Assembly (NCBI RefSeq): GCF_026626685.1
Contig: NZ_JAPNJX010000021.1
Span: 105,329 to 169,328 of the forward strand
Length of the DNA: 64,000 nucleotides
Direction: 5' to 3'
From: Nannocystis sp. SCPEA4
GTDB lineage: Bacteria; Myxococcota_A; Polyangia; Nannocystales; Nannocystaceae
The notes under the pieces were generated by a model that saw only the letters and a program-made list of their open reading frames with translations, searched no databases and was not told the DNA's origin. Of the stretch, positions 1 to 64,000 are shown piece by piece. Position numbers and translations under genes: made by a program. The first letter of the stretch is position 1, and every line of letters begins with the position of its first letter.

Positions 1-306
1 ACGCTGCTGCCGGCGTGGGTGGCGGCGCTGCTGCTGCCGCTGATCGCCGCGGCGGAGGAGGTCGTGTGGCGCGGGGCGGTCGCGTTCGCGGTGGCCTCGC
101 GCGTGGGCCCGTGGTGGGGAGCAGGCGCGTCGGCGGCCGCGTTCGCGCTGGCCCACGTCAGCCTCGGCGTACCGGCGCTGGTGGTCGCGGCCGCCGGCGC
201 CGGGTTCTTCTGGGCCTGGCTCGGCCTCAAGACCCGCAGCCTGTTCGCGGTGCTGGTCTGCCACGTGCTGTGGGACGCGTGCGTGGCGGTGCTGCGGCTG
301 TACTGA
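1..306 (+). CDS. CPBP-family intramembrane metalloprotease (CAAX protease/Abi-like), C-terminal fragment; 5' end outside window
   Basis: Frame is open to the window edge (listed ORF 19..306). The translation carries the three CPBP motifs in order: EEVVWRG (EExxxR), FALAH (FxxxH) and HVLWD (HxxxD), within hydrophobic segments. Confidence 0.55.
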   Translation, partial: TLLPAWVAALLLPLIAAAEEVVWRGAVAFAVASRVGPWWGAGASAAAFALAHVSLGVPALVVAAAGAGFFWAWLGLKTRSLFAVLVCHVLWDACVAVLRLY

Positions 307-402
307 GCGCCTGGACGCTCGCGCGTCGCCGCGCCCGGATCGCGTGAGACCCGGGCGCTACAGTGTGCGCCGCGCCGGCTCGCGTGCAGGTATGCATGAG
401 CC

Positions 403-855
403 ATGCACTCCGCCGCGCTCCACGCCTACGCCGTCGCCGTCGCCGCCCTCTTTTTCAAACATTTCATGACCACCGCGATCCAGGGGCGCGAGCGGCTGCG
501 GACCCGCAGCTTCGCCTACCCCGAGGATGCCGCGCAGTGGCGGGGCGAGCACCACGACGGCCCGCCCTCGCCGCTGTGGGATCGCGCGGCCCGGCTGCTG
601 CGCAACGACGGCGAGAACCACGCGCTGTTCTTCGCCCTCGGCGGGGCCTACGTCGCCCTCGGCTGCCCCGACCGCCTCGGGGTGGCTTACTTCGCCGTCT
701 ACGCGGTGGCCCGCTGGGCCCACGCCGTCTTCTTGCTGTGGCCGCGCCAGCCGCACCGCAACCGGGCCTACGTCGTCTCGCTCGCGGTGCTCCTCGCGCT
801 CGCGGTGCACGTCACGATCGCCGGCCTCGGCGCGTGCGCGCTGCGGCTCGCCTGA
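403..855 (+). CDS. MAPEG-family membrane protein (microsomal GST-like)
   Basis: 150 aa with about four hydrophobic helices and the MAPEG-like signature R..NDGENH. Confidence 0.55.
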   Translation: MHSAALHAYAVAVAALFFKHFMTTAIQGRERLRTRSFAYPEDAAQWRGEHHDGPPSPLWDRAARLLRNDGENHALFFALGGAYVALGCPDRLGVAYFAVYAVARWAHAVFLLWPRQPHRNRAYVVSLAVLLALAVHVTIAGLGACALRLA

Positions 856-889
856 CGCGGACATGTCCTTTCAGACAGGCCGTGCGACG

Positions 890-1633
890 CTAGCGGCCCG
901 AGAGGAAGCCGAGGCGCTGGAACAGCGGCTCGGGGGTGTGGCGGACGACGAAGAGGATCGGGCGCCAGTACCACGGGACGAACGCGACGGCCCGGCGGCG
1001 GGCGATCGCGCGGTCGATGTCGCGGGCGACCCGCTGCGGCGTGGCGAACAGGGCGTTCTTGGCGTGCGTCGCGGTCATCGGCGTGTCGACCGGGCCGAGC
1101 TTGAGGGTGGTGACGGTGACGCCGGCCGGCCAGAGCCGACTGCGCAGGCCCTGCAGGTACACGTGGAGCGCGCCCTTGGCGGCCCCGTAGGTATAGTTGC
1201 GCGGGCGGCCGCGCTCGCCGGCGACCGAGGTGATGACGGCGATCGTGCCGCTGCGCTGGCGCTCGAGCGCGTCGGCCAGCGGGATCAGCAGCGCCAGCAC
1301 CGAGACGAAGTTGGCCTGGACGATCCGCGCGGCCTCGGCGACGTCGTGCTCGCTCCGCTGCTGGTCGCCGAGGTCGCCGTGGGCCACGAACACGAGGTCG
1401 ACGCGGCCGTCGAGCGCCGCGATGCCCTCGCGCGCGAGCGCCTCGGCGCGGGCGAGGTCGGTGAATTCGCCGCTGGCCGTGGTGACCTCGGCGCCGCGGC
1501 AGCGGGCGGCCACCGCCGCGAGCTTGTCGGGGTCGCGGCCGACCAGGTGGAGCCGATCGCCGCGGGCGGCCCAGCGCACACACACCTCGGCGGCGATCGC
1601 GGAGGTGGCCCCGAAGACGATGACGTGACGCAT
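890..1633 (-). CDS. SDR-family oxidoreductase
   Basis: Start taken at the internal Met MRHVIVFGATSAIA (Rossmann TGxxxGxG-like). YGAAK catalytic motif present. About 248 aa, typical SDR length. Convergent with the upstream gene. Confidence 0.8.
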   Translation of the reverse strand: MRHVIVFGATSAIAAEVCVRWAARGDRLHLVGRDPDKLAAVAARCRGAEVTTASGEFTDLARAEALAREGIAALDGRVDLVFVAHGDLGDQQRSEHDVAEAARIVQANFVSVLALLIPLADALERQRSGTIAVITSVAGERGRPRNYTYGAAKGALHVYLQGLRSRLWPAGVTVTTLKLGPVDTPMTATHAKNALFATPQRVARDIDRAIARRRAVAFVPWYWRPILFVVRHTPEPLFQRLGFLSGR

Positions 1634-1708
1634 GGCGGCGAAGGTAGCGCGGCCGGCGGCGGCGCGCCAGCAGGGCCTCGGTCGTCCGCTCGCAACGCCG
1701 GCGAGATG

Positions 1709-1790
1709 GACCTCAGGACATGCCCATGACGACATGCCTGATACGACATGCTCGATGAGACATTGCCGTTCGGACATGCCCAGGAGAGGC
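1709..1790. repeat. Five-unit tandem array of a 14-bp GACATG-containing repeat in the SDR promoter region
   Basis: GACATGCCCATGAC / GACATGCCTGATAC / GACATGCTCGATGA / GACATTGCCGTTCG / GACATGCCCAGG. GACATG starts at about 1718, 1731, 1745, 1759 and 1773. Confidence 0.8.
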
Positions 1791-1886
1791 GTACCGCGGG
1801 CGGAGCCCCGAGGGCCCGCCAGACTCCGAGATGCGCCGCGCGACATGTCCTTTCAGGCATCTTCGTCCGGCATTCACGTGCGCGCC

Positions 1887-4772
1887 TCAATTCTGCGGCG
1901 CCACGGCGTCGGTGCCCTCCACGTGCGCGGCGCGCCAGGCGACGGCCTCGGCGAGGTCGATCGAGCCGGCGAGGCCCAGGGCCGTGAAGGTGGCGACCGC
2001 CTGGTCGAGGAGGACGCGGGCGCGCGGGCGGTCGCGGTCGGACAGCCACAGCGCGCGGGCCAGGCCGTACTCGGCGCGGCCGCGCAGGAGCGCGTGGACG
2101 TCGGTGCCGGCGCGGATCGCCAGGGCCCGCTCGAACGCCGGGATCGCGGTGGCGAGGTCGCCGGCACGGATGCCCCACTCGCCGAGGCCGAGCAGCGAGC
2201 GCGCGACCTCGGCGTGGCTCTCGCCGAGCACGCGGCGGCGGATCGCCAGCGAGCGGTCGATGACCTCGCGCGCACGGTCGAGCTGGCCGGCGCCGAGGTA
2301 CGACTCGCCGAGGTTGTCGAGCTGGGAGCACAGCTCGATGTGGTCGGGGCCGAGGCGGCGCTCGAGCGAGCGCACCACCGCCTCGAACGCGGCGACGGCG
2401 TCGACCGGGCGGCCGCTGCGGGCCAGCGCGGCGGCGATGTTGCCCTGGAACACGACCACCAGCGGATCGTCCTCGCCGTGGGCGCGGAGGATGATGTCGA
2501 GGCCGCGGCGCCAGGTCGCCAGAGCGGCGTCGAAGTCGGTGAGGACGAAGTAGAGGCTGCCCTCGTAGCGCAGGGCGGCGGCGACCTCGGGGTGGTCGGG
2601 GCCGTAGAGCCGCTCGAGGCGGGTGCGGCTGTCCGGAAGGACAGCTTGCGAGCGGGCGAACTCCTGGCGGGCCCACAGCGCGGTGCCGAACCACTGCCGC
2701 GCGCGCGCGGTGTCGGGGTTGTCGGCGCCGTGGAGGGCGTCGTAGGCGGCGACGCTGCGCTCGATGGCGACCTCGGACTCGGCGTAGCGCCCGAGCGACC
2801 ACAGCAGCTTGCTGCGGGCGAAGTCGAGGAAAGCGGCGGCGATGTCGTCGGGCGCGCGACTCTGGGCGGCGGTGGCGATCTGCAGCCAGACCTCGGCGTG
2901 GTCGAGGCGGCCGAGGCTGTTGAGGGCCTCGACCAGGGCGGCCGCGGCGTCGCGAGCGACCGCGTCCTCGTGGCTCGCGGTGGCGATGGTGAAGGCCGAC
3001 ATCAGGCTGACCTGGGCCTCGCCGTCGCGGTGCACCAGCGCGAGCAGGCGCCCGCGCGCGAGCAGGGCCTCGGCGACCACCGGGCTGTAGGCGGCGGCCT
3101 CGGCGGCGGCGACGGCCGCCTCGGCGGCGAGCAGGCCGGCCTCGTAGCGGCCGGTGTGCTCGAGCGCGGCGACGTTGGCGAGCTGGCGGCGCACGGCGTC
3201 GACGGCGAGCGCGGTGTTGGGATCGTCGGGCGGCGGCAGCTCGGCCTGCAGGACCGGGAGGTCGGCGCAGCGCTCGACCGGCGGCAGCGCGGTGACGGCG
3301 TCGACCGCCCGCTCGACCACGCCGGCGTCGGCGGCGACCAGCAGGTCGGTGACCGCCTTGACCTCATGGACATGTCTTGAAAGACAGGCCATGCGGCGGT
3401 CGAGCAAGCGCTCCGACTGCTCGCCGCGCGCGTGGGCCTCGCAGGCCTCGCGGTGCATGGTCGCGATCGCGTCGGCGCGAGCGTCGAGGCGCGCGGCCAC
3501 CTGCGTCCACGCCTCGTCGGCGAAGTCGACGTCGGCGGCCTCGAAGGCGTCGGCGGCGGCGTCGCGGCGGGCCGGGTCCCACACGCCGATCAGCCGGGCC
3601 TCGCCGCCGCCGCAGCGATCGGGCTCGTGCAGGCTGTAGGCGGCCGCGGCGAGGCCGACCACGACGGCGAGGCCGAGACCGACCACGGCGTGGCGGGCTC
3701 GCACCTGCGGGCCGGCGAGGTCGGCCAGCAGCGCGTCCATGCTCGGGTAGCGCGCGTCGGGGGCGCGCGCGAGGCCGCGCGACAGCGCCCGGTACAGCCG
3801 CGGCGGCACGCGCGGGCCGACCTGACCGCGCTCGGGCAGGTCGGCGACCAGGACCTGGTCGCGCAGCTCGTCGACGGTCTCGCCGGCGAACGGCCGCACG
3901 CCCCACAGCGCCTCCCACAGCGCGACGCAGAAGCTGAACTGATCGGTGCGGGCGTCGACCTGTCCTCCGAGCCATTGCTCCGGGGCCATGTACGCCGGCG
4001 TGCCGGCGACGAAGGCGGTGCGCTCGATGGCCGCGCCGCCGAGCTCGCCGTCGTCGGACCGCTCGGCCTGCTCGGCGAGGGCGGCCAGGCCGAAGTCGAC
4101 CACGCGGACGCGGCCCTCGAGGTCGACGAGGACGTTGCCGGGCTTGAAGTCGCGGTGGGTGAGGCCGACGCGGTGGGCCGCGGCCAGGCCGCGACCGGCC
4201 TCGGCGAACACGGTGAGGATGTCCTGCGGGCTGCGCTCGCGGTCGTCGAGCCAGGCCGACAGCGTGACGCCGCGGACGAACTCCATGGCGATGAACAGCT
4301 CGTCGCCGATCGTGCCGGCCTCGTAGACCTGGACCACGTTGGGGTGCGACAGGCGGGCCAGCGCCTGCGCCTCGCGCAGCAATCGCGCCTGCAGGCGCTC
4401 GTCGTTGCGGTGGTGCGAGCGCACGAGCTTGATCGCCACGCGCCGCTCGAGCACCTCGTCGTAGCCGGACAGCACGACGCCCATGCCGCCCTCCCCGAGC
4501 TCGCTGAGGATCGCGTAGCGGCCGATCCGGCGCGACTGACGGATCGCCAGCGAGTCGTCGAGCGCAGCCGCGGCGCCGCGCACACTGATGCCCGAGGTCT
4601 GCTGGGCCGTGACGCTGTCCTTGCGGTCAGGCGGGGCCAGAGCCGTCTCTTCGATCGCGCTCGGGCGGGCCCGGGCGGTCACGTCGAGCGCCGGGGAGCG
4701 CCCGTCGGTGGTCGCGAGCAGGTCCACACCGGAGGGCCCGGTGCGCATGTCGTCGGGCGAGGGGGCACCCAC
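1887..4772 (-). CDS. Ser/Thr protein kinase with C-terminal TPR repeats
   Basis: 961-aa ORF. Hanks kinase motifs: GEGGMGVV glycine loop, [22 protein letters not shown] long TPR-like region follows a TM segment. GTG start at 4772; an alternative ATG lies at 4748. Confidence 0.85.
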
Positions 4773-4963
4773 CGCTGAGCACGGTACACGACCTCCGTCT
4801 CGCCCGGCGAGCGCGACCTCGCGCGCGAGCGCCCTCGCCCCTGCCCGCCGGCCCGCCTGGCGGCCCCTTCAGCTGTCCTTTCGGACATGTCGTGACGCAG
4901 ACAGGCGACCGCCCGGGCAGGTCGCCAGATCTGCCCGGGCGGTCTTCGTGGTGGGTGAGGATC

Positions 4964-6817
4964 TTACTCGCAGGCCTTGGTCTTGCCGACCTTGAGCTGG
5001 CAGATCGCGTCGGCGTAGGCGGCCGTGAACACATCGCGGCGGACGCCGGTCTGGCTCTTGCCGAGGTCGTCGAGGTCGGGGCTGAGCTGGCCGAGCTTCT
5101 CGCGGAGCGTCGACTCGGTGGTCCACAGCTCGGCGGCGGCGCGGCGGATCTCGACGTCCTCGTCGAAGGCGTTGAACACCGTGACGATCGGCTCCTTGTT
5201 GCCGCCGAGCGGCACGCCGGCGGCCTTGACGGCGAGGTTGAAGCGGTCGGCGTCGAGCTGCAGGAGGATGTTGTAGTCGTCGCGCTGCGGGTAGAGGGCG
5301 CGGATGGCGTCGAGCTCGACGTCGTCGAAGTCGCCCTCGCCGAGGTTCTGGTCGACCTCCCAGCGCAGGTCGTCTTCCTTGTTGATCATGCCGACGTTGT
5401 GGCAGCCCATGCACGACTTGCCGTTGCGGACCACGCCGTCGGGCGCGTTCTTGTCCTGCACGATCTGGATCGGCGCGTCGTCGATGCGGCGGCCGTCGTT
5501 GGCGACGATCATGTAGCCCTGGAGGCCGTTCGGCAGGCTGTAGATGATCTCGCTGCCGGCCTCGACGAAGTTGAACGGGTCGACGAAGACGTTGGCCTCG
5601 CCGGCGTTGCTGATGAAGTCGTAGCTGATCCAGTAGACGCGGTTGCTGGCGTTGGGGAAGTCGTGGCGCTCGATCACGCGGTGGTTCTCGGACACGCCCG
5701 ACTCGTGGAACGCGGCGCGCGCGACCCGGTTCGGGTTGGTGTCGATCTCCTCCTGGATGTTGAAATCGACGTCGATGCCGAAGCTGGCCTCGAGCTCCTG
5801 GCGGGTCAGCGGGATCCGCAGGACGTCGTGGTAGAGCGGCGGCTGGGCGGCGACCTCGACGAACGCGTCGGCCTGCAGCAGGAAGAACTTCGTGCCCGTG
5901 GCCTGCTTCACGTCCTCGGCGCTGTCGCCGATGAACTCGATCGCGTACGGGTCCTTGGCGGCGATCAGCTCCCAGGTGTCCTTGAACTGCTCGGTGAACG
6001 TGCCGGTCTCGGGGTCGAGCACCCGGCCCGGGGCGTCCCAGTCGTAGTCGCGGATGTCGATGCGGAAGATCAGCTGGTCCGCGTCGATCGGCACCGGCGC
6101 CACGACCTTGATCTCGTTCGACAGGCTGTTGGCCAGCTTCGACAGCGCGTGGCGGTAGATGTCGATCTCCTCCTTACACCAGCCGTAGTTGTAGAGGTGG
6201 ACCAGGCTGAAGTAGCGGATGAAGGGCCGCGCGTCGGCCGAGATCTCCTGGGTGTTCAGGAGGTCGTTGCGGATCAGGTCGATGACCTGCGTGCGCGTCA
6301 TCCACGGGTTGTCGGCGCAGCCGGTGACGCCGGCGCACTCGCCGATCCACTGCTCGACCGCGCGGATGTCGTCCTCGCTCGGACGCTGCGTCTCGCTCTC
6401 GGGCGGCATCGGGGCCATCTCGGCGCTCATGCGGCGGTAGATCGCCGAGTTGTTGGGCTCGCCGGGGACGACCTTGCCGTTCGAGATCAGCGCGTCGAGG
6501 TTGGTGATGTAATTGATGCTGCCGAGCGCGGCGCTGTCGGGCCCGTGACACTTCGAGCAGTTGACGTCGAGGATGTCGAGCGTCTTGGCCGACAGCTCGC
6601 CACAGTTGGCGTCGCCCGGCTGCTCGCTGCCGGTGGCGCCGCCGTCGGTGGTGCCGACGCTGTCGCTGCCCGGGCCGGTCCCTTCGGTGCTCTCGGTCTC
6701 GCCGCCGCCGCCGCTGTCACCGGGGAGGACGACGGTCTTGCAGGCGCCGCCGGCCAGCAGGGCCAGCGCAGCGGCAGTGACGAGCGGGATCGGGGAGTAG
6801 GATGAACGTTGAGACAT
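4964..6817 (-). CDS. Lipoprotein with PSCyt-like c-type cytochrome motifs (two CxxCH)
   Basis: Signal peptide with lipobox LLAGGAC. CSKCHG followed by a PSCyt1-like signature (...VVPGEPNNSAIYRRM...MPP) and a second CMGCHNVG motif. 617 aa. ATG at 6817. Confidence 0.7.
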   Translation of the reverse strand: MSQRSSYSPIPLVTAAALALLAGGACKTVVLPGDSGGGGETESTEGTGPGSDSVGTTDGGATGSEQPGDANCGELSAKTLDILDVNCSKCHGPDSAALGSINYITNLDALISNGKVVPGEPNNSAIYRRMSAEMAPMPPESETQRPSEDDIRAVEQWIGECAGVTGCADNPWMTRTQVIDLIRNDLLNTQEISADARPFIRYFSLVHLYNYGWCKEEIDIYRHALSKLANSLSNEIKVVAPVPIDADQLIFRIDIRDYDWDAPGRVLDPETGTFTEQFKDTWELIAAKDPYAIEFIGDSAEDVKQATGTKFFLLQADAFVEVAAQPPLYHDVLRIPLTRQELEASFGIDVDFNIQEEIDTNPNRVARAAFHESGVSENHRVIERHDFPNASNRVYWISYDFISNAGEANVFVDPFNFVEAGSEIIYSLPNGLQGYMIVANDGRRIDDAPIQIVQDKNAPDGVVRNGKSCMGCHNVGMINKEDDLRWEVDQNLGEGDFDDVELDAIRALYPQRDDYNILLQLDADRFNLAVKAAGVPLGGNKEPIVTVFNAFDEDVEIRRAAAELWTTESTLREKLGQLSPDLDDLGKSQTGVRRDVFTAAYADAICQLKVGKTKACE

Positions 6818-6908
6818 GGTCGAAGGTGCTCCTGGAAGAGATGGCCCGTAGGACAGGTGGGGATCGCGGGGCCCGGGCCGGGGCGACGATCGCGGCCCTC
6901 GGGCCAGG

Positions 6909-7904
6909 TCAGAAGCGTGCAGACAGGGACAGGCCCCCGTACGTCGGGGCGAAGGTCGGGGCGACGGAGACGCGCGACAGCTGCTCCATTTTCGCCTTCT
7001 TGAAGTCGGTCGCGCCGAGGGCGACCAGGGTGACGCCGAGCGCGACCCCGAGGACCCCCGCGACCGCGCCGGCGGCGGTCATGGTGTCGCCCTGCTTCTT
7101 CTGCGCCTCGAGCGGGGCGATGTAGTCGGGGTTGCCGTTGGCCTTGGGCAGCTCGCGGTCGGCGGAACGGCTGAGGTAGATGCCGCCGGCCATGACGCCG
7201 AGGCCCGCGAGGCCGCCGGCGAGGAAGATCGAGCCGGCGATCAGCTCGCCGCGGGCGTTGCGGCGCACCGGGTTGGTGCGGCGCACAAGGTCGGGCAAGG
7301 CGCCGTCGGCCGCGGCGCGCAGCTCGGTGCTCCACGCGTGCATCGTCTCGACGTCGTCGGGGCTGACGCGGATGCCGTCGAGGGCGCCGCCGCTGCTGGC
7401 CGCCAGCAGGGCGTCGGCGCGGTCGATGTGGCGCAGGCTGGCCTCCCACTCGGCCTTGGCCTGGTCGGCGCTGCGCTTGCGCGCGAGCTTCTGCCGCGCG
7501 TCGGCGGCCGCGAGGTGCAGCACCGGGTCGCGCAGGGCCTCGGCTCCGCCGGCGAGCAGGCCGACGGCACCCTCGAGGTTACCGGCGTCGGACAGCTTCT
7601 GCGCCTGGTCCTGCAGCGGCGCGCGCTCGGCCTCGGCCTTCTCGACCTGGGCACTGATCACGGCCTCGCGCGGCTGCGCCTTGGGAGCGGCCTTCTTCTT
7701 GCCGCTCTTCTTCTTGGTGTTGCTCGGCTCGGGCGAGTCGTCGAGGACGATGTCGTCGTCGGCGGCCGGCTTGGCCGAATCGGTCTTCCATTCAGTCGAG
7801 GACTCCCCCGGCTGCGCGGCCCATGCGGGGGCCGGAACAGCCAGGGACAATGCGATCCCCACCACCAGGAGCGAACGGCGCCCCTGCGATCGTACTGTCG
7901 ACAT
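6909..7904 (-). CDS. Secreted/membrane-anchored hypothetical protein
   Basis: In-frame Met MSTVRSQGRRSLLVVGIALSLAVPAPAWA gives a signal peptide. Lys/Ala-rich charged region, predicted C-terminal TM helices. The listed 432-aa ORF includes upstream non-coding read-through. Confidence 0.45.
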   Translation of the reverse strand: MSTVRSQGRRSLLVVGIALSLAVPAPAWAAQPGESSTEWKTDSAKPAADDDIVLDDSPEPSNTKKKSGKKKAAPKAQPREAVISAQVEKAEAERAPLQDQAQKLSDAGNLEGAVGLLAGGAEALRDPVLHLAAADARQKLARKRSADQAKAEWEASLRHIDRADALLAASSGGALDGIRVSPDDVETMHAWSTELRAAADGALPDLVRRTNPVRRNARGELIAGSIFLAGGLAGLGVMAGGIYLSRSADRELPKANGNPDYIAPLEAQKKQGDTMTAAGAVAGVLGVALGVTLVALGATDFKKAKMEQLSRVSVAPTFAPTYGGLSLSARF

Positions 7905-8313
7905 GCGCTCTCCTTGAAGGCCGCGGGCACCCGCCCGGCGGCGACGAATGCTGTCCGACAGGCCGGCCTTGCATGCACATGCAAGGCTGGCGACGGCCGT
8001 GTCGGACCGCGAGAAATAGGATTGGCCATCCTGGCCTAAAAGACAGCCTCCCTGGCAGAGCACCCTCCGTGGCGCATGGGCGGGAACACCGCGGCGAACC
8101 GTGGAACCCCGACCCGCATCTCGAGTAACGGGGCTCGCCCGATCGATCACTACGGTTCGCCGAAAATTCGCGAATCCCGTGTCACGAGGGTATGGCGGCC
8201 TGTTCACGACCGGGGAGCGGGGCTGCGCCGGTCGGTCGCGAGCGCTGGGGGCAGGCGCCCGCGCCGCGATCGAGTGTGCACATTCACCGTTCCGCGACGG
8301 CGCATTCGATCAT

Positions 8314-11300
8314 TTAGTAATTCGCATTACCAAACGATCGTTCGCACGCGGCGGCCCGCGCGTCGGCGGTCTCCTGCGATTCGCCCAGGTGGCGCCGGCG
8401 CTCGGCGGGCTGCAGGCAGGCCTGCGTGGCCGCGACGAGGCGCGCGTGCAGATCGGCGTTCAGGCGCGGCCAGACGACGACGCGGCCGTCGGCGCCGGCC
8501 GATGCCAGGCGGTCGCCGCGCGCGTCGAAGGCGAGCGCGTGCACGCCGGCGCCGTGACCCGTGAGCACCTCGGGGCCGTCGTCGCCCTGCAGCGACCAGA
8601 AGTGGAGCTCGCCGTCGGCCGCACCGGCGGCGATCCACGCGCCCTGCGGATCCCAGGCGACGCTGTCGAGCGGCGCGCCGGCGCGACCGACCTCGCTGCG
8701 CACCCCGGTGGCCGCGGCGATCCGCACCAGCGCCCTGCCCTCGCCCGCGACCGCGAGCGCGTCGCCGGCGGGGCTCCAGGCCAGCGCGCGCAGCGGCTGG
8801 CCCAGCTCGATGAACACGGTCTGCTCCACGCGCACCAGCACGAAGCCGGTCGCGGTCACGGCCGCCAGGCGCTCGTCGACCGGCGACCACGCCAGCGCGG
8901 TGATCGGCCCGCGACCCTGGGCGGCGCGTGTCGGATCGGGCATGTTCTCCGAGACATGTCCTGGAGGCCAGATAAAAAAGCTGCCGTCGCTGCCGCCGGC
9001 GGCCAGGCGGCCCGTGCGAGGGTCCCACGCGAGCGCGGGCACGGACCGGCGATCGACCGTGGCGCGCCGGGTCGCGCCCTCGCCGACGGGCAGCCAGGTG
9101 ATCGCGCCGGAATCGTCGGTGATCGCCAGCTCCTGGCCGTCGGGGCGCCAGGCCAGCGCGAGCGCGGTGCCGGCGTGGTCGCGGCGGCGCACCGGCCCGC
9201 CGTCGACCGGCAGCAGCCACACGCTGCGGGCCCCGGCCGCCGCCAGCCTGGTGCCGTCGGGGCTCCACGCGACCGCGTGCACGGCCGCGCCGACGTCGTG
9301 CTCGCGCAGGGCCGCCGGCGTGAGCCGCCAGACCCGCGCGCTGCCGTCGTCGCTGCCGCTGACCAGGCGGACGCCGGTCGGCGCGAACGCCAGCGCCCGC
9401 ACCGGGCCGGTGTGGCCGCGCAGCACGTACGGCCGCGCCGCGCCGCCGAGCCGCCACACCCGCGCGCTGCCGTCGTCGCTGCCGCTGGCCAGCCAACCTG
9501 TCCCGAAGGCCAGGCTCGTGACGCCGCCGTCGCCGACCACCGCGAACACCCGGCGCGCGCGGCCGTCGACGCGCCAGACGTCGACGCCGCCGTCGTCGCG
9601 GCCGATCGCCAGTTGGCGGCCGGAGCGGTCCCACGCGAGCGCGCTGACGGCCGCGCCGCGGTTGCCGATCGCCAGCGCGCGGCCGTCGGCCACCAGCCAC
9701 ACCTCGCCGCGCGGCCCGGCTGCCGCGACCTGGGCCCCGTCCGGGCTCCAGGCGACGGCGGCGAGCGGGCCGCTGACGCCGCGCAGGGCGACGACCCGCC
9801 CGCCCGCCTCGAGCGAGACCTGCCCGCGCGCGTCGGTCCGCAGCTGCTCGCCGGCGGGACCGCGCCGCGGGTCGAATGCGGGCGCGCGGGCGGACGTGCT
9901 CGCCGGGCCGCCGGTGGTGGCGAACCGGCGCAGCCCGCCGGCGGCGTCGATCGTCTCGATCGCGTGGCTGTCCCAAGGGACAGGCGTGGCGCCGCCCGGG
10001 CCCGGGCTGTCCGAAGGGACAGGTGCACCTTGGCCCTGCGCTGACTTGTCCGAAGGGACAGCCTTGTCAGCGTCGGCGGTCGCGCCGCCGTCCGGACCCT
10101 GCCTGTCCCCGGGGACAGCTCCGCCCGCTGCCTCGACCCAGCGCACCGTCAGCACCGGCCCCTCGTGGCCGCGCAGGATCGCCGCGCTGATCGGCTCGGC
10201 CAGCACCCGCTGCGCCAGCGCCCCGGGGTCGTCGAGCTCGCGCAGCAGCAGCGCCGCGGTCGTCGGGTCGCGCGGCAGCAGCGAGAACGCGGCGTCGCGG
10301 ACTCGCAGCGCCTGCGCGTGGCGTTCGGCGGCGGCGCGCTCGGCCGCGAGCTCGTCGGCGGCGAACGGGACGACCTCGCCCACGCTCGTCGGCGGCGCCT
10401 CGCCCGAAGTGACCGGGCCTGCCTCGGGCTGGGCCAGGCTCACCCCGAGCGCGACCAGCCCGGCCGCGGCCGCGGCCGCTCCGCCGGCGATCAGGACCGT
10501 CCGCGCGCGTCCCGCTCCGGGCTCGCGGGCGAACCGCCGCGGCGGCTGGAGAGCAGCCAGCAGGTCGTCCATCGTCGGCCAGCGGGCGTCGGGCTTTTCG
10601 GACAGGCCGCGGGCGATCGCGCGGCGGATGCGCGGAGGCACGCGACTTTCGCGCGGAATGGGTGCGATCTCGACCTGCCCGAAGCGCGGAACCGAGCCGA
10701 ACGGGCGCAGTCCGAACAGCCCCTCGAACAGCGCCACGCAAAAGCTGAACTGATCGGAGCGCGGCTCGGCGGCGCCGTAACGCTGCTGCTCGGGCGCCAT
10801 GTAGGCGGGCGTGCCGAGGATGCTGCCGGTGCGCGTGAGCGGCTCGAGCTCGTCGTCGAGGCTCTCGCCGGCATCGAGGGCGCACGTGAGGCCGAAGTCG
10901 AGGACGCGGGCGCGGCCGCGGTTGTCGACGAGCACGTTCTCGGGCTTGAAGTCGCGGTGGAGCAGGCCCGCGTGGTGAGCCGCAGCCAGCGCCCGCCCGG
11001 CCTGCAGGTACACCATGAGCACCGCGTGCCACGGCCGCGGGCGCTCGCGCAGCCAGGCCTCGAGGGTCACGCCCTCGATCAATTCCATGGCGATGTAGAC
11101 CTGGTCGCCCCACGCGCCGACCTCGTAGATCCGCGCCACGTGCTCGTGCTCGAGGCGGGCCATCGCTCGGGCCTCGCGCAGCAGACGGGCGCGACCCTGC
11201 TCGTCGCCCTGGAGGTGCGGGTGCACCAACTTGATCGCCACGCGGCGGCCGAGTTGGGCGTCGACGGCCGCATACACGACGCCCATGGCCCCCGCCCCGA

Positions 11301-11469
11301 GCCGCCGCTCGACGCGAAAACGACCGATGGTGGTCGGCGCCGCGGGCTCGCCGAACAGTCGGCCCATGACGCGTGCGTGGAGACGATGGACGTCGACGTC
11401 GGCCCACGTGCCCGCACCTGCGCCACGGGCGGACGGTGTGTCGGGCGGCGTGTGGGGCGGCGTCGACAT
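8314..11469 (-). CDS. Ser/Thr protein kinase fused to a WD40 beta-propeller domain
   Basis: Kinase motifs: GAGAMGVVY, AIK, HRDFKPENVL, DFGL, APE. Many WD40-like units (GHTGPVRALAFAPTG, GSDDGSARVWRL). Start chosen at Met MSTPPHTPP (11469) to avoid overlapping the divergent sigma gene. Confidence 0.85.
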   Translation of the reverse strand: MSTPPHTPPDTPSARGAGAGTWADVDVHRLHARVMGRLFGEPAAPTTIGRFRVERRLGAGAMGVVYAAVDAQLGRRVAIKLVHPHLQGDEQGRARLLREARAMARLEHEHVARIYEVGAWGDQVYIAMELIEGVTLEAWLRERPRPWHAVLMVYLQAGRALAAAHHAGLLHRDFKPENVLVDNRGRARVLDFGLTCALDAGESLDDELEPLTRTGSILGTPAYMAPEQQRYGAAEPRSDQFSFCVALFEGLFGLRPFGSVPRFGQVEIAPIPRESRVPPRIRRAIARGLSEKPDARWPTMDDLLAALQPPRRFAREPGAGRARTVLIAGGAAAAAAGLVALGVSLAQPEAGPVTSGEAPPTSVGEVVPFAADELAAERAAAERHAQALRVRDAAFSLLPRDPTTAALLLRELDDPGALAQRVLAEPISAAILRGHEGPVLTVRWVEAAGGAVPGDRQGPDGGATADADKAVPSDKSAQGQGAPVPSDSPGPGGATPVPWDSHAIETIDAAGGLRRFATTGGPASTSARAPAFDPRRGPAGEQLRTDARGQVSLEAGGRVVALRGVSGPLAAVAWSPDGAQVAAAGPRGEVWLVADGRALAIGNRGAAVSALAWDRSGRQLAIGRDDGGVDVWRVDGRARRVFAVVGDGGVTSLAFGTGWLASGSDDGSARVWRLGGAARPYVLRGHTGPVRALAFAPTGVRLVSGSDDGSARVWRLTPAALREHDVGAAVHAVAWSPDGTRLAAAGARSVWLLPVDGGPVRRRDHAGTALALAWRPDGQELAITDDSGAITWLPVGEGATRRATVDRRSVPALAWDPRTGRLAAGGSDGSFFIWPPGHVSENMPDPTRAAQGRGPITALAWSPVDERLAAVTATGFVLVRVEQTVFIELGQPLRALAWSPAGDALAVAGEGRALVRIAAATGVRSEVGRAGAPLDSVAWDPQGAWIAAGAADGELHFWSLQGDDGPEVLTGHGAGVHALAFDARGDRLASAGADGRVVVWPRLNADLHARLVAATQACLQPAERRRHLGESQETADARAAACERSFGNANY
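9961..10120. repeat. Intragenic hairpin-type repeats (CTGTCC-N4-GGACAG) inside the WD40 kinase linker
   Basis: GTCCCAAGGGACAGG, GCTGTCCGAAGGGACAGG, TTGTCCGAAGGGACAGC and CTGTCCCCGGGGACAGC encode the repeated linker peptide ...VPSDKSAQGQGAPVPSDSPGPGGATPVPWDS... Confidence 0.65.
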
Positions 11470-11542
11470 CGTCGGATCGCGCTGAAGATAACAGGCGACG
11501 CGGCCCCGCGGGCGCCGCGATCGATGTAAGATCGAGGACGCC
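11470..11542. promoter_or_regulatory. Divergent intergenic region between the WD40 kinase and the ECF sigma factor (putative bidirectional promoter)
   Basis: 73-bp spacer between divergently oriented start codons. No motif confidently assigned. Confidence 0.3.
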
Positions 11543-12202
11543 ATGGACCCCGATTGGGAACTGCTCTCGGCCTGGCGTCGCGGCGATCGCGGCGCAGGAG
11601 AGCGGCTGGTGAAGCGACACTTCGGCGCCATCGCCCGCTTCTTCCGCAACAAGGTCTCGAGCGAGCACGACGCGGCCGACCTCGTCAGTCAGACCTTCCT
11701 CGAGTGCACCAAGGCGAAGGACGGCTTCCGCGGCGAGACCAGCTTCAAGCGGTTCGTCTTCGCCATCGCGCTCAACGTGCTGCGGCTCTACATCCGCACC
11801 AAGCACAAGCGCCAGGGCGAGGCGCTCGACTTCGGGGCGCTGTGCGCCAAGGACCTGTCGCCGTCGTCGATGAGCTCGATCGTGATGCGCCGGCGCGAGG
11901 CCCAATTGCTGGTGCTGGCGCTGCGAGAGATCCCGCTCGACCAGCAAATCGTGCTCGAGCTCAACATCTTCGAGGGCCTGTCGGGGCGCGAGATCAGCGA
12001 GCTGCTGAGCGTCCCCGAGGGCACCGTGCGCGGCCGGCTGCGCCTCGGCAAAGAGCAGCTGCGGGCCCGCCTCGCCGAGTTGGCCCGTTCGCCGGCCGAG
12101 CTTCAGGCCACGCTCACCGACCTCGAAGGCTGGGCCGCCAGCATCCGCCGCGCCCTCGACCGCGACGACGGCGACGCCGGCCCGGCCGCGACCGGTTCGT
12201 GA
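11543..12202 (+). CDS. RNA polymerase sigma-70 factor, ECF subfamily
   Basis: 219 aa. Region-2-like DLVSQTFLEC...FKRFVFAIALN and region-4 HTH LSGREISELLSVPEGTVRGRL. Confidence 0.85.
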   Translation: MDPDWELLSAWRRGDRGAGERLVKRHFGAIARFFRNKVSSEHDAADLVSQTFLECTKAKDGFRGETSFKRFVFAIALNVLRLYIRTKHKRQGEALDFGALCAKDLSPSSMSSIVMRRREAQLLVLALREIPLDQQIVLELNIFEGLSGREISELLSVPEGTVRGRLRLGKEQLRARLAELARSPAELQATLTDLEGWAASIRRALDRDDGDAGPAATGS

Positions 12203-12250
12203 GCGCGCGCGGCGGCGGCGGGTCGCGGCGGGCGTCGCCCCGCCTCCCGC

Positions 12251-12274
12251 GACAATAGCGGCGCGCTATAGTCG
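12251..12274. promoter_or_regulatory. Near-perfect 23-bp palindrome (perfect 15-bp core ATAGCGGCGCGCTAT), candidate operator
   Basis: GACAATAGCGGCGCGCTATAGTC lies about 25 bp upstream of the WG-repeat gene ATG. Confidence 0.35.
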
Positions 12275-12295
12275 GGCCCCCCGAGGTCCCCCCGA

Positions 12296-13783
12296 ATGAA
12301 CGCCACCGGCACCCTCAGCCGTGCGACCCAGATCGTCTATCGCGTCGGCTCCCGCCACTCGAGCGAGGTCGACACGCTGACGCTCGACCCCGACGGGCGC
12401 GCGACGTGGAGCTCGCAAGGTCGGCAGTGCGAGGTGCAGCTGCCGCCCGAGGTCTACGGCGACATCCTCGGCCGCCTGGCGCAGTACGGCTTCAAGGCGG
12501 CGACCGGCCTGCACGGCGACGCGATGGCCGACTACCAGCACGAGATCGAGGTGCTCGAGGGCCCGAAGAAGAAGTCTCGCTGCACCCTGCGCCTCGGCCA
12601 CGAGTTCGGCACCTACCTTGGCGACGCGCCGACCGGCATGAAGGAGGTCGTGGCCCTGCTCGACCGCGTCGCCAGCCGCGTCGAGTCGGGCGCCGACCTG
12701 TCCGAATCGCCAGACGCGCTGATGGGCGCGCTGCTGCGCAACATCGACTTCCCCTACGTCAACCCGCACGGCGAGCCCGGCACTTTCCAACTGATCGACC
12801 CGCGCGGCGCCGTGCTCGCGGCCTCGGCCCTGCGGTTCGCCCTGCCGCACGCGAGCGGCCTGCTGCCGTTCCGCGACGGCGACCGCTTCGGCTTCGTCCG
12901 CGCCACCGGCGAGGTCGTCATCGCCCCGGCCTACGCGCTCACGCTCGGCTTCAGCGAGGGCCTCGCGGCGGTGCGGCTCGAGGGCGGCTGGGGCTTCATC
13001 GACGTCCACGGCACGCTCGTCATCCCCGCCGTCTACGCCGCCGCCGCCAGCTTCTCCGACGGCCTCGCGTGCGTGCAGCTCGGCGACCAGACCGGCTACT
13101 GCGATCGCAACGGTACGTTCGTGCCGGCCCCGCCGCAGGCCTCGCAGCTCGGCCGCTTCACCGCCGGCCGGGCCCCGTTCCGCGCGCTGTCGCGGATCGG
13201 CGTGCCCGCGTGGGGCTACATCGACCGCACCGGCCAGGTCGTCGTCCCCGCCGGCTTCGACTACGCCGGCGAGTTCTGCGAGGGCCTCGCCTGCGTCCAG
13301 CAGGACGACCTGTTCGGCTTCATCGACGTCACCGGCGCGTGGGCCATCGAGCCGCGCTTCACCGACGCCGGCGACTTCCACGACGGCCTCGCCGCCGTCG
13401 GCGACAGCGGCCAGTACGGCTACTGCGACACCAGCGGCACCGCCGCGGTCGACTTCCGCTTCCTCCGCGCCGGCAACTTCGCCGAGGGCCTGGCCCCGGT
13501 CGGCGTCGGCGCCAAGACCGGCTTCATCGACCGCGAGGGCCGCATCGTCATCGAGCCGCGCTTCGACCTGGCCCAGAGCTTCAGCGAGGGCCTCGCCGCC
13601 GTCCGCATCGACCACAAGTGGGGCTACATCGACCGCGCCGGCCGCGTCGTCATCGAGCCGATCTACGAGGGCGCCGGCCCGTTCGGCGACGGCGTCGCCT
13701 GCGTGCGCAAGTTCGCCGACCCGCGCCCGGTGATCCATACCGGGTCGAAGAAGGTCATCATCAACATGGGCAAAAAGACATGA
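12296..13783 (+). CDS. WG-repeat-containing protein
   Basis: 495 aa with at least 9 tandem units of the WG/KWG-type repeat (WGFID..G..VI.P.Y..A..FSEGLA.V). Confidence 0.75.
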   Translation: MNATGTLSRATQIVYRVGSRHSSEVDTLTLDPDGRATWSSQGRQCEVQLPPEVYGDILGRLAQYGFKAATGLHGDAMADYQHEIEVLEGPKKKSRCTLRLGHEFGTYLGDAPTGMKEVVALLDRVASRVESGADLSESPDALMGALLRNIDFPYVNPHGEPGTFQLIDPRGAVLAASALRFALPHASGLLPFRDGDRFGFVRATGEVVIAPAYALTLGFSEGLAAVRLEGGWGFIDVHGTLVIPAVYAAAASFSDGLACVQLGDQTGYCDRNGTFVPAPPQASQLGRFTAGRAPFRALSRIGVPAWGYIDRTGQVVVPAGFDYAGEFCEGLACVQQDDLFGFIDVTGAWAIEPRFTDAGDFHDGLAAVGDSGQYGYCDTSGTAAVDFRFLRAGNFAEGLAPVGVGAKTGFIDREGRIVIEPRFDLAQSFSEGLAAVRIDHKWGYIDRAGRVVIEPIYEGAGPFGDGVACVRKFADPRPVIHTGSKKVIINMGKKT

Positions 13784-14889
13784 CCGAAGCGCCAGATCCG
13801 CTGGCGCGCCTCGGCTGGGACGAACACGCGGCGAGCGCCTGGGCGGCCCACCGCGGCGACGGCAACCTGCCCGGCCGCGTCGCCGCCGAGCACCGCGGCG
13901 GCTACATCGTCCTCGCCGCCGCCGGCGAGCTGCGCGGCGAGCTGGCCGGCAAGCTGCGCAAGGCCGCCGCGAAGGACGCGATGCTCAAGCCCGCCGTCGG
14001 CGACTGGGTCGCGCTCGACGTCCACGCCGCCGCCGGCACCGCGACGATCCACGCCGTGCTGCCGCGCAAGACGGTCCTGACCCGCCGCGCCGCCGGCCGC
14101 GCCGCCGCCCCGCAGATCGTCGCCGCCGACGTCGACGCCGTCTTCATCGTCCACCCGCTCGACCAGCCGCCCAACCTGCGCCGGCTCGAGCGCTACCTGG
14201 CCATCACCCTGGCCAGCGGCGCCGCCCCGGTGCTGGCGCTGACCAAGGCCGACCTGGTCGAAAGCGCAGAACCTGTCCTTTCGGCCATCCGCCCGCTGCT
14301 CGACAAGGTCGCCGGCGGCCGCCCCGTCCCGGTGCACGTGCTGTCGAGCGTCAGCGGCCAGGGCCTCGACGAGCTCGACGCCTACGTCGCCCGCCCGCAG
14401 ACCACCGCGCTGATCGGCGCGTCGGGCGTCGGCAAGAGCACGCTCATCAACCGCTGGCTCGGCGAGGAGCGGCTCAGCACCGGCGGCCTGCGCGACGACG
14501 GCAAGGGCCGCCACACGACGACCCACCGCGAGCTGCTGGTGCTGCCGCGCGGCGGCCTCGTCATCGATACACCCGGCATGCGCGAGCTCGGGCTGTGGAA
14601 CGCCGACGAGAGCGTGCCCGAGGCGTTCGCCGACATCGCCGCGGTCGCCGAGGGCTGCCGCTTCCGCGACTGCACCCACGCGCACGAGCCGGGCTGCGCG
14701 GTCCAGGCGGCCGCGGCGTCCGGGGTGATCGAGCCGGAGCGCCTCGACAGCTACCGCAAGCTGGTCGCCGAGCTCGCGTCGCTGACCCGCGACCGCGAGA
14801 CCGCGGCCCGCAACCGCGCGCGCCGTGCCGACCACCGGTCGCTGCGAGCCTATTACAAAGATCCGCGCACCCGCGGGCAGCGCGACTGA
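13780..14889 (+). CDS. rsgA: Ribosome small-subunit-dependent GTPase A
   Basis: 369 aa. OB-fold N-terminus, circularly permuted GTPase motifs (LTKADL, ALIGASGVGKSTL, DTPG) and the C-terminal zinc motif CRFRDCTHAHEPGCAV. ATG overlaps the upstream stop (ATGA). Confidence 0.85.
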   Translation: MTEAPDPLARLGWDEHAASAWAAHRGDGNLPGRVAAEHRGGYIVLAAAGELRGELAGKLRKAAAKDAMLKPAVGDWVALDVHAAAGTATIHAVLPRKTVLTRRAAGRAAAPQIVAADVDAVFIVHPLDQPPNLRRLERYLAITLASGAAPVLALTKADLVESAEPVLSAIRPLLDKVAGGRPVPVHVLSSVSGQGLDELDAYVARPQTTALIGASGVGKSTLINRWLGEERLSTGGLRDDGKGRHTTTHRELLVLPRGGLVIDTPGMRELGLWNADESVPEAFADIAAVAEGCRFRDCTHAHEPGCAVQAAAASGVIEPERLDSYRKLVAELASLTRDRETAARNRARRADHRSLRAYYKDPRTRGQRD

Positions 14890-14895
14890 CATCGT

Positions 14896-14967
14896 GCAAG
14901 CGCGGAGCCTCGTGTGCTCGCAGGCGCGGAGCCTCGTGCACTCGCAGACGCGGGGCCTGTGGCGATT
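14896..14967. repeat. Tandem 24-nt direct repeat x3 immediately downstream of rsgA
   Basis: GCGCGGAGCCTCGTGTGCTCGCAG / GCGCGGAGCCTCGTGCACTCGCAG / ACGCGGGGCCTGTGGCGATTG. Confidence 0.6.
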
Positions 14968-15260
14968 GTCGAGCGGGCGGCCGAGGGGCGGCGCGGCAGG
15001 TCCCTCGCGACGCGGGTCCTCCCGGACCAGGTGCTCGTCGGCGATGACAGGTGGCGCGCGTCCGCCGATCGGCCCGCCGCCTGCGCGCCAGGTCCAGGTC
15101 CTCCCGCTGCGTCCCACCACGCCGCCCCTCGTCCGCCCTGAGGAGATCGTCGCGGGCCCCGCTCGTCGCCGACGAGTCGTACCGCCGGCCCAGGGCCAGC
15201 TGCATGGATAGACATGTCGTAGAGGACATGATCTCTGGACTATGTTTCAAAGAACATGTC

Positions 15261-15680
15261 TCAAAATTGGATCTGCAACCCTCCGGGTGCCAGCCGGATC
15301 CGTGCGCTCGGGCGCAGCCGCTCGTGACGCCGCAGCCTGGCGCCGAAGATCCCGGTCGGGATCGCCAGCAGCGCCGCGGTCGGCAGCATCACGATCGCCG
15401 TCCAGGCCTCTCCGAACCCGTCGTTGTCGCAGTCGAGGCAGCCGGTGGCTCGCGGCCAGAACAGCCAGGCGAGCATGCTCGCGCCGGTGACGAAGGTCGC
15501 CGCCATGAACCCTCCCGAGAGTCCCGTCACGATCTGCAAGCTGCGCCGCTTGGCCCGCCAGGCCTGAAGCTCTCCGGCCGGCGTGACGACCCCGGGCGCT
15601 GGCGCCTGTGCCTGCGCGAGTCTCGGTGGCGAGGCGCACGCGAGCGCGAGAGCCCAGGTCACGCTCGCGGCCTTCGGCAT
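15261..15680 (-). CDS. Small membrane/secreted hypothetical protein
   Basis: In-frame Met MPKAASVTWALALACASP gives a signal-like N-terminus and hydrophobic helices downstream. Weak call. Confidence 0.3.
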   Translation of the reverse strand: MPKAASVTWALALACASPPRLAQAQAPAPGVVTPAGELQAWRAKRRSLQIVTGLSGGFMAATFVTGASMLAWLFWPRATGCLDCDNDGFGEAWTAIVMLPTAALLAIPTGIFGARLRRHERLRPSARIRLAPGGLQIQF

Positions 15681-15934
15681 CGATCTCGGAGTCGCCGGTG
15701 CAGCCGCGAAAATTGCGGAGCGCGAAAAAACACCACGCCGGCCCCGGAAGCCGCGGCCCCATGGACTCCAGGTCGGCGGTCGGCGACCGCACCGACCCCT
15801 CGCCGCCCGCTCGGGCCGCGACACCCGCGCCGCTTTACAGCCGTCGGCATCGGCGTTGAACTGGGAGCCATCAGCCAGGCGGCGGCGACCGCGGAAATGC
15901 CGGGCCTGCCCGCCGTGTTGTCCCGAGACCGTCC

Positions 15935-16942
15935 ATGTGCCTGCGTCCCTCGCCCTTGCCTCGCCTCGCCCGCGCTCGCGTGGCCTGGGCGATCGCGCTG
16001 GGCCTCGCGGTCGCGCCCGACGCTGCAGCCGCACCGGCGCCGCGCCCCGTGCCGGCAGCGAACAAAGCCACCGCAGCCGCCGCGGCCGCGGTGCGTCCTT
16101 CGGTCGACCTCGAGCCTGACGGCGGTGGTCGGCTGAAGCACCGCGGCCACGGCTTCACCGCGATCATCTACCCCGACGGTTCGGTCGAGTTCCGCGATCA
16201 CGGCGGCACCGCGGACATCAATTTCTTCGGCCTCGATCTGTGGCGCCAGCGCTTCCGCGAGCCCGAGCCCGAGCGTCATGCGCCGATCTGGATGGGCGTC
16301 ATCCACGATCGCCTGTGGCCGGTGCGCGGCTTCGGCCCGGCGCCGGTCCTCGCCGGTATCGGCGGCCGCTTCGGCGGGCTCGCCGACGGCCGCCGCAAGG
16401 ACCGCCACAAGAGCGCCAAGCAGGCCTTCCTGCTGGCCACCGAGCAGCTGCGGTTCCGCCTCGCCAACGCCTGGTACAAGCAGCGCCTCCACAGCGAGCT
16501 CGCCGACCTCGGCGGCCAGCTGCTCGAGGTGTGGCGCGACACCAAGTTGCCGCTGGCCGAGCGCAAGCGCCGGATCTTCGAGCGCTGGGAGGAGTGCGAG
16601 GACGCCACCACCACCCGTCGCACCGAGATCGACGCCATGCGCCTCGAGGTCGCCCGCACCGCTCGCGCCAAGATCGAGGCCTTCGTCCGCCAGGTCGCCC
16701 CGTACGGCTCGCCGCAGGCCTACACCGAGGCCGAGCTCGACCGCTTCAACGCCCGCCGCGCCGGCAAGACCCGCTTCCGCCCCTACGACGCCCCCATTGC
16801 GATCGAGGACGTGACCGCCGAGTCCGAGCTCGGCACCTCCACCGAGAAGCCGCTCGAGCCGCCGCCGCAGGAGCCCGCGACGCCGTCGATGGCCACGCCG
16901 CTCGGCCCCGCTCCCGGCCCCGTCTTCTCGCCCGCACCATGA
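15935..16942 (+). CDS. Secreted hypothetical protein
   Basis: ATG start, signal peptide (WAIALGLAVAPDAAAAPA), non-repetitive coding-like composition. 335 aa. Confidence 0.5.
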   Translation: MCLRPSPLPRLARARVAWAIALGLAVAPDAAAAPAPRPVPAANKATAAAAAAVRPSVDLEPDGGGRLKHRGHGFTAIIYPDGSVEFRDHGGTADINFFGLDLWRQRFREPEPERHAPIWMGVIHDRLWPVRGFGPAPVLAGIGGRFGGLADGRRKDRHKSAKQAFLLATEQLRFRLANAWYKQRLHSELADLGGQLLEVWRDTKLPLAERKRRIFERWEECEDATTTRRTEIDAMRLEVARTARAKIEAFVRQVAPYGSPQAYTEAELDRFNARRAGKTRFRPYDAPIAIEDVTAESELGTSTEKPLEPPPQEPATPSMATPLGPAPGPVFSPAP

Positions 16943-16950
16943 CCCTTGAG

Positions 16951-17100
16951 ACATGTCTCATCGGCCATGTCACGGAGAGCATGTCGTGGCGGACATTTTC
17001 TCGGAGACATGTCCAGATGCTCATCCCGGATCGGGCATGTCTCGGAGAGCATGTCGGATCAGACATTTCCGTGACGACCTATCCGAATGCGCATTCTTCG
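16951..17100. repeat. Intergenic array of GACATGTC-family short repeats (period about 12-14 bp)
   Basis: GAGACATGTCTCATCGGC / CATGTCACGGAGAG / CATGTCGTGGCG / GACATTTTCTCGGAGACATGTCC ... GGGCATGTCTCGGAGAGCATGTCGGATCAGACATTTCC. Confidence 0.7.
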
Positions 17101-17470
17101 CGCGCACCGCCCGTCGGCCAGCCTCCGGACGCACGCGACCATCTTCTCCCCGCGCACCTACCCCCCTCCGCACATCACCTTTCGCTCGCACGCACGGATC
17201 CCCTCTGTCCTTCCGGACATCACCTCCCCTCGCTCCCGCCATGTCCCTCCAGACATGTCCTTCGCGCCACGCGCAGCGCCCGCCGCGGCCTGTTACGGCC
17301 GAGCCCGCCCGCCGCAGTCCGCGCGGTCGGCACGGACGCCGGCGCGGACTTGCGTATGCGCGCGCGACGGCCCGCGCGACCGCGCGTGAGGCAGCTGCGT
17401 GCTATCCCGAGCGCGCGAGGGAATGGGCAGCCGGCCCAAGCCGTTGTCGCGATTTCCTCGTCCCGTCGTC

Positions 17471-18070
17471 ATGAGCGCCCGCATCGACCTCCTCGTCACC
17501 CTCGGCCTCGGCCTCCTCGCCTGCACCGCGCCCGCGGCGACGCCCCCGCCCGCGCCCGCCCCGGCGAAGGCCGAGCCGGCGGCGACGCCGACGCCGCCCC
17601 CGCCGCCGCCCGCCGCCGAGGACGCCACGCTGGCCGATCGCCTGGCCGAGGCCAACACCCCGCCCGAGCTGCTCGAGCGGGGTGCCGCCGCCAAGATCTG
17701 GGGCGACCACGCCATCGATCGCGGCATCAACCCCTTCTACCTGCGCGGCGATTTCGACGGCGACGCCGCGCCCGACTACCTCGTCAGCGTCGTGCCCAAG
17801 CTCGGCGGTGGCGCGCTGCCGCGGCTCGTGGTCCTGCGGGGCGGCGGTCGCCCGGCGGTCTGGCTCGACGACGATCCCAAGGCCGGCCTCACCCTGCCCG
17901 CGCGCGACGCCTGGTACGTCCACGACCGCGGCACCTCGGTCCCCGCCGGCCCCGGCGGCAAGGCCCCGGCGCTCAAGGGCGACGGCATCGTCATGATGAA
18001 GCTCGAGTCCTCGAGCGCCCTCGTCTACTGGGACGGCTCCCGCTTCCGCAGCCACTGGCTGTCGGACTAA
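17471..18070 (+). CDS. Lipoprotein, hypothetical
   Basis: Met MSARIDLLVTLGLGLLAC (lipobox). Pro/Ala-rich linker then a globular region. 199 aa. Confidence 0.55.
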   Translation: MSARIDLLVTLGLGLLACTAPAATPPPAPAPAKAEPAATPTPPPPPPAAEDATLADRLAEANTPPELLERGAAAKIWGDHAIDRGINPFYLRGDFDGDAAPDYLVSVVPKLGGGALPRLVVLRGGGRPAVWLDDDPKAGLTLPARDAWYVHDRGTSVPAGPGGKAPALKGDGIVMMKLESSSALVYWDGSRFRSHWLSD

Positions 18071-18141
18071 TACAGCCGCTGAAGTTCTCCACCTGGATTC
18101 ACCGGGTGACACTTTGTGGCCCGCGCGGTGTTGGATCCGCG

Positions 18142-18684
18142 ATGCCCCACCGAGCCATCTTCTCCATGCTCTCGCTCCTCGTCGCCTGCGGGTCCCAGGA
18201 CAGCGACAGCACGACCACCAACGCCGAGGAGCCGAGCGTCGCCGAACTCGCGGCCTGCGACGAGCACGACCTCGAGCTGATCCCCTTCATGGGCCCCGCC
18301 TTCGACGACAACGGCGCCCTCCTCGCCCCCCTGCCCGTGCCGCACATCGTCGCCACCACTGCGGGCTGGCACACTCCCGAAAACCGGGACGCCGTCGTCA
18401 GTCACAACGCCCCGCCGATGATGGATGTCTTCACCCACGACGGCCTTCTCGGGGCCAGCTTCGCCTACTCCGAGGCTTGCAGCAGCGCGCGGACCGTGAC
18501 GCTCTGGCGCGACGATGCCGCGCGAAAGAAGTTCGTGTTCGGCGAGGTCCATAGCGCCGCGATCAAGAACGGCCTGAAGTACACCAGCGGGTGGGAGACC
18601 ACCCACTGGACCGAGTCCACCGCCACCGAGCCCCCGAGCTGGGACGCCGTCAGGGTCCGACTCGCCAACGTCCGCCGCGAGTGA
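18142..18684 (+). CDS. Lipoprotein, hypothetical
   Basis: MPHRAIFSMLSLLVACGS lipobox. 180 aa. In frame with the end of the spurious 814-aa ORF. Confidence 0.55.
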   Translation: MPHRAIFSMLSLLVACGSQDSDSTTTNAEEPSVAELAACDEHDLELIPFMGPAFDDNGALLAPLPVPHIVATTAGWHTPENRDAVVSHNAPPMMDVFTHDGLLGASFAYSEACSSARTVTLWRDDAARKKFVFGEVHSAAIKNGLKYTSGWETTHWTESTATEPPSWDAVRVRLANVRRE

Positions 18685-18785
18685 GGCGTGCCTCGACGGC
18701 GAGGCCCGGCGATGAGGCCGTGATCACGCATGCATGACGAGAACACCGTCGAGCCGAACGAGCCCGGCTCGCGCTCCGGGATCGC

Positions 18786-19196
18786 CTACTTCGTCTCGCC
18801 TTCCTGCGCGAAGTCGAGGCTCGCGGAGTTGATGCAGTAACGCAGACGTGTCGGCTGCGGACCATCGGGGAACACGTGCCCCAGGTGTCCGCCGCAGCGG
18901 CGACACAGGACCTCGATCCTGCGCATCCCGTGGCTGGTGTCGACGCGCTCCTCGATCGCCGAGCGATCGACCGCGTCGAAGAAGCTCGGCCAGCCGCAGC
19001 CGGAGTCGAACTTCGTCCCCGCGTCGAACAGCAGCGCCCCGCAGCCGGCACACAGGTAGCGGCCGGGTGCCTTCTGATCCCAGTACGCGCCGGTGAAGGC
19101 CCGCTCGGTCCCGGCCTGTCGCAGCACGCGGTACTGCTCCGGGCTCAGCGTCGCTCGCCACTCGGCGTCCGTCTTCGTCACCTCTCGTTCGGCCAT
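18786..19196 (-). CDS. msrB: Peptide-methionine (R)-S-oxide reductase MsrB
   Basis: 136 aa. Both CxxC zinc pairs ([17 protein letters not shown]) and the catalytic RYCINSASL motif. Confidence 0.9.
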
Positions 19197-19326
19197 GCGC
19201 GCACCATAGCGCTTTCGGAGCCGCGAGCCGCTCTCGGGCGTTCGCCCACGCGAGGTTCGTCGCCCCCGCCGATTCCGCGTTGCAAGCCCTCGGGCCGGCC
19301 TCTACCGTGGCTTCCGAGGAGGCGAC

Positions 19327-21105
19327 GTGGTGTCACGATCACTACCGACAACCCTGGCCGCGCTGGTCCTGGCCGCGCCGATCATCGGCTGCGGCGGCGG
19401 CGGCGGCGGGAACGACGATGCCGGCGCGACCGCGGGCGACACCGATGGGTCCGGCGCGACCGAGGGCACCGCGGGCACCGCGGGCACCACTCCGACCGAG
19501 GGTAGCGGCACCGACACCAGCGCCGATCCGACCGAGGGTCCCGCCCCGGTCTCGTGCGACGACGGCCCGCAGCCGGGGCCGATGCCGCGGCTCGTGCGGC
19601 TCACGCACCAGCAGTACGACCTCACCGTCGCCGACCTGTTCAAGAAGAGCTTCGACCCCAGGCCCTCGGCCGAGTTCCTCGCCGATCCTGCCGTCGCCGG
19701 CTTCGACAACAACGCCGTGCAGATGGTCGTCAAGGATCGACTCGGCCGCGACTATCGCCGCGCCGCCGAGCGCCTCGCCGGCGAGGCTGTCGCGCCCGAC
19801 GTCCTCGCCGGGCTCTTGCCGTGTCAGCCCGAGGGCGACGGCTCGCAGTGCGCCGCCCAGTTCGTCGCCGAGTTCGGCCGCCGCGCCTTCCGGCGCCCGC
19901 TCACCGCCGCCGAGCAGACCACCTACGCCGGCCTCTTCACCCAGGGCCAGGGCCTCTATCCCGAGGGCACCCCGTTCGAGCAGGGCATCCGCTTCATCAT
20001 CGAGGCCATGCTGCAGTCGGGTCACTTCCTCTACCGCGTCGAGCTCAGCGACGCCCCGGGCGGCGAGGTCATCGCGCTGAGCGGCTACGAGGTCGCCTCG
20101 CGCCTGTCCTACCTGTTGTGGGGCAGCATGCCCGACGACACCCTGCTCGCCGCCGCCGAGGCCGGCGAGCTCGACACCCCCGCCGGCCTCGAGGCCCAGG
20201 CGCGGCGCCTGCTCGACAGTCCCAAGGCCGAGGCGCCGGTGGCCGACTTCCACCGCCAGTGGCTCGAGCTCGACAAGGTCGACAACCTGCAGAAGAACAG
20301 CGACCTCTACCCCGAGTGGAGCGGCGCCCTCGCCGACGCCATGCGCGAGGAGACGCAGCAGTTCGTGCGCCACGTCGTGTTCGAGCTCGAGGGCGACTAC
20401 GCCGCGCTGCTCACCGCGCCCGTCACCTTCGTCAACGCCGAGCTCGCGGCGCTCTACGGCGTGCAGGGCCAGTTCGGCGCCGAGTTCACCGAGGCCGCCC
20501 TCGACCCGCAGAAGCGCGCCGGCCTGCTCACCCAGCCGAGCTTCCTCGCCACTCACGCCTACCAGAGCTCGTCCTCGCCGATCTTCCGCGGCGCCTTCGT
20601 GCAGAAGCAGATCCTCTGCACGCCGCCGCCGCCGCCGCCCGGCGGCATCGATCCCAACCTGCCGCCGCCGGGCGACGACATCGTCACCACCCGCGATCAG
20701 GTCGAGGCCCACACCCAGCTCGACCCGTACTGCGCCGGCTGCCACAAGAGCATCATCAACCCGCCCGGCTTCGCCTTCGAGCACTAACACGCGCTCGGCA
20801 AGTGGCGCGACCTCGACAACGGCGCCCCCGTCGACGCCAGCGGCGAGCTCGTGTCCGGCAGCTGGGTGTTCTCGTTCACCGACGCCGTCGACATGGTCAA
20901 TCAGATCGCCGAGTCGGAGAACGGCACCCGCTGCTACCTCACCAACTGGTTCCGCTACGGCTACGGCCGCGACGTCGCGCCCATCGATCGCTGCACGATC
21001 GACGCCCTCGACGCCGAGCTGGCCGCCTCGGGCTACAACATCAAGGAGCTGCTGGTGTCCCTCACGCTGACCCGTACCTTCCGCTTCCGCGCGGTGGAGG
21101 AGTGA
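19327..21105 (+). pseudogene. DUF1592/DUF1588-family (PSD1-like) lipoprotein gene interrupted by a single in-frame TAA at 20785..20787
   Basis: Lipobox LAAPIIGCGGG. DUF1587/DUF1595/DUF1592/DUF1588/DUF1585-like blocks in canonical order (LSYLLWGSMPDD, CAGCHK, FRYGYGR). The same reading frame continues through ...PGFAFEH*HALGKWRDLDNG, where the stop replaces an aromatic residue in the conserved F.FEN(F/Y)D.(I/V)GRWR block. Confidence 0.7.
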
Positions 21106-22523
21106 TGACCATGAGACGGCGGAACTTCCTGCGAGGCGCGTGCGGAGTCGCGGTCGCGCTGCCCTTCCTCGAGTCGCTGAACTGGCGCCGCTTCATCAAG
21201 ACGGCCCGCGCCGCCGAACCCGGCGGCAAGCGTCTCGTCGTGTTCTTCATGTGCAACGGCGTCAACATGGAGACCTTCTTCCCGGCCGCGCCCGGCCCGC
21301 TGTCGGCGGCCTCGCTGATGGGCACCGGCCTCGAGCCGGTGGCCGACTACGCCGGCAAGCTGCTGATCCCTCGCGGCATGCACATGGTGCCCAAGGGCTG
21401 GGGCCAGGACGCCGACACCCCGGGTGACGACCACGCCAAGGGCATGGGCCACAAGCTCACCGCCGAGGCGCTGCACCCCGACACCCTCTACTCGCGGGGG
21501 ATCTCGATCGACCAGTTCGCCGCCCAGAAGCTCAACAAGGACGGCGCCCCGGCGATGACCCTCTCGGTCGGCTGGCGTCACACCAACTGGCTCGGCCACA
21601 TCTCGTACGCCGGCGCCAACACCCCGGTCACGCCCGAGGGCAACCCGTGGCTGACCTACCAGGACCTCATGGGCCTGGGCGGCCTCGACGAGGCCGTGAA
21701 GATGCAGATCGCCGCGCGCCGCCAGAGCGTGCTCGACCTCGTCGAGGAGGAGTTCAAGGCGCTCAAGGCCAAGAACCTCAGCCAGGCCGACGTCACCAAG
21801 CTCGAGATGCACGCCGACTCGATCCGCGACCTCGAGGTCGACATGGTCGGCAACGGCCTCATCGAGTGCGCCCTCGACCCCGCGCGCGCGGGCGAGATCG
21901 AGGCCATCGACCCCAACAGCGTGCTCGAGGACTGGCAGTTCAAGACGATCGGCCAGATGCAGCTCGACATCCTCGCCATGGCGATCGCCTGCGGAGCCAC
22001 CAGCGCCGGCTCGATCCAGTTCGCCTCCGGCTCGGGCGGCCCGATCTACAAGTGGGACGGGATGAACCACGAGTACAACCACCACAAGCTGTCGCACGGC
22101 AACACCAAGGACGACGACTCGGGCGAGGAGGTGGCGGGCTACCTCGACATGATCGCCCAGATCGATCGCTGGCACGCGGAGCAGTTCAAGCACCTGCTCG
22201 ACCGCCTCTCGGGTTACAGCGAGGGCGACGGCACGGTGCTCGATAACTCGGCGGTGGTGTGGTTCAACGAGCTGTCCGACGGCAAGGCCCACTCGTACCT
22301 CGACCTCCCGATCGTCATCGCGGGCGGCGCGGGCGGGTACCTCAAGCAGGGGCACTACATCGACCTCATCAACGGGCAGGACCCCTGGGTCCAGTCGCAC
22401 CCGCACAACCGGCTGCTCATCACGCTGCTCAACGCGGTCGGCTGCACCGACAACGGCGGGCCGATCACGCAGTTCGGGCGGGCTGGACTCGAGCCGGGCG
22501 AGTACGCCGAGCTCCTGGCCTGA
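21105..22523 (+). CDS. DUF1552 domain-containing protein (Tat-signal; usual partner of the DUF1592 family)
   Basis: MTMRRRNFLRGACGVAVALPF twin-arginine signal. 472 aa. Start overlaps the upstream stop (TGATG). Confidence 0.8.
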   Translation: MTMRRRNFLRGACGVAVALPFLESLNWRRFIKTARAAEPGGKRLVVFFMCNGVNMETFFPAAPGPLSAASLMGTGLEPVADYAGKLLIPRGMHMVPKGWGQDADTPGDDHAKGMGHKLTAEALHPDTLYSRGISIDQFAAQKLNKDGAPAMTLSVGWRHTNWLGHISYAGANTPVTPEGNPWLTYQDLMGLGGLDEAVKMQIAARRQSVLDLVEEEFKALKAKNLSQADVTKLEMHADSIRDLEVDMVGNGLIECALDPARAGEIEAIDPNSVLEDWQFKTIGQMQLDILAMAIACGATSAGSIQFASGSGGPIYKWDGMNHEYNHHKLSHGNTKDDDSGEEVAGYLDMIAQIDRWHAEQFKHLLDRLSGYSEGDGTVLDNSAVVWFNELSDGKAHSYLDLPIVIAGGAGGYLKQGHYIDLINGQDPWVQSHPHNRLLITLLNAVGCTDNGGPITQFGRAGLEPGEYAELLA

Positions 22524-22579
22524 TTTCGCTTCGGTGTTGACGCGGGCCACGTCCGGCGAAAGCTGGGCGCGGCCCGCCT

Positions 22580-22822
22580 CGCGAATTGCCGACTGCGCCT
22601 CGCGTGGGGTCCGGGGAAGGGTCGGCCGCGAGTTCAGCGTGCCGATGCCCCCTCCTGCGTCGGGGTCATCTTGCCCTCGTATTCGCGGCCGACCCTTCCC
22701 CGGACCCCTGGCACGGCTGCAGCCGTGAGAGGCCGACACGCCGTCCTCGACTCCGATGGAGGATGTCCTTTGGAGCAGCTTGCCAGCGCCTGGTCGACGG
22801 CCAGGGCTGGCCGCCGACCAGA
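22580..22822. repeat. Copy A of a roughly 235-bp dispersed element carrying an internal 21-bp inverted repeat
   Basis: About 85-90% identical to the reverse complement of 28912..29148. Internal stem GGGGTCCGGGGAAGGGTCGGC ... GCCGACCCTTCCCCGGACCCC separated by about 60 nt. Confidence 0.75.
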
Positions 22823-23056
22823 CGCTTTCTCAGGTCATTACGGCGTGTCATCTCCCACGGCGTGCGCTTGCCGTGCGCCGCACAGCGCCTTCCCAAGACG
22901 TGGTGAGAGACAGGCGTCGATCTTGCTGACGAGGGCCGGCGCATGCGGTGACATGACTTAGAGACATGTCTTTTTAAACAGTCCATGACCATTCACGGGT
23001 TCGCGCTGGCGCGCAGGCGTGTGCTCGCGCATGCTCGCGTCCGGAGACCCGGACCC

Positions 23057-23479
23057 ATGCCACACAGTTATCACGGCAGCTGTCACTGCGGCACGATCCG
23101 CTTCGAGGCCGACATCGATCTGGCCGCCGGCATTCGCAAGTGCAACTGCAGCTTCTGCTGGAAGCTCGGCTATCGCAAGGCGCTCGTCCCGTACGACGCC
23201 GTGCGCACGACCGCAGGCGCCGAGGCGATGAAGGACTACCAGCCGACCCCCCTGCACTGGCCCCCCGGCGACATCAACCACTACTTCTGCGGCTCGTGCG
23301 GCGCGCACGTGTTCTCGCGCGGCTACCTCGAGAAGGAGATGGGCGGCCACTTCTGGGCCGTCAACGTCGCCTGCCTCGACGACGTCACCGAAGAGGAGCT
23401 CGCGGCGGCCCCGGTCATCTACGAGGACGGCAAGCGCGACCGCCAGGACCAGCCGCCCGCCATCACCGCCTACTTGTGA
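23057..23479 (+). CDS. GFA-family protein (glutathione-dependent formaldehyde-activating enzyme/CENP-V-like)
   Basis: MPHSYHGSCHCGTIRFE ... CNCSFC ... FCGSCGAH Cys pattern. 140 aa. Confidence 0.75.
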   Translation: MPHSYHGSCHCGTIRFEADIDLAAGIRKCNCSFCWKLGYRKALVPYDAVRTTAGAEAMKDYQPTPLHWPPGDINHYFCGSCGAHVFSRGYLEKEMGGHFWAVNVACLDDVTEEELAAAPVIYEDGKRDRQDQPPAITAYL

Positions 23480-23577
23480 GCCGCAGACGGTCGTCGAGCG
23501 ACCTGCCCGATCAAACATGTCACTCCCACTGGCGCGGCCGAAGTATCATCGCGCCAGCGAGACCAGCGACCGCTCGC

Positions 23578-25311
23578 TCAACCCGACCGCGCCCACGCCA
23601 CGAACGCCTCGAGCGCCGCCAGCGGAGCCTCGTCCGCGATCACGCGGGCCAGCGCCGCCAGCAGCTCCGGCTCCGCGTGGCCATCCAGGCGGGCCCGGGC
23701 CACGTTCGCGGCCAGCTCCCAGCCGGGAGAGCGCACCCCCCCGGCCAGCATCTCGCGCAGCTGCGCCAGCGCATCGGGCACGACCTCGGGCGCGTGCGCG
23801 TGCGCGTAGAAGCACAGCTCGCAGCGCAGCGGCGACCCGGCCTCCGACAGCTCGAGCGCCCGCGCCAGCAGCTCGCGCCCCTCCGCGCCGCGTCCCTCCG
23901 CGAACAGCAACCGGGCGAAGTTGCCGAGCAGGTTGGCGTCCTCCGGATCGGCCGCCAGCGCGCGGCGGTACAGCGCCTCGGCGCCGGCGACGTCGGCGAA
24001 CGCCGCCGCGCGGAAGTTGGCGTAGTTGCCGAGATGGTGCGCGTCGTCCGGCGCGGCCGCGATCGTCGCCTGGTAGCAGGCGTCGGCGCGCGCCCGATCG
24101 CCGCGGATCAGCGCCAGGAAGTTGGCGAAGTTGCCGAGGTGATCGGCGTCGTCCGGTGCGGCCGCCAGCGCCTGCTCGTAGTACGCCTCGGCGAGGTCGT
24201 GCTCGCCGCACACGTCGCTCAGGAACGCCGCGAAGTTGCCGAGCATGTCTGCATGGTCCGGCGCGTCGGCCAGGAACTTCTCATAATAACCGCGAGCCAG
24301 CGGGTTGCCGGCCGAATGTAGCGCCGTGGCGAAGCTCGCCAGCCGCGGCGAGTCGACCGGCAGCGCCTCCGCGAGCAACGCGAACAACGGGTCGCTCGCG
24401 GCGGCCGGCGCCATGTGTTCGCGCAACCGCGGGAACAACCCCCCCAGCGACGCCCCTGTCGGCTCGACCACGATCGCCACCCGCAGCAGCGCCAGCGCGC
24501 GCCCCCACGCCTGCGCCTCGATCGCCGCCTCGACGCCGCGGAGGAGCGCCCGCGCCTCGAACCCCGCGTCGACCAGCAGCTCGCGCGCCAGCGCCACGTG
24601 GGCCGCGTGCACCGGCCCGCGCTCGCTCGCCTGTTCGTGAAGCGCCAGCCGCGGGTGCTGCGGGATCGGCCCCGACAGCGCGAGTACCTCGTCCGCGAAC
24701 GCCACGCGCGCCGCCTCCTCGCGCACCGCCGTCAGCTCGTCCTCGCCGAGCGGCAGCGGGCCGTACACCACCCGCGCCGGCAACTCCGCCACACGACAGC
24801 GGCGCAGCAGCTCGGCCGTGCCCGCCACCTGCTGTTGATTGAGCGCCGTCAACACCACCACGCGATCGGCGAGCGCCCGCACCACCCGCTCCGTCGCCCG
24901 CGACAGCCCCGCCGGGCCGTCGACCAGCACCACGTCGGCGATCTCGGCGGCGTCGAGGCGGCGCCGCAGTTCGCCCAGCACCGCCGCGCGCTCGCCCTGC
25001 GGCCACGCGTCCAGACGATCCCAGTACGCCGCATCGAGCCGGCCCGCCCGCAGCACCCGCAGCGTCCCCGCGATCGGCACGCAGCACCCTGCCATCGCCG
25101 CGGCTTCCGGCACCCCCGCCGTCATCAGCTCCACGAGCCCGTCGCCGTCGCCGCCGGCCAGCCGCGACAGCCCCGGCGACTCGAGATCGGCGTCGACGAG
25201 CAACACCCGCAGCCCACGCGCCGCCAGCACGCGCCCGACGCCCAGCACCGCCAGCGTCCTGCCCACGCCGCCGTGAGCCGACCAGAACGTGATGAACGGC
25301 GCCGCCTGCAT
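23578..25311 (-). CDS. ParA/MinD-like P-loop ATPase domain (deviant Walker A lacking both lysines) fused to TPR repeats
   Basis: N-terminus FITFWSAHGGVGRT...VLLVDADL resembles KGGVGKT...D-D of ParA/MinD with K replaced by H and R. C-terminal half is TPR-like (AEAYYEQALAAAPDDADHLGNFANFL repeats). Confidence 0.6.
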   Translation of the reverse strand: MQAAPFITFWSAHGGVGRTLAVLGVGRVLAARGLRVLLVDADLESPGLSRLAGGDGDGLVELMTAGVPEAAAMAGCCVPIAGTLRVLRAGRLDAAYWDRLDAWPQGERAAVLGELRRRLDAAEIADVVLVDGPAGLSRATERVVRALADRVVVLTALNQQQVAGTAELLRRCRVAELPARVVYGPLPLGEDELTAVREEAARVAFADEVLALSGPIPQHPRLALHEQASERGPVHAAHVALARELLVDAGFEARALLRGVEAAIEAQAWGRALALLRVAIVVEPTGASLGGLFPRLREHMAPAAASDPLFALLAEALPVDSPRLASFATALHSAGNPLARGYYEKFLADAPDHADMLGNFAAFLSDVCGEHDLAEAYYEQALAAAPDDADHLGNFANFLALIRGDRARADACYQATIAAAPDDAHHLGNYANFRAAAFADVAGAEALYRRALAADPEDANLLGNFARLLFAEGRGAEGRELLARALELSEAGSPLRCELCFYAHAHAPEVVPDALAQLREMLAGGVRSPGWELAANVARARLDGHAEPELLAALARVIADEAPLAALEAFVAWARSG

Positions 25312-25440
25312 GCCTGCGACCTCTTCTACCCGCGTGCGCCCCGCGCCGCACGCCGCCCCTGTCCCCATACGGCGTGCGGTTTCACCCGTCGCGCCCCGCA
25401 GGCCCGCCTGCCCGCGACGAGTCCCACCGTCTCCGAGTGC

Positions 25441-25625
25441 ATGTCCATTCGGACATGAATCTATTCACATGTCCATTTAGACATGTCTTGTCAATTTCGA
25501 CGAGTCCATTCCTACGGACATTGTCTATGACTCCATGAACATATGTCCATTCAGGCACATTTCTGCGCCCCTCGACGGGCCGGGCCGCGCTGCGAAAGCC
25601 TGTCCGTAACGACATGTCCTACGAA
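25441..25625. repeat. AT-rich island made of tandem GACATGTCC-family repeats, upstream of the ParA-TPR gene
   Basis: CATGTCCATTCGGACATGAATCTATTCACATGTCCATTTAGACATGTCTTG...GACGAGTCCATTCCTACGGACATTGTCTATGAC...ATATGTCCATTCAGG...CGACATGTCCTACG. Local GC is far below the window average. Confidence 0.7.
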
Positions 25626-28063
25626 TCACCCGTCGGTGCACGCCCTCGCCGATCCTCGCGCGCCCACCTCGCCAGCGCCGCCAGCAGCCCCAGCGCTGCC
25701 AGCGGCCACAAGGGCGCCAGCGGATCGCGACGCGTACGCCGTTCGGCCCACGTCGCGGCCCGCTCCGGCGCCCACGCGAAGCGCAGCGATCCGGGCGGCG
25801 CCGGCGGCAGCCCGTGGCGTGCGCGCACCTCGGGGGCCAGCTGGGCGAACGGCTCCTCCGCGCAGTTCACCTGCGCCAGAACCCGCGTCTCGACGTGCGC
25901 CGCGAAGTGCTCCTGGCGATCGCTGCCGGGCGGAGGCAGCGGCGCGCGCAGCCCCTCGAGCCGCGCCTCGCGGGCCGGCTCGCCCGCGTGCTCGAGCGCC
26001 CAGCGGCGGCACAGGTAGCGCACGTGCCACAGCGACATGCGCTCGCGCTGCCCGAGCAGGTTGTCGCCGATCTTGCGCCAGCGATCGTGCCACGGATGCG
26101 GCAGCGGCAGATCGTCCGCGCGCTGCGGCCCCTCGTCGTAGCGGTGGCGGACCCCGGCCGCGTCGACCACCGTCGTCCGCACCAGCATCTGATCGCGCGG
26201 TGGATTGGGCGCGAACATCGACCACACCTGGCTGGTGTAGCTGAGCTCGATCCACGGCCCGACCAGCGCTCGCACCGGCCCACGCCACGGCAGGCTCGAC
26301 CACGCCGGCAGCTGCCACACCAGCAGCGCGACCACGTGGTACGCCACGAGCCCCCCGGCCGCCAGGCGCCCCGCCGGCCCGTGCGCCCACGGCTCGACCA
26401 GCGCCGTCGTCTCGCTGCGACGGCGCCGCGCGGCTCGCCAGCCGACGATCGTCAGACCTGTCCCTGCGGCCAGCCAGGCCGCGTGCCACGCCCGCGGCCC
26501 GGCGCCCGCGGCCAGCGCCACCAGTCCGCCCGCCAGCACCACCCCGCCCGCGGCCGCGATCGCCCACCCCGGCAGCGCCGCCGCGTCGCGGTGCAGGTGC
26601 GGCAGCGACGGGTCCTCCGCCGCGATGGCTGTCTCTCGGCCCAGGTGCTCGGGGACAGGTACGCGCACACGCGCCAGCCCGCGCAGCGCTCGCTGCAACA
26701 TCGCAATCGCCCACGGACCCGCCCCGCACACCAGATAGGCCGCCAGCGTCGCCGGCGCGAACGCCCCCACGGCCAGCAGCGCGTGGTTGGCGAGGTGGAA
26801 CAGCGCCCCGAACCCCAGCCACCAACGCGGCGCCAGAGGTCCTGCGGCCAGGCGCCGCCCCACCGCCGCCGCCCGGGGCCCCGCGATCGCCACCGCCGCG
26901 GCGATCGCCGCCAGCACCGCCAGCGTCGCCGCGCGCTCGAAGCCGCCGGGATCACCTGACTTTTCCACCAGGTCCTGAGGGACAGCCGCGGCCAGCCCCG
27001 CCGCCACCGCGATCCCGGCCCAGCACAGCCGCGCCCCCGCGCTCGCGGCCCCCTGCAGCGCCGGCGCTCCGCTGCGCGCCACGGCCCGCAGCGCCAGCCC
27101 GACCAGCACCAGCGGGAACAGCCGCTCCCACCACTCCACGCCCCAGCTGGCCAGGCGCAGCGGCCACGGCCCGACCGCAGCGATCACCGCGGACATGTCC
27201 CAACGGACATATGTGTCGCGCGACAGCACCAGCAGCAGCGCGTCGCCCGAGCGCCACGTCGGGCCCGACTTCGCCCAGCCGTTGACCGCGTAGCACAGCG
27301 CCAACTGGCCCGCGATCAGCGCCTGCGGCCACGCGGGGATCCGGCGGTAGATCGCCGCCAGCCCCCGCGGCGCCGCCGGCGACGGTGCCAGGCCCGCCCC
27401 GGCGCCTGGTCCCGAGGACATGCTCAAAAAGCCACGTCGTCGCAGGGCCCGGCAGCGCCGCCAGTTGTCGACGCTGAACGCCGCCCCGCAGCGCGACCAC
27501 ATCAGCAGGAACAGGAACGCGCAGAACACCTGCTCCCCGCCCCAGTGGGCGTCGCCGCGGCGCAGCAGCCCGGCGTACAGCAGCCAGCAGAGGATCGTGC
27601 TGACGCGGGTGCGCCAGCCCAGGGTCAGGCCGAGCGCCGCGACCACCAGCCCCGCGAAATGCAGCCGCACCGCCGTCGGGCTGTCCCCGAAGTACAGCGG
27701 CGACCAGCGCCCGCTGATCACGAACTCGAGCAGCGCCGCCAGGTCGCGCGGGCCCGCGGGCTCGCGCACGCCGTCGCCGAAGCCGATCGTCGCCCCGCGC
27801 CCCATGAGCTCCGGCACCACGGCGCGCGGCAGCAGGCCCTCGTCGGAGAATAGATAGTCGAGCAGCGGCGCGATCTCGACCGTTGTCGCCAGCAGACAAC
27901 AACCGAACGCGATCCGGAACAGCGCCAGCGGTCTCGGGTCGACCGCACGCAGCAGCACCCGCCGCAGCGCCTCACGGTGCAGCGCCACCAGCCCGACAAG
28001 GCTCGCCGACAACAGGACGAGCGCCAGCGCGAGCGCGAAAGACACCGCGCGAGTGTATCCCAC
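25619..28063 (-). CDS. HTTM-domain (vitamin K-dependent gamma-carboxylase-like) polytopic membrane protein
   Basis: 814 aa with many TM helices. N-terminal LALFRIAFGCCLL...IAPLLDYLFSDEG resembles the HTTM domain start. GTG start. Confidence 0.55.
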   Translation of the reverse strand: MGYTRAVSFALALALVLLSASLVGLVALHREALRRVLLRAVDPRPLALFRIAFGCCLLATTVEIAPLLDYLFSDEGLLPRAVVPELMGRGATIGFGDGVREPAGPRDLAALLEFVISGRWSPLYFGDSPTAVRLHFAGLVVAALGLTLGWRTRVSTILCWLLYAGLLRRGDAHWGGEQVFCAFLFLLMWSRCGAAFSVDNWRRCRALRRRGFLSMSSGPGAGAGLAPSPAAPRGLAAIYRRIPAWPQALIAGQLALCYAVNGWAKSGPTWRSGDALLLVLSRDTYVRWDMSAVIAAVGPWPLRLASWGVEWWERLFPLVLVGLALRAVARSGAPALQGAASAGARLCWAGIAVAAGLAAAVPQDLVEKSGDPGGFERAATLAVLAAIAAAVAIAGPRAAAVGRRLAAGPLAPRWWLGFGALFHLANHALLAVGAFAPATLAAYLVCGAGPWAIAMLQRALRGLARVRVPVPEHLGRETAIAAEDPSLPHLHRDAAALPGWAIAAAGGVVLAGGLVALAAGAGPRAWHAAWLAAGTGLTIVGWRAARRRRSETTALVEPWAHGPAGRLAAGGLVAYHVVALLVWQLPAWSSLPWRGPVRALVGPWIELSYTSQVWSMFAPNPPRDQMLVRTTVVDAAGVRHRYDEGPQRADDLPLPHPWHDRWRKIGDNLLGQRERMSLWHVRYLCRRWALEHAGEPAREARLEGLRAPLPPPGSDRQEHFAAHVETRVLAQVNCAEEPFAQLAPEVRARHGLPPAPPGSLRFAWAPERAATWAERRTRRDPLAPLWPLAALGLLAALARWAREDRRGRAPTGDS

Positions 28064-28135
28064 CGCACGGCGGGTCCGCCCGCGGACCGGCTGTTTTTCT
28101 GGTCACCGCCGGGCCGCGTCTGCTATGGTCCGCCC

Positions 28136-39283: not shown

Positions 39284-40744
39284 TCACGCCGGCGTGAACA
39301 CGAACGGATACGTCACCGCCGTCGAGCCTGCCCCCTCGGCCCGCGGGAACTTCCACCGCCGCACCGCCTGGGCGACGCAGGCCGACAGCGCCTGATCGCG
39401 GACATCGCTGTCGATCGCCGCGGCACTGGTCACCTGGCCCCCGCCGCCGATCACGAACTGCACGCTCACCCTGCCCTTCGCCTCCGGATCGCGGGCCAGT
39501 GTCTGATTGTAGCAGTGGCGGACCTCGGCCAGGTGCGCGCGGACGATCCGGCGAATGATGTCGCGGTCGAGGGCGCCCTGGGCCTCGCCGCTGCCCGGTC
39601 GCACTGTCGGCACCCGTGTGCCACGGCCGCCGAACGCCACGCCCGACCGCGACTGCCACGAGTTCGCCTCGACCCCACACCCGCAGCCCTTGCCGATCAG
39701 GCCGACCACGTCGAGGCCGGCCCCCTCGCCCGACAGCGGTCCGCCGCGCCCGGTGCCGACCAGTCCGAGGCCGCCGAGGCCGATCTCGCCGACCTGCGAG
39801 CCGCCTGCTCCGCCCCACACGTCGGCGTCGCCGTCGGCCCCGGCGTACGCCTCGCCCGCCCCGACGAACCCGCTCGCCTGCATCAGCCCGAGCACCCCGG
39901 CGCTGCGGGCCGCCTGCGCCGGATCGTGCCCGCGGCCCAGCGCCGGCACCGTGCTCGCCGGACCACGCGCCAGCCCGCCGAGCCGCGGCTGACGCACCGC
40001 CCGACCCGCCGACACACCTGTCTCTCCGGACATCCCGCCTACATCCGTGTCGTCGCCCGGGCTCGCCGCCTGCTCGCGCGCCGGCAGGGTCGCGCGCACC
40101 ACCCGACCGACGTAACGCTCGTCGTCCGGCCCCAGATCGACCTGTCGTATCGACAATGCCTCTTGAGACATGTGCAAAAGTACAGCCTCGAAACCGATCA
40201 ACCCGAGCCCCGCGGTCGCGATCGAGCGCAGCGGCAGATCGAGGCCGCCGCGCGCGATCGTCGTCGTCTCCGGCTGGACCGCGCGGATCTCCAGCGTCAC
40301 GGGTCCATGCGTCAGCGTGCAGCCGCTCGTGGGCACCCGCCGACAGCCGGCGGTGGTGAACATCCACGGACCGGTCGCGCCGGCGACGAAGCGCGGCGTC
40401 GCGGCGCGCGGCAGGCCGGGCAGCCGCTGCGACGGGCGTTCGCGCAGGCGCGACAGTCCGACCACCAGCGGCACCAGACCGAGCAGCGCCAGCGCCCCGC
40501 CGAGGCCCCCGGTGCCGAGCCCGGGCGCGGGCGGTCGCACCTCGCCGCGCAGCTGCGCGGCCGCCACCGCGGCGGCGTAACCGGACCAGTCCTGACGCAC
40601 CTCGCTGGCGAACAGCCCGAGCCCCCCGGCAAACACCAGCGCGCCGAGGCCCAGCGCCAGCGCACCGCGGCGACGCGGCGCAGGCCGCAGGTGGACCACG
40701 TCCAGCGTCGTGCGGCCGTACGTGGTGACGACTTCGATCCACAT
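39284..40744 (-). CDS. AgmX/PglI C-terminal-domain protein (TonB-C-like; myxobacterial gliding-associated family)
   Basis: N-terminal TM helix, Gly-rich middle, C-terminus LDRDIIRRIVRAHLAEVRHCYN...GRVSVQFVIGGGGQV...CVAQAVRRWKFP matches the AgmX/PglI C-terminal domain. Confidence 0.6.
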   Translation of the reverse strand: MWIEVVTTYGRTTLDVVHLRPAPRRRGALALGLGALVFAGGLGLFASEVRQDWSGYAAAVAAAQLRGEVRPPAPGLGTGGLGGALALLGLVPLVVGLSRLRERPSQRLPGLPRAATPRFVAGATGPWMFTTAGCRRVPTSGCTLTHGPVTLEIRAVQPETTTIARGGLDLPLRSIATAGLGLIGFEAVLLHMSQEALSIRQVDLGPDDERYVGRVVRATLPAREQAASPGDDTDVGGMSGETGVSAGRAVRQPRLGGLARGPASTVPALGRGHDPAQAARSAGVLGLMQASGFVGAGEAYAGADGDADVWGGAGGSQVGEIGLGGLGLVGTGRGGPLSGEGAGLDVVGLIGKGCGCGVEANSWQSRSGVAFGGRGTRVPTVRPGSGEAQGALDRDIIRRIVRAHLAEVRHCYNQTLARDPEAKGRVSVQFVIGGGGQVTSAAAIDSDVRDQALSACVAQAVRRWKFPRAEGAGSTAVTYPFVFTPA

Positions 40745-40820
40745 CGCCGGGCTCTACGCGCCGGTCGGGCCGCCTGTTCCCGCCCGGCCGTATTCTCAGA
40801 TGTCCATCCGGACATGTCCT

Positions 40821-42362
40821 TCAGGACCCATCATCCACGATCTTCAGCGGACCGAGGCCGAGCGGCTCGACCTGGGCGCGGATCGTCGCCGGATCGCCGA
40901 CCAGCACGATCTGCAGCGCGGCCGGCTCGAACCACCTCGTCAGCGCGCGCTCGATGTCGTCGTCGCGCACCGCCCCGAGCCGGCGCAGCTCGGCCGCCAG
41001 AGCGTCGTCGGGCCGGCCCGACACGTGCAGCTGCGCCACCGCGGCGGCGACGTCGGCCACGCGCTGGTGGCTCAGCATGCGCTCGATCTGAAACGCGCGG
41101 CCGAGCAGCCGCAGCACATCGCCGGTCAGGAAGCGGCCCTGCACCGTCTTCAGCTGCGAGATCATCGTCCGCAGCGACGCGCCCGTGGCCGCCGCGTCGA
41201 CCTGGGTCTCGATCGCCAGCAGGCCGCCGCCTCGCGCCGGCGTGTGCGTCACCGACACTCCGTACGTATCGCCGCGATCGCGGCGCAGCACCTCGCGCAG
41301 CGCCGAGCCGACCACCGCCGCGGCCAGCTCGAGCGCGAGGTCGTCGGCGCCCTCGACCGCGCGGCCGACGGCGATGGCCGTCTGCGCCAGCCCGGGCCGC
41401 GGCACCACCAGCACCTCGCGCCGGGCCTGCGCCGGCGCGGCCGGAGACATCGATTCCGCCGCGGCGACGCCCCACCCGCCGAGGCCGGCGACGGCCCGCT
41501 CGAGCTCGGCCCGCGGCAGATCGCCGACGATCACCAGCGTCGGTTGGCCCTCGCGCAGCAATTGGGCATGCAACATTCGGACATGTTCGATCGACCAGCT
41601 CGCCGTCGGGCGCGCCTCGCCGAGCGCGTCGAGGTTCGGCGCGACGCGGCGCACCAGCGCGTGCAGCCCACGCCGCGCCGGATCGCCGTCGCGGCGCTGG
41701 ATCGCCGCCAGTCGCTCGTCTCGCAGCACCTCGACGTCGGCCGGCGTGAATTCCGGCCGGCGCACCGCCGCCGCGATCGTCGCCAGCGCGGGCGCCCACG
41801 CGGCCGCGTCGACCTCGGCCAGCAGCAGCGCCCCGTCGCCGAGCCACGTGGCAGTGAGCGCCCCGCCGTACTCGCCGAGCGCGTCCTCGACCGCGCGATC
41901 GGGTCCGCGGGCCACCAGCTCGAGGGTGAAGCTCGCCAGCGAAAGACCTACCGCACCAGATGTCCGCAAGGCCAGCCCGATCGCCACCGTCGGGCCCGCG
42001 CGGCGCACGTGCAGCAGCCCCGCCCCGATCCGCTCGACCCGCGGCGCGACCACCGGCGGCGCCTCCGTGGGCAGCTCCGGCGGCGTGTAGCGCCACGACT
42101 GATTGCTGGCGCACGCGACGATAAAAGCCATCGCTGCGAGCCACGCGAGGACACCTGCGATCTTGGCCCTCGCCGCCGTCAGTACGACGCGACGCGCCCG
42201 CTGCCGCGGCCCTGCGTCGCTGTCGGCGCTCTCGCCGGAGCCCCACGACGCCGCTCGGACCGGCGCGGGGCTCGCCGGCTGAAGTTCAGCGCCGACTGTC
42301 CCGAAGGACACACCAAGGTCGACGGGCGCATCGTCGATCATGATCGGCCGCCTCCCGCTCAT
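40821..42362 (-). CDS. M16-family peptidase, non-catalytic (HxxEH-less) subunit
   Basis: 513 aa with insulinase-like fold signatures and no HxxEH. Start ATG overlaps the upstream stop (ATGA). Confidence 0.7.
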   Translation of the reverse strand: MSGRRPIMIDDAPVDLGVSFGTVGAELQPASPAPVRAASWGSGESADSDAGPRQRARRVVLTAARAKIAGVLAWLAAMAFIVACASNQSWRYTPPELPTEAPPVVAPRVERIGAGLLHVRRAGPTVAIGLALRTSGAVGLSLASFTLELVARGPDRAVEDALGEYGGALTATWLGDGALLLAEVDAAAWAPALATIAAAVRRPEFTPADVEVLRDERLAAIQRRDGDPARRGLHALVRRVAPNLDALGEARPTASWSIEHVRMLHAQLLREGQPTLVIVGDLPRAELERAVAGLGGWGVAAAESMSPAAPAQARREVLVVPRPGLAQTAIAVGRAVEGADDLALELAAAVVGSALREVLRRDRGDTYGVSVTHTPARGGGLLAIETQVDAAATGASLRTMISQLKTVQGRFLTGDVLRLLGRAFQIERMLSHQRVADVAAAVAQLHVSGRPDDALAAELRRLGAVRDDDIERALTRWFEPAALQIVLVGDPATIRAQVEPLGLGPLKIVDDGS

Positions 42363-43651
42363 CGCTCCCCCTCCGCCAGCACCGTCACGCGCGCCTCGGG
42401 TCGCAGCACCTCGCGCACCAGGCGGGCGACCGCCTCCGGCGTCACTGCCGACCATTCATCGCGGTCGGTCGATCCCCCGAGCGGCTTGCCGGCCGCCGCC
42501 TCGCTCGCCAGCAGATCGGCGCGGTCCTGCAGCTCCTGGCTCGCGCTGCGGTGCGCTCGCGCGATCCGCAGGCGAGCGCGTCGCAGGGCCGCCTCGTCGA
42601 GCGCCCCCGCGGCCACGCGGGCCAGCACGCGATCGACCTCCGCGACGAGCCCCTCCGGCGTCGCGCCCACGCGACCGATCACCCGCACGAAGAAGATCGA
42701 CTGGTTCGGCAGGCTGCGCTGCGTCGCCGAGAATTCGGCGACCTGCTGCGGCGCCTCGGCGCGGGCCAGGCGGACGAAGCCGCCGCGCTCGAGCGCCTCG
42801 GCGAGCACGTCCGCGGCCGCGTCGCCGTCGCCGTCGAGCGCGGGCGACGGCCAGGCCATGAGCACCGCAGGGGCTGCGCCGATCGGCTGCTCCGCGGCCA
42901 CGCGCCGCTCCTGCGTCGGCCTCACGATCGGCACCGTGCGCGCGGCCGGCCGCGGCGTGCCCGGCAACCCGCCGAATTGGCGCTCGATCCACGTCGTCGT
43001 CTCGGCCGGCAGGTCGCCGACCAGCACCAGCGTCGCGTTGCCCGGCTGCACCCAGCGGCCGAGGAACGCGTCGACGTCGGCGATCGTCGCGGCAGCGAGA
43101 TCGTCGGCGCTGCCGATCACCGCCCCGTGATACGGGTGGCCCGCCGGGAACAACGCCGACAACGCCTGGATCTCGAGCCGCGCGAACGGGTCCTGCTCGG
43201 CCCGTTCGCGCCGCTCGTTGATCACGATCCGGCGCACCGCGTCGAGCGTGGCCGCTCCGTGCTGGCTGCGCACGAAGCCCAGGCGATCGGCCTCGATCCA
43301 CAGCACGTGCTCGGTCGCCTGCGCCGGCGCCGTGTAGTAATACTCGGTCGCATAGAACCCGGTCTCCGCGTTGTTTGCGTGGGCCGACAGCAGGTACTCG
43401 AGCATCTCACGCTGCTCGCGGGGCACGTGGGTCGACCCTTCGTGGGCCATGTGTTCGACCACGTGGGCCAGCCCGCTGCGCCCGCGCGGATCGTCGACGC
43501 TGCCGGCGTGGATCCGCAGGCGCACCGCGACCAGCGGGGCCCGGCGATCGTGGCGGAGGATCACCTCGAGCCCGTTGTCGAGGTGGTAGTGCGCGTCCTG
43601 GCCCGGCGTCACGGTCGGCGCGGCGAGCAGCGCGAGCAAGGCGGCGATCAT
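42359..43651 (-). CDS. M16-family zinc peptidase (pitrilysin/insulinase-like), catalytic subunit
   Basis: HVVEHMAHEGS inverted zincin motif, signal-like N-terminus. 430 aa. Confidence 0.8.
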   Translation of the reverse strand: MIAALLALLAAPTVTPGQDAHYHLDNGLEVILRHDRRAPLVAVRLRIHAGSVDDPRGRSGLAHVVEHMAHEGSTHVPREQREMLEYLLSAHANNAETGFYATEYYYTAPAQATEHVLWIEADRLGFVRSQHGAATLDAVRRIVINERRERAEQDPFARLEIQALSALFPAGHPYHGAVIGSADDLAAATIADVDAFLGRWVQPGNATLVLVGDLPAETTTWIERQFGGLPGTPRPAARTVPIVRPTQERRVAAEQPIGAAPAVLMAWPSPALDGDGDAAADVLAEALERGGFVRLARAEAPQQVAEFSATQRSLPNQSIFFVRVIGRVGATPEGLVAEVDRVLARVAAGALDEAALRRARLRIARAHRSASQELQDRADLLASEAAAGKPLGGSTDRDEWSAVTPEAVARLVREVLRPEARVTVLAEGER

Positions 43652-43740
43652 CGCCTACAACCTATCGGAGGCCGCCGCGTCGGACCGCGGCCCGCGATCG
43701 GAACTCCCTGCCCGTCCGCAGCCGCGGGTCGCGTCGCCGC

Positions 43741-44811
43741 TCACATCGGCCGCGGGCGGCAGACCAGCAGCGTGTGGCTGACCCCGAGGTCGTCGTACTC
43801 GCGCTCGACCTCGAGACCGGCCGCGTGCAGGCACGCGAGGAACGTCGTCGAGCGGTACATCTGGCTGGTGCCGTTGGCGACCGCGGTGAAGTAGAGCGAC
43901 GTCATCTGCAGGCAGAAGCTGGCGGCGGCGAAGCGCTGGCGGTCCCAGAACGCCTCGAGGATGTAGATCCTGCAATTGGGCCCGGTGGCCGCGACGCAGC
44001 GGCGCAGGATCGACACGATCTCGGCCTCGGAGAAGCAGTCGAGGAACTGGCTCATCCAGATCGCGTCGAATTCGGCCGGGATCGCCGTGCGCTCGTCGAG
44101 CAGGTCGGCCTCGAGGAAGCGGGCCCGCGCCAGCAGCCCCGCCTCGCGCAGGTTCTGCTCCGCGTTGCGCAGCTGGCCCGGCAGGTCCATCAGCGTCACC
44201 TCGACGTCCGGGTCGTGCTTCATGCAGGCGATCGCCCACTTGCCGGTGTTGCCGCCGATGTCGAGCAGGCGCCGCGGCTTGCCGGCGAACACCAGCGGCA
44301 GCGCCGCCCCGAATGCGCCGTCCGAATAATAGTGGTCGAAGCCGAACCACGACTTTCGCACCGACTCCGGCAATTGCGCGAGCCCCTCGTACACCGTGGC
44401 CCACTCGCCGAACACCTTGAGCCCCTCGGGCTTGCCCGAGGCCACCGCCGCGTCGAGGGCCGCGATCCCGTGGTAGTTCACGTCGCGCGTGAAGTCGAAG
44501 TTGGCGCGCGTCATCGCGTCGTGTTGCACGTACACGCCGGTCTTGGTGATGCGATAGCGACCCTCGACCTCGGCGACCAGCCCGATCCCGAGCCCCGCCT
44601 CGAGCACCACCCGCGTGCCGTAGATCGGCAGCCCGGCCGTGGCCGCCACCTCCTCGAGCGTCAGCCCGTCCTTGCTCTGCTCGATGGCGAGGAGGATCCC
44701 GCGGTCGCGCAGCACGCGGGCCGCCTGGAACACGAACGGAGCGAACGCGATCCACTGCGCGCGCTCCAGCGCTTCGAGCGCGCTGATGGGCTTGGGGGCT
44801 TGAGCGGTCAT
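43741..44811 (-). CDS. Class I SAM-dependent O-methyltransferase (natural-product OMT-like)
   Basis: Dimerisation-domain-like N-terminus, LLDIGGNTGKWA SAM motif I. 356 aa from Met MTAQAPKPI. Confidence 0.75.
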   Translation of the reverse strand: MTAQAPKPISALEALERAQWIAFAPFVFQAARVLRDRGILLAIEQSKDGLTLEEVAATAGLPIYGTRVVLEAGLGIGLVAEVEGRYRITKTGVYVQHDAMTRANFDFTRDVNYHGIAALDAAVASGKPEGLKVFGEWATVYEGLAQLPESVRKSWFGFDHYYSDGAFGAALPLVFAGKPRRLLDIGGNTGKWAIACMKHDPDVEVTLMDLPGQLRNAEQNLREAGLLARARFLEADLLDERTAIPAEFDAIWMSQFLDCFSEAEIVSILRRCVAATGPNCRIYILEAFWDRQRFAAASFCLQMTSLYFTAVANGTSQMYRSTTFLACLHAAGLEVEREYDDLGVSHTLLVCRPRPM

Positions 44812-45120
44812 GCCGGAGGCCCGACTTTCGCTCACCGTGGCCCCGCCGACGAGTGGCACAGCCCCTACTCGGCAGAGAGCGTTTTCGCGCATCGCCGGGA
44901 GCAACTACCGCGGCTGCGGCCCCCCAGCACGCGCCGGCGCGCCCGTCCCCGCCCACCACGGGCGGGCCGGCCGCCCCGCCTCGCCCTGCTGAGGACGGGC
45001 GATCTCCTCTCGTGCCGACCACGGTCGCCAAGTTCCTGTGTCTGCAGGCCGCCGCGCACGCTCTCGCGTGCTCCCGACATTCTCGGTCGACGCGGCCATG
45101 CTCGCGGCGCCCGCATTGAA

Positions 45121-45175
45121 CAATATGCCCATAAGGACATGTCGATAACGCCATGTCCTCATGGACTCTCGTGGC
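45121..45175. repeat. Intergenic 14-bp-period GACATGTC-family array
   Basis: CAATATGCCCATAAG / GACATGTCGATAAC / GCCATGTCCTCATG / GACTCTCG. Confidence 0.65.
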
Positions 45176-45217
45176 ATTCTCGCCGGCGGCTCGCGCGCGC
45201 GAGCCGCCGGCCATTCG

Positions 45218-46438
45218 TCACACCGGCGGCGCGCAGTCGCGGGCGATCTGCGCCACCGCCTCGGCCCGCGGCAGCACCTGCTGCTGTTCGCGGATCCGCA
45301 GCGCCAGCGCCTCGCCGGCGGCCTCGCGGGCGCCGATCACCGCGAACATCGGCACCCCGTTCGCGTGGGCCTCGGCGACCCGGCGGGCCAGCGTCTCGCG
45401 GCGGTCGTCGAGCTCGACGCGCACCCCGGCCGCCCGCAATTCGGCGACTGCCGCCGCGGCCGCCTCGTTCTGCCCCGGGGCCACCGGCGCCACCACCACC
45501 TGCACGGGAGCCAGCCAGGCCGGCAGCGCCCCTGCGTGGTGCTCGAGCACGATCGCCAGGAAGCGCTCGACGCTGCCGTAGATCGCGCGGTGCAGCATCG
45601 CCGGGCGCCGGCGCTGGCCGGCCTCGTCGATGTAATGCAGGTCGAACCGCGAGGGCAGGTTGAAGTCGAGCTGGATCGTCCCGCACTGCCACGAGCGGCC
45701 GAGGCGGTCGCGCAGCGAGAACTCGAGCTTGGGCCCGTAGAACGCGCCCTCGCCCGGCTGCACCGCGCAATCGAGGCCGGCGTCGCGGGCCGCCGCGGCG
45801 AGCAGCGCCTCGGCGCGATCCCACGTCGCGTCGTCGCCGACTCGCTCGGGCGGGCGCGTCGACAGGCCCACCGCGAAATCGACGAAGCCGAACGCCGCGT
45901 AGAACTGGCGGGCGCCGCGGCAAAATCGCACGATCTCGGGCCCGATCTGGTCCTCGGCGCAGAACACGTGGCCGTCGTCCTGCGTGAACTGTCGCAGGCG
46001 GAACAGCCCGTGCAGCGTCCCGCTCGGCTCGTCGCGGTGGCACAGGCCGAACTCGCACACCCGCAGCGGCAGGTCGCGGTACGACAGCGCGCTGCGCTGG
46101 GCGATCTGGATGTGACCGGGGCACGAGACCGGCTTCAGCGCCGCGCCGCAGCCCTCGTCGGCGACTGCGAACATTCCGTGGCGGAAGTGCTCCCAGTGGC
46201 CGCTCTTCTCCCAGATCGGCTGTCTCAACAATTGCGGCGTGCGCACCTCGTGGTAGCCGTCGGCGGCGGCGCGGCGGCGGGCCGCGTCCTCGAGCGCGCG
46301 GACGAGGAGCAGGCCTTTCGGGTGCCAGAACACCATCGCCGGGGCCTCTTCCTGCAGGTGGAACAGGCCGAGGCGCGGCCCGAGGGCGCGGTGGTCGTGG
46401 GCGTCGAGGACGGAATGGGGGCTGATGTCGTGACTCAT
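45218..46438 (-). CDS. Threonyl-tRNA synthetase paralog consisting only of the catalytic core plus anticodon-binding domain
   Basis: 406 aa. Begins at the equivalent of the ThrRS catalytic-domain start (DHRALGPRLGLFHLQEEAPAMVFWHPKG). Zinc ligands conserved (PVSCPGH, EFGLCHRDE, MLHRAIYGS). Class II motifs present. The N-terminal TGS and editing domains are absent. Confidence 0.8.
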   Translation of the reverse strand: MSHDISPHSVLDAHDHRALGPRLGLFHLQEEAPAMVFWHPKGLLLVRALEDAARRRAAADGYHEVRTPQLLRQPIWEKSGHWEHFRHGMFAVADEGCGAALKPVSCPGHIQIAQRSALSYRDLPLRVCEFGLCHRDEPSGTLHGLFRLRQFTQDDGHVFCAEDQIGPEIVRFCRGARQFYAAFGFVDFAVGLSTRPPERVGDDATWDRAEALLAAAARDAGLDCAVQPGEGAFYGPKLEFSLRDRLGRSWQCGTIQLDFNLPSRFDLHYIDEAGQRRRPAMLHRAIYGSVERFLAIVLEHHAGALPAWLAPVQVVVAPVAPGQNEAAAAAVAELRAAGVRVELDDRRETLARRVAEAHANGVPMFAVIGAREAAGEALALRIREQQQVLPRAEAVAQIARDCAPPV

Positions 46439-46905
46439 GGCGGCGGACTCCTGGGGGCAAAGGGCCGACCGGACGGAGCGACGCCACCGAGACGCGCGAA
46501 ACCCCGCCGGCTCGGGCGGGGTTTCGCAGGGCGTGGACGACTCTCTCAGCGCACGCGCACGCGACCGACCCCACCCGGATGGGTGGTAGTGGTGGTCGCG
46601 GTGGTGGCGCGCCGGAGCATCGAATTCGGGGATACACGCCACCCTTCGATCGGTCAAGGCGAATGCCCGTGCGGAAGCTCGTATACGCCGGTGTGGGCAT
46701 TCGCCGAGCGCCAATCCAATCACCCCGGTCAGGCGAGGTCTGCCGTGATTGTGACGTCGGCCGCTCGCTCCGCCGCGGCCGCGGCGGTCATCACTCACAT
46801 GTCTCTTCAGACAGGCGAAGCCTTCACCGCCCGCGCGGGCGATCGCGCGCCCGTACTCGGGGACGCCCGCTTCCGGCCGTGGCCGCGCTGTCGTATCACT
46901 GCGCC

Positions 46906-48243
46906 ATGCCCACATCAGGCTCCGGGCCGGCGAATCGGCGCGCGCTCGTGATCGGCGGCGGGATCGCCGGCCTCCTCGCCGCTCGCGTGCTCACGCGTCA
47001 CTACGAGCGCGTCACCGTCCTCGACCGCGACCTCTTGCCGGGCGGACCGGAGCCGCGCGCCGGCGCCCCGCAGAGCCACCACGTCCACGTCCTGCTGACG
47101 CGCGGCTGGCAGATCCTGAGCGAGCAGTTCCCCGGCCTCGGCGACGCGCTCGCGGCCGCGGGGGCGCACGAGTACGACTGGCTGGCCGACGTCGAGTGGC
47201 ACACCCCGTTCGGCGTCATGCCGCGCGGGCCCTCGACGCTGCGCTCGCGCGCCTGCACCCGCGGCTTGCTCGAGTGGAACGTGCGCGCGCGCCTCGTCGC
47301 CGACGATCGCGTGCGCGTGCACGCGGGTTACGAGGTGACCGGTCTGCAGAACGCGGGCGAGCGGATCGTCGGCGTGCAGGTCCACCGCCGCGCCGGCGCG
47401 CCCGAGCTCGCGGTCGACGACCTGCGCGCCGACCTGGTCGTCGACGCCAGCGGCCGCGCCTCCAAGGCCCCGACCTGGCTGGCCGCGCTCGGCTACCCCG
47501 AGCCCGCCGAGACCGTCATCGACGCCCAGCTCGGCTACGCCACCCGCCTCTACGAGCTGCGCGCGCGGCCCGACTGGAAGGTCCTCTACATCATGGGCAA
47601 GCCGGGCCAGAACCCGCGCGGCGGGGTCGTGTACGCGGTCGAGGGCGGGCGTCACATCGTCACGCTGGTCGGCTACGGCGGCGCCTTCCCGCCGACCGAC
47701 GAGGCCGGCTTCCTCGAGTTCGCGGGCGGCCTGCGGACCCCCGCGCTGCGCGACGTGCTGGCCGGCGCCACCCCGTGCAGCAGCATCCACGGCTATCGCC
47801 GGACCGAGAACCGCCTGCGCCACTACGAGCGCCTGCGCCGCTGGCCGCACGGCTTCGTCGTGCTCGGCGACGCCGCCTGCGCCCTCAACCCCGTCTACGG
47901 CCAGGGCATGAGCGTCGCCGCCGTCGCCTCGACTCACCTCGACGCCGAGCTGCGCGCGCGCCCCGGCCAACCGCCCGGCCTACGCTTTCAGAAGCGCCTC
48001 GCCGCCGGCAACCAGGCCGCCTTCATGACCGCCGTCGGCGACGACCTGCGCTGGCCCGGGACCACCGGCAAACCGTCACCTGGCCTCAAGGTCATGCACC
48101 GACTGGTCGACCGGATCTTCAGCGCCGCCACCCACTCGCCCGACGTCCAGCTGCGCATGATGCAGGTGCTGCACCTGCTGCGCCCGAGCAGCGCCCTGTT
48201 CCACCCCAGCGTGCTGCGCCGCGCCCTGCTCGGCTCGCGTTGA
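46906..48243 (+). CDS. FAD-dependent oxidoreductase/monooxygenase
   Basis: RALVIGGGIAGLLAARVL dinucleotide-binding motif, internal GD/DG-type motifs. 445 aa from Met MPTSGSG. Confidence 0.75.
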   Translation: MPTSGSGPANRRALVIGGGIAGLLAARVLTRHYERVTVLDRDLLPGGPEPRAGAPQSHHVHVLLTRGWQILSEQFPGLGDALAAAGAHEYDWLADVEWHTPFGVMPRGPSTLRSRACTRGLLEWNVRARLVADDRVRVHAGYEVTGLQNAGERIVGVQVHRRAGAPELAVDDLRADLVVDASGRASKAPTWLAALGYPEPAETVIDAQLGYATRLYELRARPDWKVLYIMGKPGQNPRGGVVYAVEGGRHIVTLVGYGGAFPPTDEAGFLEFAGGLRTPALRDVLAGATPCSSIHGYRRTENRLRHYERLRRWPHGFVVLGDAACALNPVYGQGMSVAAVASTHLDAELRARPGQPPGLRFQKRLAAGNQAAFMTAVGDDLRWPGTTGKPSPGLKVMHRLVDRIFSAATHSPDVQLRMMQVLHLLRPSSALFHPSVLRRALLGSR

Positions 48244-48278
48244 GGATAGAAGGCGCGGAGCCCGGAGGACGGACGGCG

Positions 48279-48767
48279 TCACCGCTGCGCCGGTCCGGCC
48301 GCGAGCATCGGCGACAGCTCGAGCAGCAGCACCGGCCACAGCTGCAGGACGCCGGCGATCAGCGCGGCCGCGGCGTAGGTCTGCCACGCGCGCACGCCGG
48401 CCCGCCAGGCGTCGCGGAACGTGAGCGCCGCGAGCGGCAGGAAGAACACCATCGCGCTGATGCAGCCGGGGTTGGGGTGCCCGCCGGTCAGCGACGGCAG
48501 CAGGTGGAACAGCAGCGCGTTTATCACCATCAGCGCCGGGAACACCAGGGCGCAGGCCGGCATCCGCCAGCCGATCATCGCCGTCGTCACGCCGATGACG
48601 ATCACCACCGCGTTGGTGACATAAAAGGTCGACCAGCCGGGGAACATCATGCCGACCGACTGCGCCCAATCGAGCCAACCGAAGGCCAGCTCTTCCATGA
48701 TGTGCAGGCCGTACGCAGGGACGCACAGCCAGAGCATGCTCGAGAAGGGGTCGCGTTCCGTCGTCAT
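48279..48767 (-). CDS. HXXEE-domain membrane protein
   Basis: LHIMEELAFGW motif in the first TM, about 5 TM helices. 162 aa. Confidence 0.5.
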   Translation of the reverse strand: MTTERDPFSSMLWLCVPAYGLHIMEELAFGWLDWAQSVGMMFPGWSTFYVTNAVVIVIGVTTAMIGWRMPACALVFPALMVINALLFHLLPSLTGGHPNPGCISAMVFFLPLAALTFRDAWRAGVRAWQTYAAAALIAGVLQLWPVLLLELSPMLAAGPAQR

Positions 48768-48999
48768 GCCCCGAACATGCCGGACCGCACGGCGCCCCGC
48801 TTGACCGGCGGCGCCAGCCGTCGAACCGAACGCGCCAGTCAGTGCCGCGACCGGGTCCTTTCGAGCAGGCCTCGCCAGTTCTCCGCCACCCTGGCCGCGT
48901 TGCTCGTCGCTCACATATTGGCCCGACATGCTCCTCCTCGCGCTTGCCAGCCTGTCGCAGCCCGGCGCGAGGACGACTCGAAAGGACCCGGTCGCGGCG

Positions 49000-49998
49000 C
49001 TAGCCGCGGTACTCCGACGGGCTCGCGCCCGTCCAGCGGCGGAAGGCCCGGCTGAACGCGCTCAGATCGGAGAAGCCGAGCATGAACGCGATGTCGGTCA
49101 CCGTCGCGTCGGGCCGCCCGAGCTGGGCCAGCGCCGCCTCTCGCCGGACCTCGTCGACCACGTCCCGGAGGCTCGTGCCCGCCTGTCGCAGCCGCCGCTG
49201 CATCGTCCGCTCCGAGGTCCCCAGCGCGCGCGCCACCGACCTCGCCAGCGTGTCGCCCTCGCCGAGCAGCGCCTGCACCTGCGCCCGCAGCTCGGCGACG
49301 AACGCCGCCTCGCCCCCCCGGCCGCGCAACTCGTGCTCGAGCTGCGGCAGCAGCGTGCGGGCCAGCCCCGCGTCGACGCCCTGCACCGGCAGCCCCAGCA
49401 CCTCGGGCGGGAACACCAGCGCATCCTCGTCCGCGCCGAAGCGCAGCGGCGCCGCGAACGACCGCTCGAGCGGGGCCGCGTCGCTCGACGCCGGATCGCG
49501 CAGCCGCACCTCCGTCAGCAGCTCGCGTCGACCGGTCGCGCGGCGCAGCTTGATCGTCCACACCGCCAGCAAGAACTGCGACAGGTGCCGCGAGCGCGGC
49601 AGCTCGCCGCGGAACCGGTGGCCGAGCACCGCCAGCTCGCCGCGCAGCTCGAAGCGCGCGTCGTTGGCCTCGTGGTACAGCGCCTGATAGCGCAGAAACT
49701 GGCGCATCATCGTCGCTACGTCGGCGGTATGGGCCAGCGCCAGGTCGACGATGTCGAACGGCGCCGCGCCGACCAGCTCCGCCGCGAACACTCCGAAGGC
49801 CGGCTCCCCGCTCGCGCTCGCCATCGCCTCCCACACGGCGATGGCCGTCGAGTGCGGCACCCGGGCCGTCGCGTCGCCGATCGTCGACGGCGAGACCCGC
49901 ACACGCTGCGCGAGCTCGGCGAGCGGCCGCCCCGTCCGGGCCGCGGCCGCGAGCAGCGGGACCCGCACCGACTGGATGCACACCCTCGGCTCGGCCAT
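49000..49998 (-). CDS. AraC-family transcriptional regulator
   Basis: C-terminal dual HTH (TVTDIAFMLGFSDLSAFSRAFRRWTGASPSEYR). 332 aa from MAEPRVCIQ. Confidence 0.8.
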   Translation of the reverse strand: MAEPRVCIQSVRVPLLAAAARTGRPLAELAQRVRVSPSTIGDATARVPHSTAIAVWEAMASASGEPAFGVFAAELVGAAPFDIVDLALAHTADVATMMRQFLRYQALYHEANDARFELRGELAVLGHRFRGELPRSRHLSQFLLAVWTIKLRRATGRRELLTEVRLRDPASSDAAPLERSFAAPLRFGADEDALVFPPEVLGLPVQGVDAGLARTLLPQLEHELRGRGGEAAFVAELRAQVQALLGEGDTLARSVARALGTSERTMQRRLRQAGTSLRDVVDEVRREAALAQLGRPDATVTDIAFMLGFSDLSAFSRAFRRWTGASPSEYRG

Positions 49999-50012
49999 TT
50001 CCGGCGAGGATA

Positions 50013-51071
50013 TCACGGCCGCACGTCGACGAGCCACGCCCAGCCGAGCGCACCGGGTCGCGTCGTGAGCGTCAGAATCACCGGGTCTTTCGGCAATGTC
50101 CCGACGACCCTGTCCATCGGGACATGCAGCCGAGTCGGCGACTGCCCGAGCACCAGCCCCTCGACCTCGATGACCACCCGGGTCTCCCCGCGGTCGACCA
50201 CCCGCACCGGCAGACGGAGCGCCTCCTCCGGTCCGGCGTCGAGGGCCGCGTTGGCGTACAGCGCCAGCTTCATCCCGGCGAACGGCGTCGTCAGCAGGAA
50301 CGCCGCCGCGCAGATCGACAGCCAGCGCAGCGAGTCGGGCGCGCCGCGCAGGACCAGCGCCAGCCCGCCGCACACGATCATCCACAGCAGCCCGCCGATC
50401 CCGATCCCCGCGAACACCGGCTGCCAGGCCAGCACCTGCGGCGGGCGCAGCACCACTGCCAGCGCGAGCATGACCAGCCACGCGAACGCGATGGCGAAGA
50501 TGTGGCCGACCGGGCGCCGGCGCACCAGCTCGGCGCGGGTCGGCATGTCCTTCGGGACAGCCATCGCCGCCGCCAGCGCCCGCAGCGACGCCAGCAGCTC
50601 GGTCGCGGCCGCGGGCGCCTCGAGCTGGGCCGCCGTCAGCTTCGCCGTCACCCGGCCCTCGCCGAGCTGGACCTCGCCGGCCGGCCCGCACACCAGCGCC
50701 TGCGCGGCCGAGCGGGCCGCCGGGGCCGCCAGCACCTGGGCCACGAGCGCGTCCGGGGCCTCTGACTCGACGTAGACCGCCGCGTCGAACGCCGCGTCGC
50801 CGAGCTGCAGCTCGCGGTTGATCCCGAGCGCCTTGCCGCCGCGGTCGATCGCGTCCTCGGCCCGCAGCACGATCCGCGGCGTCTCGGCCGCGTCGGCCCG
50901 CGCGACCACGAACACCGCGCCGACGCAGGCGCCCTCCAGCAACTCGGGATACACATGTACTTCGGGACCTGTCCCGAAGCGCAGCACGAACGGTGCCAGC
51001 TCGCTGCGCCCGCCCGCCTCGACCGCCATCCTCTCGCCGCCGAGGGCCTCCGCCAGCCGCGCGAACTCCAT
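50013..51071 (-). CDS. Membrane protein, hypothetical
   Basis: Met MEFARLAE. Central cluster of 4 TM helices. Carries three in-frame GACATGTC-family motif copies. Confidence 0.45.
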   Translation of the reverse strand: MEFARLAEALGGERMAVEAGGRSELAPFVLRFGTGPEVHVYPELLEGACVGAVFVVARADAAETPRIVLRAEDAIDRGGKALGINRELQLGDAAFDAAVYVESEAPDALVAQVLAAPAARSAAQALVCGPAGEVQLGEGRVTAKLTAAQLEAPAAATELLASLRALAAAMAVPKDMPTRAELVRRRPVGHIFAIAFAWLVMLALAVVLRPPQVLAWQPVFAGIGIGGLLWMIVCGGLALVLRGAPDSLRWLSICAAAFLLTTPFAGMKLALYANAALDAGPEEALRLPVRVVDRGETRVVIEVEGLVLGQSPTRLHVPMDRVVGTLPKDPVILTLTTRPGALGWAWLVDVRP

Positions 51072-51158
51072 GCCGCCAGTGTCGCCCGCGCCCGCCCGGC
51101 CGACAAGCCCGCCCCCGCGGCCGGCAACACCCACTCAGGTGTTATTTCTGCGCGGCGC

Positions 51159-52457
51159 TCACAGCCGCGTCTCGACCTCGACCACCTCGGGCGGCGTCGG
51201 CGTCTGCAGGAACTCGAGCGCCGAGGCGTTGCCGCGCAGGTGGTGGTCGAAGAACGCGACCGCGTAGGCCGCCACGATCGCCCGCGCCTGCACCGGCTCG
51301 AGGTAGACGAACTCGCTGCCGTCGGACTGGCGCACACCCGGCCCGCAGCCGGGGTCGAACTCCTCGCGCAGGCCGCAGATATCGGTCGGACCCCAGTGGC
51401 CGGTGTCCTGCATGCGCACCAGGTAGGCCGGCGTCGCCGCGGCCTTGAAGTTCGACTCGATGAGGTTGTTGCCGATCTTCTGGATGCTGTTGTCCTCGGT
51501 CGCCAGCACGAACAGCTCCGGCTCGACGATGTTCGCCAGCTTGGTGCCATAGAAGATCGGGTTCTCGACCGGCGCCGCGATCGGCATCGCGGCGAGGATC
51601 CGCTCGTCCTCCTGCGCCAGGCGACCCGCCGTGGCGGCGCCGAAGCTGTGGCCCATCGCGCCGATGCGGGTCGCGTCGATCGAGCCGCGGATGGCCTCGG
51701 GGACAGCCGAGTTGCCGGCGTCGAGCACCGCGTCGAGCACCGCCATCTGGTCGGCCACCCGGACCTGCAGGAAGTCCTCGCTGATGATGTTGGCCGGACC
51801 CGGCTCGAACAGCGTGTTGCCGGCGTGGTCGGGCGCGACGACCACGAAGCCGTGGCTGGCGAGGTGCTCGGCGATCGAGAACATCGAGTAGCGGGCGCAG
51901 TTGTGGCAGTGCGAGAACATCACCAGCGGGTACGGCCCGGTGCCCGCCGACGCGGCGTCGCGCGCCGAGCGGGTCTGCAGCCGCACCCCGACCTCGCCCT
52001 GCTCCGACAGGTTGGCCAGCAGTTCGACCATCGCCTCGCGATGTTCGCCCTCGGGCACGAACATCTCGATCGGGTGGCCCTGCTCGGCCGCGGCCTCGGC
52101 CGACGCGTCCGCCGGGTACCACGCTTCGACCAGCAGCGTGCGGTCACCGGCGACCACCGAGAACGTCGCGTTGCCGACCGGCGCCGCCCCCGGCGCGTCG
52201 TAGTCCTGCTCGGCGCCCATGCCCGTCTCCGTCCCCGTCGGCTCGAGGCTGTCGGCGCTCGTGATGCCGCCCGACGGGTCGCCGCTGGTCGTCGGCGCCG
52301 CCCCGGTGCTTTCGGGCGGCGGCTCGTCGGGAGGCGTCGTCGTCCCGCTCTCGGTCGTGCCGGTGCCAGGCCCCCCGACGCTCAAGGTCGCGTCGGAGTC
52401 GGCGGCGGCGGTGCTGCAGGCGGCGAGGAGGAGACTAAGCGAGGCGAAGCGGCGCAT
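51159..52457 (-). CDS. Lipoprotein alpha/beta hydrolase (PAF-acetylhydrolase/dienelactone-hydrolase-like)
   Basis: Lipobox SLLLAACS, Thr/Pro/Gly-rich linker, nucleophile elbow GHSFGA. 432 aa. Confidence 0.7.
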   Translation of the reverse strand: MRRFASLSLLLAACSTAAADSDATLSVGGPGTGTTESGTTTPPDEPPPESTGAAPTTSGDPSGGITSADSLEPTGTETGMGAEQDYDAPGAAPVGNATFSVVAGDRTLLVEAWYPADASAEAAAEQGHPIEMFVPEGEHREAMVELLANLSEQGEVGVRLQTRSARDAASAGTGPYPLVMFSHCHNCARYSMFSIAEHLASHGFVVVAPDHAGNTLFEPGPANIISEDFLQVRVADQMAVLDAVLDAGNSAVPEAIRGSIDATRIGAMGHSFGAATAGRLAQEDERILAAMPIAAPVENPIFYGTKLANIVEPELFVLATEDNSIQKIGNNLIESNFKAAATPAYLVRMQDTGHWGPTDICGLREEFDPGCGPGVRQSDGSEFVYLEPVQARAIVAAYAVAFFDHHLRGNASALEFLQTPTPPEVVEVETRL

Positions 52458-52466
52458 GCCGCCGTT

Positions 52467-53348
52467 TTACCCGACCTCGCGGCGCGCGGTGAGGCCCTCG
52501 CAGAAGCGCTCGACCGCCGCGCCGATCGCTGCGTGGTGCTCGAACAGGCTGGTGTGCGTCCCGTCCTCCAGCCGAAGCAGGCGGCTGCCCGGGATCGCGC
52601 GGTGCAGCGGCAGGCCGACCCGGGGCGCCGGCGCGAACACGTCGCGGTCGCCGGCCACGATCAGCGTCGGCGCCGCGATCGTCGGCAGCAGGTCGGCGGC
52701 GTCGTGGCTCTGGGCCGCCAGCGCCATCGCCGCGAGCGTGCCCGGATCGAGCTCGCGCACGAAGTGCTCGATGTACAGCTTCACGTCGGCCGGCGTGGCC
52801 GCGGGTCCGATGAGCCCCAGCAACTGTCCCAGGCGACGACTCCCCGGCAGCCCGACCAAGCCGCGGGCCCCGCGGAACGCCAGGCGGAACCCGGACACCG
52901 GCAAGCGAGCGATGAGCCCGTGCAGGATCGGCCCGACCGGCCCGAGCGCCGTGTCGAACACGCGGCCGGCGGGGCCGAGCAGCAGCACCAGCCCGCGCAC
53001 CCGCGACGGCGCCGCGCGATAGACCTCGAGCGCGACCTGGCAGCCCATCGAGAAGCCGACCACCGCCGCGTCGGTCAGGCCCTCGGCGTGGAGGATCTGC
53101 AGCGCGTCGCCGGCCAGCGCCGGGATCTCGACGCCCTCGCGCGTGCGCGCCGGCTCGCTGCGGCCGTGCCCCTTGAGGTCCCACGTGATCACCGTGAAGC
53201 GCCGGGCCCAGCGCGGCGCCAGGTGGGTCCAGAAGAACCGCGACGTCGTGATGCCGTTGCACAGCAACAGCGCCGGCCCCTCGCCCTCGCGGCGGTAGAA
53301 CACGCGGGTGCCGTCGGCGGCGACGATCGTGCGTTCGCGGGCGGACAT
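52467..53348 (-). CDS. Alpha/beta-fold hydrolase
   Basis: GFSMGC nucleophile elbow, HGxxRS-type oxyanion region (LKGHGRSE). 293 aa. Confidence 0.75.
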   Translation of the reverse strand: MSARERTIVAADGTRVFYRREGEGPALLLCNGITTSRFFWTHLAPRWARRFTVITWDLKGHGRSEPARTREGVEIPALAGDALQILHAEGLTDAAVVGFSMGCQVALEVYRAAPSRVRGLVLLLGPAGRVFDTALGPVGPILHGLIARLPVSGFRLAFRGARGLVGLPGSRRLGQLLGLIGPAATPADVKLYIEHFVRELDPGTLAAMALAAQSHDAADLLPTIAAPTLIVAGDRDVFAPAPRVGLPLHRAIPGSRLLRLEDGTHTSLFEHHAAIGAAVERFCEGLTARREVG

Positions 53349-53482
53349 GGGCACCGCCGAGGATGCCACGATCGCGCGAAAAGGGAACCCGCCGGCCGCG
53401 ACAGAGGGGGAAGGCCGGGCCGGCGGGTCGAGTGGATGTCTTTTCGGTCATGTGCGAACAAACACACGACCACGCGCCGCGA

Positions 53483-54532
53483 TCACCAGCGGATCGTCAC
53501 CAGTCCGTCGCCCGCGCGCACCCCGGGCAGCCCGCTGCTGTCGGGCTCGTCGCCGAGGTACGACGAGCCGCCGCCCCCGCCCGCCGCATAGGCCGAGCCG
53601 CCGCCGAACCAGCCGCCGCCCCCGCCTGCCACGTGGTACAGGCCGACCCCGCCGCCGCTGCCGAACAGGCCCGGCTCGCCCGGCTCGGAGCCCACGGTTC
53701 CGCCGTCGCTCTGCGTGCCGCCGCCTGCCGCCTGCCACTCGGGCAACAGCGCCACGCCGGCGCCGCCGATGAACACACCGCCCGGACCGCCCTCGCCGTG
53801 ATCGGGGCAGCCGCACTGTCCGCCGCCGCCGCCCGCCGCCACCACGATCCGATCCTCGAGCTCCGTCCCGCCGCGGCGCACGTCGCTGGCTCCGCCGCCG
53901 CCGCCCGCGAACTCGCCCCCGACGCCGCCGCCGTTGTAACCAGCCGCGCCCTCGAGCCCGCCGCGTCCGCCGACCACGATCTGCAGCGCCTCACCCGGCT
54001 CGACCTCGAGCTCGGTGCGCACGTAAGCACCGCGGCCGCCGTCGTCCTGCTCCGGTCCATCGCAGCAGCGCGAGCCGCCGCCCTGGGCGCCCCACGCCTC
54101 GATGGTGATCCGCGACACGCAGTCGGGCACCACGAACGTCTGCAGCGCGCCGGTGAACGCGAACTCGCGGGCGCGGCCGTCGGGCGTCACGCGCGTGCGC
54201 TCGACACACTGACCGTCGCAGCGGATCTGGCCGCGCTCGCACGGCGCCTCGCAGTAACCCGCCGCGCACGTGCCGGCGCAGACGCGGCCGCAGCCGCCGC
54301 AGTGGCGCGCGTCGAGCGTGATGTCGACGCACTCCAAACCGCACAGGTCGAGCGCGGCCGCCTCGCACGCGCGCACCAACGCCTTGTCTGCATCGGCGGC
54401 GTCGTCCGCCTCGGCGACCGCGAGCGCGCCCGGCACCGGTCGCGGGGGCTGCGTGTCCGAGACCTCGTCGCAGCCGCCGGCGGTGATCATCAACACCACC
54501 GACAACGTGCACCACCGGTCCTTGCGTCCCAT
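53483..54532 (-). CDS. Glycine-rich lipoprotein (Gly_rich-domain family), paralog 1
   Basis: Lipobox LMITAGGC. Cys-rich module, FAFTGALQTFVVPDCVSRITIEAWGAQGGGS block, then a long poly-Gly tail ending TIRW. Confidence 0.65.
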   Translation of the reverse strand: MGRKDRWCTLSVVLMITAGGCDEVSDTQPPRPVPGALAVAEADDAADADKALVRACEAAALDLCGLECVDITLDARHCGGCGRVCAGTCAAGYCEAPCERGQIRCDGQCVERTRVTPDGRAREFAFTGALQTFVVPDCVSRITIEAWGAQGGGSRCCDGPEQDDGGRGAYVRTELEVEPGEALQIVVGGRGGLEGAAGYNGGGVGGEFAGGGGGASDVRRGGTELEDRIVVAAGGGGGQCGCPDHGEGGPGGVFIGGAGVALLPEWQAAGGGTQSDGGTVGSEPGEPGLFGSGGGVGLYHVAGGGGGWFGGGSAYAAGGGGGSSYLGDEPDSSGLPGVRAGDGLVTIRW

Positions 54533-54839
54533 CTGCCTGGTTCCCCCTGCGACCTGTAGGGATGATGCGCAGCAGGCAGGCACGCAAACCCCGTTGTGTC
54601 CCGCATCACCAGCGCCGCGCCGCTCTCCATGAAGATGTCCCTTCACACATGTCCGAAAGACATCCTCGCAAGCCGACACACCTCGCCGCCGCACGACGTT
54701 CACCACCGCTTCGGCCCGCCGCCACGCGCCGCACGTCGTCGCGGTCCACCACGCAGCTGCACCTCGCCGGTTCACGGCACCGACCTCGAGTCCAACCTTC
54801 GCCTCGCGCCTCGCAGCCATGCGCTCCCATCTCGGCGCA

Positions 54840-55180
54840 CTCCCCGGTGGACCTGGATGACGCCGCGCTCACTGGCAGATCTGCACCACCCCGACGACGT
54901 CCCCATCTCCATCCGCGCCTCGCTGCCGTCCGCTCGGATCTCGGCACACGCACCTGTGCACCTGGATCACGCCGCTCTCACTGGCAGATCTGCACCACCT
55001 CGACGACGTCACGTCGCGCTCACTGGCAGATCTGCACCGCCCCGACGACGTCGCCTGTCTCCATCCGCGTCTCGCGGCCGCGCCTCGCTCGGCGCTCATC
55101 CGCGGCTCCGCACCCACACCATCCGCGCGCCTCGCTCTCGAGCTCCGCCTCGCCATCGTCCGCTCGCGGTTCGGCGCGCT
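54840..55180. repeat. Complex direct repeats in the spacer between the glycine-rich paralogs
   Basis: GCGCTCACTGGCAGATCTGCACC(A/G)CC(C/T)CGACGACGTC x3 (about 54865, 54971, 55015), plus repeated GGA(C)CTGGAT(G/C)ACGCCGC and CCATCTCCATCCGCG blocks. Confidence 0.7.
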
Positions 55181-56028
55181 CACCAGCTGATCACCACCAC
55201 ACCATGGCCGTCGCGCGCCCCGATCTCGAGCTCCGCCTCGCTGCCGGCCGGGCCCACGTACGACGAACCGCCGCCTCCGCCCGCGCCGAAGGCCCCGCCA
55301 CCGCCGTACCAGCCGCCGCCGCCTCCGGCCACGTGATAGCCGGCCGCTCCGCCGCCGAGCCCGAACACGCCGGCCTGACCTGGCGCCGCTCCGCCCGTGC
55401 CACCCGCGTGCGGCTGTCCACCGCCGCCTGCGCGCCAGTTCACGTCGCCGACCACCCCGTCCTCCCCGACCAGCCCGCCGCCGTGTCCGCCCGCTCCGTG
55501 ATCCGGATAGCCGCACACGCCGCCGCCGCCGCCGCCGACCACCAGCGCGCGATCGACCAGGCTCGCGCCGTTCAGGCGCACGTCCGACGCTCCGCCGCCG
55601 CCACCGCCCCACCTCCCGCCGCTGCCGCCGCCGTTCCAGCCGGGCGCGCCGTCGAGGCCTCCGCGGCCGCCGACGTGCACCAGCACCACGTCGCCGGGGC
55701 TGACCGAAAGGTCAGCTCGCAATCGGCCTCCGTGTCCGCCGTCCTCCTGCACGTCGGGCAGGCCGTGCTCTTCGTCGATGCCGCAGCGGCTCGGCCCGCC
55801 CTGCGCGCCCCACAGCTCGACGGTCAGCGTCGTCACGCACTCCGGCACCACGAACGCCTGCGGCGTGCCCGTGAAGCTGAACCACCGCGCGCCTGGCTCC
55901 ACACACTCCGAAGTTCGCTCCGGGGCCATCCCGTCGATGCCCTCGTACTCGGCCGCGTGGCAGCCGAGCAGCACCGCCAGCGCCGCCGCGGCGCGATCGT
56001 GTCGGATGTGAGAGCCCGCCCGCTGCAT
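55180..56028 (-). CDS. Glycine-rich lipoprotein (Gly_rich-domain family), paralog 2
   Basis: Lipobox AVLLGCHA. WFSFTGTPQAFVVPECVTTLTVELWGAQGGPS block and poly-Gly tail ending VVISW. Clearly paralogous to 53483..54532. Confidence 0.65.
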   Translation of the reverse strand: MQRAGSHIRHDRAAAALAVLLGCHAAEYEGIDGMAPERTSECVEPGARWFSFTGTPQAFVVPECVTTLTVELWGAQGGPSRCGIDEEHGLPDVQEDGGHGGRLRADLSVSPGDVVLVHVGGRGGLDGAPGWNGGGSGGRWGGGGGGASDVRLNGASLVDRALVVGGGGGGVCGYPDHGAGGHGGGLVGEDGVVGDVNWRAGGGGQPHAGGTGGAAPGQAGVFGLGGGAAGYHVAGGGGGWYGGGGAFGAGGGGGSSYVGPAGSEAELEIGARDGHGVVVISW

Positions 56029-56199
56029 CGTACCCCCTCCTCCAGGGATGCGCGGCGTCGTCCGCGGTGCAACCTCCCCCGTGCTGCCCGTCACGTCGGT
56101 CGGTCGCTGGCGACAAACCCTCCAGCGCCGAAGCGCGCCCGCACGCGGGGCGGCGCGACGCCCGGCTTTCACCCTGCCCCTTGGAACATTCCCTCGAGC

Positions 56200-56566
56200 A
56201 CATGCCCATGAAGACATGCCTATTACAACATGTCCATTGAGACATTCTACTTGACCTCGGCCCCGGCCACCTGCGCCCCCGCCTCCCCCTGTCTCCCGCG
56301 GCGCGGCGGCCGAACGCCACGCCACGACCTGTCCCTTGCGACATTCCACCTCGCCCAGCTCCGCCCCCTGCCAGGCCCGCGCCCCACCGACATCTCGCCA
56401 CGCCACGACGACATGTCCCTTTCGACATGTTTCCTCGCGCATGACTCACCGGCCCGATGCCGGCCCGCGCCTACCCCCAACAGGTCGCCGCGCCCTTCAA
56501 ACGCCCCGACGACCTGTCCTTTTCAACATGCCCCATCGAGCATGACTCACCGGCCCGACGCCGGCC
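56200..56566. repeat. GACATG 14-bp-period array plus a 56-nt direct repeat x2 upstream of glycine-rich paralog 2
   Basis: ACATGCCCATGAA / GACATGCCTATTAC / AACATGTCCATTGA / GACATTCTACTTGA. Also GAC(A/C)TGTCC(C)TTT(C/T)(G/A)ACATG...GCATGACTCACCGGCCCGA(T/C)GCCGGCC at about 56411 and 56511. Confidence 0.7.
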
Positions 56567-56569
56567 GCC

Positions 56570-59452
56570 TCACCCGATCTCGCCGCGGCGCGCCCGGCCG
56601 AACGCCACGCGGCGCAGCAGCAGGTCGAGGATCAACAGCGGCAGCGCCAGCGCCCACAGCACCTCGGGCCAGACCGGGCGCTGGCGCGTCCCTTGCGGCG
56701 CGCCGGGGCTCGTCACCACCGCGTCGATCGGCCCCGCGTGCGTGCCTTCGGGCGCCAGCGCCGCCAGCCAGGCCGGGTCGGCGCCGAGCTGGTCGGGCGC
56801 CAGCTCGGCCGGGTACGGCACGCTCGCCTGGCCGGTCGCCTCGGCCACCAGTCGCGGCGGCGTCTGGCCGTCGTCGAACATCTGCGCCTTGATCAGCCGC
56901 TGGCCCGCGCGCACCCCGATCACCGTCGCCTCGTAGCGGCCCGGCGCCGTCAGCTGCGTCGTCAGCTTGGTCGTATGTCCTTCGGAACCGGGAGGAAGGG
57001 ACGGGTCGATCACCTGCAGTTCGCCGCGCAGGTCGCTGACGAAGCCGGTGCTGGCGTCGAGGTCGACCACCGCGCGGAAGCTGCCCTCGTCGGCGCCGGG
57101 CGTGATCCGCAGCGACGCCCCGCCGAGCGACGCGGCGCCCTGGCGCATCACGTCGCGGGCCACCTGCGACCAGAACTTGGGGAAGCCCTCCCAGGCGATC
57201 CAGCGGTGGGCCCAGCGCGGCTTGGCGTCGGACGCGAACGCGACCGTGCGGCCGAGCCCGCGGCGGCCGCGGACCAGCAGCGGATCGCCGACGTGCGTGC
57301 GCAGCAGCAATTCCGCCAGCGGCTTGGTCTTCAGCGGGATCACCCCGCCGAGCCCCGGCGCGCGGTCGAAGTCGATCCCGCGCAGCACCTGGGCGCTCTT
57401 GGCCACCCGCGCGAACAGGTCGCGCTCGACCACCGCGTTGCGGGTCACCTCGCGCGTCTCGCGGGAGAAGATCCGCGGCACATCGGTGCCGTCCTGGCTG
57501 AAGTAGTAGCGGCCGCGCCCGCGCTCGGCGACGCGGGCGAGGAAGTCCTTGCCCGCGCCCGCGCCGACGCCGACGGCCGACACCGTAATGTCGGCGTCGC
57601 GCATGTCGGTGATGAGCGCCGACACCCCGGTCTCCGGCGACTGCCCGTCGGACAGCAGGATCACGTGCTTGACCAGCGCCTTGCTGCCCGCGAGCTGCAT
57701 GTACGCCTCGCGCAGGGCCGGCAGCGCATTCGTCCCGCCGCCGGCGCTGAGCCGGCGGATGTCGCCGGCGATCCGGATGCGGTTGGCGGCCGGCTGCAGG
57801 CGCACCAGCGTGACCGGCCGCGAGTCGAACGCGATCACCCCGATCTCGTCGCCCGGGTCGAGCGTCGAGGCCGTCGAGCGAGCTGCCTCTTTGACCAGGT
57901 CGAGGCGATCCTCGCTCGACATCGACCCGCTCTTGTCGATCACCAGCACCAGCGCCAGCGTCGGCTGCTCGCGCTGGCGCTCGCCCTCGAAGCGGACCGG
58001 CAGCACGTCCTCGATCACGCTGCCGCCCCAGCCGCCGACCCCGAACGCGCTCTCGCCCCCGATCATCACGAAGCCGCCGCCGTCCTGGACCCACTTCGCG
58101 ATCGCCTGCTGCTGCGCCCCCGACACGTGGCGCGACGGCACGTCCGACAAAATCACGAGGTCGTACGGCTGAAGCCCCTCGGCCGCGCCCGGGATCGCCG
58201 ACGCCGCCTCCGCGTCGACCTGCAGGTGGTCGGCCCGCAGCGCCCGCGCCAGCGCGCCCGACGGATCGCCCTCGCCGACCAGGAGCACGCGCGGTCGTCC
58301 GCGGACCTCGCCGACGGCCGCCGCGCGGTCGTTGTCGAGGCTGCGGTTGTCGGCCGCCGCCAGCTCGGCCGCGTCGAGTCGGGCCGCGATCACGATCGGC
58401 CCCGGCGCGTTGGCGCGGACCGGCACCTTGATCTGCTGCGGCCCGCCGCGCAGCGCCACCTCGACGCTCGGCGACAGCGCGTTCGGCTGCCCGTCCTTGT
58501 CGACGAACAGCTTGAGCGTGCGCGGCTCGGAGGCCCACACGTCGATCGCCGCGTCGAACGTCTGCCCGACCCGCAGCTCGCCCGGCAGGTGCACCCCCGC
58601 GACCAGCACGTCGCCGCGGGCCGCCGGCGCGGCCGTGCGGGTGTGCAGCGTGATCCCGCGCCGGCGCAGGCCCTCGGCCGCCGCGATCAGGTCGGTGCGC
58701 TCGGCCACGCTGGCGGCACCGTCGCTGACCAGCACCACCCGGCCCTCGGTGTCGGGGTCGAGCAGCGCCTCGGCCAGCCGCAGCGCCCCGGCGTGATCGC
58801 TGGCCAGTCCGCCATCTGGCTCTCGGGACAGCTGCACTTCAGCTGTCCCTTCGGACAGGGGCAGCGCCGCCGCCCGGCTCGCGTAGGTCACGAGGCGCAG
58901 GCGCGTGAGGTCGTCGCGGTCGCCGGTCTCGGCGCGGACCAGGCGCACGACCTCGCGCGCGACCCCCGTGAACGCGGCCAGCTGACCGTCGTCGACGCTG
59001 GCCGACACGTCGACGGCCACCACCACCGTCTTGCCGCGCCGCGGCGCCTGCAGGCTCGGGGCGGCCAGCGCCAGCGCCAGCGCCAGCAGCAGCAGCACGC
59101 GCGCGCCGAGCTGCAGCGCCACCTGCCAGGCCGGCAGGTCGACCAGCGAGCGGCGCGCGACCGCGACGAGGAACGGCAGCAGCGCCACCGGCATGAGCCA
59201 CAGCACGCTCGGGCGCGCCAGCACCAGCGTGCGGTCGCCGGCCTCCGACAGCCTGGCCGCCAGCCACTCGGGCAGGGTGAACAAAAGGACAGGAACGTCG
59301 GGACCGAAGCGATGCAGCGCCGCCGCGGCGCCGAGGCCGAGGGCCAGCCACAGCAGAGCCCAGGGGCGAGCTCCGAAGGGTGCAGCGCGGGTCAAGGGCG
59401 CACCGGGGCGCGCGGGCCGGGGGAAGATCGCATCGGCGAGGTCCGCAACCAT
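56570..59452 (-). CDS. VWA-domain protein with N-terminal TM segment (BatA/BatB-like)
   Basis: Met MVADLADAIFP, two N-terminal TM helices, two VWA-like MIDAS regions (VVVAVDVSASV; LVLVIDKSGSMSSEDRL). 961 aa. Confidence 0.7.
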   Translation of the reverse strand: MVADLADAIFPRPARPGAPLTRAAPFGARPWALLWLALGLGAAAALHRFGPDVPVLLFTLPEWLAARLSEAGDRTLVLARPSVLWLMPVALLPFLVAVARRSLVDLPAWQVALQLGARVLLLLALALALAAPSLQAPRRGKTVVVAVDVSASVDDGQLAAFTGVAREVVRLVRAETGDRDDLTRLRLVTYASRAAALPLSEGTAEVQLSREPDGGLASDHAGALRLAEALLDPDTEGRVVLVSDGAASVAERTDLIAAAEGLRRRGITLHTRTAAPAARGDVLVAGVHLPGELRVGQTFDAAIDVWASEPRTLKLFVDKDGQPNALSPSVEVALRGGPQQIKVPVRANAPGPIVIAARLDAAELAAADNRSLDNDRAAAVGEVRGRPRVLLVGEGDPSGALARALRADHLQVDAEAASAIPGAAEGLQPYDLVILSDVPSRHVSGAQQQAIAKWVQDGGGFVMIGGESAFGVGGWGGSVIEDVLPVRFEGERQREQPTLALVLVIDKSGSMSSEDRLDLVKEAARSTASTLDPGDEIGVIAFDSRPVTLVRLQPAANRIRIAGDIRRLSAGGGTNALPALREAYMQLAGSKALVKHVILLSDGQSPETGVSALITDMRDADITVSAVGVGAGAGKDFLARVAERGRGRYYFSQDGTDVPRIFSRETREVTRNAVVERDLFARVAKSAQVLRGIDFDRAPGLGGVIPLKTKPLAELLLRTHVGDPLLVRGRRGLGRTVAFASDAKPRWAHRWIAWEGFPKFWSQVARDVMRQGAASLGGASLRITPGADEGSFRAVVDLDASTGFVSDLRGELQVIDPSLPPGSEGHTTKLTTQLTAPGRYEATVIGVRAGQRLIKAQMFDDGQTPPRLVAEATGQASVPYPAELAPDQLGADPAWLAALAPEGTHAGPIDAVVTSPGAPQGTRQRPVWPEVLWALALPLLILDLLLRRVAFGRARRGEIG

Positions 59453-59557
59453 AGCGCCCCGGGCCGCCCGGCAAAAGCCGGCCCGCTGCGAGACGGCGTT
59501 CCCGGCGCGTCCGGGTTGCGCGGAAGCGGCAGGGCGGTTAGGGTGCCCGCCACCGAA

Positions 59558-60124
59558 GGAAGCGCTGTGAAGCCGATCGAGATCTGTCAACACCTGGGCC
59601 AAGGCCACATCGACGCGTACTACGACAAGCTCTCGGGCAAAGAGGTCCGCGAGGTGCTCAAGGCCGGCGGCTGCAGCGCCAACGTCCCCTCCACCGCGTA
59701 CACCCAGGCCGCCCGCCGTCGCGCCTGGCGCACGCGCTTCGACGCCGAACTGGGCCGCGGCAACGACAACCTCGCGCTCGCGCTCCTGCTCGAGTGGCTG
59801 ATGCGCCACAACCGCCAGATGCTGATCGACTACCTCGATTTCCTCGGCGTCAAGCACACCATGGGCGAGACCGACGAGGACTTCTGTGTCACCAACACGC
59901 CCGAGAAGCTGCGCGAGGGCGTCGCCGAGCTGCTCAAGAAGTACCCGCCCGCGCACGTGGCCAGCTACCTGCTGCTGGTCGGCCACCTGCAGGACACCCC
60001 GGTGTTCGACCAGACCCCCGAGGTCCTCAAGGCGCTCGGGGTCGAGGACGGCCCCGCCGCCGAGTACATCGAGAAGCACAAGCAGACCTACAAGCCGCGC
60101 ATGCGCCAGCAGGCCGCCTCCTGA
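59558..60124 (+). CDS. Hypothetical protein
   Basis: GTG-start 188-aa ORF with coding-like composition. It is the in-frame C-terminal part of an otherwise antisense 1143-aa ORF. Confidence 0.45.
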   Translation, partial: GSAVKPIEICQHLGQGHIDAYYDKLSGKEVREVLKAGGCSANVPSTAYTQAARRRAWRTRFDAELGRGNDNLALALLLEWLMRHNRQMLIDYLDFLGVKHTMGETDEDFCVTNTPEKLREGVAELLKKYPPAHVASYLLLVGHLQDTPVFDQTPEVLKALGVEDGPAAEYIEKHKQTYKPRMRQQAAS

Positions 60125-60131
60125 GGTCCGC

Positions 60132-60443
60132 GTGGATCGCCTGGCGATGCTCCGACAGTTCGTGGCCCAAAAGCCAGGTGAGGCGTTCCCGCGCTACGGC
60201 CTGGCGATGGAGCTCAAACGGCGCGGGCAGCTCGCCGAGGCGATCGTCGAATTCCGCGAGCTCATCGCCCGCAGCCCCGAGTACGTGCCTGCCTACCTGA
60301 TGGCCGGCAACACCCTGGTCGAGGCGGGCGACCGCGACGGCGCCCTGCAGGTGCTCCACCAGGGCGAGCAGGCCGCGCGCGCGGCCGGTGACGCGCACGC
60401 GCTCGGCGAGCTCGAATCCGCCCGCGCCGCGCTGGAAGGTTGA
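60132..60443 (+). CDS. Small TPR-like repeat protein
   Basis: About 100 aa with two TPR-like helix pairs (AEAIVEFRELIARSPEYVPAYLMAGNTLVEAGDRDGALQVL). GTG at 60132 or ATG at 60147. Confidence 0.45.
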   Translation: MDRLAMLRQFVAQKPGEAFPRYGLAMELKRRGQLAEAIVEFRELIARSPEYVPAYLMAGNTLVEAGDRDGALQVLHQGEQAARAAGDAHALGELESARAALEG

Positions 60444-61360
60444 TCGCCACGCCCGGCCCCGCTCACGCCGCCGCGATCGACCTCGTGTTCGCCAGCCCGC
60501 GGCGCCTGCCCAAGCCGGCGAACCTGCGCGGCCGCGTGGTCGTGCTCGACGTCGCCTTCGCGGCCGAGGGCATCGGCAGCGGCTTCGAAAAGATCACCGG
60601 CAAGTTCCTCACCGGCCTCGGCGCTCGCCTGGCCCGGTGGGTCGACCACCACGATCACGAGCGCCACGCCCAGTTCCGCGGCGATCGGCGGTTCGTCCTC
60701 CACACCAAGGCCGAGCACGGCGCCTGCCCCGAGATCATCACGCCCGAGATGGTCCAAGAGACAGGTCCGGTCGACACCATCGTCGCCCACTTCGACCTCG
60801 ACGGCCTCTACTCGGCCGCCAAGTGGCTGCTCGGCGGCGTCGAGCCCTACCCCGGCGCCGACGCCGACGCCCGCGCCGTCGACACCCGGATCGGCGAGCC
60901 CGGCCCGATCGGCGCGCTCGTCGACCGGGCCCTGCGCGCCCACTACGAGGACACCGTCCTCCTGATCAAGATCGTCCGCTGGCTGGTCGCCGGCATGCCG
61001 CGCGGCCCCGAGCAGGAGGCGATCGCCGCCGCCGCGGCCGACTTCGACGCCATGGCGGCCGAGGCCGCGGCGCTGGCCCGCGCCTACGTCGTCGAGGACG
61101 ACGTCGCCCTCGTGCGCGTCCCCGCCAACCAGCGCCCGTTCGACAAGACCGAGCTGCTGCTGCTCGGCCAGGAGCGCGCCCGCGTGGCCGTGGTCGTCGA
61201 CGGCCAGACCGTCAACATCGCCGCCGGCTTCGACAGCGGCCTCGATTTCGTGGCCCTGCTCGGCCTCGGCGGCGGGATGCCGACCCGCGTCAGCGTCCCG
61301 GCCTCGCGCCTCGCCGACACCCTCGACAAGATCCACGGCGCCCTGCGCGAGCGCGGTTGA
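60440..61360 (+). CDS. Hypothetical protein
   Basis: 306-aa ORF with TTG start overlapping the upstream stop. The true start is uncertain. Confidence 0.4.
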   Translation: MIATPGPAHAAAIDLVFASPRRLPKPANLRGRVVVLDVAFAAEGIGSGFEKITGKFLTGLGARLARWVDHHDHERHAQFRGDRRFVLHTKAEHGACPEIITPEMVQETGPVDTIVAHFDLDGLYSAAKWLLGGVEPYPGADADARAVDTRIGEPGPIGALVDRALRAHYEDTVLLIKIVRWLVAGMPRGPEQEAIAAAAADFDAMAAEAAALARAYVVEDDVALVRVPANQRPFDKTELLLLGQERARVAVVVDGQTVNIAAGFDSGLDFVALLGLGGGMPTRVSVPASRLADTLDKIHGALRERG

Positions 61361-61576
61361 CCTGTCCTTCGGGACACTGTCTCTACGGACATATCCCGAG
61401 AGACATCTCTGTCTCCAGGCCGACCGCCCCGCGCCGACGGGCGCACACGCGCCGCGGGCACGCGATCGCGCGCGATCGATAGCTCACTGGGTGTTGCAGG
61501 TCGGACAGGCAAATAGGACTCTACCGGCCGCAGTCCGAGTGCCCACCCCCCGGGCCGGACCCAGGAGAACCGCAAC

Positions 61577-61936
61577 ATGTCGCACCGTATTCGTCTCGCT
61601 CTGTTCGCCGCGCTGACCGCCGTGGCCGTCCCCGCCATCTCCTACGCCGACTCGGCCGGGACCGTCGGCAACGTCGAAGCCGTCACCCTCCACGAGCCCG
61701 GCAGCGACAACTACGGCATGTTCAACGGCTCCGTCACGATCAAGGAGAAGACGGGCCAGAAGCGCGACTACAAGTGGGGCGGCTCGCTGTGCCCCGGCCG
61801 TGAGATGAGCGCCAACTCGATCAACCTGCTGTTCCAGGCCCTCCAGGCCCGCAAGGCGATCGAGGTCACCCCCAACTACAAGACCGGCAACGGCAACGAG
61901 CGCTGCCTGACCGGCTTCAAGATCGCCAACCGCTGA
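61577..61936 (+). CDS. Small secreted protein
   Basis: RBS CAGGAGAAC 7 nt before the ATG. Signal peptide ALFAALTAVAVPAISYA. 119 aa, two Cys. Lower GC than surroundings. Confidence 0.6.
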   Translation: MSHRIRLALFAALTAVAVPAISYADSAGTVGNVEAVTLHEPGSDNYGMFNGSVTIKEKTGQKRDYKWGGSLCPGREMSANSINLLFQALQARKAIEVTPNYKTGNGNERCLTGFKIANR

Positions 61937-61939
61937 TCG

Positions 61940-62182
61940 TCAGGCGCCGCGGGCCGCCTGCACCAGCGCCCACAGCCCGGCCTCGGCCGGCCGTTCGTCG
62001 TTGATCATCACCGCGACGAACGCCGGCTCGGCCGGCAGATAGGCCACGATCGCCCGGAAGCCCGGCGCGCCGCCGCTGTGACCGACCATCAGCCCCGGCC
62101 CGCCCGCTGCCTCGTAGAGCATCATCCCCCGCCCGTAGCGCAGCGCCGGGTCGTCGAAAATCGGCGCCATGTCGCGCAGCAT
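61940..62182 (-). pseudogene. Remnant C-terminal fragment (about 80 aa) of a class-C-beta-lactamase-fold serine hydrolase
   Basis: ...GLMVGHSGGAPGFRAIVAYLPAEPAFVAVMINDERP matches the C-terminal GH(S/T)GG.PGF...V.(V/L).N block of this fold. No upstream SxxK-bearing N-terminal domain in any frame. Confidence 0.4.
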
Positions 62183-62193
62183 CGCCGCCAGGA

Positions 62194-62838
62194 TCACAGC
62201 GGTTGCCACTGCAGCGTCTCGACCGCGATCTGGTAGCCGAACCACCCGTTGTCGAGGCGCAGACGCGCCGGCAAGGCCCCGTCCTTCATCCCGCCCTCGT
62301 AGGTGATGACGATCGCGCCGGCCGGCTTGCCGTCCTTGCGCTCGAAGCGGCGCTCGAGCAGCGCCCCGCCCTGCCACACCTCGGTCACCCGCTCGTCGCC
62401 GACCTCGCCCGTGTGCGTCCCGTCGGGCAGCGGCGCTCCCGGCAGTCCGAGGAACTGCACGCGGTGGACGTCGAGCAGCATGAAGCGCGGCGGGAACGGC
62501 AGCTTGCCCTCCGGCGCGAACACCTCGATCTTCACCTCGGCGCCCTGCTGCTTGGCCACGAACGCCTTGGTCGCGAACGGCGTCAGCCCGACCAGCGTCA
62601 GCGCGTCGCCCTGCTTCTGCAGCACCACCTCGCCGCCTATCTCGCGCCCGCGGGCCGTGCCGTGCAGGCGCTGGCGGGCCATGAAGTCGGGCCCGGCCAG
62701 CGTCGTCGCCAGCGCCCCCGGGTAGTCGGCCTCGCGCAGCTCCCGCGGCGGCGCCGATTCGGCCTGCTGCCCTTTGGAGCATGCCCCCAGGAGCATGGCC
62801 CCGAAGACATGCCCGATCGACCATGCCCGAAGGTTCAT
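62194..62838 (-). CDS. Lipoprotein (possibly LolA-like partner of the upstream exporter)
   Basis: Lipobox AMLLGACS. 214 aa. ATG overlaps the upstream exporter stop codon (ATGA). Confidence 0.5.
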   Translation of the reverse strand: MNLRAWSIGHVFGAMLLGACSKGQQAESAPPRELREADYPGALATTLAGPDFMARQRLHGTARGREIGGEVVLQKQGDALTLVGLTPFATKAFVAKQQGAEVKIEVFAPEGKLPFPPRFMLLDVHRVQFLGLPGAPLPDGTHTGEVGDERVTEVWQGGALLERRFERKDGKPAGAIVITYEGGMKDGALPARLRLDNGWFGYQIAVETLQWQPL

Positions 62839-64000
62839 CCGTGGTCCTTCCCCTCGCCCGCGCCCGCCAGCACCAGGGCGGCCGGCGCCAGCACCAGGCT
62901 GAGCAGCACCCCGAGCCCGACGGTGACGCCGATCGCCTGCAGCGCCGGGCTGGCCGACATCGCCAGCAGCCCGAACGCCAGCACCGTGGTCAGACAGGCC
63001 AGCAGCACGCTCAGCACCGTCGCGTCGAAGCCCCGCGGGTCATGGCGGCTCTCGGCCAGGAACACCCCGTAGTCGACGCCCATGCACAGCACCAGCAGCA
63101 GCGCGACCGCGTGGAGGATCCCGATCGTCACCCCGCTCAGGGCGATCAGCGCCAGCGCCGTCGCGGCCGCCAGCACCGCCGGGGCGAACGCCGCCAGCGC
63201 CAGCTTGAGCCGGCGGTAGCGCAGCCACACCGTCGTGAGCATCGCCAGCAGGCCGAACACCACCAGCTCGAGCGTGCGCGCGCGGTAGCGGCCGAACGCC
63301 GCCTGCATCATGCCCTGCTGGTCGAAGTAGCGCACGTCGGGCAGATCGGCCAGGCGGGCCTGCAGCGCCGCCACATCGCTGACCCCGCGCAGCAGCGTCA
63401 CCAGCGCGATCTCGCCGCCCTCGATGTCGGCGCGGAACGTCCGCGCCGCCTCGGCCAGCGGCGTCGCGGCCAGGTCGGCCGGCCGCATCGGGTCTGGCCC
63501 ATGGGACATGTCCGAAAAGAACTTGGCGAACGAGCCGGCGCGGAAGCCCTCGGCCACGAACGCCGCGTCGAGGCGGGCCGGCAGGCTCGGGTCGGCCAGC
63601 GCCGCCGCGTTGTCGCGCTGCAGCCGCTCCGACCACACCAGCGCGTGCAGGCTGCGGAACGCCTCGACCTCGCCGGCCGCCTGGGCCGCGCGCAGGCGGA
63701 CCGCGACCGCGTCGTTGCCGGCCAGCGCCGCCTCCTCGTCGGCCCCGAACGCGACCACGAAGCGCCCGCCGTCCATCCGCGACACCCGCGCCCGCACCCG
63801 CTCGTCCTCCTCCAGCATCTCCGGGTCGAGCGCCGTCAACCGGCGCACGTCGTCGGAGAACTCGATGCGCGGCAGCCCGACCACGCACAGCCCGAGCGCC
63901 GCCGCCGGCAGCACCGCCACCGCCGAGCGCCGCCGTCGCATCGCCGCGACCATCCGCGCCAGCCCGGCCGCCGCCCGGCGCTGGACCCAGCCTGGCTTCG
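62835..64000 (-). CDS. MMPL/RND-type predicted exporter (COG4258-like); 5' end outside window
   Basis: Frame stays open to the window edge. C-terminal half shows soluble loop, then five or six TM helices. Translationally coupled to the lipoprotein gene. Confidence 0.55.
   Translation of the reverse strand, partial: KPGWVQRRAAAGLARMVAAMRRRRSAVAVLPAAALGLCVVGLPRIEFSDDVRRLTALDPEMLEEDERVRARVSRMDGGRFVVAFGADEEAALAGNDAVAVRLRAAQAAGEVEAFRSLHALVWSERLQRDNAAALADPSLPARLDAAFVAEGFRAGSFAKFFSDMSHGPDPMRPADLAATPLAEAARTFRADIEGGEIALVTLLRGVSDVAALQARLADLPDVRYFDQQGMMQAAFGRYRARTLELVVFGLLAMLTTVWLRYRRLKLALAAFAPAVLAAATALALIALSGVTIGILHAVALLLVLCMGVDYGVFLAESRHDPRGFDATVLSVLLACLTTVLAFGLLAMSASPALQAIGVTVGLGVLLSLVLAPAALVLAGAGEGKDHG

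What the first reader, a model, noticed from the sequence alone, without database searches (positions are those of the whole stretch)
43741..49998. Catalytic-core-only ThrRS paralog clustered with an O-methyltransferase, an FAD monooxygenase and an AraC regulator
45218..46438 encodes a ThrRS that starts exactly at the catalytic-domain boundary. All three zinc ligands and the class II motifs are present, but the TGS and editing domains are absent. A housekeeping thrS would normally be full length, so this is an extra, specialised copy. Duplicated or divergent aminoacyl-tRNA synthetases next to tailoring enzymes (here an OMT and a flavin monooxygenase, with an AraC regulator and a small membrane protein nearby) are classic self-resistance markers for aaRS-targeting natural products; for ThrRS the known examples are borrelidin and obafluorin. 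They could also act as amino-acid-activating enzymes in small-molecule biosynthesis. No PKS or NRPS is present in the window.
Basis: inference. Interest (0 to 1): 0.6.

Follow-up and report, generated by a model that had tools for sequence, protein, structure and literature searches.

The report
Threonine-starvation-switched, editing-less ThrRS gene cassette
The short threonyl-tRNA synthetase gene is real, but it is not part of an antibiotic gene cluster: it is a self-contained cassette conserved across myxobacteria, and a threonine-codon leader peptide with a terminator/antiterminator RNA switch upstream should turn it on when charged threonine tRNA runs low.

Summary
Observation confirmed. 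Window 45218-46438 (-) encodes a 406-aa ThrRS with a catalytic core and anticodon-binding domain but no TGS or editing domain. All zinc, threonine and ATP ligands are intact.

The natural-product-cluster reading is not supported:
- The protein belongs to a ~400-aa family found across Myxococcota, and its neighbours differ in every lineage.
- OMT and FAD-enzyme adjacency exists only in Nannocystis.
- The AraC and HXXEE genes are missing even from N. exedens.
- No PKS or NRPS lies in the 64 kb.

New finding: all 27 family loci with enough upstream sequence carry a leader ORF with 5-8 Thr codons (here MLRRATTATTTTTHPGGVGRVRVR*, 46620-46546). A G-rich segment follows, then a GC-rich terminator hairpin. 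The G-rich segment can pair with the terminator's 5' arm as an antiterminator. This is the architecture of ribosome-mediated attenuation sensing Thr-tRNAThr.

- The family groups with proteobacterial-type ThrRS, not with the canonical full-length myxobacterial thrS, which sits in the thrS-infC-rpmI-rplT-pheST operon.
- The M. xanthus gene MXAN_2352, taken as the ortholog by product name and length, rises about 7-fold late in development.

Best reading: an auxiliary, editing-less ThrRS induced when tRNAThr charging fails.

Not shown: a full-length thrS in this same genome.

The parts
46629..46657 (-). Promoter-like boxes for the leader transcript: TTGACC (46657-46652), a 17-nt spacer, then TATCCC (46634-46629). 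The leader ATG lies 8 nt after the -10 box, so the 5' UTR would be very short or absent.
   Evidence: Read directly from the sequence. A TTGAC box sits 48-62 nt before the Thr run in 20 of 27 family loci. The consensus scanner did not call it. Function is inferred.
46546..46620 (-). Leader peptide ORF, MLRRATTATTTTTHPGGVGRVRVR*. It has 24 codons plus the stop, and 7 of them are Thr.
   Evidence: Translation. An equivalent ORF with 5-8 Thr in 8 residues lies 61-154 nt upstream of the ThrRS-core gene in 27 of 27 family loci with enough upstream sequence. It is absent from 3 of 3 canonical myxobacterial thrS loci. Among 57 proteobacterial full-length thrS loci none reaches 6 of 8. Only 4 such Thr-rich stretches occur in all six frames of the window.
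46582..46605 (-). Regulatory codon run, ACC ACC GCG ACC ACC ACT ACC ACC (region 1). This is where a ribosome would stall when Thr-tRNAThr is scarce.
   Evidence: The columns are nearly invariant in the 24-leader alignment A2.
46568..46576 (-). Region 2, GGGTGGGGT. It has the same sequence type as the terminator's 3' arm and pairs with region 3 (46522-46514) to form the antiterminator.
   Evidence: 79.6% of cells are paired across 24 leaders, against at most 55.6% when the partner is slid. The covariation score is 0.175 against 0.111 in shuffles (4 of 500 reach it). It is the only helix RNAalifold predicts on A2. Duplex energy in this window is -21.4 kcal/mol.
46496..46527 (-). Terminator hairpin (regions 3 and 4): GCGAAACCCCGCC, loop CGAGCC, GGCGGGGTTTCGC. 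It is a 13-bp perfect stem. The U tract is weak here (TTTC) and runs to 4-7 T in other lineages.
   Evidence: -26.9 kcal/mol. Across 24 leaders 70% of cells are paired against at most 51% when slid, and the covariation score is 0.163 against 0.083 in shuffles (0 of 500 reach it). L105 carries two double compensatory changes. Clear T runs follow the stem in L012, L024, L102, L103 and L105.
46439..46487 (-). Hairpin that sequesters the Shine-Dalgarno: GGTGGCG..CTCC (46478-46475) pairs with AGGAG (46452-46448)..CGCCGCC just before the ATG.
   Evidence: MFE folds of the leaders. The CUCCG/CGGAG pair becomes CUCCA/UGGAG in L091, by inspection. No formal covariation test was run.
45218..46438 (-). 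ThrRS catalytic core plus anticodon-binding domain, 406 aa. This is a natural equivalent of the engineered delta-N ThrRS.
   Evidence: Of 70 columns that are at least 97% conserved in full-length ThrRS, 66 are kept. M332V and V376L (E. coli numbering) are fixed in all family members examined.
45182..45211 (-). Perfect 30-bp palindrome starting 7 nt after the stop codon. It is a probable transcript end and separates the gene from the OMT downstream.
   Evidence: There is no T run, so the function is inferred.

Best explanation
The gene is an auxiliary threonyl-tRNA synthetase without its editing module. It is carried as a self-contained cassette of promoter, Thr-codon leader peptide, antiterminator/terminator switch and ThrRS core. 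The cassette is conserved across Myxococcota and is also found in one alphaproteobacterial genome and one gammaproteobacterial MAG.

Proposed mechanism:
1. Transcription starts just upstream of a 24-codon leader ORF.
2. When Thr-tRNAThr is plentiful, the ribosome runs through the seven Thr codons. The G-rich region 2 is then occupied or paired, the CCCCGCC/GGCGGGG hairpin forms, and transcription stops before the synthetase gene.
3. When Thr-tRNAThr is scarce, the ribosome stalls in the Thr run. Scarcity could come from threonine starvation, starvation-induced development, or inhibition or shortage of the housekeeping ThrRS.
4. With the ribosome stalled, region 2 pairs with the 5' arm of the terminator, the terminator cannot form, and the ThrRS core is made.
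5. The enzyme then charges tRNAThr. It has no editing domain, so Ser-tRNAThr would have to be tolerated, cleared in trans by the full-length enzyme, or avoided through the remodelled active site (M332V, V376L).

Shown here: gene anatomy, intact catalytic residues, family conservation, the leader ORF, both alternative helices with covariation, specificity of the leader to this family, and phylogenetic position.

Shown in the literature: late-developmental induction of the M. xanthus gene. Its orthology rests on product name and length.

Inferred: attenuation itself, aminoacylation activity, how serine errors are handled, and the presence of a full-length thrS in this same genome.
For: Anatomy and catalytic residues.

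Family:
- About 400-aa homologues at 59-93% identity occur in Sorangium, Myxococcus, Stigmatella, Corallococcus, Archangium, Melittangium, Pyxidicoccus and Nannocystis. All have only PF00587 plus PF03129.
- No N-terminal domain lies within 10 kb in 18 family loci, whereas it is contiguous in all proteobacterial loci whose upstream sequence was available.

Leader and RNA switch:
- A Thr-run leader ORF is present in 27 of 27 loci.
- Terminator helix statistics. Antiterminator helix statistics: with independent RNAalifold support.
- The covariance model scores at least 41 bits only directly upstream of family genes, apart from two divergent held-out leaders. Held-out leaders score 96.7 bits (L008), 24.5 (L098) and 24.7 (L103). 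Nothing is found upstream of canonical thrS.
- A weak full-length resemblance to Rfam Thr_leader covers exactly this interval (13.9 bits).

Phylogeny: the family clade has 98/100 support. The split that places it with proteobacterial-type enzymes has 96/100. It never joins canonical Myxococcota ThrRS.

Canonical copy: a full-length thrS sits in the infC-rpmI-rplT-pheST operon in a Polyangiales MAG, and a second locus shows thrS followed by infC. A full-length ThrRS is also present in Sandaracinus.

Expression: M. xanthus MXAN_2352 is 1203 bp (400 aa), lies in developmental group 8, goes from RPKM 30 at 0 h to 213 at 48 h, and is 'up2' in induced sporulation (PMC6791715, Fig. 3 source data 1 and 5). 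[quoted passage not shown]
Against: - No experiment bears on attenuation here.
- The U tract after the window's terminator is weak (TTTC).
- Equilibrium folding with a masked Thr run abolishes the terminator in only some leaders, for example L004, L008 and L014. It does not do so in the window's own leader (0.76 to 0.75).
- The antiterminator duplex beats composition-matched shuffles at 0.05 or better in only 10 of 27 sequences, because the region is so G-rich.
- The region 1:2 helix is poorly supported.
- E. coli pheST shows that attenuation alone does not mark a gene as auxiliary (own knowledge).
- Inducing an enzyme without editing exactly when the Ser/Thr ratio is worst looks counter-intuitive.
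- R583, which is 95% conserved in the anticodon-binding domain of full-length enzymes, is replaced by A, V or L. tRNA recognition may therefore differ.
Confidence: 0.72

Rival explanations
1. It is an inducible, inhibitor-insensitive ThrRS. On this reading the cassette is a resistance device against ThrRS-targeting natural products made by other soil organisms, such as borrelidin- or obafluorin-type compounds. Inhibition of the housekeeping enzyme lowers Thr-tRNAThr, the attenuator opens, and a variant enzyme with an altered active site takes over. This is a special case of the best explanation, not an alternative to the attenuator.
For: - The attenuator logic fits induction by any block of tRNAThr charging.
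- Two active-site-region positions that are 97-100% invariant in full-length ThrRS are fixed to other residues in every family member: M332V, two residues before the Zn-binding Cys, and V376L in the motif-2 loop. Y313F is also near-fixed.
- There is a precedent. S. coelicolor has an auxiliary indolmycin-resistant TrpRS that is induced (cited in PMC9437257). Its control by a Trp-codon leader attenuator is from my own knowledge (Vecchione and Sello 2010).
Against: - L489, whose mutation gives borrelidin resistance in E. coli (own knowledge), is retained as L or M. All other listed contact residues are canonical.
- No inhibitor is known to select for this.
- The effect of M332V and V376L is unknown.
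Confidence: 0.2
2. One reading: the gene is a self-resistance gene, or an amino-acid-activating enzyme, of a small-molecule pathway encoded with the adjacent O-methyltransferase, FAD monooxygenase, AraC regulator and membrane protein.
For: The genes are adjacent in the window and in two Nannocystis-type contigs, L004 and L008. The OMT scores 485 bits against the FlxJ-family methyltransferase model, below its cut-off of 560.
Against: - Neighbours are unrelated in five other lineages.
- AraC and HXXEE are absent from L004 and L008.
- The gene has its own promoter, leader and terminator, and a 30-bp palindrome separates it from the OMT.
- The FAD gene is divergent.
- No PKS, NRPS or other core enzyme was found among the 20 window proteins scanned.
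- The leader senses tRNAThr charging, not a pathway product.
Confidence: 0.03
3. It is the only ThrRS of these organisms, that is, the housekeeping enzyme, with attenuation tuning its level as for E. coli pheST.
For: - I could not show a full-length thrS in Nannocystis, Myxococcus or Sorangium.
- The two searches seeded with canonical Polyangia ThrRS listed no named member of those genera in their best 120 hits.
- TIGR00418 is passed above its cut-off.
Against: - Full-length thrS in the conserved infC operon exists in Myxococcota, including Polyangiales and Sandaracinus.
- The truncated family is a xenolog of proteobacterial type, not a descendant of that gene.
- The M. xanthus copy is low in growth (RPKM 30) and peaks in sporulation, whereas most translation genes are reported down by 6 h.
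- Its genomic position is not conserved.
- From memory and unverified: reference myxobacterial proteomes carry a full-length ThrRS.
Confidence: 0.1

Closest known systems
Engineered E. coli delta-N ThrRS (residues 242-642; PDB 1EVK, 1EVL, 1FYF, 1KOG)
   Same: Same domain content and the same N-terminal boundary: window residue 14 aligns with E. coli residue 242, with E about 1e-119. From my own knowledge (Dock-Bregeon et al. 2000), that construct aminoacylates tRNAThr normally but releases Ser-tRNAThr.
   Different: This one is a natural gene conserved across a phylum. It carries fixed M332V and V376L changes and has its own regulatory leader.
Bacillus subtilis thrZ, the second ThrRS gene (silent unless Thr is limiting or ThrS is depleted)
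   Same: The logic is the same: an auxiliary ThrRS gene switched on by a transcription antitermination device that reads tRNAThr charging (own knowledge, Putzer et al. 1990/1992).
   Different: thrZ uses a T-box, which senses uncharged tRNA directly, and encodes a full-length enzyme with editing. Here the sensor is a translated Thr-codon leader and the enzyme lacks the N-terminal half. No T-box was found.
Streptomyces coelicolor trpRS1 (auxiliary, indolmycin-resistant TrpRS)
   Same: An auxiliary aaRS that is induced rather than constitutive (PMC9437257). From my own knowledge, it is controlled by ribosome-mediated attenuation with tandem cognate codons in a leader peptide.
   Different: It is a different synthetase. 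Resistance is demonstrated there and untested here. Loss of the editing domain has no counterpart.
Classical leader-peptide attenuators: E. coli thr operon leader (Rfam RF00506) and the pheST leader pheM
   Same: A short ORF rich in the cognate codon, followed by mutually exclusive antiterminator and terminator helices. pheST shows that the device can control an aaRS gene (own knowledge).
   Different: It is not a sequence member of RF00506 (13.9 bits against a gathering score of 55). It controls a ThrRS paralog rather than biosynthetic genes. It occurs in Myxococcota.
Anabaena ThrRS T2 (PMC4787780)
   Same: A duplicated ThrRS with impaired editing that is expressed only under stress. In that system, editing is supplied in trans by subunits of the housekeeping enzyme.
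   Different: T2 keeps a degenerate N2 domain and is Zur-regulated by zinc. Here the N-terminal half is absent altogether and the signal is tRNAThr charging.
Naturally editing-less ThrRSs: yeast mitochondrial MST1 (PDB 3UGQ) and crenarchaeal ThrRS-cat (PDB 3A31)
   Same: A catalytic core plus anticodon-binding domain without a cis editing domain. Both appear among the structure hits.
   Different: They are much more distant (244 and 178 bits against about 400 for bacterial ThrRS). They are the sole or main enzyme of their compartment, and in crenarchaea they are paired with a separate editing protein.
BorO and ObaO, the ThrRS immunity genes of the borrelidin and obafluorin clusters
   Same: An extra ThrRS copy in the genome (PMC9854587).
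   Different: Those genes lie inside their biosynthetic clusters. This gene has no conserved cluster context.

Membership tests
Threonyl-tRNA synthetase (class II aaRS; TIGR00418 / PF00587 + PF03129) | Class II catalytic core with motifs 2 and 3 | tested here: met
   PF00587 scores 151.9 bits and TIGR00418 scores 448 bits against a cut-off of 383.65. R363, E365 and R520 are present in the window protein and in at least 115 of 116 aligned family members.
Threonyl-tRNA synthetase (class II aaRS; TIGR00418 / PF00587 + PF03129) | Active-site zinc ligands Cys334, His385 and His511, plus Thr-binding Asp383, Tyr462, Lys465 and Gln484 | tested here: met
   All are present in the window protein and in 116 of 116 family members aligned.
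Threonyl-tRNA synthetase (class II aaRS; TIGR00418 / PF00587 + PF03129) | C-terminal anticodon-binding domain with conserved Glu600 and Arg609 | tested here: met
   PF03129 scores 54.1 bits. E600 is kept in 98% and R609 in 100% of members, but R583 is replaced by A, V or L.
Threonyl-tRNA synthetase (class II aaRS; TIGR00418 / PF00587 + PF03129) | N-terminal TGS (N1) and editing (N2, tRNA_SAD) domains of bacterial ThrRS | tested here: not met
   No Pfam hit. The protein starts at E. coli residue 229 equivalent. No N-terminal domain is encoded anywhere in the window or within 10 kb in 18 family loci.
Threonyl-tRNA synthetase (class II aaRS; TIGR00418 / PF00587 + PF03129) | Charges tRNAThr with threonine | not testable with these tools
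   This needs an aminoacylation assay.
Leader-peptide (ribosome-mediated) transcription attenuator | Short translated ORF with a run of the cognate regulatory codon just upstream of the regulated gene | tested here: met
   A 24-codon ORF has 7 Thr codons. The equivalent is present in 27 of 27 family loci. Controls: 0 of 3 canonical myxobacterial thrS loci, and none of 57 proteobacterial loci at the same stringency.
Leader-peptide (ribosome-mediated) transcription attenuator | Intrinsic terminator between the leader and the gene | tested here: inconclusive
   A conserved GC-rich hairpin with covariation is present. The T tract is clear in several lineages (L012, L024, L102, L103, L105) but weak in the window (TTTC). 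The consensus terminator scan found none.
Leader-peptide (ribosome-mediated) transcription attenuator | Mutually exclusive antiterminator that uses the terminator's 5' arm | tested here: met
   Region 2 pairs with region 3 in 79.6% of cells, against at most 55.6% when slid. RNAalifold predicts it. Duplex energies fall mostly between -15 and -28 kcal/mol, comparable to the terminators.
Leader-peptide (ribosome-mediated) transcription attenuator | Read-through increases when the cognate charged tRNA is limiting | not testable with these tools
   Only indirect evidence exists: the M. xanthus gene taken as the ortholog rises late in starvation-induced development.
Rfam Thr_leader (RF00506) | Score at or above the family's gathering threshold | tested here: not met
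   13.9 bits against 55, E = 4.9, although the match covers the whole model on 46492-46616 (-). Nothing reaches the gathering score anywhere in the window.
Cluster-encoded self-resistance aaRS (BorO / ObaO type) | Located within, and conserved with, a biosynthetic gene cluster for an aaRS inhibitor | tested here: not met
   No core biosynthetic genes were found among the window proteins scanned. Neighbours are not conserved beyond Nannocystis.
Cluster-encoded self-resistance aaRS (BorO / ObaO type) | Insensitive to the inhibitor | not testable with these tools
   L489 is retained. M332V and V376L are family-specific but their effect is unknown.
Auxiliary (second-copy) aaRS | A housekeeping copy is present in the same genome | not tested
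   A canonical full-length thrS was shown in other Myxococcota.

The most novel reading that the evidence does not exclude
The family may be a ThrRS that has dispensed with editing by design. One possibility is that the fixed active-site changes (M332V, V376L, Y313F) let the core reject serine on its own, so a bacterial ThrRS would reach fidelity without a proofreading domain. The other is that the cell deliberately makes an error-prone ThrRS when threonine runs out, so that Thr codons are read as Ser and translation can finish during starvation and sporulation. In both cases a Thr-codon attenuator times the switch, and cassette and leader have moved together between phyla.
Probability: 0.2. 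Interest if true: 0.8.

Novelty: new variant of a known kind. Interest (0 to 1): 0.62.

Why it matters
ThrRS is the textbook case of an aaRS that needs editing, because its zinc site cannot exclude serine. A natural ThrRS without an editing domain, conserved across a bacterial phylum, is therefore unexpected. It is more so because the gene appears wired to come on exactly when Thr-tRNAThr is scarce and the risk of charging serine is highest.

It gives a ready-made, genetically tractable system (M. xanthus MXAN_2352) for three questions:
- Is editing supplied in trans?
- Is mistranslation tolerated or used during development?
- Can the active site be tuned to discriminate serine?

It also adds a leader-peptide attenuator class in Myxococcota that no Rfam family captures.

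For genome miners it is a caution. In myxobacteria a 'duplicated, truncated thrS' is a core-genome feature with its own regulation, not a beacon for a ThrRS-inhibitor gene cluster.

Tried and rejected
- Split ThrRS with the N-terminal domain encoded nearby. tblastn with six N-terminal domains found nothing in the window or in 18 family loci.
- Biosynthetic cluster. Pfam on 20 window proteins found kinases, peptidases, hydrolases, a vault-protein-like gene and similar, with no PKS or NRPS.
- Known RNA elements (T-box, riboswitch, Thr_leader). Nothing reached the gathering score. Only sub-threshold hits appeared in the leader.
- E. coli-type translational operator that mimics the tRNAThr anticodon arm. 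By inspection the hairpin loops carry no CGU, GGU or UGU anticodon-like triplet in a 7-nt loop. This was not pursued.
- tRNA genes nearby: none.
- Equilibrium simulation of the attenuator, masking a stalled ribosome. The result was mixed. The terminator collapses in some leaders and not in others, and the automatic hairpin picking was unreliable, so I give it little weight.
- Region 1:2 'anti-antiterminator' helix. It is weak (65% paired, no covariation).
- Showing a full-length thrS in a genome that also has the truncated gene. I tried literature supplements: the Rubio 2015 ThrRS sheet was cut in storage, and the eLife M. xanthus whole-genome tables were cut at 2.4 Mb. I also tried cluster look-ups, two canonical-seeded protein searches and contig look-ups. 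These showed canonical thrS in Polyangiales and Sandaracinus but never both genes in one named genome.
- Zinc-sparing paralog, as for Anabaena T2. All three Zn ligands are retained, and the regulatory signal is Thr codons rather than a Zur box. A Zur site was not searched for.
- Literature. Ten full-text searches found no description of this family or its leader.

Full report
**What is at the coordinates**

The window is about 73% G+C. Its best match is Nannocystis exedens DSM 71, which is syntenic at 81-94% nucleotide identity and has an ortholog 90% identical at the protein level.

The ORF at 45218-46438 (-) starts with ATG behind an AGGAG Shine-Dalgarno and encodes 406 aa.
- Pfam finds only the class II core (tRNA-synt_2b, 151.9 bits) and the HGTP anticodon-binding domain (54.1 bits).
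- NCBIfam's thrS model TIGR00418 is passed (448 bits, cut-off 383.65), but only over profile positions 170-560.
- Against solved structures the protein aligns end to end with bacterial ThrRS. Its residue 14 matches E. coli residue 242, the first residue of the crystallised delta-N constructs.
- In an alignment with E. coli ThrRS, 116 family members, 60 canonical myxobacterial enzymes and 26 diverse full-length enzymes, the Zn ligands (C334, H385, H511), motif-2 and motif-3 arginines and the threonine- and ATP-binding residues are all conserved. Its numbering was checked against the Zn ligands and the PDB alignment.

**It is a family, not a one-off, and the neighbourhood is not conserved**

A search of 5.8 billion proteins returned roughly 400-aa proteins with the same two domains at 59-93% identity. 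Sources include Sorangium, Myxococcus, Stigmatella, Corallococcus, Archangium, Melittangium and Pyxidicoccus, plus many metagenomes. A scan of species-representative genomes added Nannocystis, Byssovorax, Citreicoccus and Kofleriaceae. It also added one alphaproteobacterium (Desertibaculum) and a Steroidobacteraceae MAG.

The gene's neighbours differ in each lineage:

| Source | Neighbours |
|---|---|
| M. xanthus | OPT transporter, CBS, MsrB, PurL |
| Sorangium | P450, aminotransferase |
| Three metagenomic lineages | unrelated sets |

Only two Nannocystis-type contigs share the OMT and FAD genes. Both lack the 1.8-kb segment 48231-50012 that carries the HXXEE and AraC genes. Twenty proteins across the 64 kb show no PKS, NRPS or other core biosynthetic enzyme. 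The cluster reading therefore fails its main test.

**No N-terminal domain nearby**

tblastn with six ThrRS N-terminal (TGS plus editing) domains gave no hit in the window or in any of 18 family loci with up to 10 kb on each side. The same queries found a contiguous N-terminal domain in every proteobacterial locus whose upstream sequence was available.

**The unexpected part: a threonine-codon leader**

While folding the 5' regions I noticed runs of ACC, ACG and ACT codons upstream of the gene in distant lineages.
- In the window a 24-codon ORF (46620-46546, -) reads MLRRATTATTTTTHPGGVGRVRVR*.
- An equivalent ORF with 5-8 Thr in a span of 8 residues ends 61-154 nt before the ThrRS start in all 18 loci then in hand. 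The same was true of all 9 further metagenomic loci with enough upstream sequence, giving 27 of 27.
- Controls: none of 3 canonical myxobacterial thrS loci has one. Among 57 proteobacterial full-length thrS loci, 5 have an ORF with 4-5 Thr in 8 and none has more.
- In all six frames of the 64-kb window only four places reach 6 Thr in 8. One is this leader, and another is the Thr/Ser-rich tail of a real protein.

**Alternative RNA structures**

Downstream of the Thr run every leader has three elements in order:
1. A G-rich segment, GG(C/U)GGG(G), called region 2. In the window it is at 46576-46568.
2. A hairpin spanning the leader stop codon.
3. A GC-rich hairpin, CCCCGCC-loop-GGCGGGG. In the window it is at 46527-46496, a 13-bp perfect stem of -26.9 kcal/mol.

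The third hairpin is followed by 4-7 T in several lineages, but only by TTTC here.

Region 2 has the same sequence as the 3' arm of that hairpin. It can therefore pair with the 5' arm instead, which is the arrangement of an antiterminator.

On a 24-sequence alignment (A2):

| Helix | Cells paired | Partner slid | Covariation score (shuffled) | Shuffles reaching it |
|---|---|---|---|---|
| Terminator | 70% | at most 51% | 0.163 (0.083) | 0/500 |
| Antiterminator | 79.6% | at most 55.6% | 0.175 (0.111) | 4/500 |

- The antiterminator is also the only helix RNAalifold predicts on its own.
- Where the terminator sequence departs from the consensus, region 2 departs with it. Examples are L105 (CGUCGG/CCGACG), the Myxococcaceae extension (GGAACC/GGUUCC) and L100.
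- A covariance model built on the leaders scores at least 41 bits only directly upstream of family genes, apart from two divergent held-out leaders. Sequences left out of the model score 96.7 bits (L008), 24.5 (L098) and 24.7 (L103). Nothing is found upstream of canonical thrS.
- Rfam has no family that captures it. The E. coli-type Thr_leader model gives a sub-threshold match of 13.9 bits that spans the full model over exactly this interval.
- A TTGAC box with a 17-nt spacer and a -10-like hexamer precedes the leader in 20 of 27 loci. In the window these are TTGACC at 46657-46652 and TATCCC at 46634-46629.
- A perfect 30-bp palindrome follows the ThrRS stop codon.

The gene thus has the complete anatomy of an independent, attenuator-controlled transcription unit.

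Weaknesses:
- The window's U tract is poor.
- An equilibrium folding simulation was mixed and did not open the window's own terminator.
- The region 1:2 helix is weak.
- Per-sequence significance of the antiterminator is limited by the G-rich composition.

**Where the gene comes from**

Full-length ThrRS (650-663 aa, with tRNA_SAD) exists in Myxococcota, including Polyangiales MAGs and Sandaracinus amylolyticus. In one Polyangiales MAG it sits in the classical thrS-infC-rpmI-rplT-pheS-pheT operon, and a second locus shows thrS followed by infC.

Over 372 catalytic-core columns, the window protein's identity is:
- 42-44% to these canonical myxobacterial enzymes
- 45-55% to alpha/beta/gamma-proteobacterial-type ThrRS
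- 50-90% to its own family

In neighbour-joining bootstraps:
- the family, with the two proteobacterial members, is a clade in 98 of 100
- the canonical myxobacterial enzymes are a clade in 100 of 100
- the split placing the family with proteobacterial-type enzymes appears in 96 of 100
- the family never joins the canonical myxobacterial clade

So it is a xenolog, not a recent internal duplicate. The leader travels with it: L017 and L024 have it too.

Two other short ThrRS representatives, P0122 and P0126, fall outside the clade. Truncation has therefore happened more than once.

**Family-specific changes**

Of 70 core columns that are at least 97% conserved in full-length enzymes, 66 are kept. 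Two universally conserved positions are fixed to other residues in every member: M332V and V376L in E. coli numbering. Y313F is near-fixed. R583 in the anticodon-binding domain becomes A, V or L. What these changes do is unknown.

**Expression evidence from the literature**

In the M. xanthus developmental transcriptome (PMC6791715), MXAN_2352/MXAN_RS11360 is annotated 'threonine--tRNA ligase' at 2732618-2733820. That is 1203 bp or 400 aa, the length of the family member P0095. I take the two to be the same gene from the product name and the length. I did not check the sequences against each other.

The gene is in developmental group 8. Its RPKM values are 30, 51, 50, 51, 213, 149 and 194 at 0, 6, 12, 24, 48, 72 and 96 h. 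It is scored 'up2' in chemically induced sporulation. [quoted passage not shown] This pattern fits a gene that responds to amino-acid shortage and not to growth rate.

**Interpretation**

The most economical reading is an auxiliary ThrRS that is made when Thr-tRNAThr runs short.
- It has the logic of B. subtilis thrZ, implemented with a leader-peptide attenuator as in S. coelicolor trpRS1 or E. coli pheST. Those three comparisons rest on my own knowledge.
- It uses an enzyme equivalent to the engineered delta-N ThrRS.
- How serine mischarging is handled is open. The Anabaena T1/T2 system (PMC4787780) shows that editing can be supplied in trans by the housekeeping enzyme.
- An inhibitor-insensitive variant remains possible but untested.

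**What remains unproven**
- Attenuation itself.
- Aminoacylation activity.
- The presence of a full-length thrS in the same genome as the truncated gene.

I put about 85% on co-existence. The reasons are the phylogeny, the expression pattern, the non-conserved genomic position, and the absence of any report that myxobacteria lack ThrRS editing.

Noticed in passing
window 48231-50012: The HXXEE membrane-protein gene and the AraC regulator form a 1.8-kb segment. It is present in this strain but absent from the otherwise syntenic N. exedens DSM 71 (L008) and metagenomic contig L004, so it is an indel between close relatives. The TonB-like gene at 39284-40744 likewise has no blastn match in L008.
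   Followed up: partly
window 46439-46487 (-), and the equivalent in L001, L002, L004, L005, L007, L008, L015 and L091: A conserved hairpin pairs a CUCC(G) element with the Shine-Dalgarno GGAG and the bases just before the ThrRS start codon. The pair changes to CUCCA/UGGAG in L091. This may be a second, translational layer of control. I saw it by eye and in MFE folds only.
   Followed up: partly
leader stop codon region, window about 46530-46565 (-); L001, L002, L010, L013 and L014: Another hairpin brackets the leader's stop codon and appears to covary: CUCGUGUG/CACACGAG in Sorangium, CCGUGCG/CGCACGG in Myxococcus, GCGUG/CACGC here. The loop motif UGAGCUGACGA is conserved in Sorangium and Myxococcus. 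Its role is unknown. It could be a pause site or part of the switch.
   Followed up: no
ThrRS-core protein, E. coli positions 332, 376, 313 and 583: M332V and V376L are fixed in all family members examined, although M and V are 100% and 97% conserved in full-length ThrRS. Y313F is near-fixed. R583, in the anticodon-binding domain, is replaced by A, V or L.
   Followed up: partly
L061 (uncultured betaproteobacterium), upstream of a full-length thrS: A short ORF, MPMMTTTTMISISVKP..., lies upstream of a canonical full-length thrS. Some Betaproteobacteria may also use a Thr-codon leader on their housekeeping thrS.
   Followed up: no
L045 11242-11372 (-), Phenylobacterium MAG: The leader covariance model gives a 28.6-bit hit (E about 2e-4) just downstream of a full-length thrS on the opposite strand. 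This is unexplained and may be a chance GC-rich hairpin next to a GGT repeat.
   Followed up: no
proteins P0122, P0126, P0137 and P0210 (a Myxococcaceae MAG): Other ThrRS proteins of 404-417 aa lack the N-terminal half and share 45-53% identity with the window protein. P0122 and P0126 fall outside the family clade in the tree. Loss of the editing half of ThrRS seems to have happened several times.
   Followed up: partly
window 30698-33304 (-) and 29180-30499 (-): An 869-aa protein has major-vault-protein shoulder and repeat domains plus an SPFH/Band 7 domain. The adjacent ORF carries a CxxxCxxC motif and looks like a radical SAM enzyme, but it was not scanned against any domain library.
   Followed up: no
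window 53483-54820 (-) and 55180-56442 (-): Two paralogous glycine-rich secreted-looking proteins end in GGGGG-rich repeats. The L004 counterpart carries Pfam ALK_LTK_GRD.
   Followed up: no
window 43741-44904 (-): The O-methyltransferase scores 485 bits against NCBIfam 'FlxJ family methyltransferase', below the cut-off of 560. The AraC regulator and the FAD enzyme give sub-threshold hits to QhpR (206 against 250) and QhpG (32 against 240). None of these was pursued once the neighbourhood proved not to be conserved.
   Followed up: no

Follow-up and report, generated by a model that had tools for sequence, protein, structure and literature searches.

Tandem genes for putative lipoproteins with ALK/LTK-type glycine-rich domains and their repeat-dense spacers in Nannocystis

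Two tandem genes and their neighbours

The genus Nannocystis is noted for its very large genomes and its natural products. The window analyzed here is a stretch of 64,000 nucleotides from the soil myxobacterium Nannocystis sp. SCPEA4, in which two genes, named A and B below, lie in tandem on the minus strand. Gene A (53483-54532) is an open reading frame of 349 amino acids from the ATG at 54532 and exactly matches the NCBI protein MCY1062615.1; gene B (55180-56028), of 282 amino acids from the ATG at 56028, exactly matches MCY1062616.1. A terminator-like hairpin with a T-rich tail (53466-53486, minus strand) is found immediately 3' of the gene A stop codon, in a scan that returned four such sites in place of the 0.5 expected. 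The upstream neighbour of gene B (56570-59395, minus strand) encodes a 941-amino-acid protein with a VWA domain. All relatives keep this gene in synteny, and the repeats upstream of gene B described below derive from its 3' end.

The original prediction of tandem paralogous lipoproteins agrees with what we find: the two proteins align over 252 residues with 55% identity (E 2e-27), and each carries a lipobox. The conserved block that it described (FAFTGALQTFVVPDCVSRITIEAWGAQGG in A, FSFTGTPQAFVVPECVTTLTVELWGAQGG in B) is likewise present, as is the tryptophan that ends both proteins (IRW and ISW before the stop codon, respectively). The lipobox cysteine is Cys21 in A (cleavage string ITAGG↓C, in longer form MGRKDRWCTLSVVLMITAGG↓C) and Cys23 in B (VLLG↓C, in longer form MQRAGSHIRHDRAAAALAVLLG↓C), judged against the PROSITE pattern PS51257, and the GGC and LGC endings of the lipobox are kept in the orthologs. 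From signal peptide and lipobox, A and B are probably lipoproteins, and each would be a lipid-anchored extracytoplasmic protein. In A, the signal peptide and lipobox are followed by an N-terminal cysteine-rich module (residues ~46-111) and then by a glycine-rich domain of the ALK/LTK type, which extends to the C-terminal tryptophan. The cysteine-rich module matches the MXAN_6577-like family NF041328 with an E-value of 4.8e-10, under the cut-off of that model, and A also has a weak Stig1 match. Apart from its signal peptide and lipobox, B has the glycine-rich domain and nothing else. A tblastn search of the 64-kb window for further paralogs with this domain returned only composition-driven noise besides A and B.

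The gene order VWA-B-A-hydrolase is found in the window and at seven other Nannocystis loci, and a more distant metagenome-assembled genome of the Nannocystaceae has the VWA gene, a single A-like gene with the glycine-rich domain and the hydrolase gene. On this evidence, A and B arose by tandem duplication of one ancestral gene, and the pair is stable and specific to the lineage. The orthologs are 73-97% identical, far closer than the paralogs A and B, and the longest identical nucleotide run between the two genes is 14 nt; the alignments give no sign of concerted evolution or gene conversion between them. The B orthologs of seven genomes align over 260 amino acids with zero gaps. The dN/dS values of A and B (0.17-0.40) indicate that purifying selection acts on both genes; values of 0.3-0.4 are fairly high and may reflect some diversifying pressure.

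Family, fold and possible role of A and B

Membership of the Gly_rich family had been proposed, and a profile search bears it out. This family, now named ALK_LTK_GRD (PF12810), matches A with 88 bits (E 1.3e-24) and B with 74.6 bits, against a curated gathering threshold of 24.5, and the matches cover positions 12-203 (A) and 11-201 (B) of the 243 positions of the profile. A and B are therefore new members of an already known family. A profile built from 56 homologs matches human ALK along the entire domain (E 0.005), and B is 31% identical to human ALK over 180 aligned residues. The GGGGAS-D-R motif and the conserved glycine runs are present in the family of A and B, and 37 columns are invariant in the 56 homologs, including G144-G146, D149, R151 and G166-G169.

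The AlphaFold model of B has a mean pLDDT of 89.7, and all 20 of the best 20 matches in a Foldseek search of the PDB with this model are ALK/LTK glycine-rich domains. The model contains the TNF-like beta-sandwich together with the glycine-rich (polyglycine-II) subdomain, as in the solved ALK/LTK structures. The description of the proteins as having long poly-Gly tails does not hold: the glycine runs are distributed through one folded domain, and the C-terminus of B is modelled as beta-strands (262-272 and 277-281). By family and fold, the body of each protein is one 'TG' domain of the ALK/LTK type, in which a polyglycine-II helix lattice is borne on a TNF-like beta-sandwich.

This 'TG' supradomain is common to A, B and the ALK/LTK structures (PDB 7LS0, 7LRZ, 7NX1 and 7LIR), but the transmembrane helix, the kinase and the EGF-like, MAM and LDLa modules of the receptors are not present in A and B, which have a lipobox anchor instead. 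Neither A (349 aa) nor B (282 aa) has a kinase or EGF match, and both proteins stop at the last strand of the domain. The UniRef name 'receptor protein-tyrosine kinase' on orthologs is an over-transfer, as A and B lack the transmembrane helix and the tyrosine-kinase domain. The ALKAL ligands are metazoan and the ligand of A and B must therefore differ from them. Our literature search on PF12810 and bacterial ALK-like domains yielded nothing relevant except one study of the polyglycine-II (PPII) bundle domains of phages and ALK (PMC13243192), which includes gp38 of Salmonella phage S16 as a polyglycine-II bundle protein.

Polyglycine-II domains are also found in the fibre of cyanophage Pam3 (7YPX) and in the 'tail wing brush' gp33 of mycobacteriophage Bxb1 (9D93). 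These fibre and tip proteins are parts of large virion assemblies, whereas A and B are small, stand-alone, chromosomal lipoproteins, as far as their lipoboxes predict; no phage genes were found among the neighbours of A and B, and synteny is conserved. Relatives of A and B were detected on 48 viral contigs, one of which has an open reading frame with the glycine-rich domain between a tail/baseplate protein and an endolysin. The family comprises 5176 representatives; many are giant proteins, in which the domain occurs up to nine times. Homologs combine the domain with lipoboxes, with C-terminal hydrophobic stretches with terminal arginine runs (RRR), or with a T9SS tail (PF18962). With several kinds of surface-anchoring tail among the homologs, the glycine-rich domain is probably displayed at the cell surface.

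By analogy, A and B most likely act as adhesin- or receptor-like binding modules on the cell envelope, because the fold binds a protein ligand in ALK/LTK, forms tail-fibre and tail-tip domains in phages and is fused to diverse surface-anchoring devices in other bacteria. In our judgement it is rather improbable that they instead have a role other than binding, for example as a structural part of the envelope or, as with the snow-flea antifreeze protein, as a bundle of polyglycine-II helices active at ice or other surfaces. Polyglycine-II bundles do occur in antifreeze proteins (PMC13243192), and the gene neighbourhoods of distant homologs have nothing in common that would point to a ligand or to a conserved adjoining partner gene. 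However, by far the nearest structures are the ligand-binding ALK/LTK domains and the phage fibre domains, and since the TNF-like sandwich is retained in the B model, the protein exceeds a bare bundle.

A and B are minimal, single-domain bacterial versions of the unusual ligand-binding fold of ALK/LTK and could be simple models of the folding and binding of a polyglycine-II lattice. As the family is extensive among bacteria and also occurs in phages, they also bear on the origin of the metazoan domain.

Duplicated gene ends in the two spacers

The spacer between B and A (54533-55179, minus strand, 647 nt) has a distal part made of tandem repeat units and a proximal part with a conserved promoter-like block. 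A 37-nt unit repeated three times had been reported here; we find it as a 45-nt unit in three copies with 91-100% identity (54860-54904, 54969-55013 and 55011-55055), within overlapping tandem repeats of 109 nt (1.9 copies; 86% matches, TRF score 321) and 42 nt (2 copies) that span 54805-55055 and include the 37-nt unit. The core GCAGATCTGCCAGTGAG occurs three times in this spacer and is expected 0.20 times. Local alignment finds the terminal ~65 nt of gene B, stop codon included, in a first decayed copy at 55092-55153 (minus strand), with a score of 61 compared with a mean of 22.3 (sd 3.0, maximum 32) for shuffles. A further decayed copy (54861-54932, minus strand, score 46), in the register of TGAGCGC anchors, holds the core GCAGATCTGCCAGTGAGCGCG, which corresponds to the end of gene B, GTGATCAGCTGGTGAGCGCG (VISW and stop). 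By these alignments, the 37/45-nt and 109-nt units are decaying tandem copies of the gene B 3' end.

The spacer between the VWA gene and B (56029-56569, minus strand, 541 nt) is organized in the same order, with tandem units of ~100 nt first and the conserved promoter-like core that belongs to gene B after them. The direct repeat predicted upstream of B proves to be 66 nt long and 85% identical (56400-56465 and 56501-56566), and lies inside a 101-nt tandem repeat of 2.1 copies (56400-56609; TRF score 230, alignment score 73) that runs across the VWA stop codon. Each 101-nt unit contains the VWA 3' end, the hairpin CCGGC-N5-GCCGG, TGAGTCATGC and a CATGTC motif pair. The 3' end of the VWA gene occurs a third time at 56263-56322 (minus strand; score 59, z = 8.9), and the 101-nt units, aligned in this way, are decaying copies of that gene end. 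Among the 40 genes included in a test for 3'-end duplication, z exceeds 8 for gene B (z = 13.2) and the VWA gene alone, and a weak case is seen at 30695-33304; duplication of gene 3' ends as a general trait is rejected by this test.

The proximal part of each spacer is conserved. The core preceding gene A (54533-54610, minus strand) contains, in order, GGTGA-N6-ACACA, TTTGCGTG, GCATCAT and CCTACAGGTCGCAGGGG; it is near-invariant in seven genomes, in which the distal spacer is not alignable, and may act as the promoter region of A. Overall, ~170 nt preceding gene A are conserved. The core preceding gene B (56029-56096, minus strand), with CGTGACGNGCAGCACGG, TTGC, CGCGGACGNCGCCGCGCATC and GGAG, is an invariant block in the same number of genomes and is paralogous to the gene A core; a conserved promoter-proximal block thus precedes each of the two genes. 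A scan for the sigma-70 consensus gave no match for promoters of the locus. A sigma-54 promoter was rejected by eye, as the strings TGGCAG...TGCA and GGCAGCAC...TTGCA have unsuitable spacing.

The architecture had been predicted to favour recombination, copy-number change or phase variation of a surface protein family. The part on copy-number change stands between species: the three closest species differ in their number of spacer units, and within the genus the B stop codon and the lipobox cysteine of A are 279-894 nt apart. The one pair of close isolates compared, ILAH1 and RBIL2, belongs to a lineage without the 3'-end relic repeats and differs by 33 SNPs and no indels over 9002 nt (0.4%), despite 40-nt and 20-nt tandem repeats in the spacer of both. 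A contingency locus, in which recombination or slippage in the repeats would cause copy-number change or phase or antigenic variation of the surface proteins, would agree with the interspecific differences, with the comparable tandem repeats of ~95-118 nt upstream of B in four genomes, and with the clustering of 7 of the 33 SNPs in one run of 127 nt in the spacer upstream of B, which is 261 nt long. We nevertheless regard it as very improbable. The units are few (two to three) and diverged (61-93% identical) rather than perfect short tracts, and the repeats do not extend into the conserved promoter-proximal blocks. The length of B is constant across seven genomes, no identical run between A and B exceeds 14 nt, concerted evolution of the two is not seen, and the motif arrays found here occur genome-wide. 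No simple-sequence tract was found in the promoters, TRF returning long diverged units and in-frame triplet runs of glycine codons; the inverted repeats detected are weak and do not flank the promoters, no segment is bounded by inverted repeats in the manner of an invertible element, and no recombinase gene is present among the neighbours.

In Neisseria and Haemophilus, contingency loci for surface proteins are simple-sequence-repeat or cassette systems. The A/B locus resembles them in having surface-protein paralogs, as predicted here, with repeats close by. It differs from them in that there is no short perfect tract in a promoter or open reading frame, there are no silent cassettes or invertible segment, and the close isolates have no indels at the locus.

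The repeat-dense spacers would thus be no switching device. They have two ingredients, copies of gene 3' ends and a motif found throughout the genus. Segments of ~60-100 nt across the stop codon of the preceding gene were duplicated locally and are now decaying, with a copy number that would differ between species only. Taken as a whole, we consider it probable that A and B are a stable tandem duplicate encoding lipid-anchored binding modules with a TG domain, and that their spacers combine duplication debris with the genus-wide motif. For annotation, a repeat-dense spacer beside a surface-protein gene is not necessarily a switch.

Phased palindromic motif arrays

The motif consists of the palindrome GGACATGTCC and four unconserved nucleotides, giving a phase of 14 nt. 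There are 63 sites in the window (11.7 expected), at spacings of 14, 28, 42 and 56 nt, and 22 of the 24 in-phase sites are within non-coding DNA, which makes up ~24% of the window. Upstream of B, five 14-nt-phased CATGT units are located at 56181-56248 (minus strand), where TRF detects a 14-nt array of 3.3 copies (56200-56245), with further pairs at 56508-56534, 56406-56434 and 56323-56347. Three phased GGAYRTSY units (GGATGTCTTTCGGACATGTGTGAAGGGACATC) were found upstream of gene A (54634-54665, minus strand), and the pair GGACATGT-N6-GGACAT is kept in all seven Nannocystis genomes.

Motif arrays had been predicted at this locus and are there, but they are not specific to it. In a scan of 185,579 species genomes, ~38 of the 80 loci among the matches listed are from Nannocystis, whereas Paraliomyxa and the control loci lack the motif. 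Judged from sequence, the arrays are a genus-wide intergenic element not peculiar to the A/B locus. The motif also occurs in gaps between convergent gene ends (position 860 of the window; 14545-14685 of locus L001), which a role as a promoter element alone would not explain.

Neighbouring palindromic units could pair to form a stem of 7-10 bp, and a long spurious open reading frame crosses the region, features that might point to a structured RNA, a small RNA or small peptides as products of the spacers. This we find barely credible, given that Rfam has no match at E <= 1 in 52500-57500 and that alignment of the spacers breaks down outside close relatives. A structured RNA in the B-A spacer was rejected, as the sequence folds no better than its shuffles (z = -0.07). 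A conserved hairpin between adjacent palindromic units was rejected as well because covariation is too weak: 9.8% of the deviating mirrored positions are still complementary, compared with 7.3% +/- 0.8 in the null.

Another account of the duplicated units treats them as selected regulatory DNA, in which each unit contributes a hairpin and a pair of GGACATGTCC motifs and the number of units tunes transcription of B (and A) through an array-binding protein. All units upstream of B have the hairpin and motif pair, conservation of the pair upstream of A extends across the genus, and N. punicea has recurrent duplications of different sequence. We still think this account unlikely: the relic units of the B-A spacer do not have the GGACATGTCC motif, the units decay at an approximately neutral rate while the proximal block is conserved, and both genes are kept in N. 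exedens, with no long tandem repeat here, and in ILAH1 and N. pusilla CP185339, with only the 14-nt array upstream of B.

Apart from the duplicated units, the GGACATGTCC arrays would most plausibly serve as binding sites of a dimeric DNA-binding protein. Tentatively, they may form an undescribed cis-element system specific to Nannocystis, in which each genome of 12-13 Mb would hold intergenic arrays numbering roughly a thousand or above, and a dedicated dimeric DNA-binding protein, abundant and either nucleoid-associated or a global regulator, would bind them. The A/B locus would be among its denser targets (~13 units upstream of B and the conserved pair upstream of A), and array-bearing units of ~100 nt would spread by local tandem duplication, dragging gene 3' ends with them; this is a possibility that we hold at well below even chance. 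If the arrays are protein-binding sites, they would represent a large regulatory or chromosome-organizing system in Nannocystis. Neither intergenic repeats of Nannocystis, nor GACATGTC, nor phased GGACATGTCC arrays were found in the literature searched, and the phased arrays are a more novel by-product of this analysis than the proteins.

The GGACATGTCC units are similar to REP/BIME elements in being short, palindromic, high-copy, almost wholly intergenic, clustered and lineage-specific. REP/BIME elements are imperfect hairpins of 20-40 nt in alternating orientation, with a GTAG or CGTC tag (PMC3733652). In contrast, the GGACATGTCC unit is a perfect 10-bp palindrome arranged in direct tandem copies with a strict 14-nt phase, and its consensus contains neither a GTAG nor a CGTC tag. 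It also differs in that covariation of its hairpin is weak, and in that single sites are conserved at orthologous promoters.

The lipoprotein pair and its domain family

Genes A (54532-53483; MCY1062615.1, 349 aa) and B (56028-55180; MCY1062616.1, 282 aa) are neighbouring minus-strand genes of Nannocystis sp. SCPEA4, identical to these entries, both labelled "glycine-rich protein" by NCBI. In minus-strand order, a gene for a 941-aa VWA-domain protein (ending at 56570) comes first and is followed by B, A, an alpha/beta hydrolase (53369-52467) and a PAF-acetylhydrolase-like lipoprotein (52457-51159), all on the minus strand of a window with ~73% G+C. A terminator-like hairpin lies 3' of A. In N. 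punicea and N. radixulma, the locus is followed on its downstream side by a radical-SAM/SPASM gene (L002 15085-16843; L123 8619-9056) that is missing from the corresponding position in N. pusilla GCA_020073745.

All features listed in the original prediction were found in the sequence, above chance level. A and B are paralogs (55% identity, E 2e-27) that share the N-terminal block quoted there, lipoboxes and a terminal Trp. The proposed Gly_rich assignment holds, as both proteins match PF12810 (now ALK_LTK_GRD, earlier Gly_rich) well above threshold, and the HMM similarity, whose absence had been named as a refuting outcome, is strong. The ALK ectodomain aligns along the whole domain with a profile built from 56 homologs. 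The AlphaFold2 model of B, with the 56-homolog alignment as input, has a mean pLDDT of 89.7, and the best 20 Foldseek matches to it are all ALK/LTK glycine-rich domains. Based on the PF12810 match, the profile alignment, the model and the Foldseek matches, A and B thus belong to this domain family by sequence and predicted fold. In the model, the glycine runs described as poly-Gly tails are instead internal to the folded domain. A has an extra N-terminal Cys-rich module with weak Stig1 and MXAN_6577-like matches. A and B are new members; the domain family itself is known and already annotated.

Five Nannocystis orthologs (P0001, P0003, P0122, P0124 and P0127) are named 'receptor protein-tyrosine kinase' in UniRef despite having no kinase domain, a label that is an annotation over-transfer from ALK. 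Membership in that receptor-kinase family is ruled out for A and B, given that neither has a transmembrane helix, a kinase domain or an EGF module.

The reading of A and B as surface proteins is supported. We propose with moderate confidence that they may act as a lipid-anchored envelope binding module, because of their solved relatives, viral relatives, surface-anchor fusions and large multi-copy family. Relatives with solved structures, namely ALK/LTK and phage fibre or tip domains (discussed in PMC13243192), serve to recognise ligands or hosts. Relatives are also encoded by 48 viral contigs, one of which (L133) carries a 1079-aa protein with the glycine-rich domain (GRD). This protein has a tail/baseplate protein on one side and an endolysin on the other, and it additionally has a minor-tail-protein match. 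In bacteria, the GRD is fused to varied surface anchors, including lipoboxes, T9SS tails and C-terminal hydrophobic stretches ending in arginine runs. PF12810 comprises 5176 representatives at 50% identity, including giant members with up to nine GRD copies, a layout typical of adhesins. Many such giants, of 1,000-7,800 aa and with up to nine copies, are among proteins P0135-P0270. On an 88-kb IMG/VR viral contig (L136, 1347-6779), two adjacent large phage ORFs of 891 and 816 aa each contain two to three GRD-like copies, assigned to phrog_1589, phrog_5811 and phrog_7388 and annotated 'unknown function'. The neighbourhoods of distant homologs in Paraliomyxa and on a metagenome contig with an Ottowia-type homolog have nothing in common with this locus and point to no partner or ligand. 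Our literature search found no study of any bacterial PF12810 member.

Duplication and maintenance of the pair

The VWA-B-A-hydrolase order occurs at seven other Nannocystis loci (N. pusilla, two assemblies; N. punicea; N. radixulma; N. exedens; and the isolates ILAH1 and RBIL2). A more distant Nannocystaceae MAG has identical flanks and a single GRD gene of A-like architecture, with the Cys-rich module and the GRD. As the pair is found in Nannocystis and a single A-like gene in the MAG, the pair arose through tandem duplication inside the Nannocystis lineage, B being the copy that lacks the Cys-rich module.

Both are maintained: dN/dS is 0.17-0.40 for A and B against six other genomes, and mature B is 260 aa and gap-free in every genome compared. 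Orthologs (73-97% identical) are far closer to each other than are the paralogs. No identical nucleotide run shared by A and B exceeds 14 nt, a length that would serve RecA-dependent recombination poorly. One glycine stretch of B is encoded by a perfect (CGC)6.7 trinucleotide run (55518-55537); there is no sign that this run varies, since it is in-frame and B does not change in length across seven genomes.

Origin and variation of the spacer repeats

The 647-nt B-A spacer (54533-55179) contains a 45-nt unit in three copies, a 109-nt tandem repeat and a 42-nt tandem repeat, and the core GCAGATCTGCCAGTGAG is seen three times against 0.2 expected. When the last 80 nt of B plus 8 nt were aligned against B's own downstream spacer, two significant matches were obtained (scores 61 and 46; shuffle null mean 22.3, sd 3.0, maximum 32). 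The 37-nt unit noted in the original prediction, ...GGTGCAGATCTGCCAGTGAGCGCG, is a decayed counterpart of ...GGTGGTGATCAGCTGGTGAGCGCG, which codes for VVISW and the stop codon and runs on for a few bases. The first downstream copy has stayed nearly intact in N. pusilla GCA_020073745 (score 111), where GDGVVVISW* is readable in a shifted frame. These relic copies are found only in the clade of SCPEA4, N. pusilla GCA_020073745 and N. radixulma; these three genomes differ in the distal spacer by insertions or deletions of whole units, and the ~170 nt before A are almost invariant.

The region upstream of B, with a 101-nt tandem repeat that includes the originally reported direct repeat and a 14-nt array, is constructed like the B-A spacer. 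Its unit, repeated at 56409-56508 and partially at 56263-56322, starts with the final ~40 nt of the VWA gene and the stop codon; the hairpin CCGGC-N5-GCCGG, TGAGTCATGC and a pair of CATGTC motifs complete it. Similar tandem repeats of 95-118 nt are present in N. pusilla, N. punicea and N. radixulma and absent from N. exedens. Among 40 window genes tested for downstream copies of their own 3' ends, only B (z 13.2), the VWA gene (z 8.9) and one weak case were detected; the locus is therefore locally duplication-prone, yet what the duplications leave behind is non-coding and in decay. This makes for a neat but unexceptional account of the repeats. The weak case is the minus-strand gene at 30695-33304, with a copy ~77-123 nt past its stop codon (score 38, null 21 +/- 2.7, z 6.2).

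We found no support for the proposed role of this architecture in driving recombination or phase variation of the A and B proteins. Spacer invariance across isolates, the outcome set against that proposal, fails between species, where the spacers vary, and holds as an absence of indels between ILAH1 and RBIL2, the sole near-identical isolate pair available (33 SNPs, 0 indels over 9002 nt). Seven of the 33 SNPs fall, with no indels, in a 127-nt stretch (2412-2538; L125 versus L126) that is part of a 261-nt spacer upstream of B.

Conserved blocks before A and B resemble each other. The block upstream of A reads GGTGA-N6-ACACA ... TTTGCGTG ... GCATCAT ... AGGGG, and that upstream of B reads CGTGA-N6-GCACG ... 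TTGCAC ... GCGCATC ... GGAGG. We read them as putative promoters that act independently and were passed on by the duplication; both contain a conserved CRP-family-like palindrome (54596-54610 for A, 56081-56096 for B). In both regions the palindrome precedes a conserved TTGC element by ~20 nt. A sigma-70 consensus promoter was looked for and not found.

Phased palindrome arrays across Nannocystis

The most unusual observation, which lies largely beyond the lipoprotein pair itself, is the genus-wide arrays of a palindrome in 14-nt phase. With one mismatch allowed, the window has 73 occurrences of GGACATGTC where 11 would be expected, and the 8-mer core has 63 sites against 11.7 +/- 3.2 in composition-matched block shuffles. 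Distances between sites are nearly all 14, 28, 42 or 56 nt; examples lie at 860, 1717-1842, 4884, 15211-15253, 16950-17062, 17238-17252, 25466-25611, 40139-40811, 45136, 61359-61402 and 63505. Derived from 330 kb of Nannocystis sequence, the unit consensus consists of a 10-bp palindrome, GGACATGTCC, and four unconserved bases after it. In strict 14-nt phase, GGACATGTCC fills intergenic DNA across Nannocystis genomes and close MAGs, and also occurs at comparison loci L001-L082 and L123-L128.

Non-coding DNA, ~24% of the window, holds 22 of 24 in-phase sites. Some sites lie in gaps between convergent gene ends, and the motif is therefore not purely a promoter element. A scan for three phased CATGTC cores in one genome per species (185,579 species) assigned ~38 of the 80 loci listed to Nannocystis, the others being scattered singletons. 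The enrichment reaches close Nannocystaceae MAGs and was not found in Paraliomyxa, an Ottowia-like contig, or other high-GC bacteria such as Streptomyces and Azospirillum, and our literature search returned no description of this element.

Because there is almost no compensatory change between adjacent units and no excess folding energy of the spacer, the palindrome is more likely to serve as a double-stranded DNA site, bound by a symmetric dimer, than to fold into a hairpin. Upstream of A, the pair GGACATGT-N6-GGACAT is kept in all seven genomes amid diverged surrounding sequence, which argues for a function of the motif pair at least at this locus.
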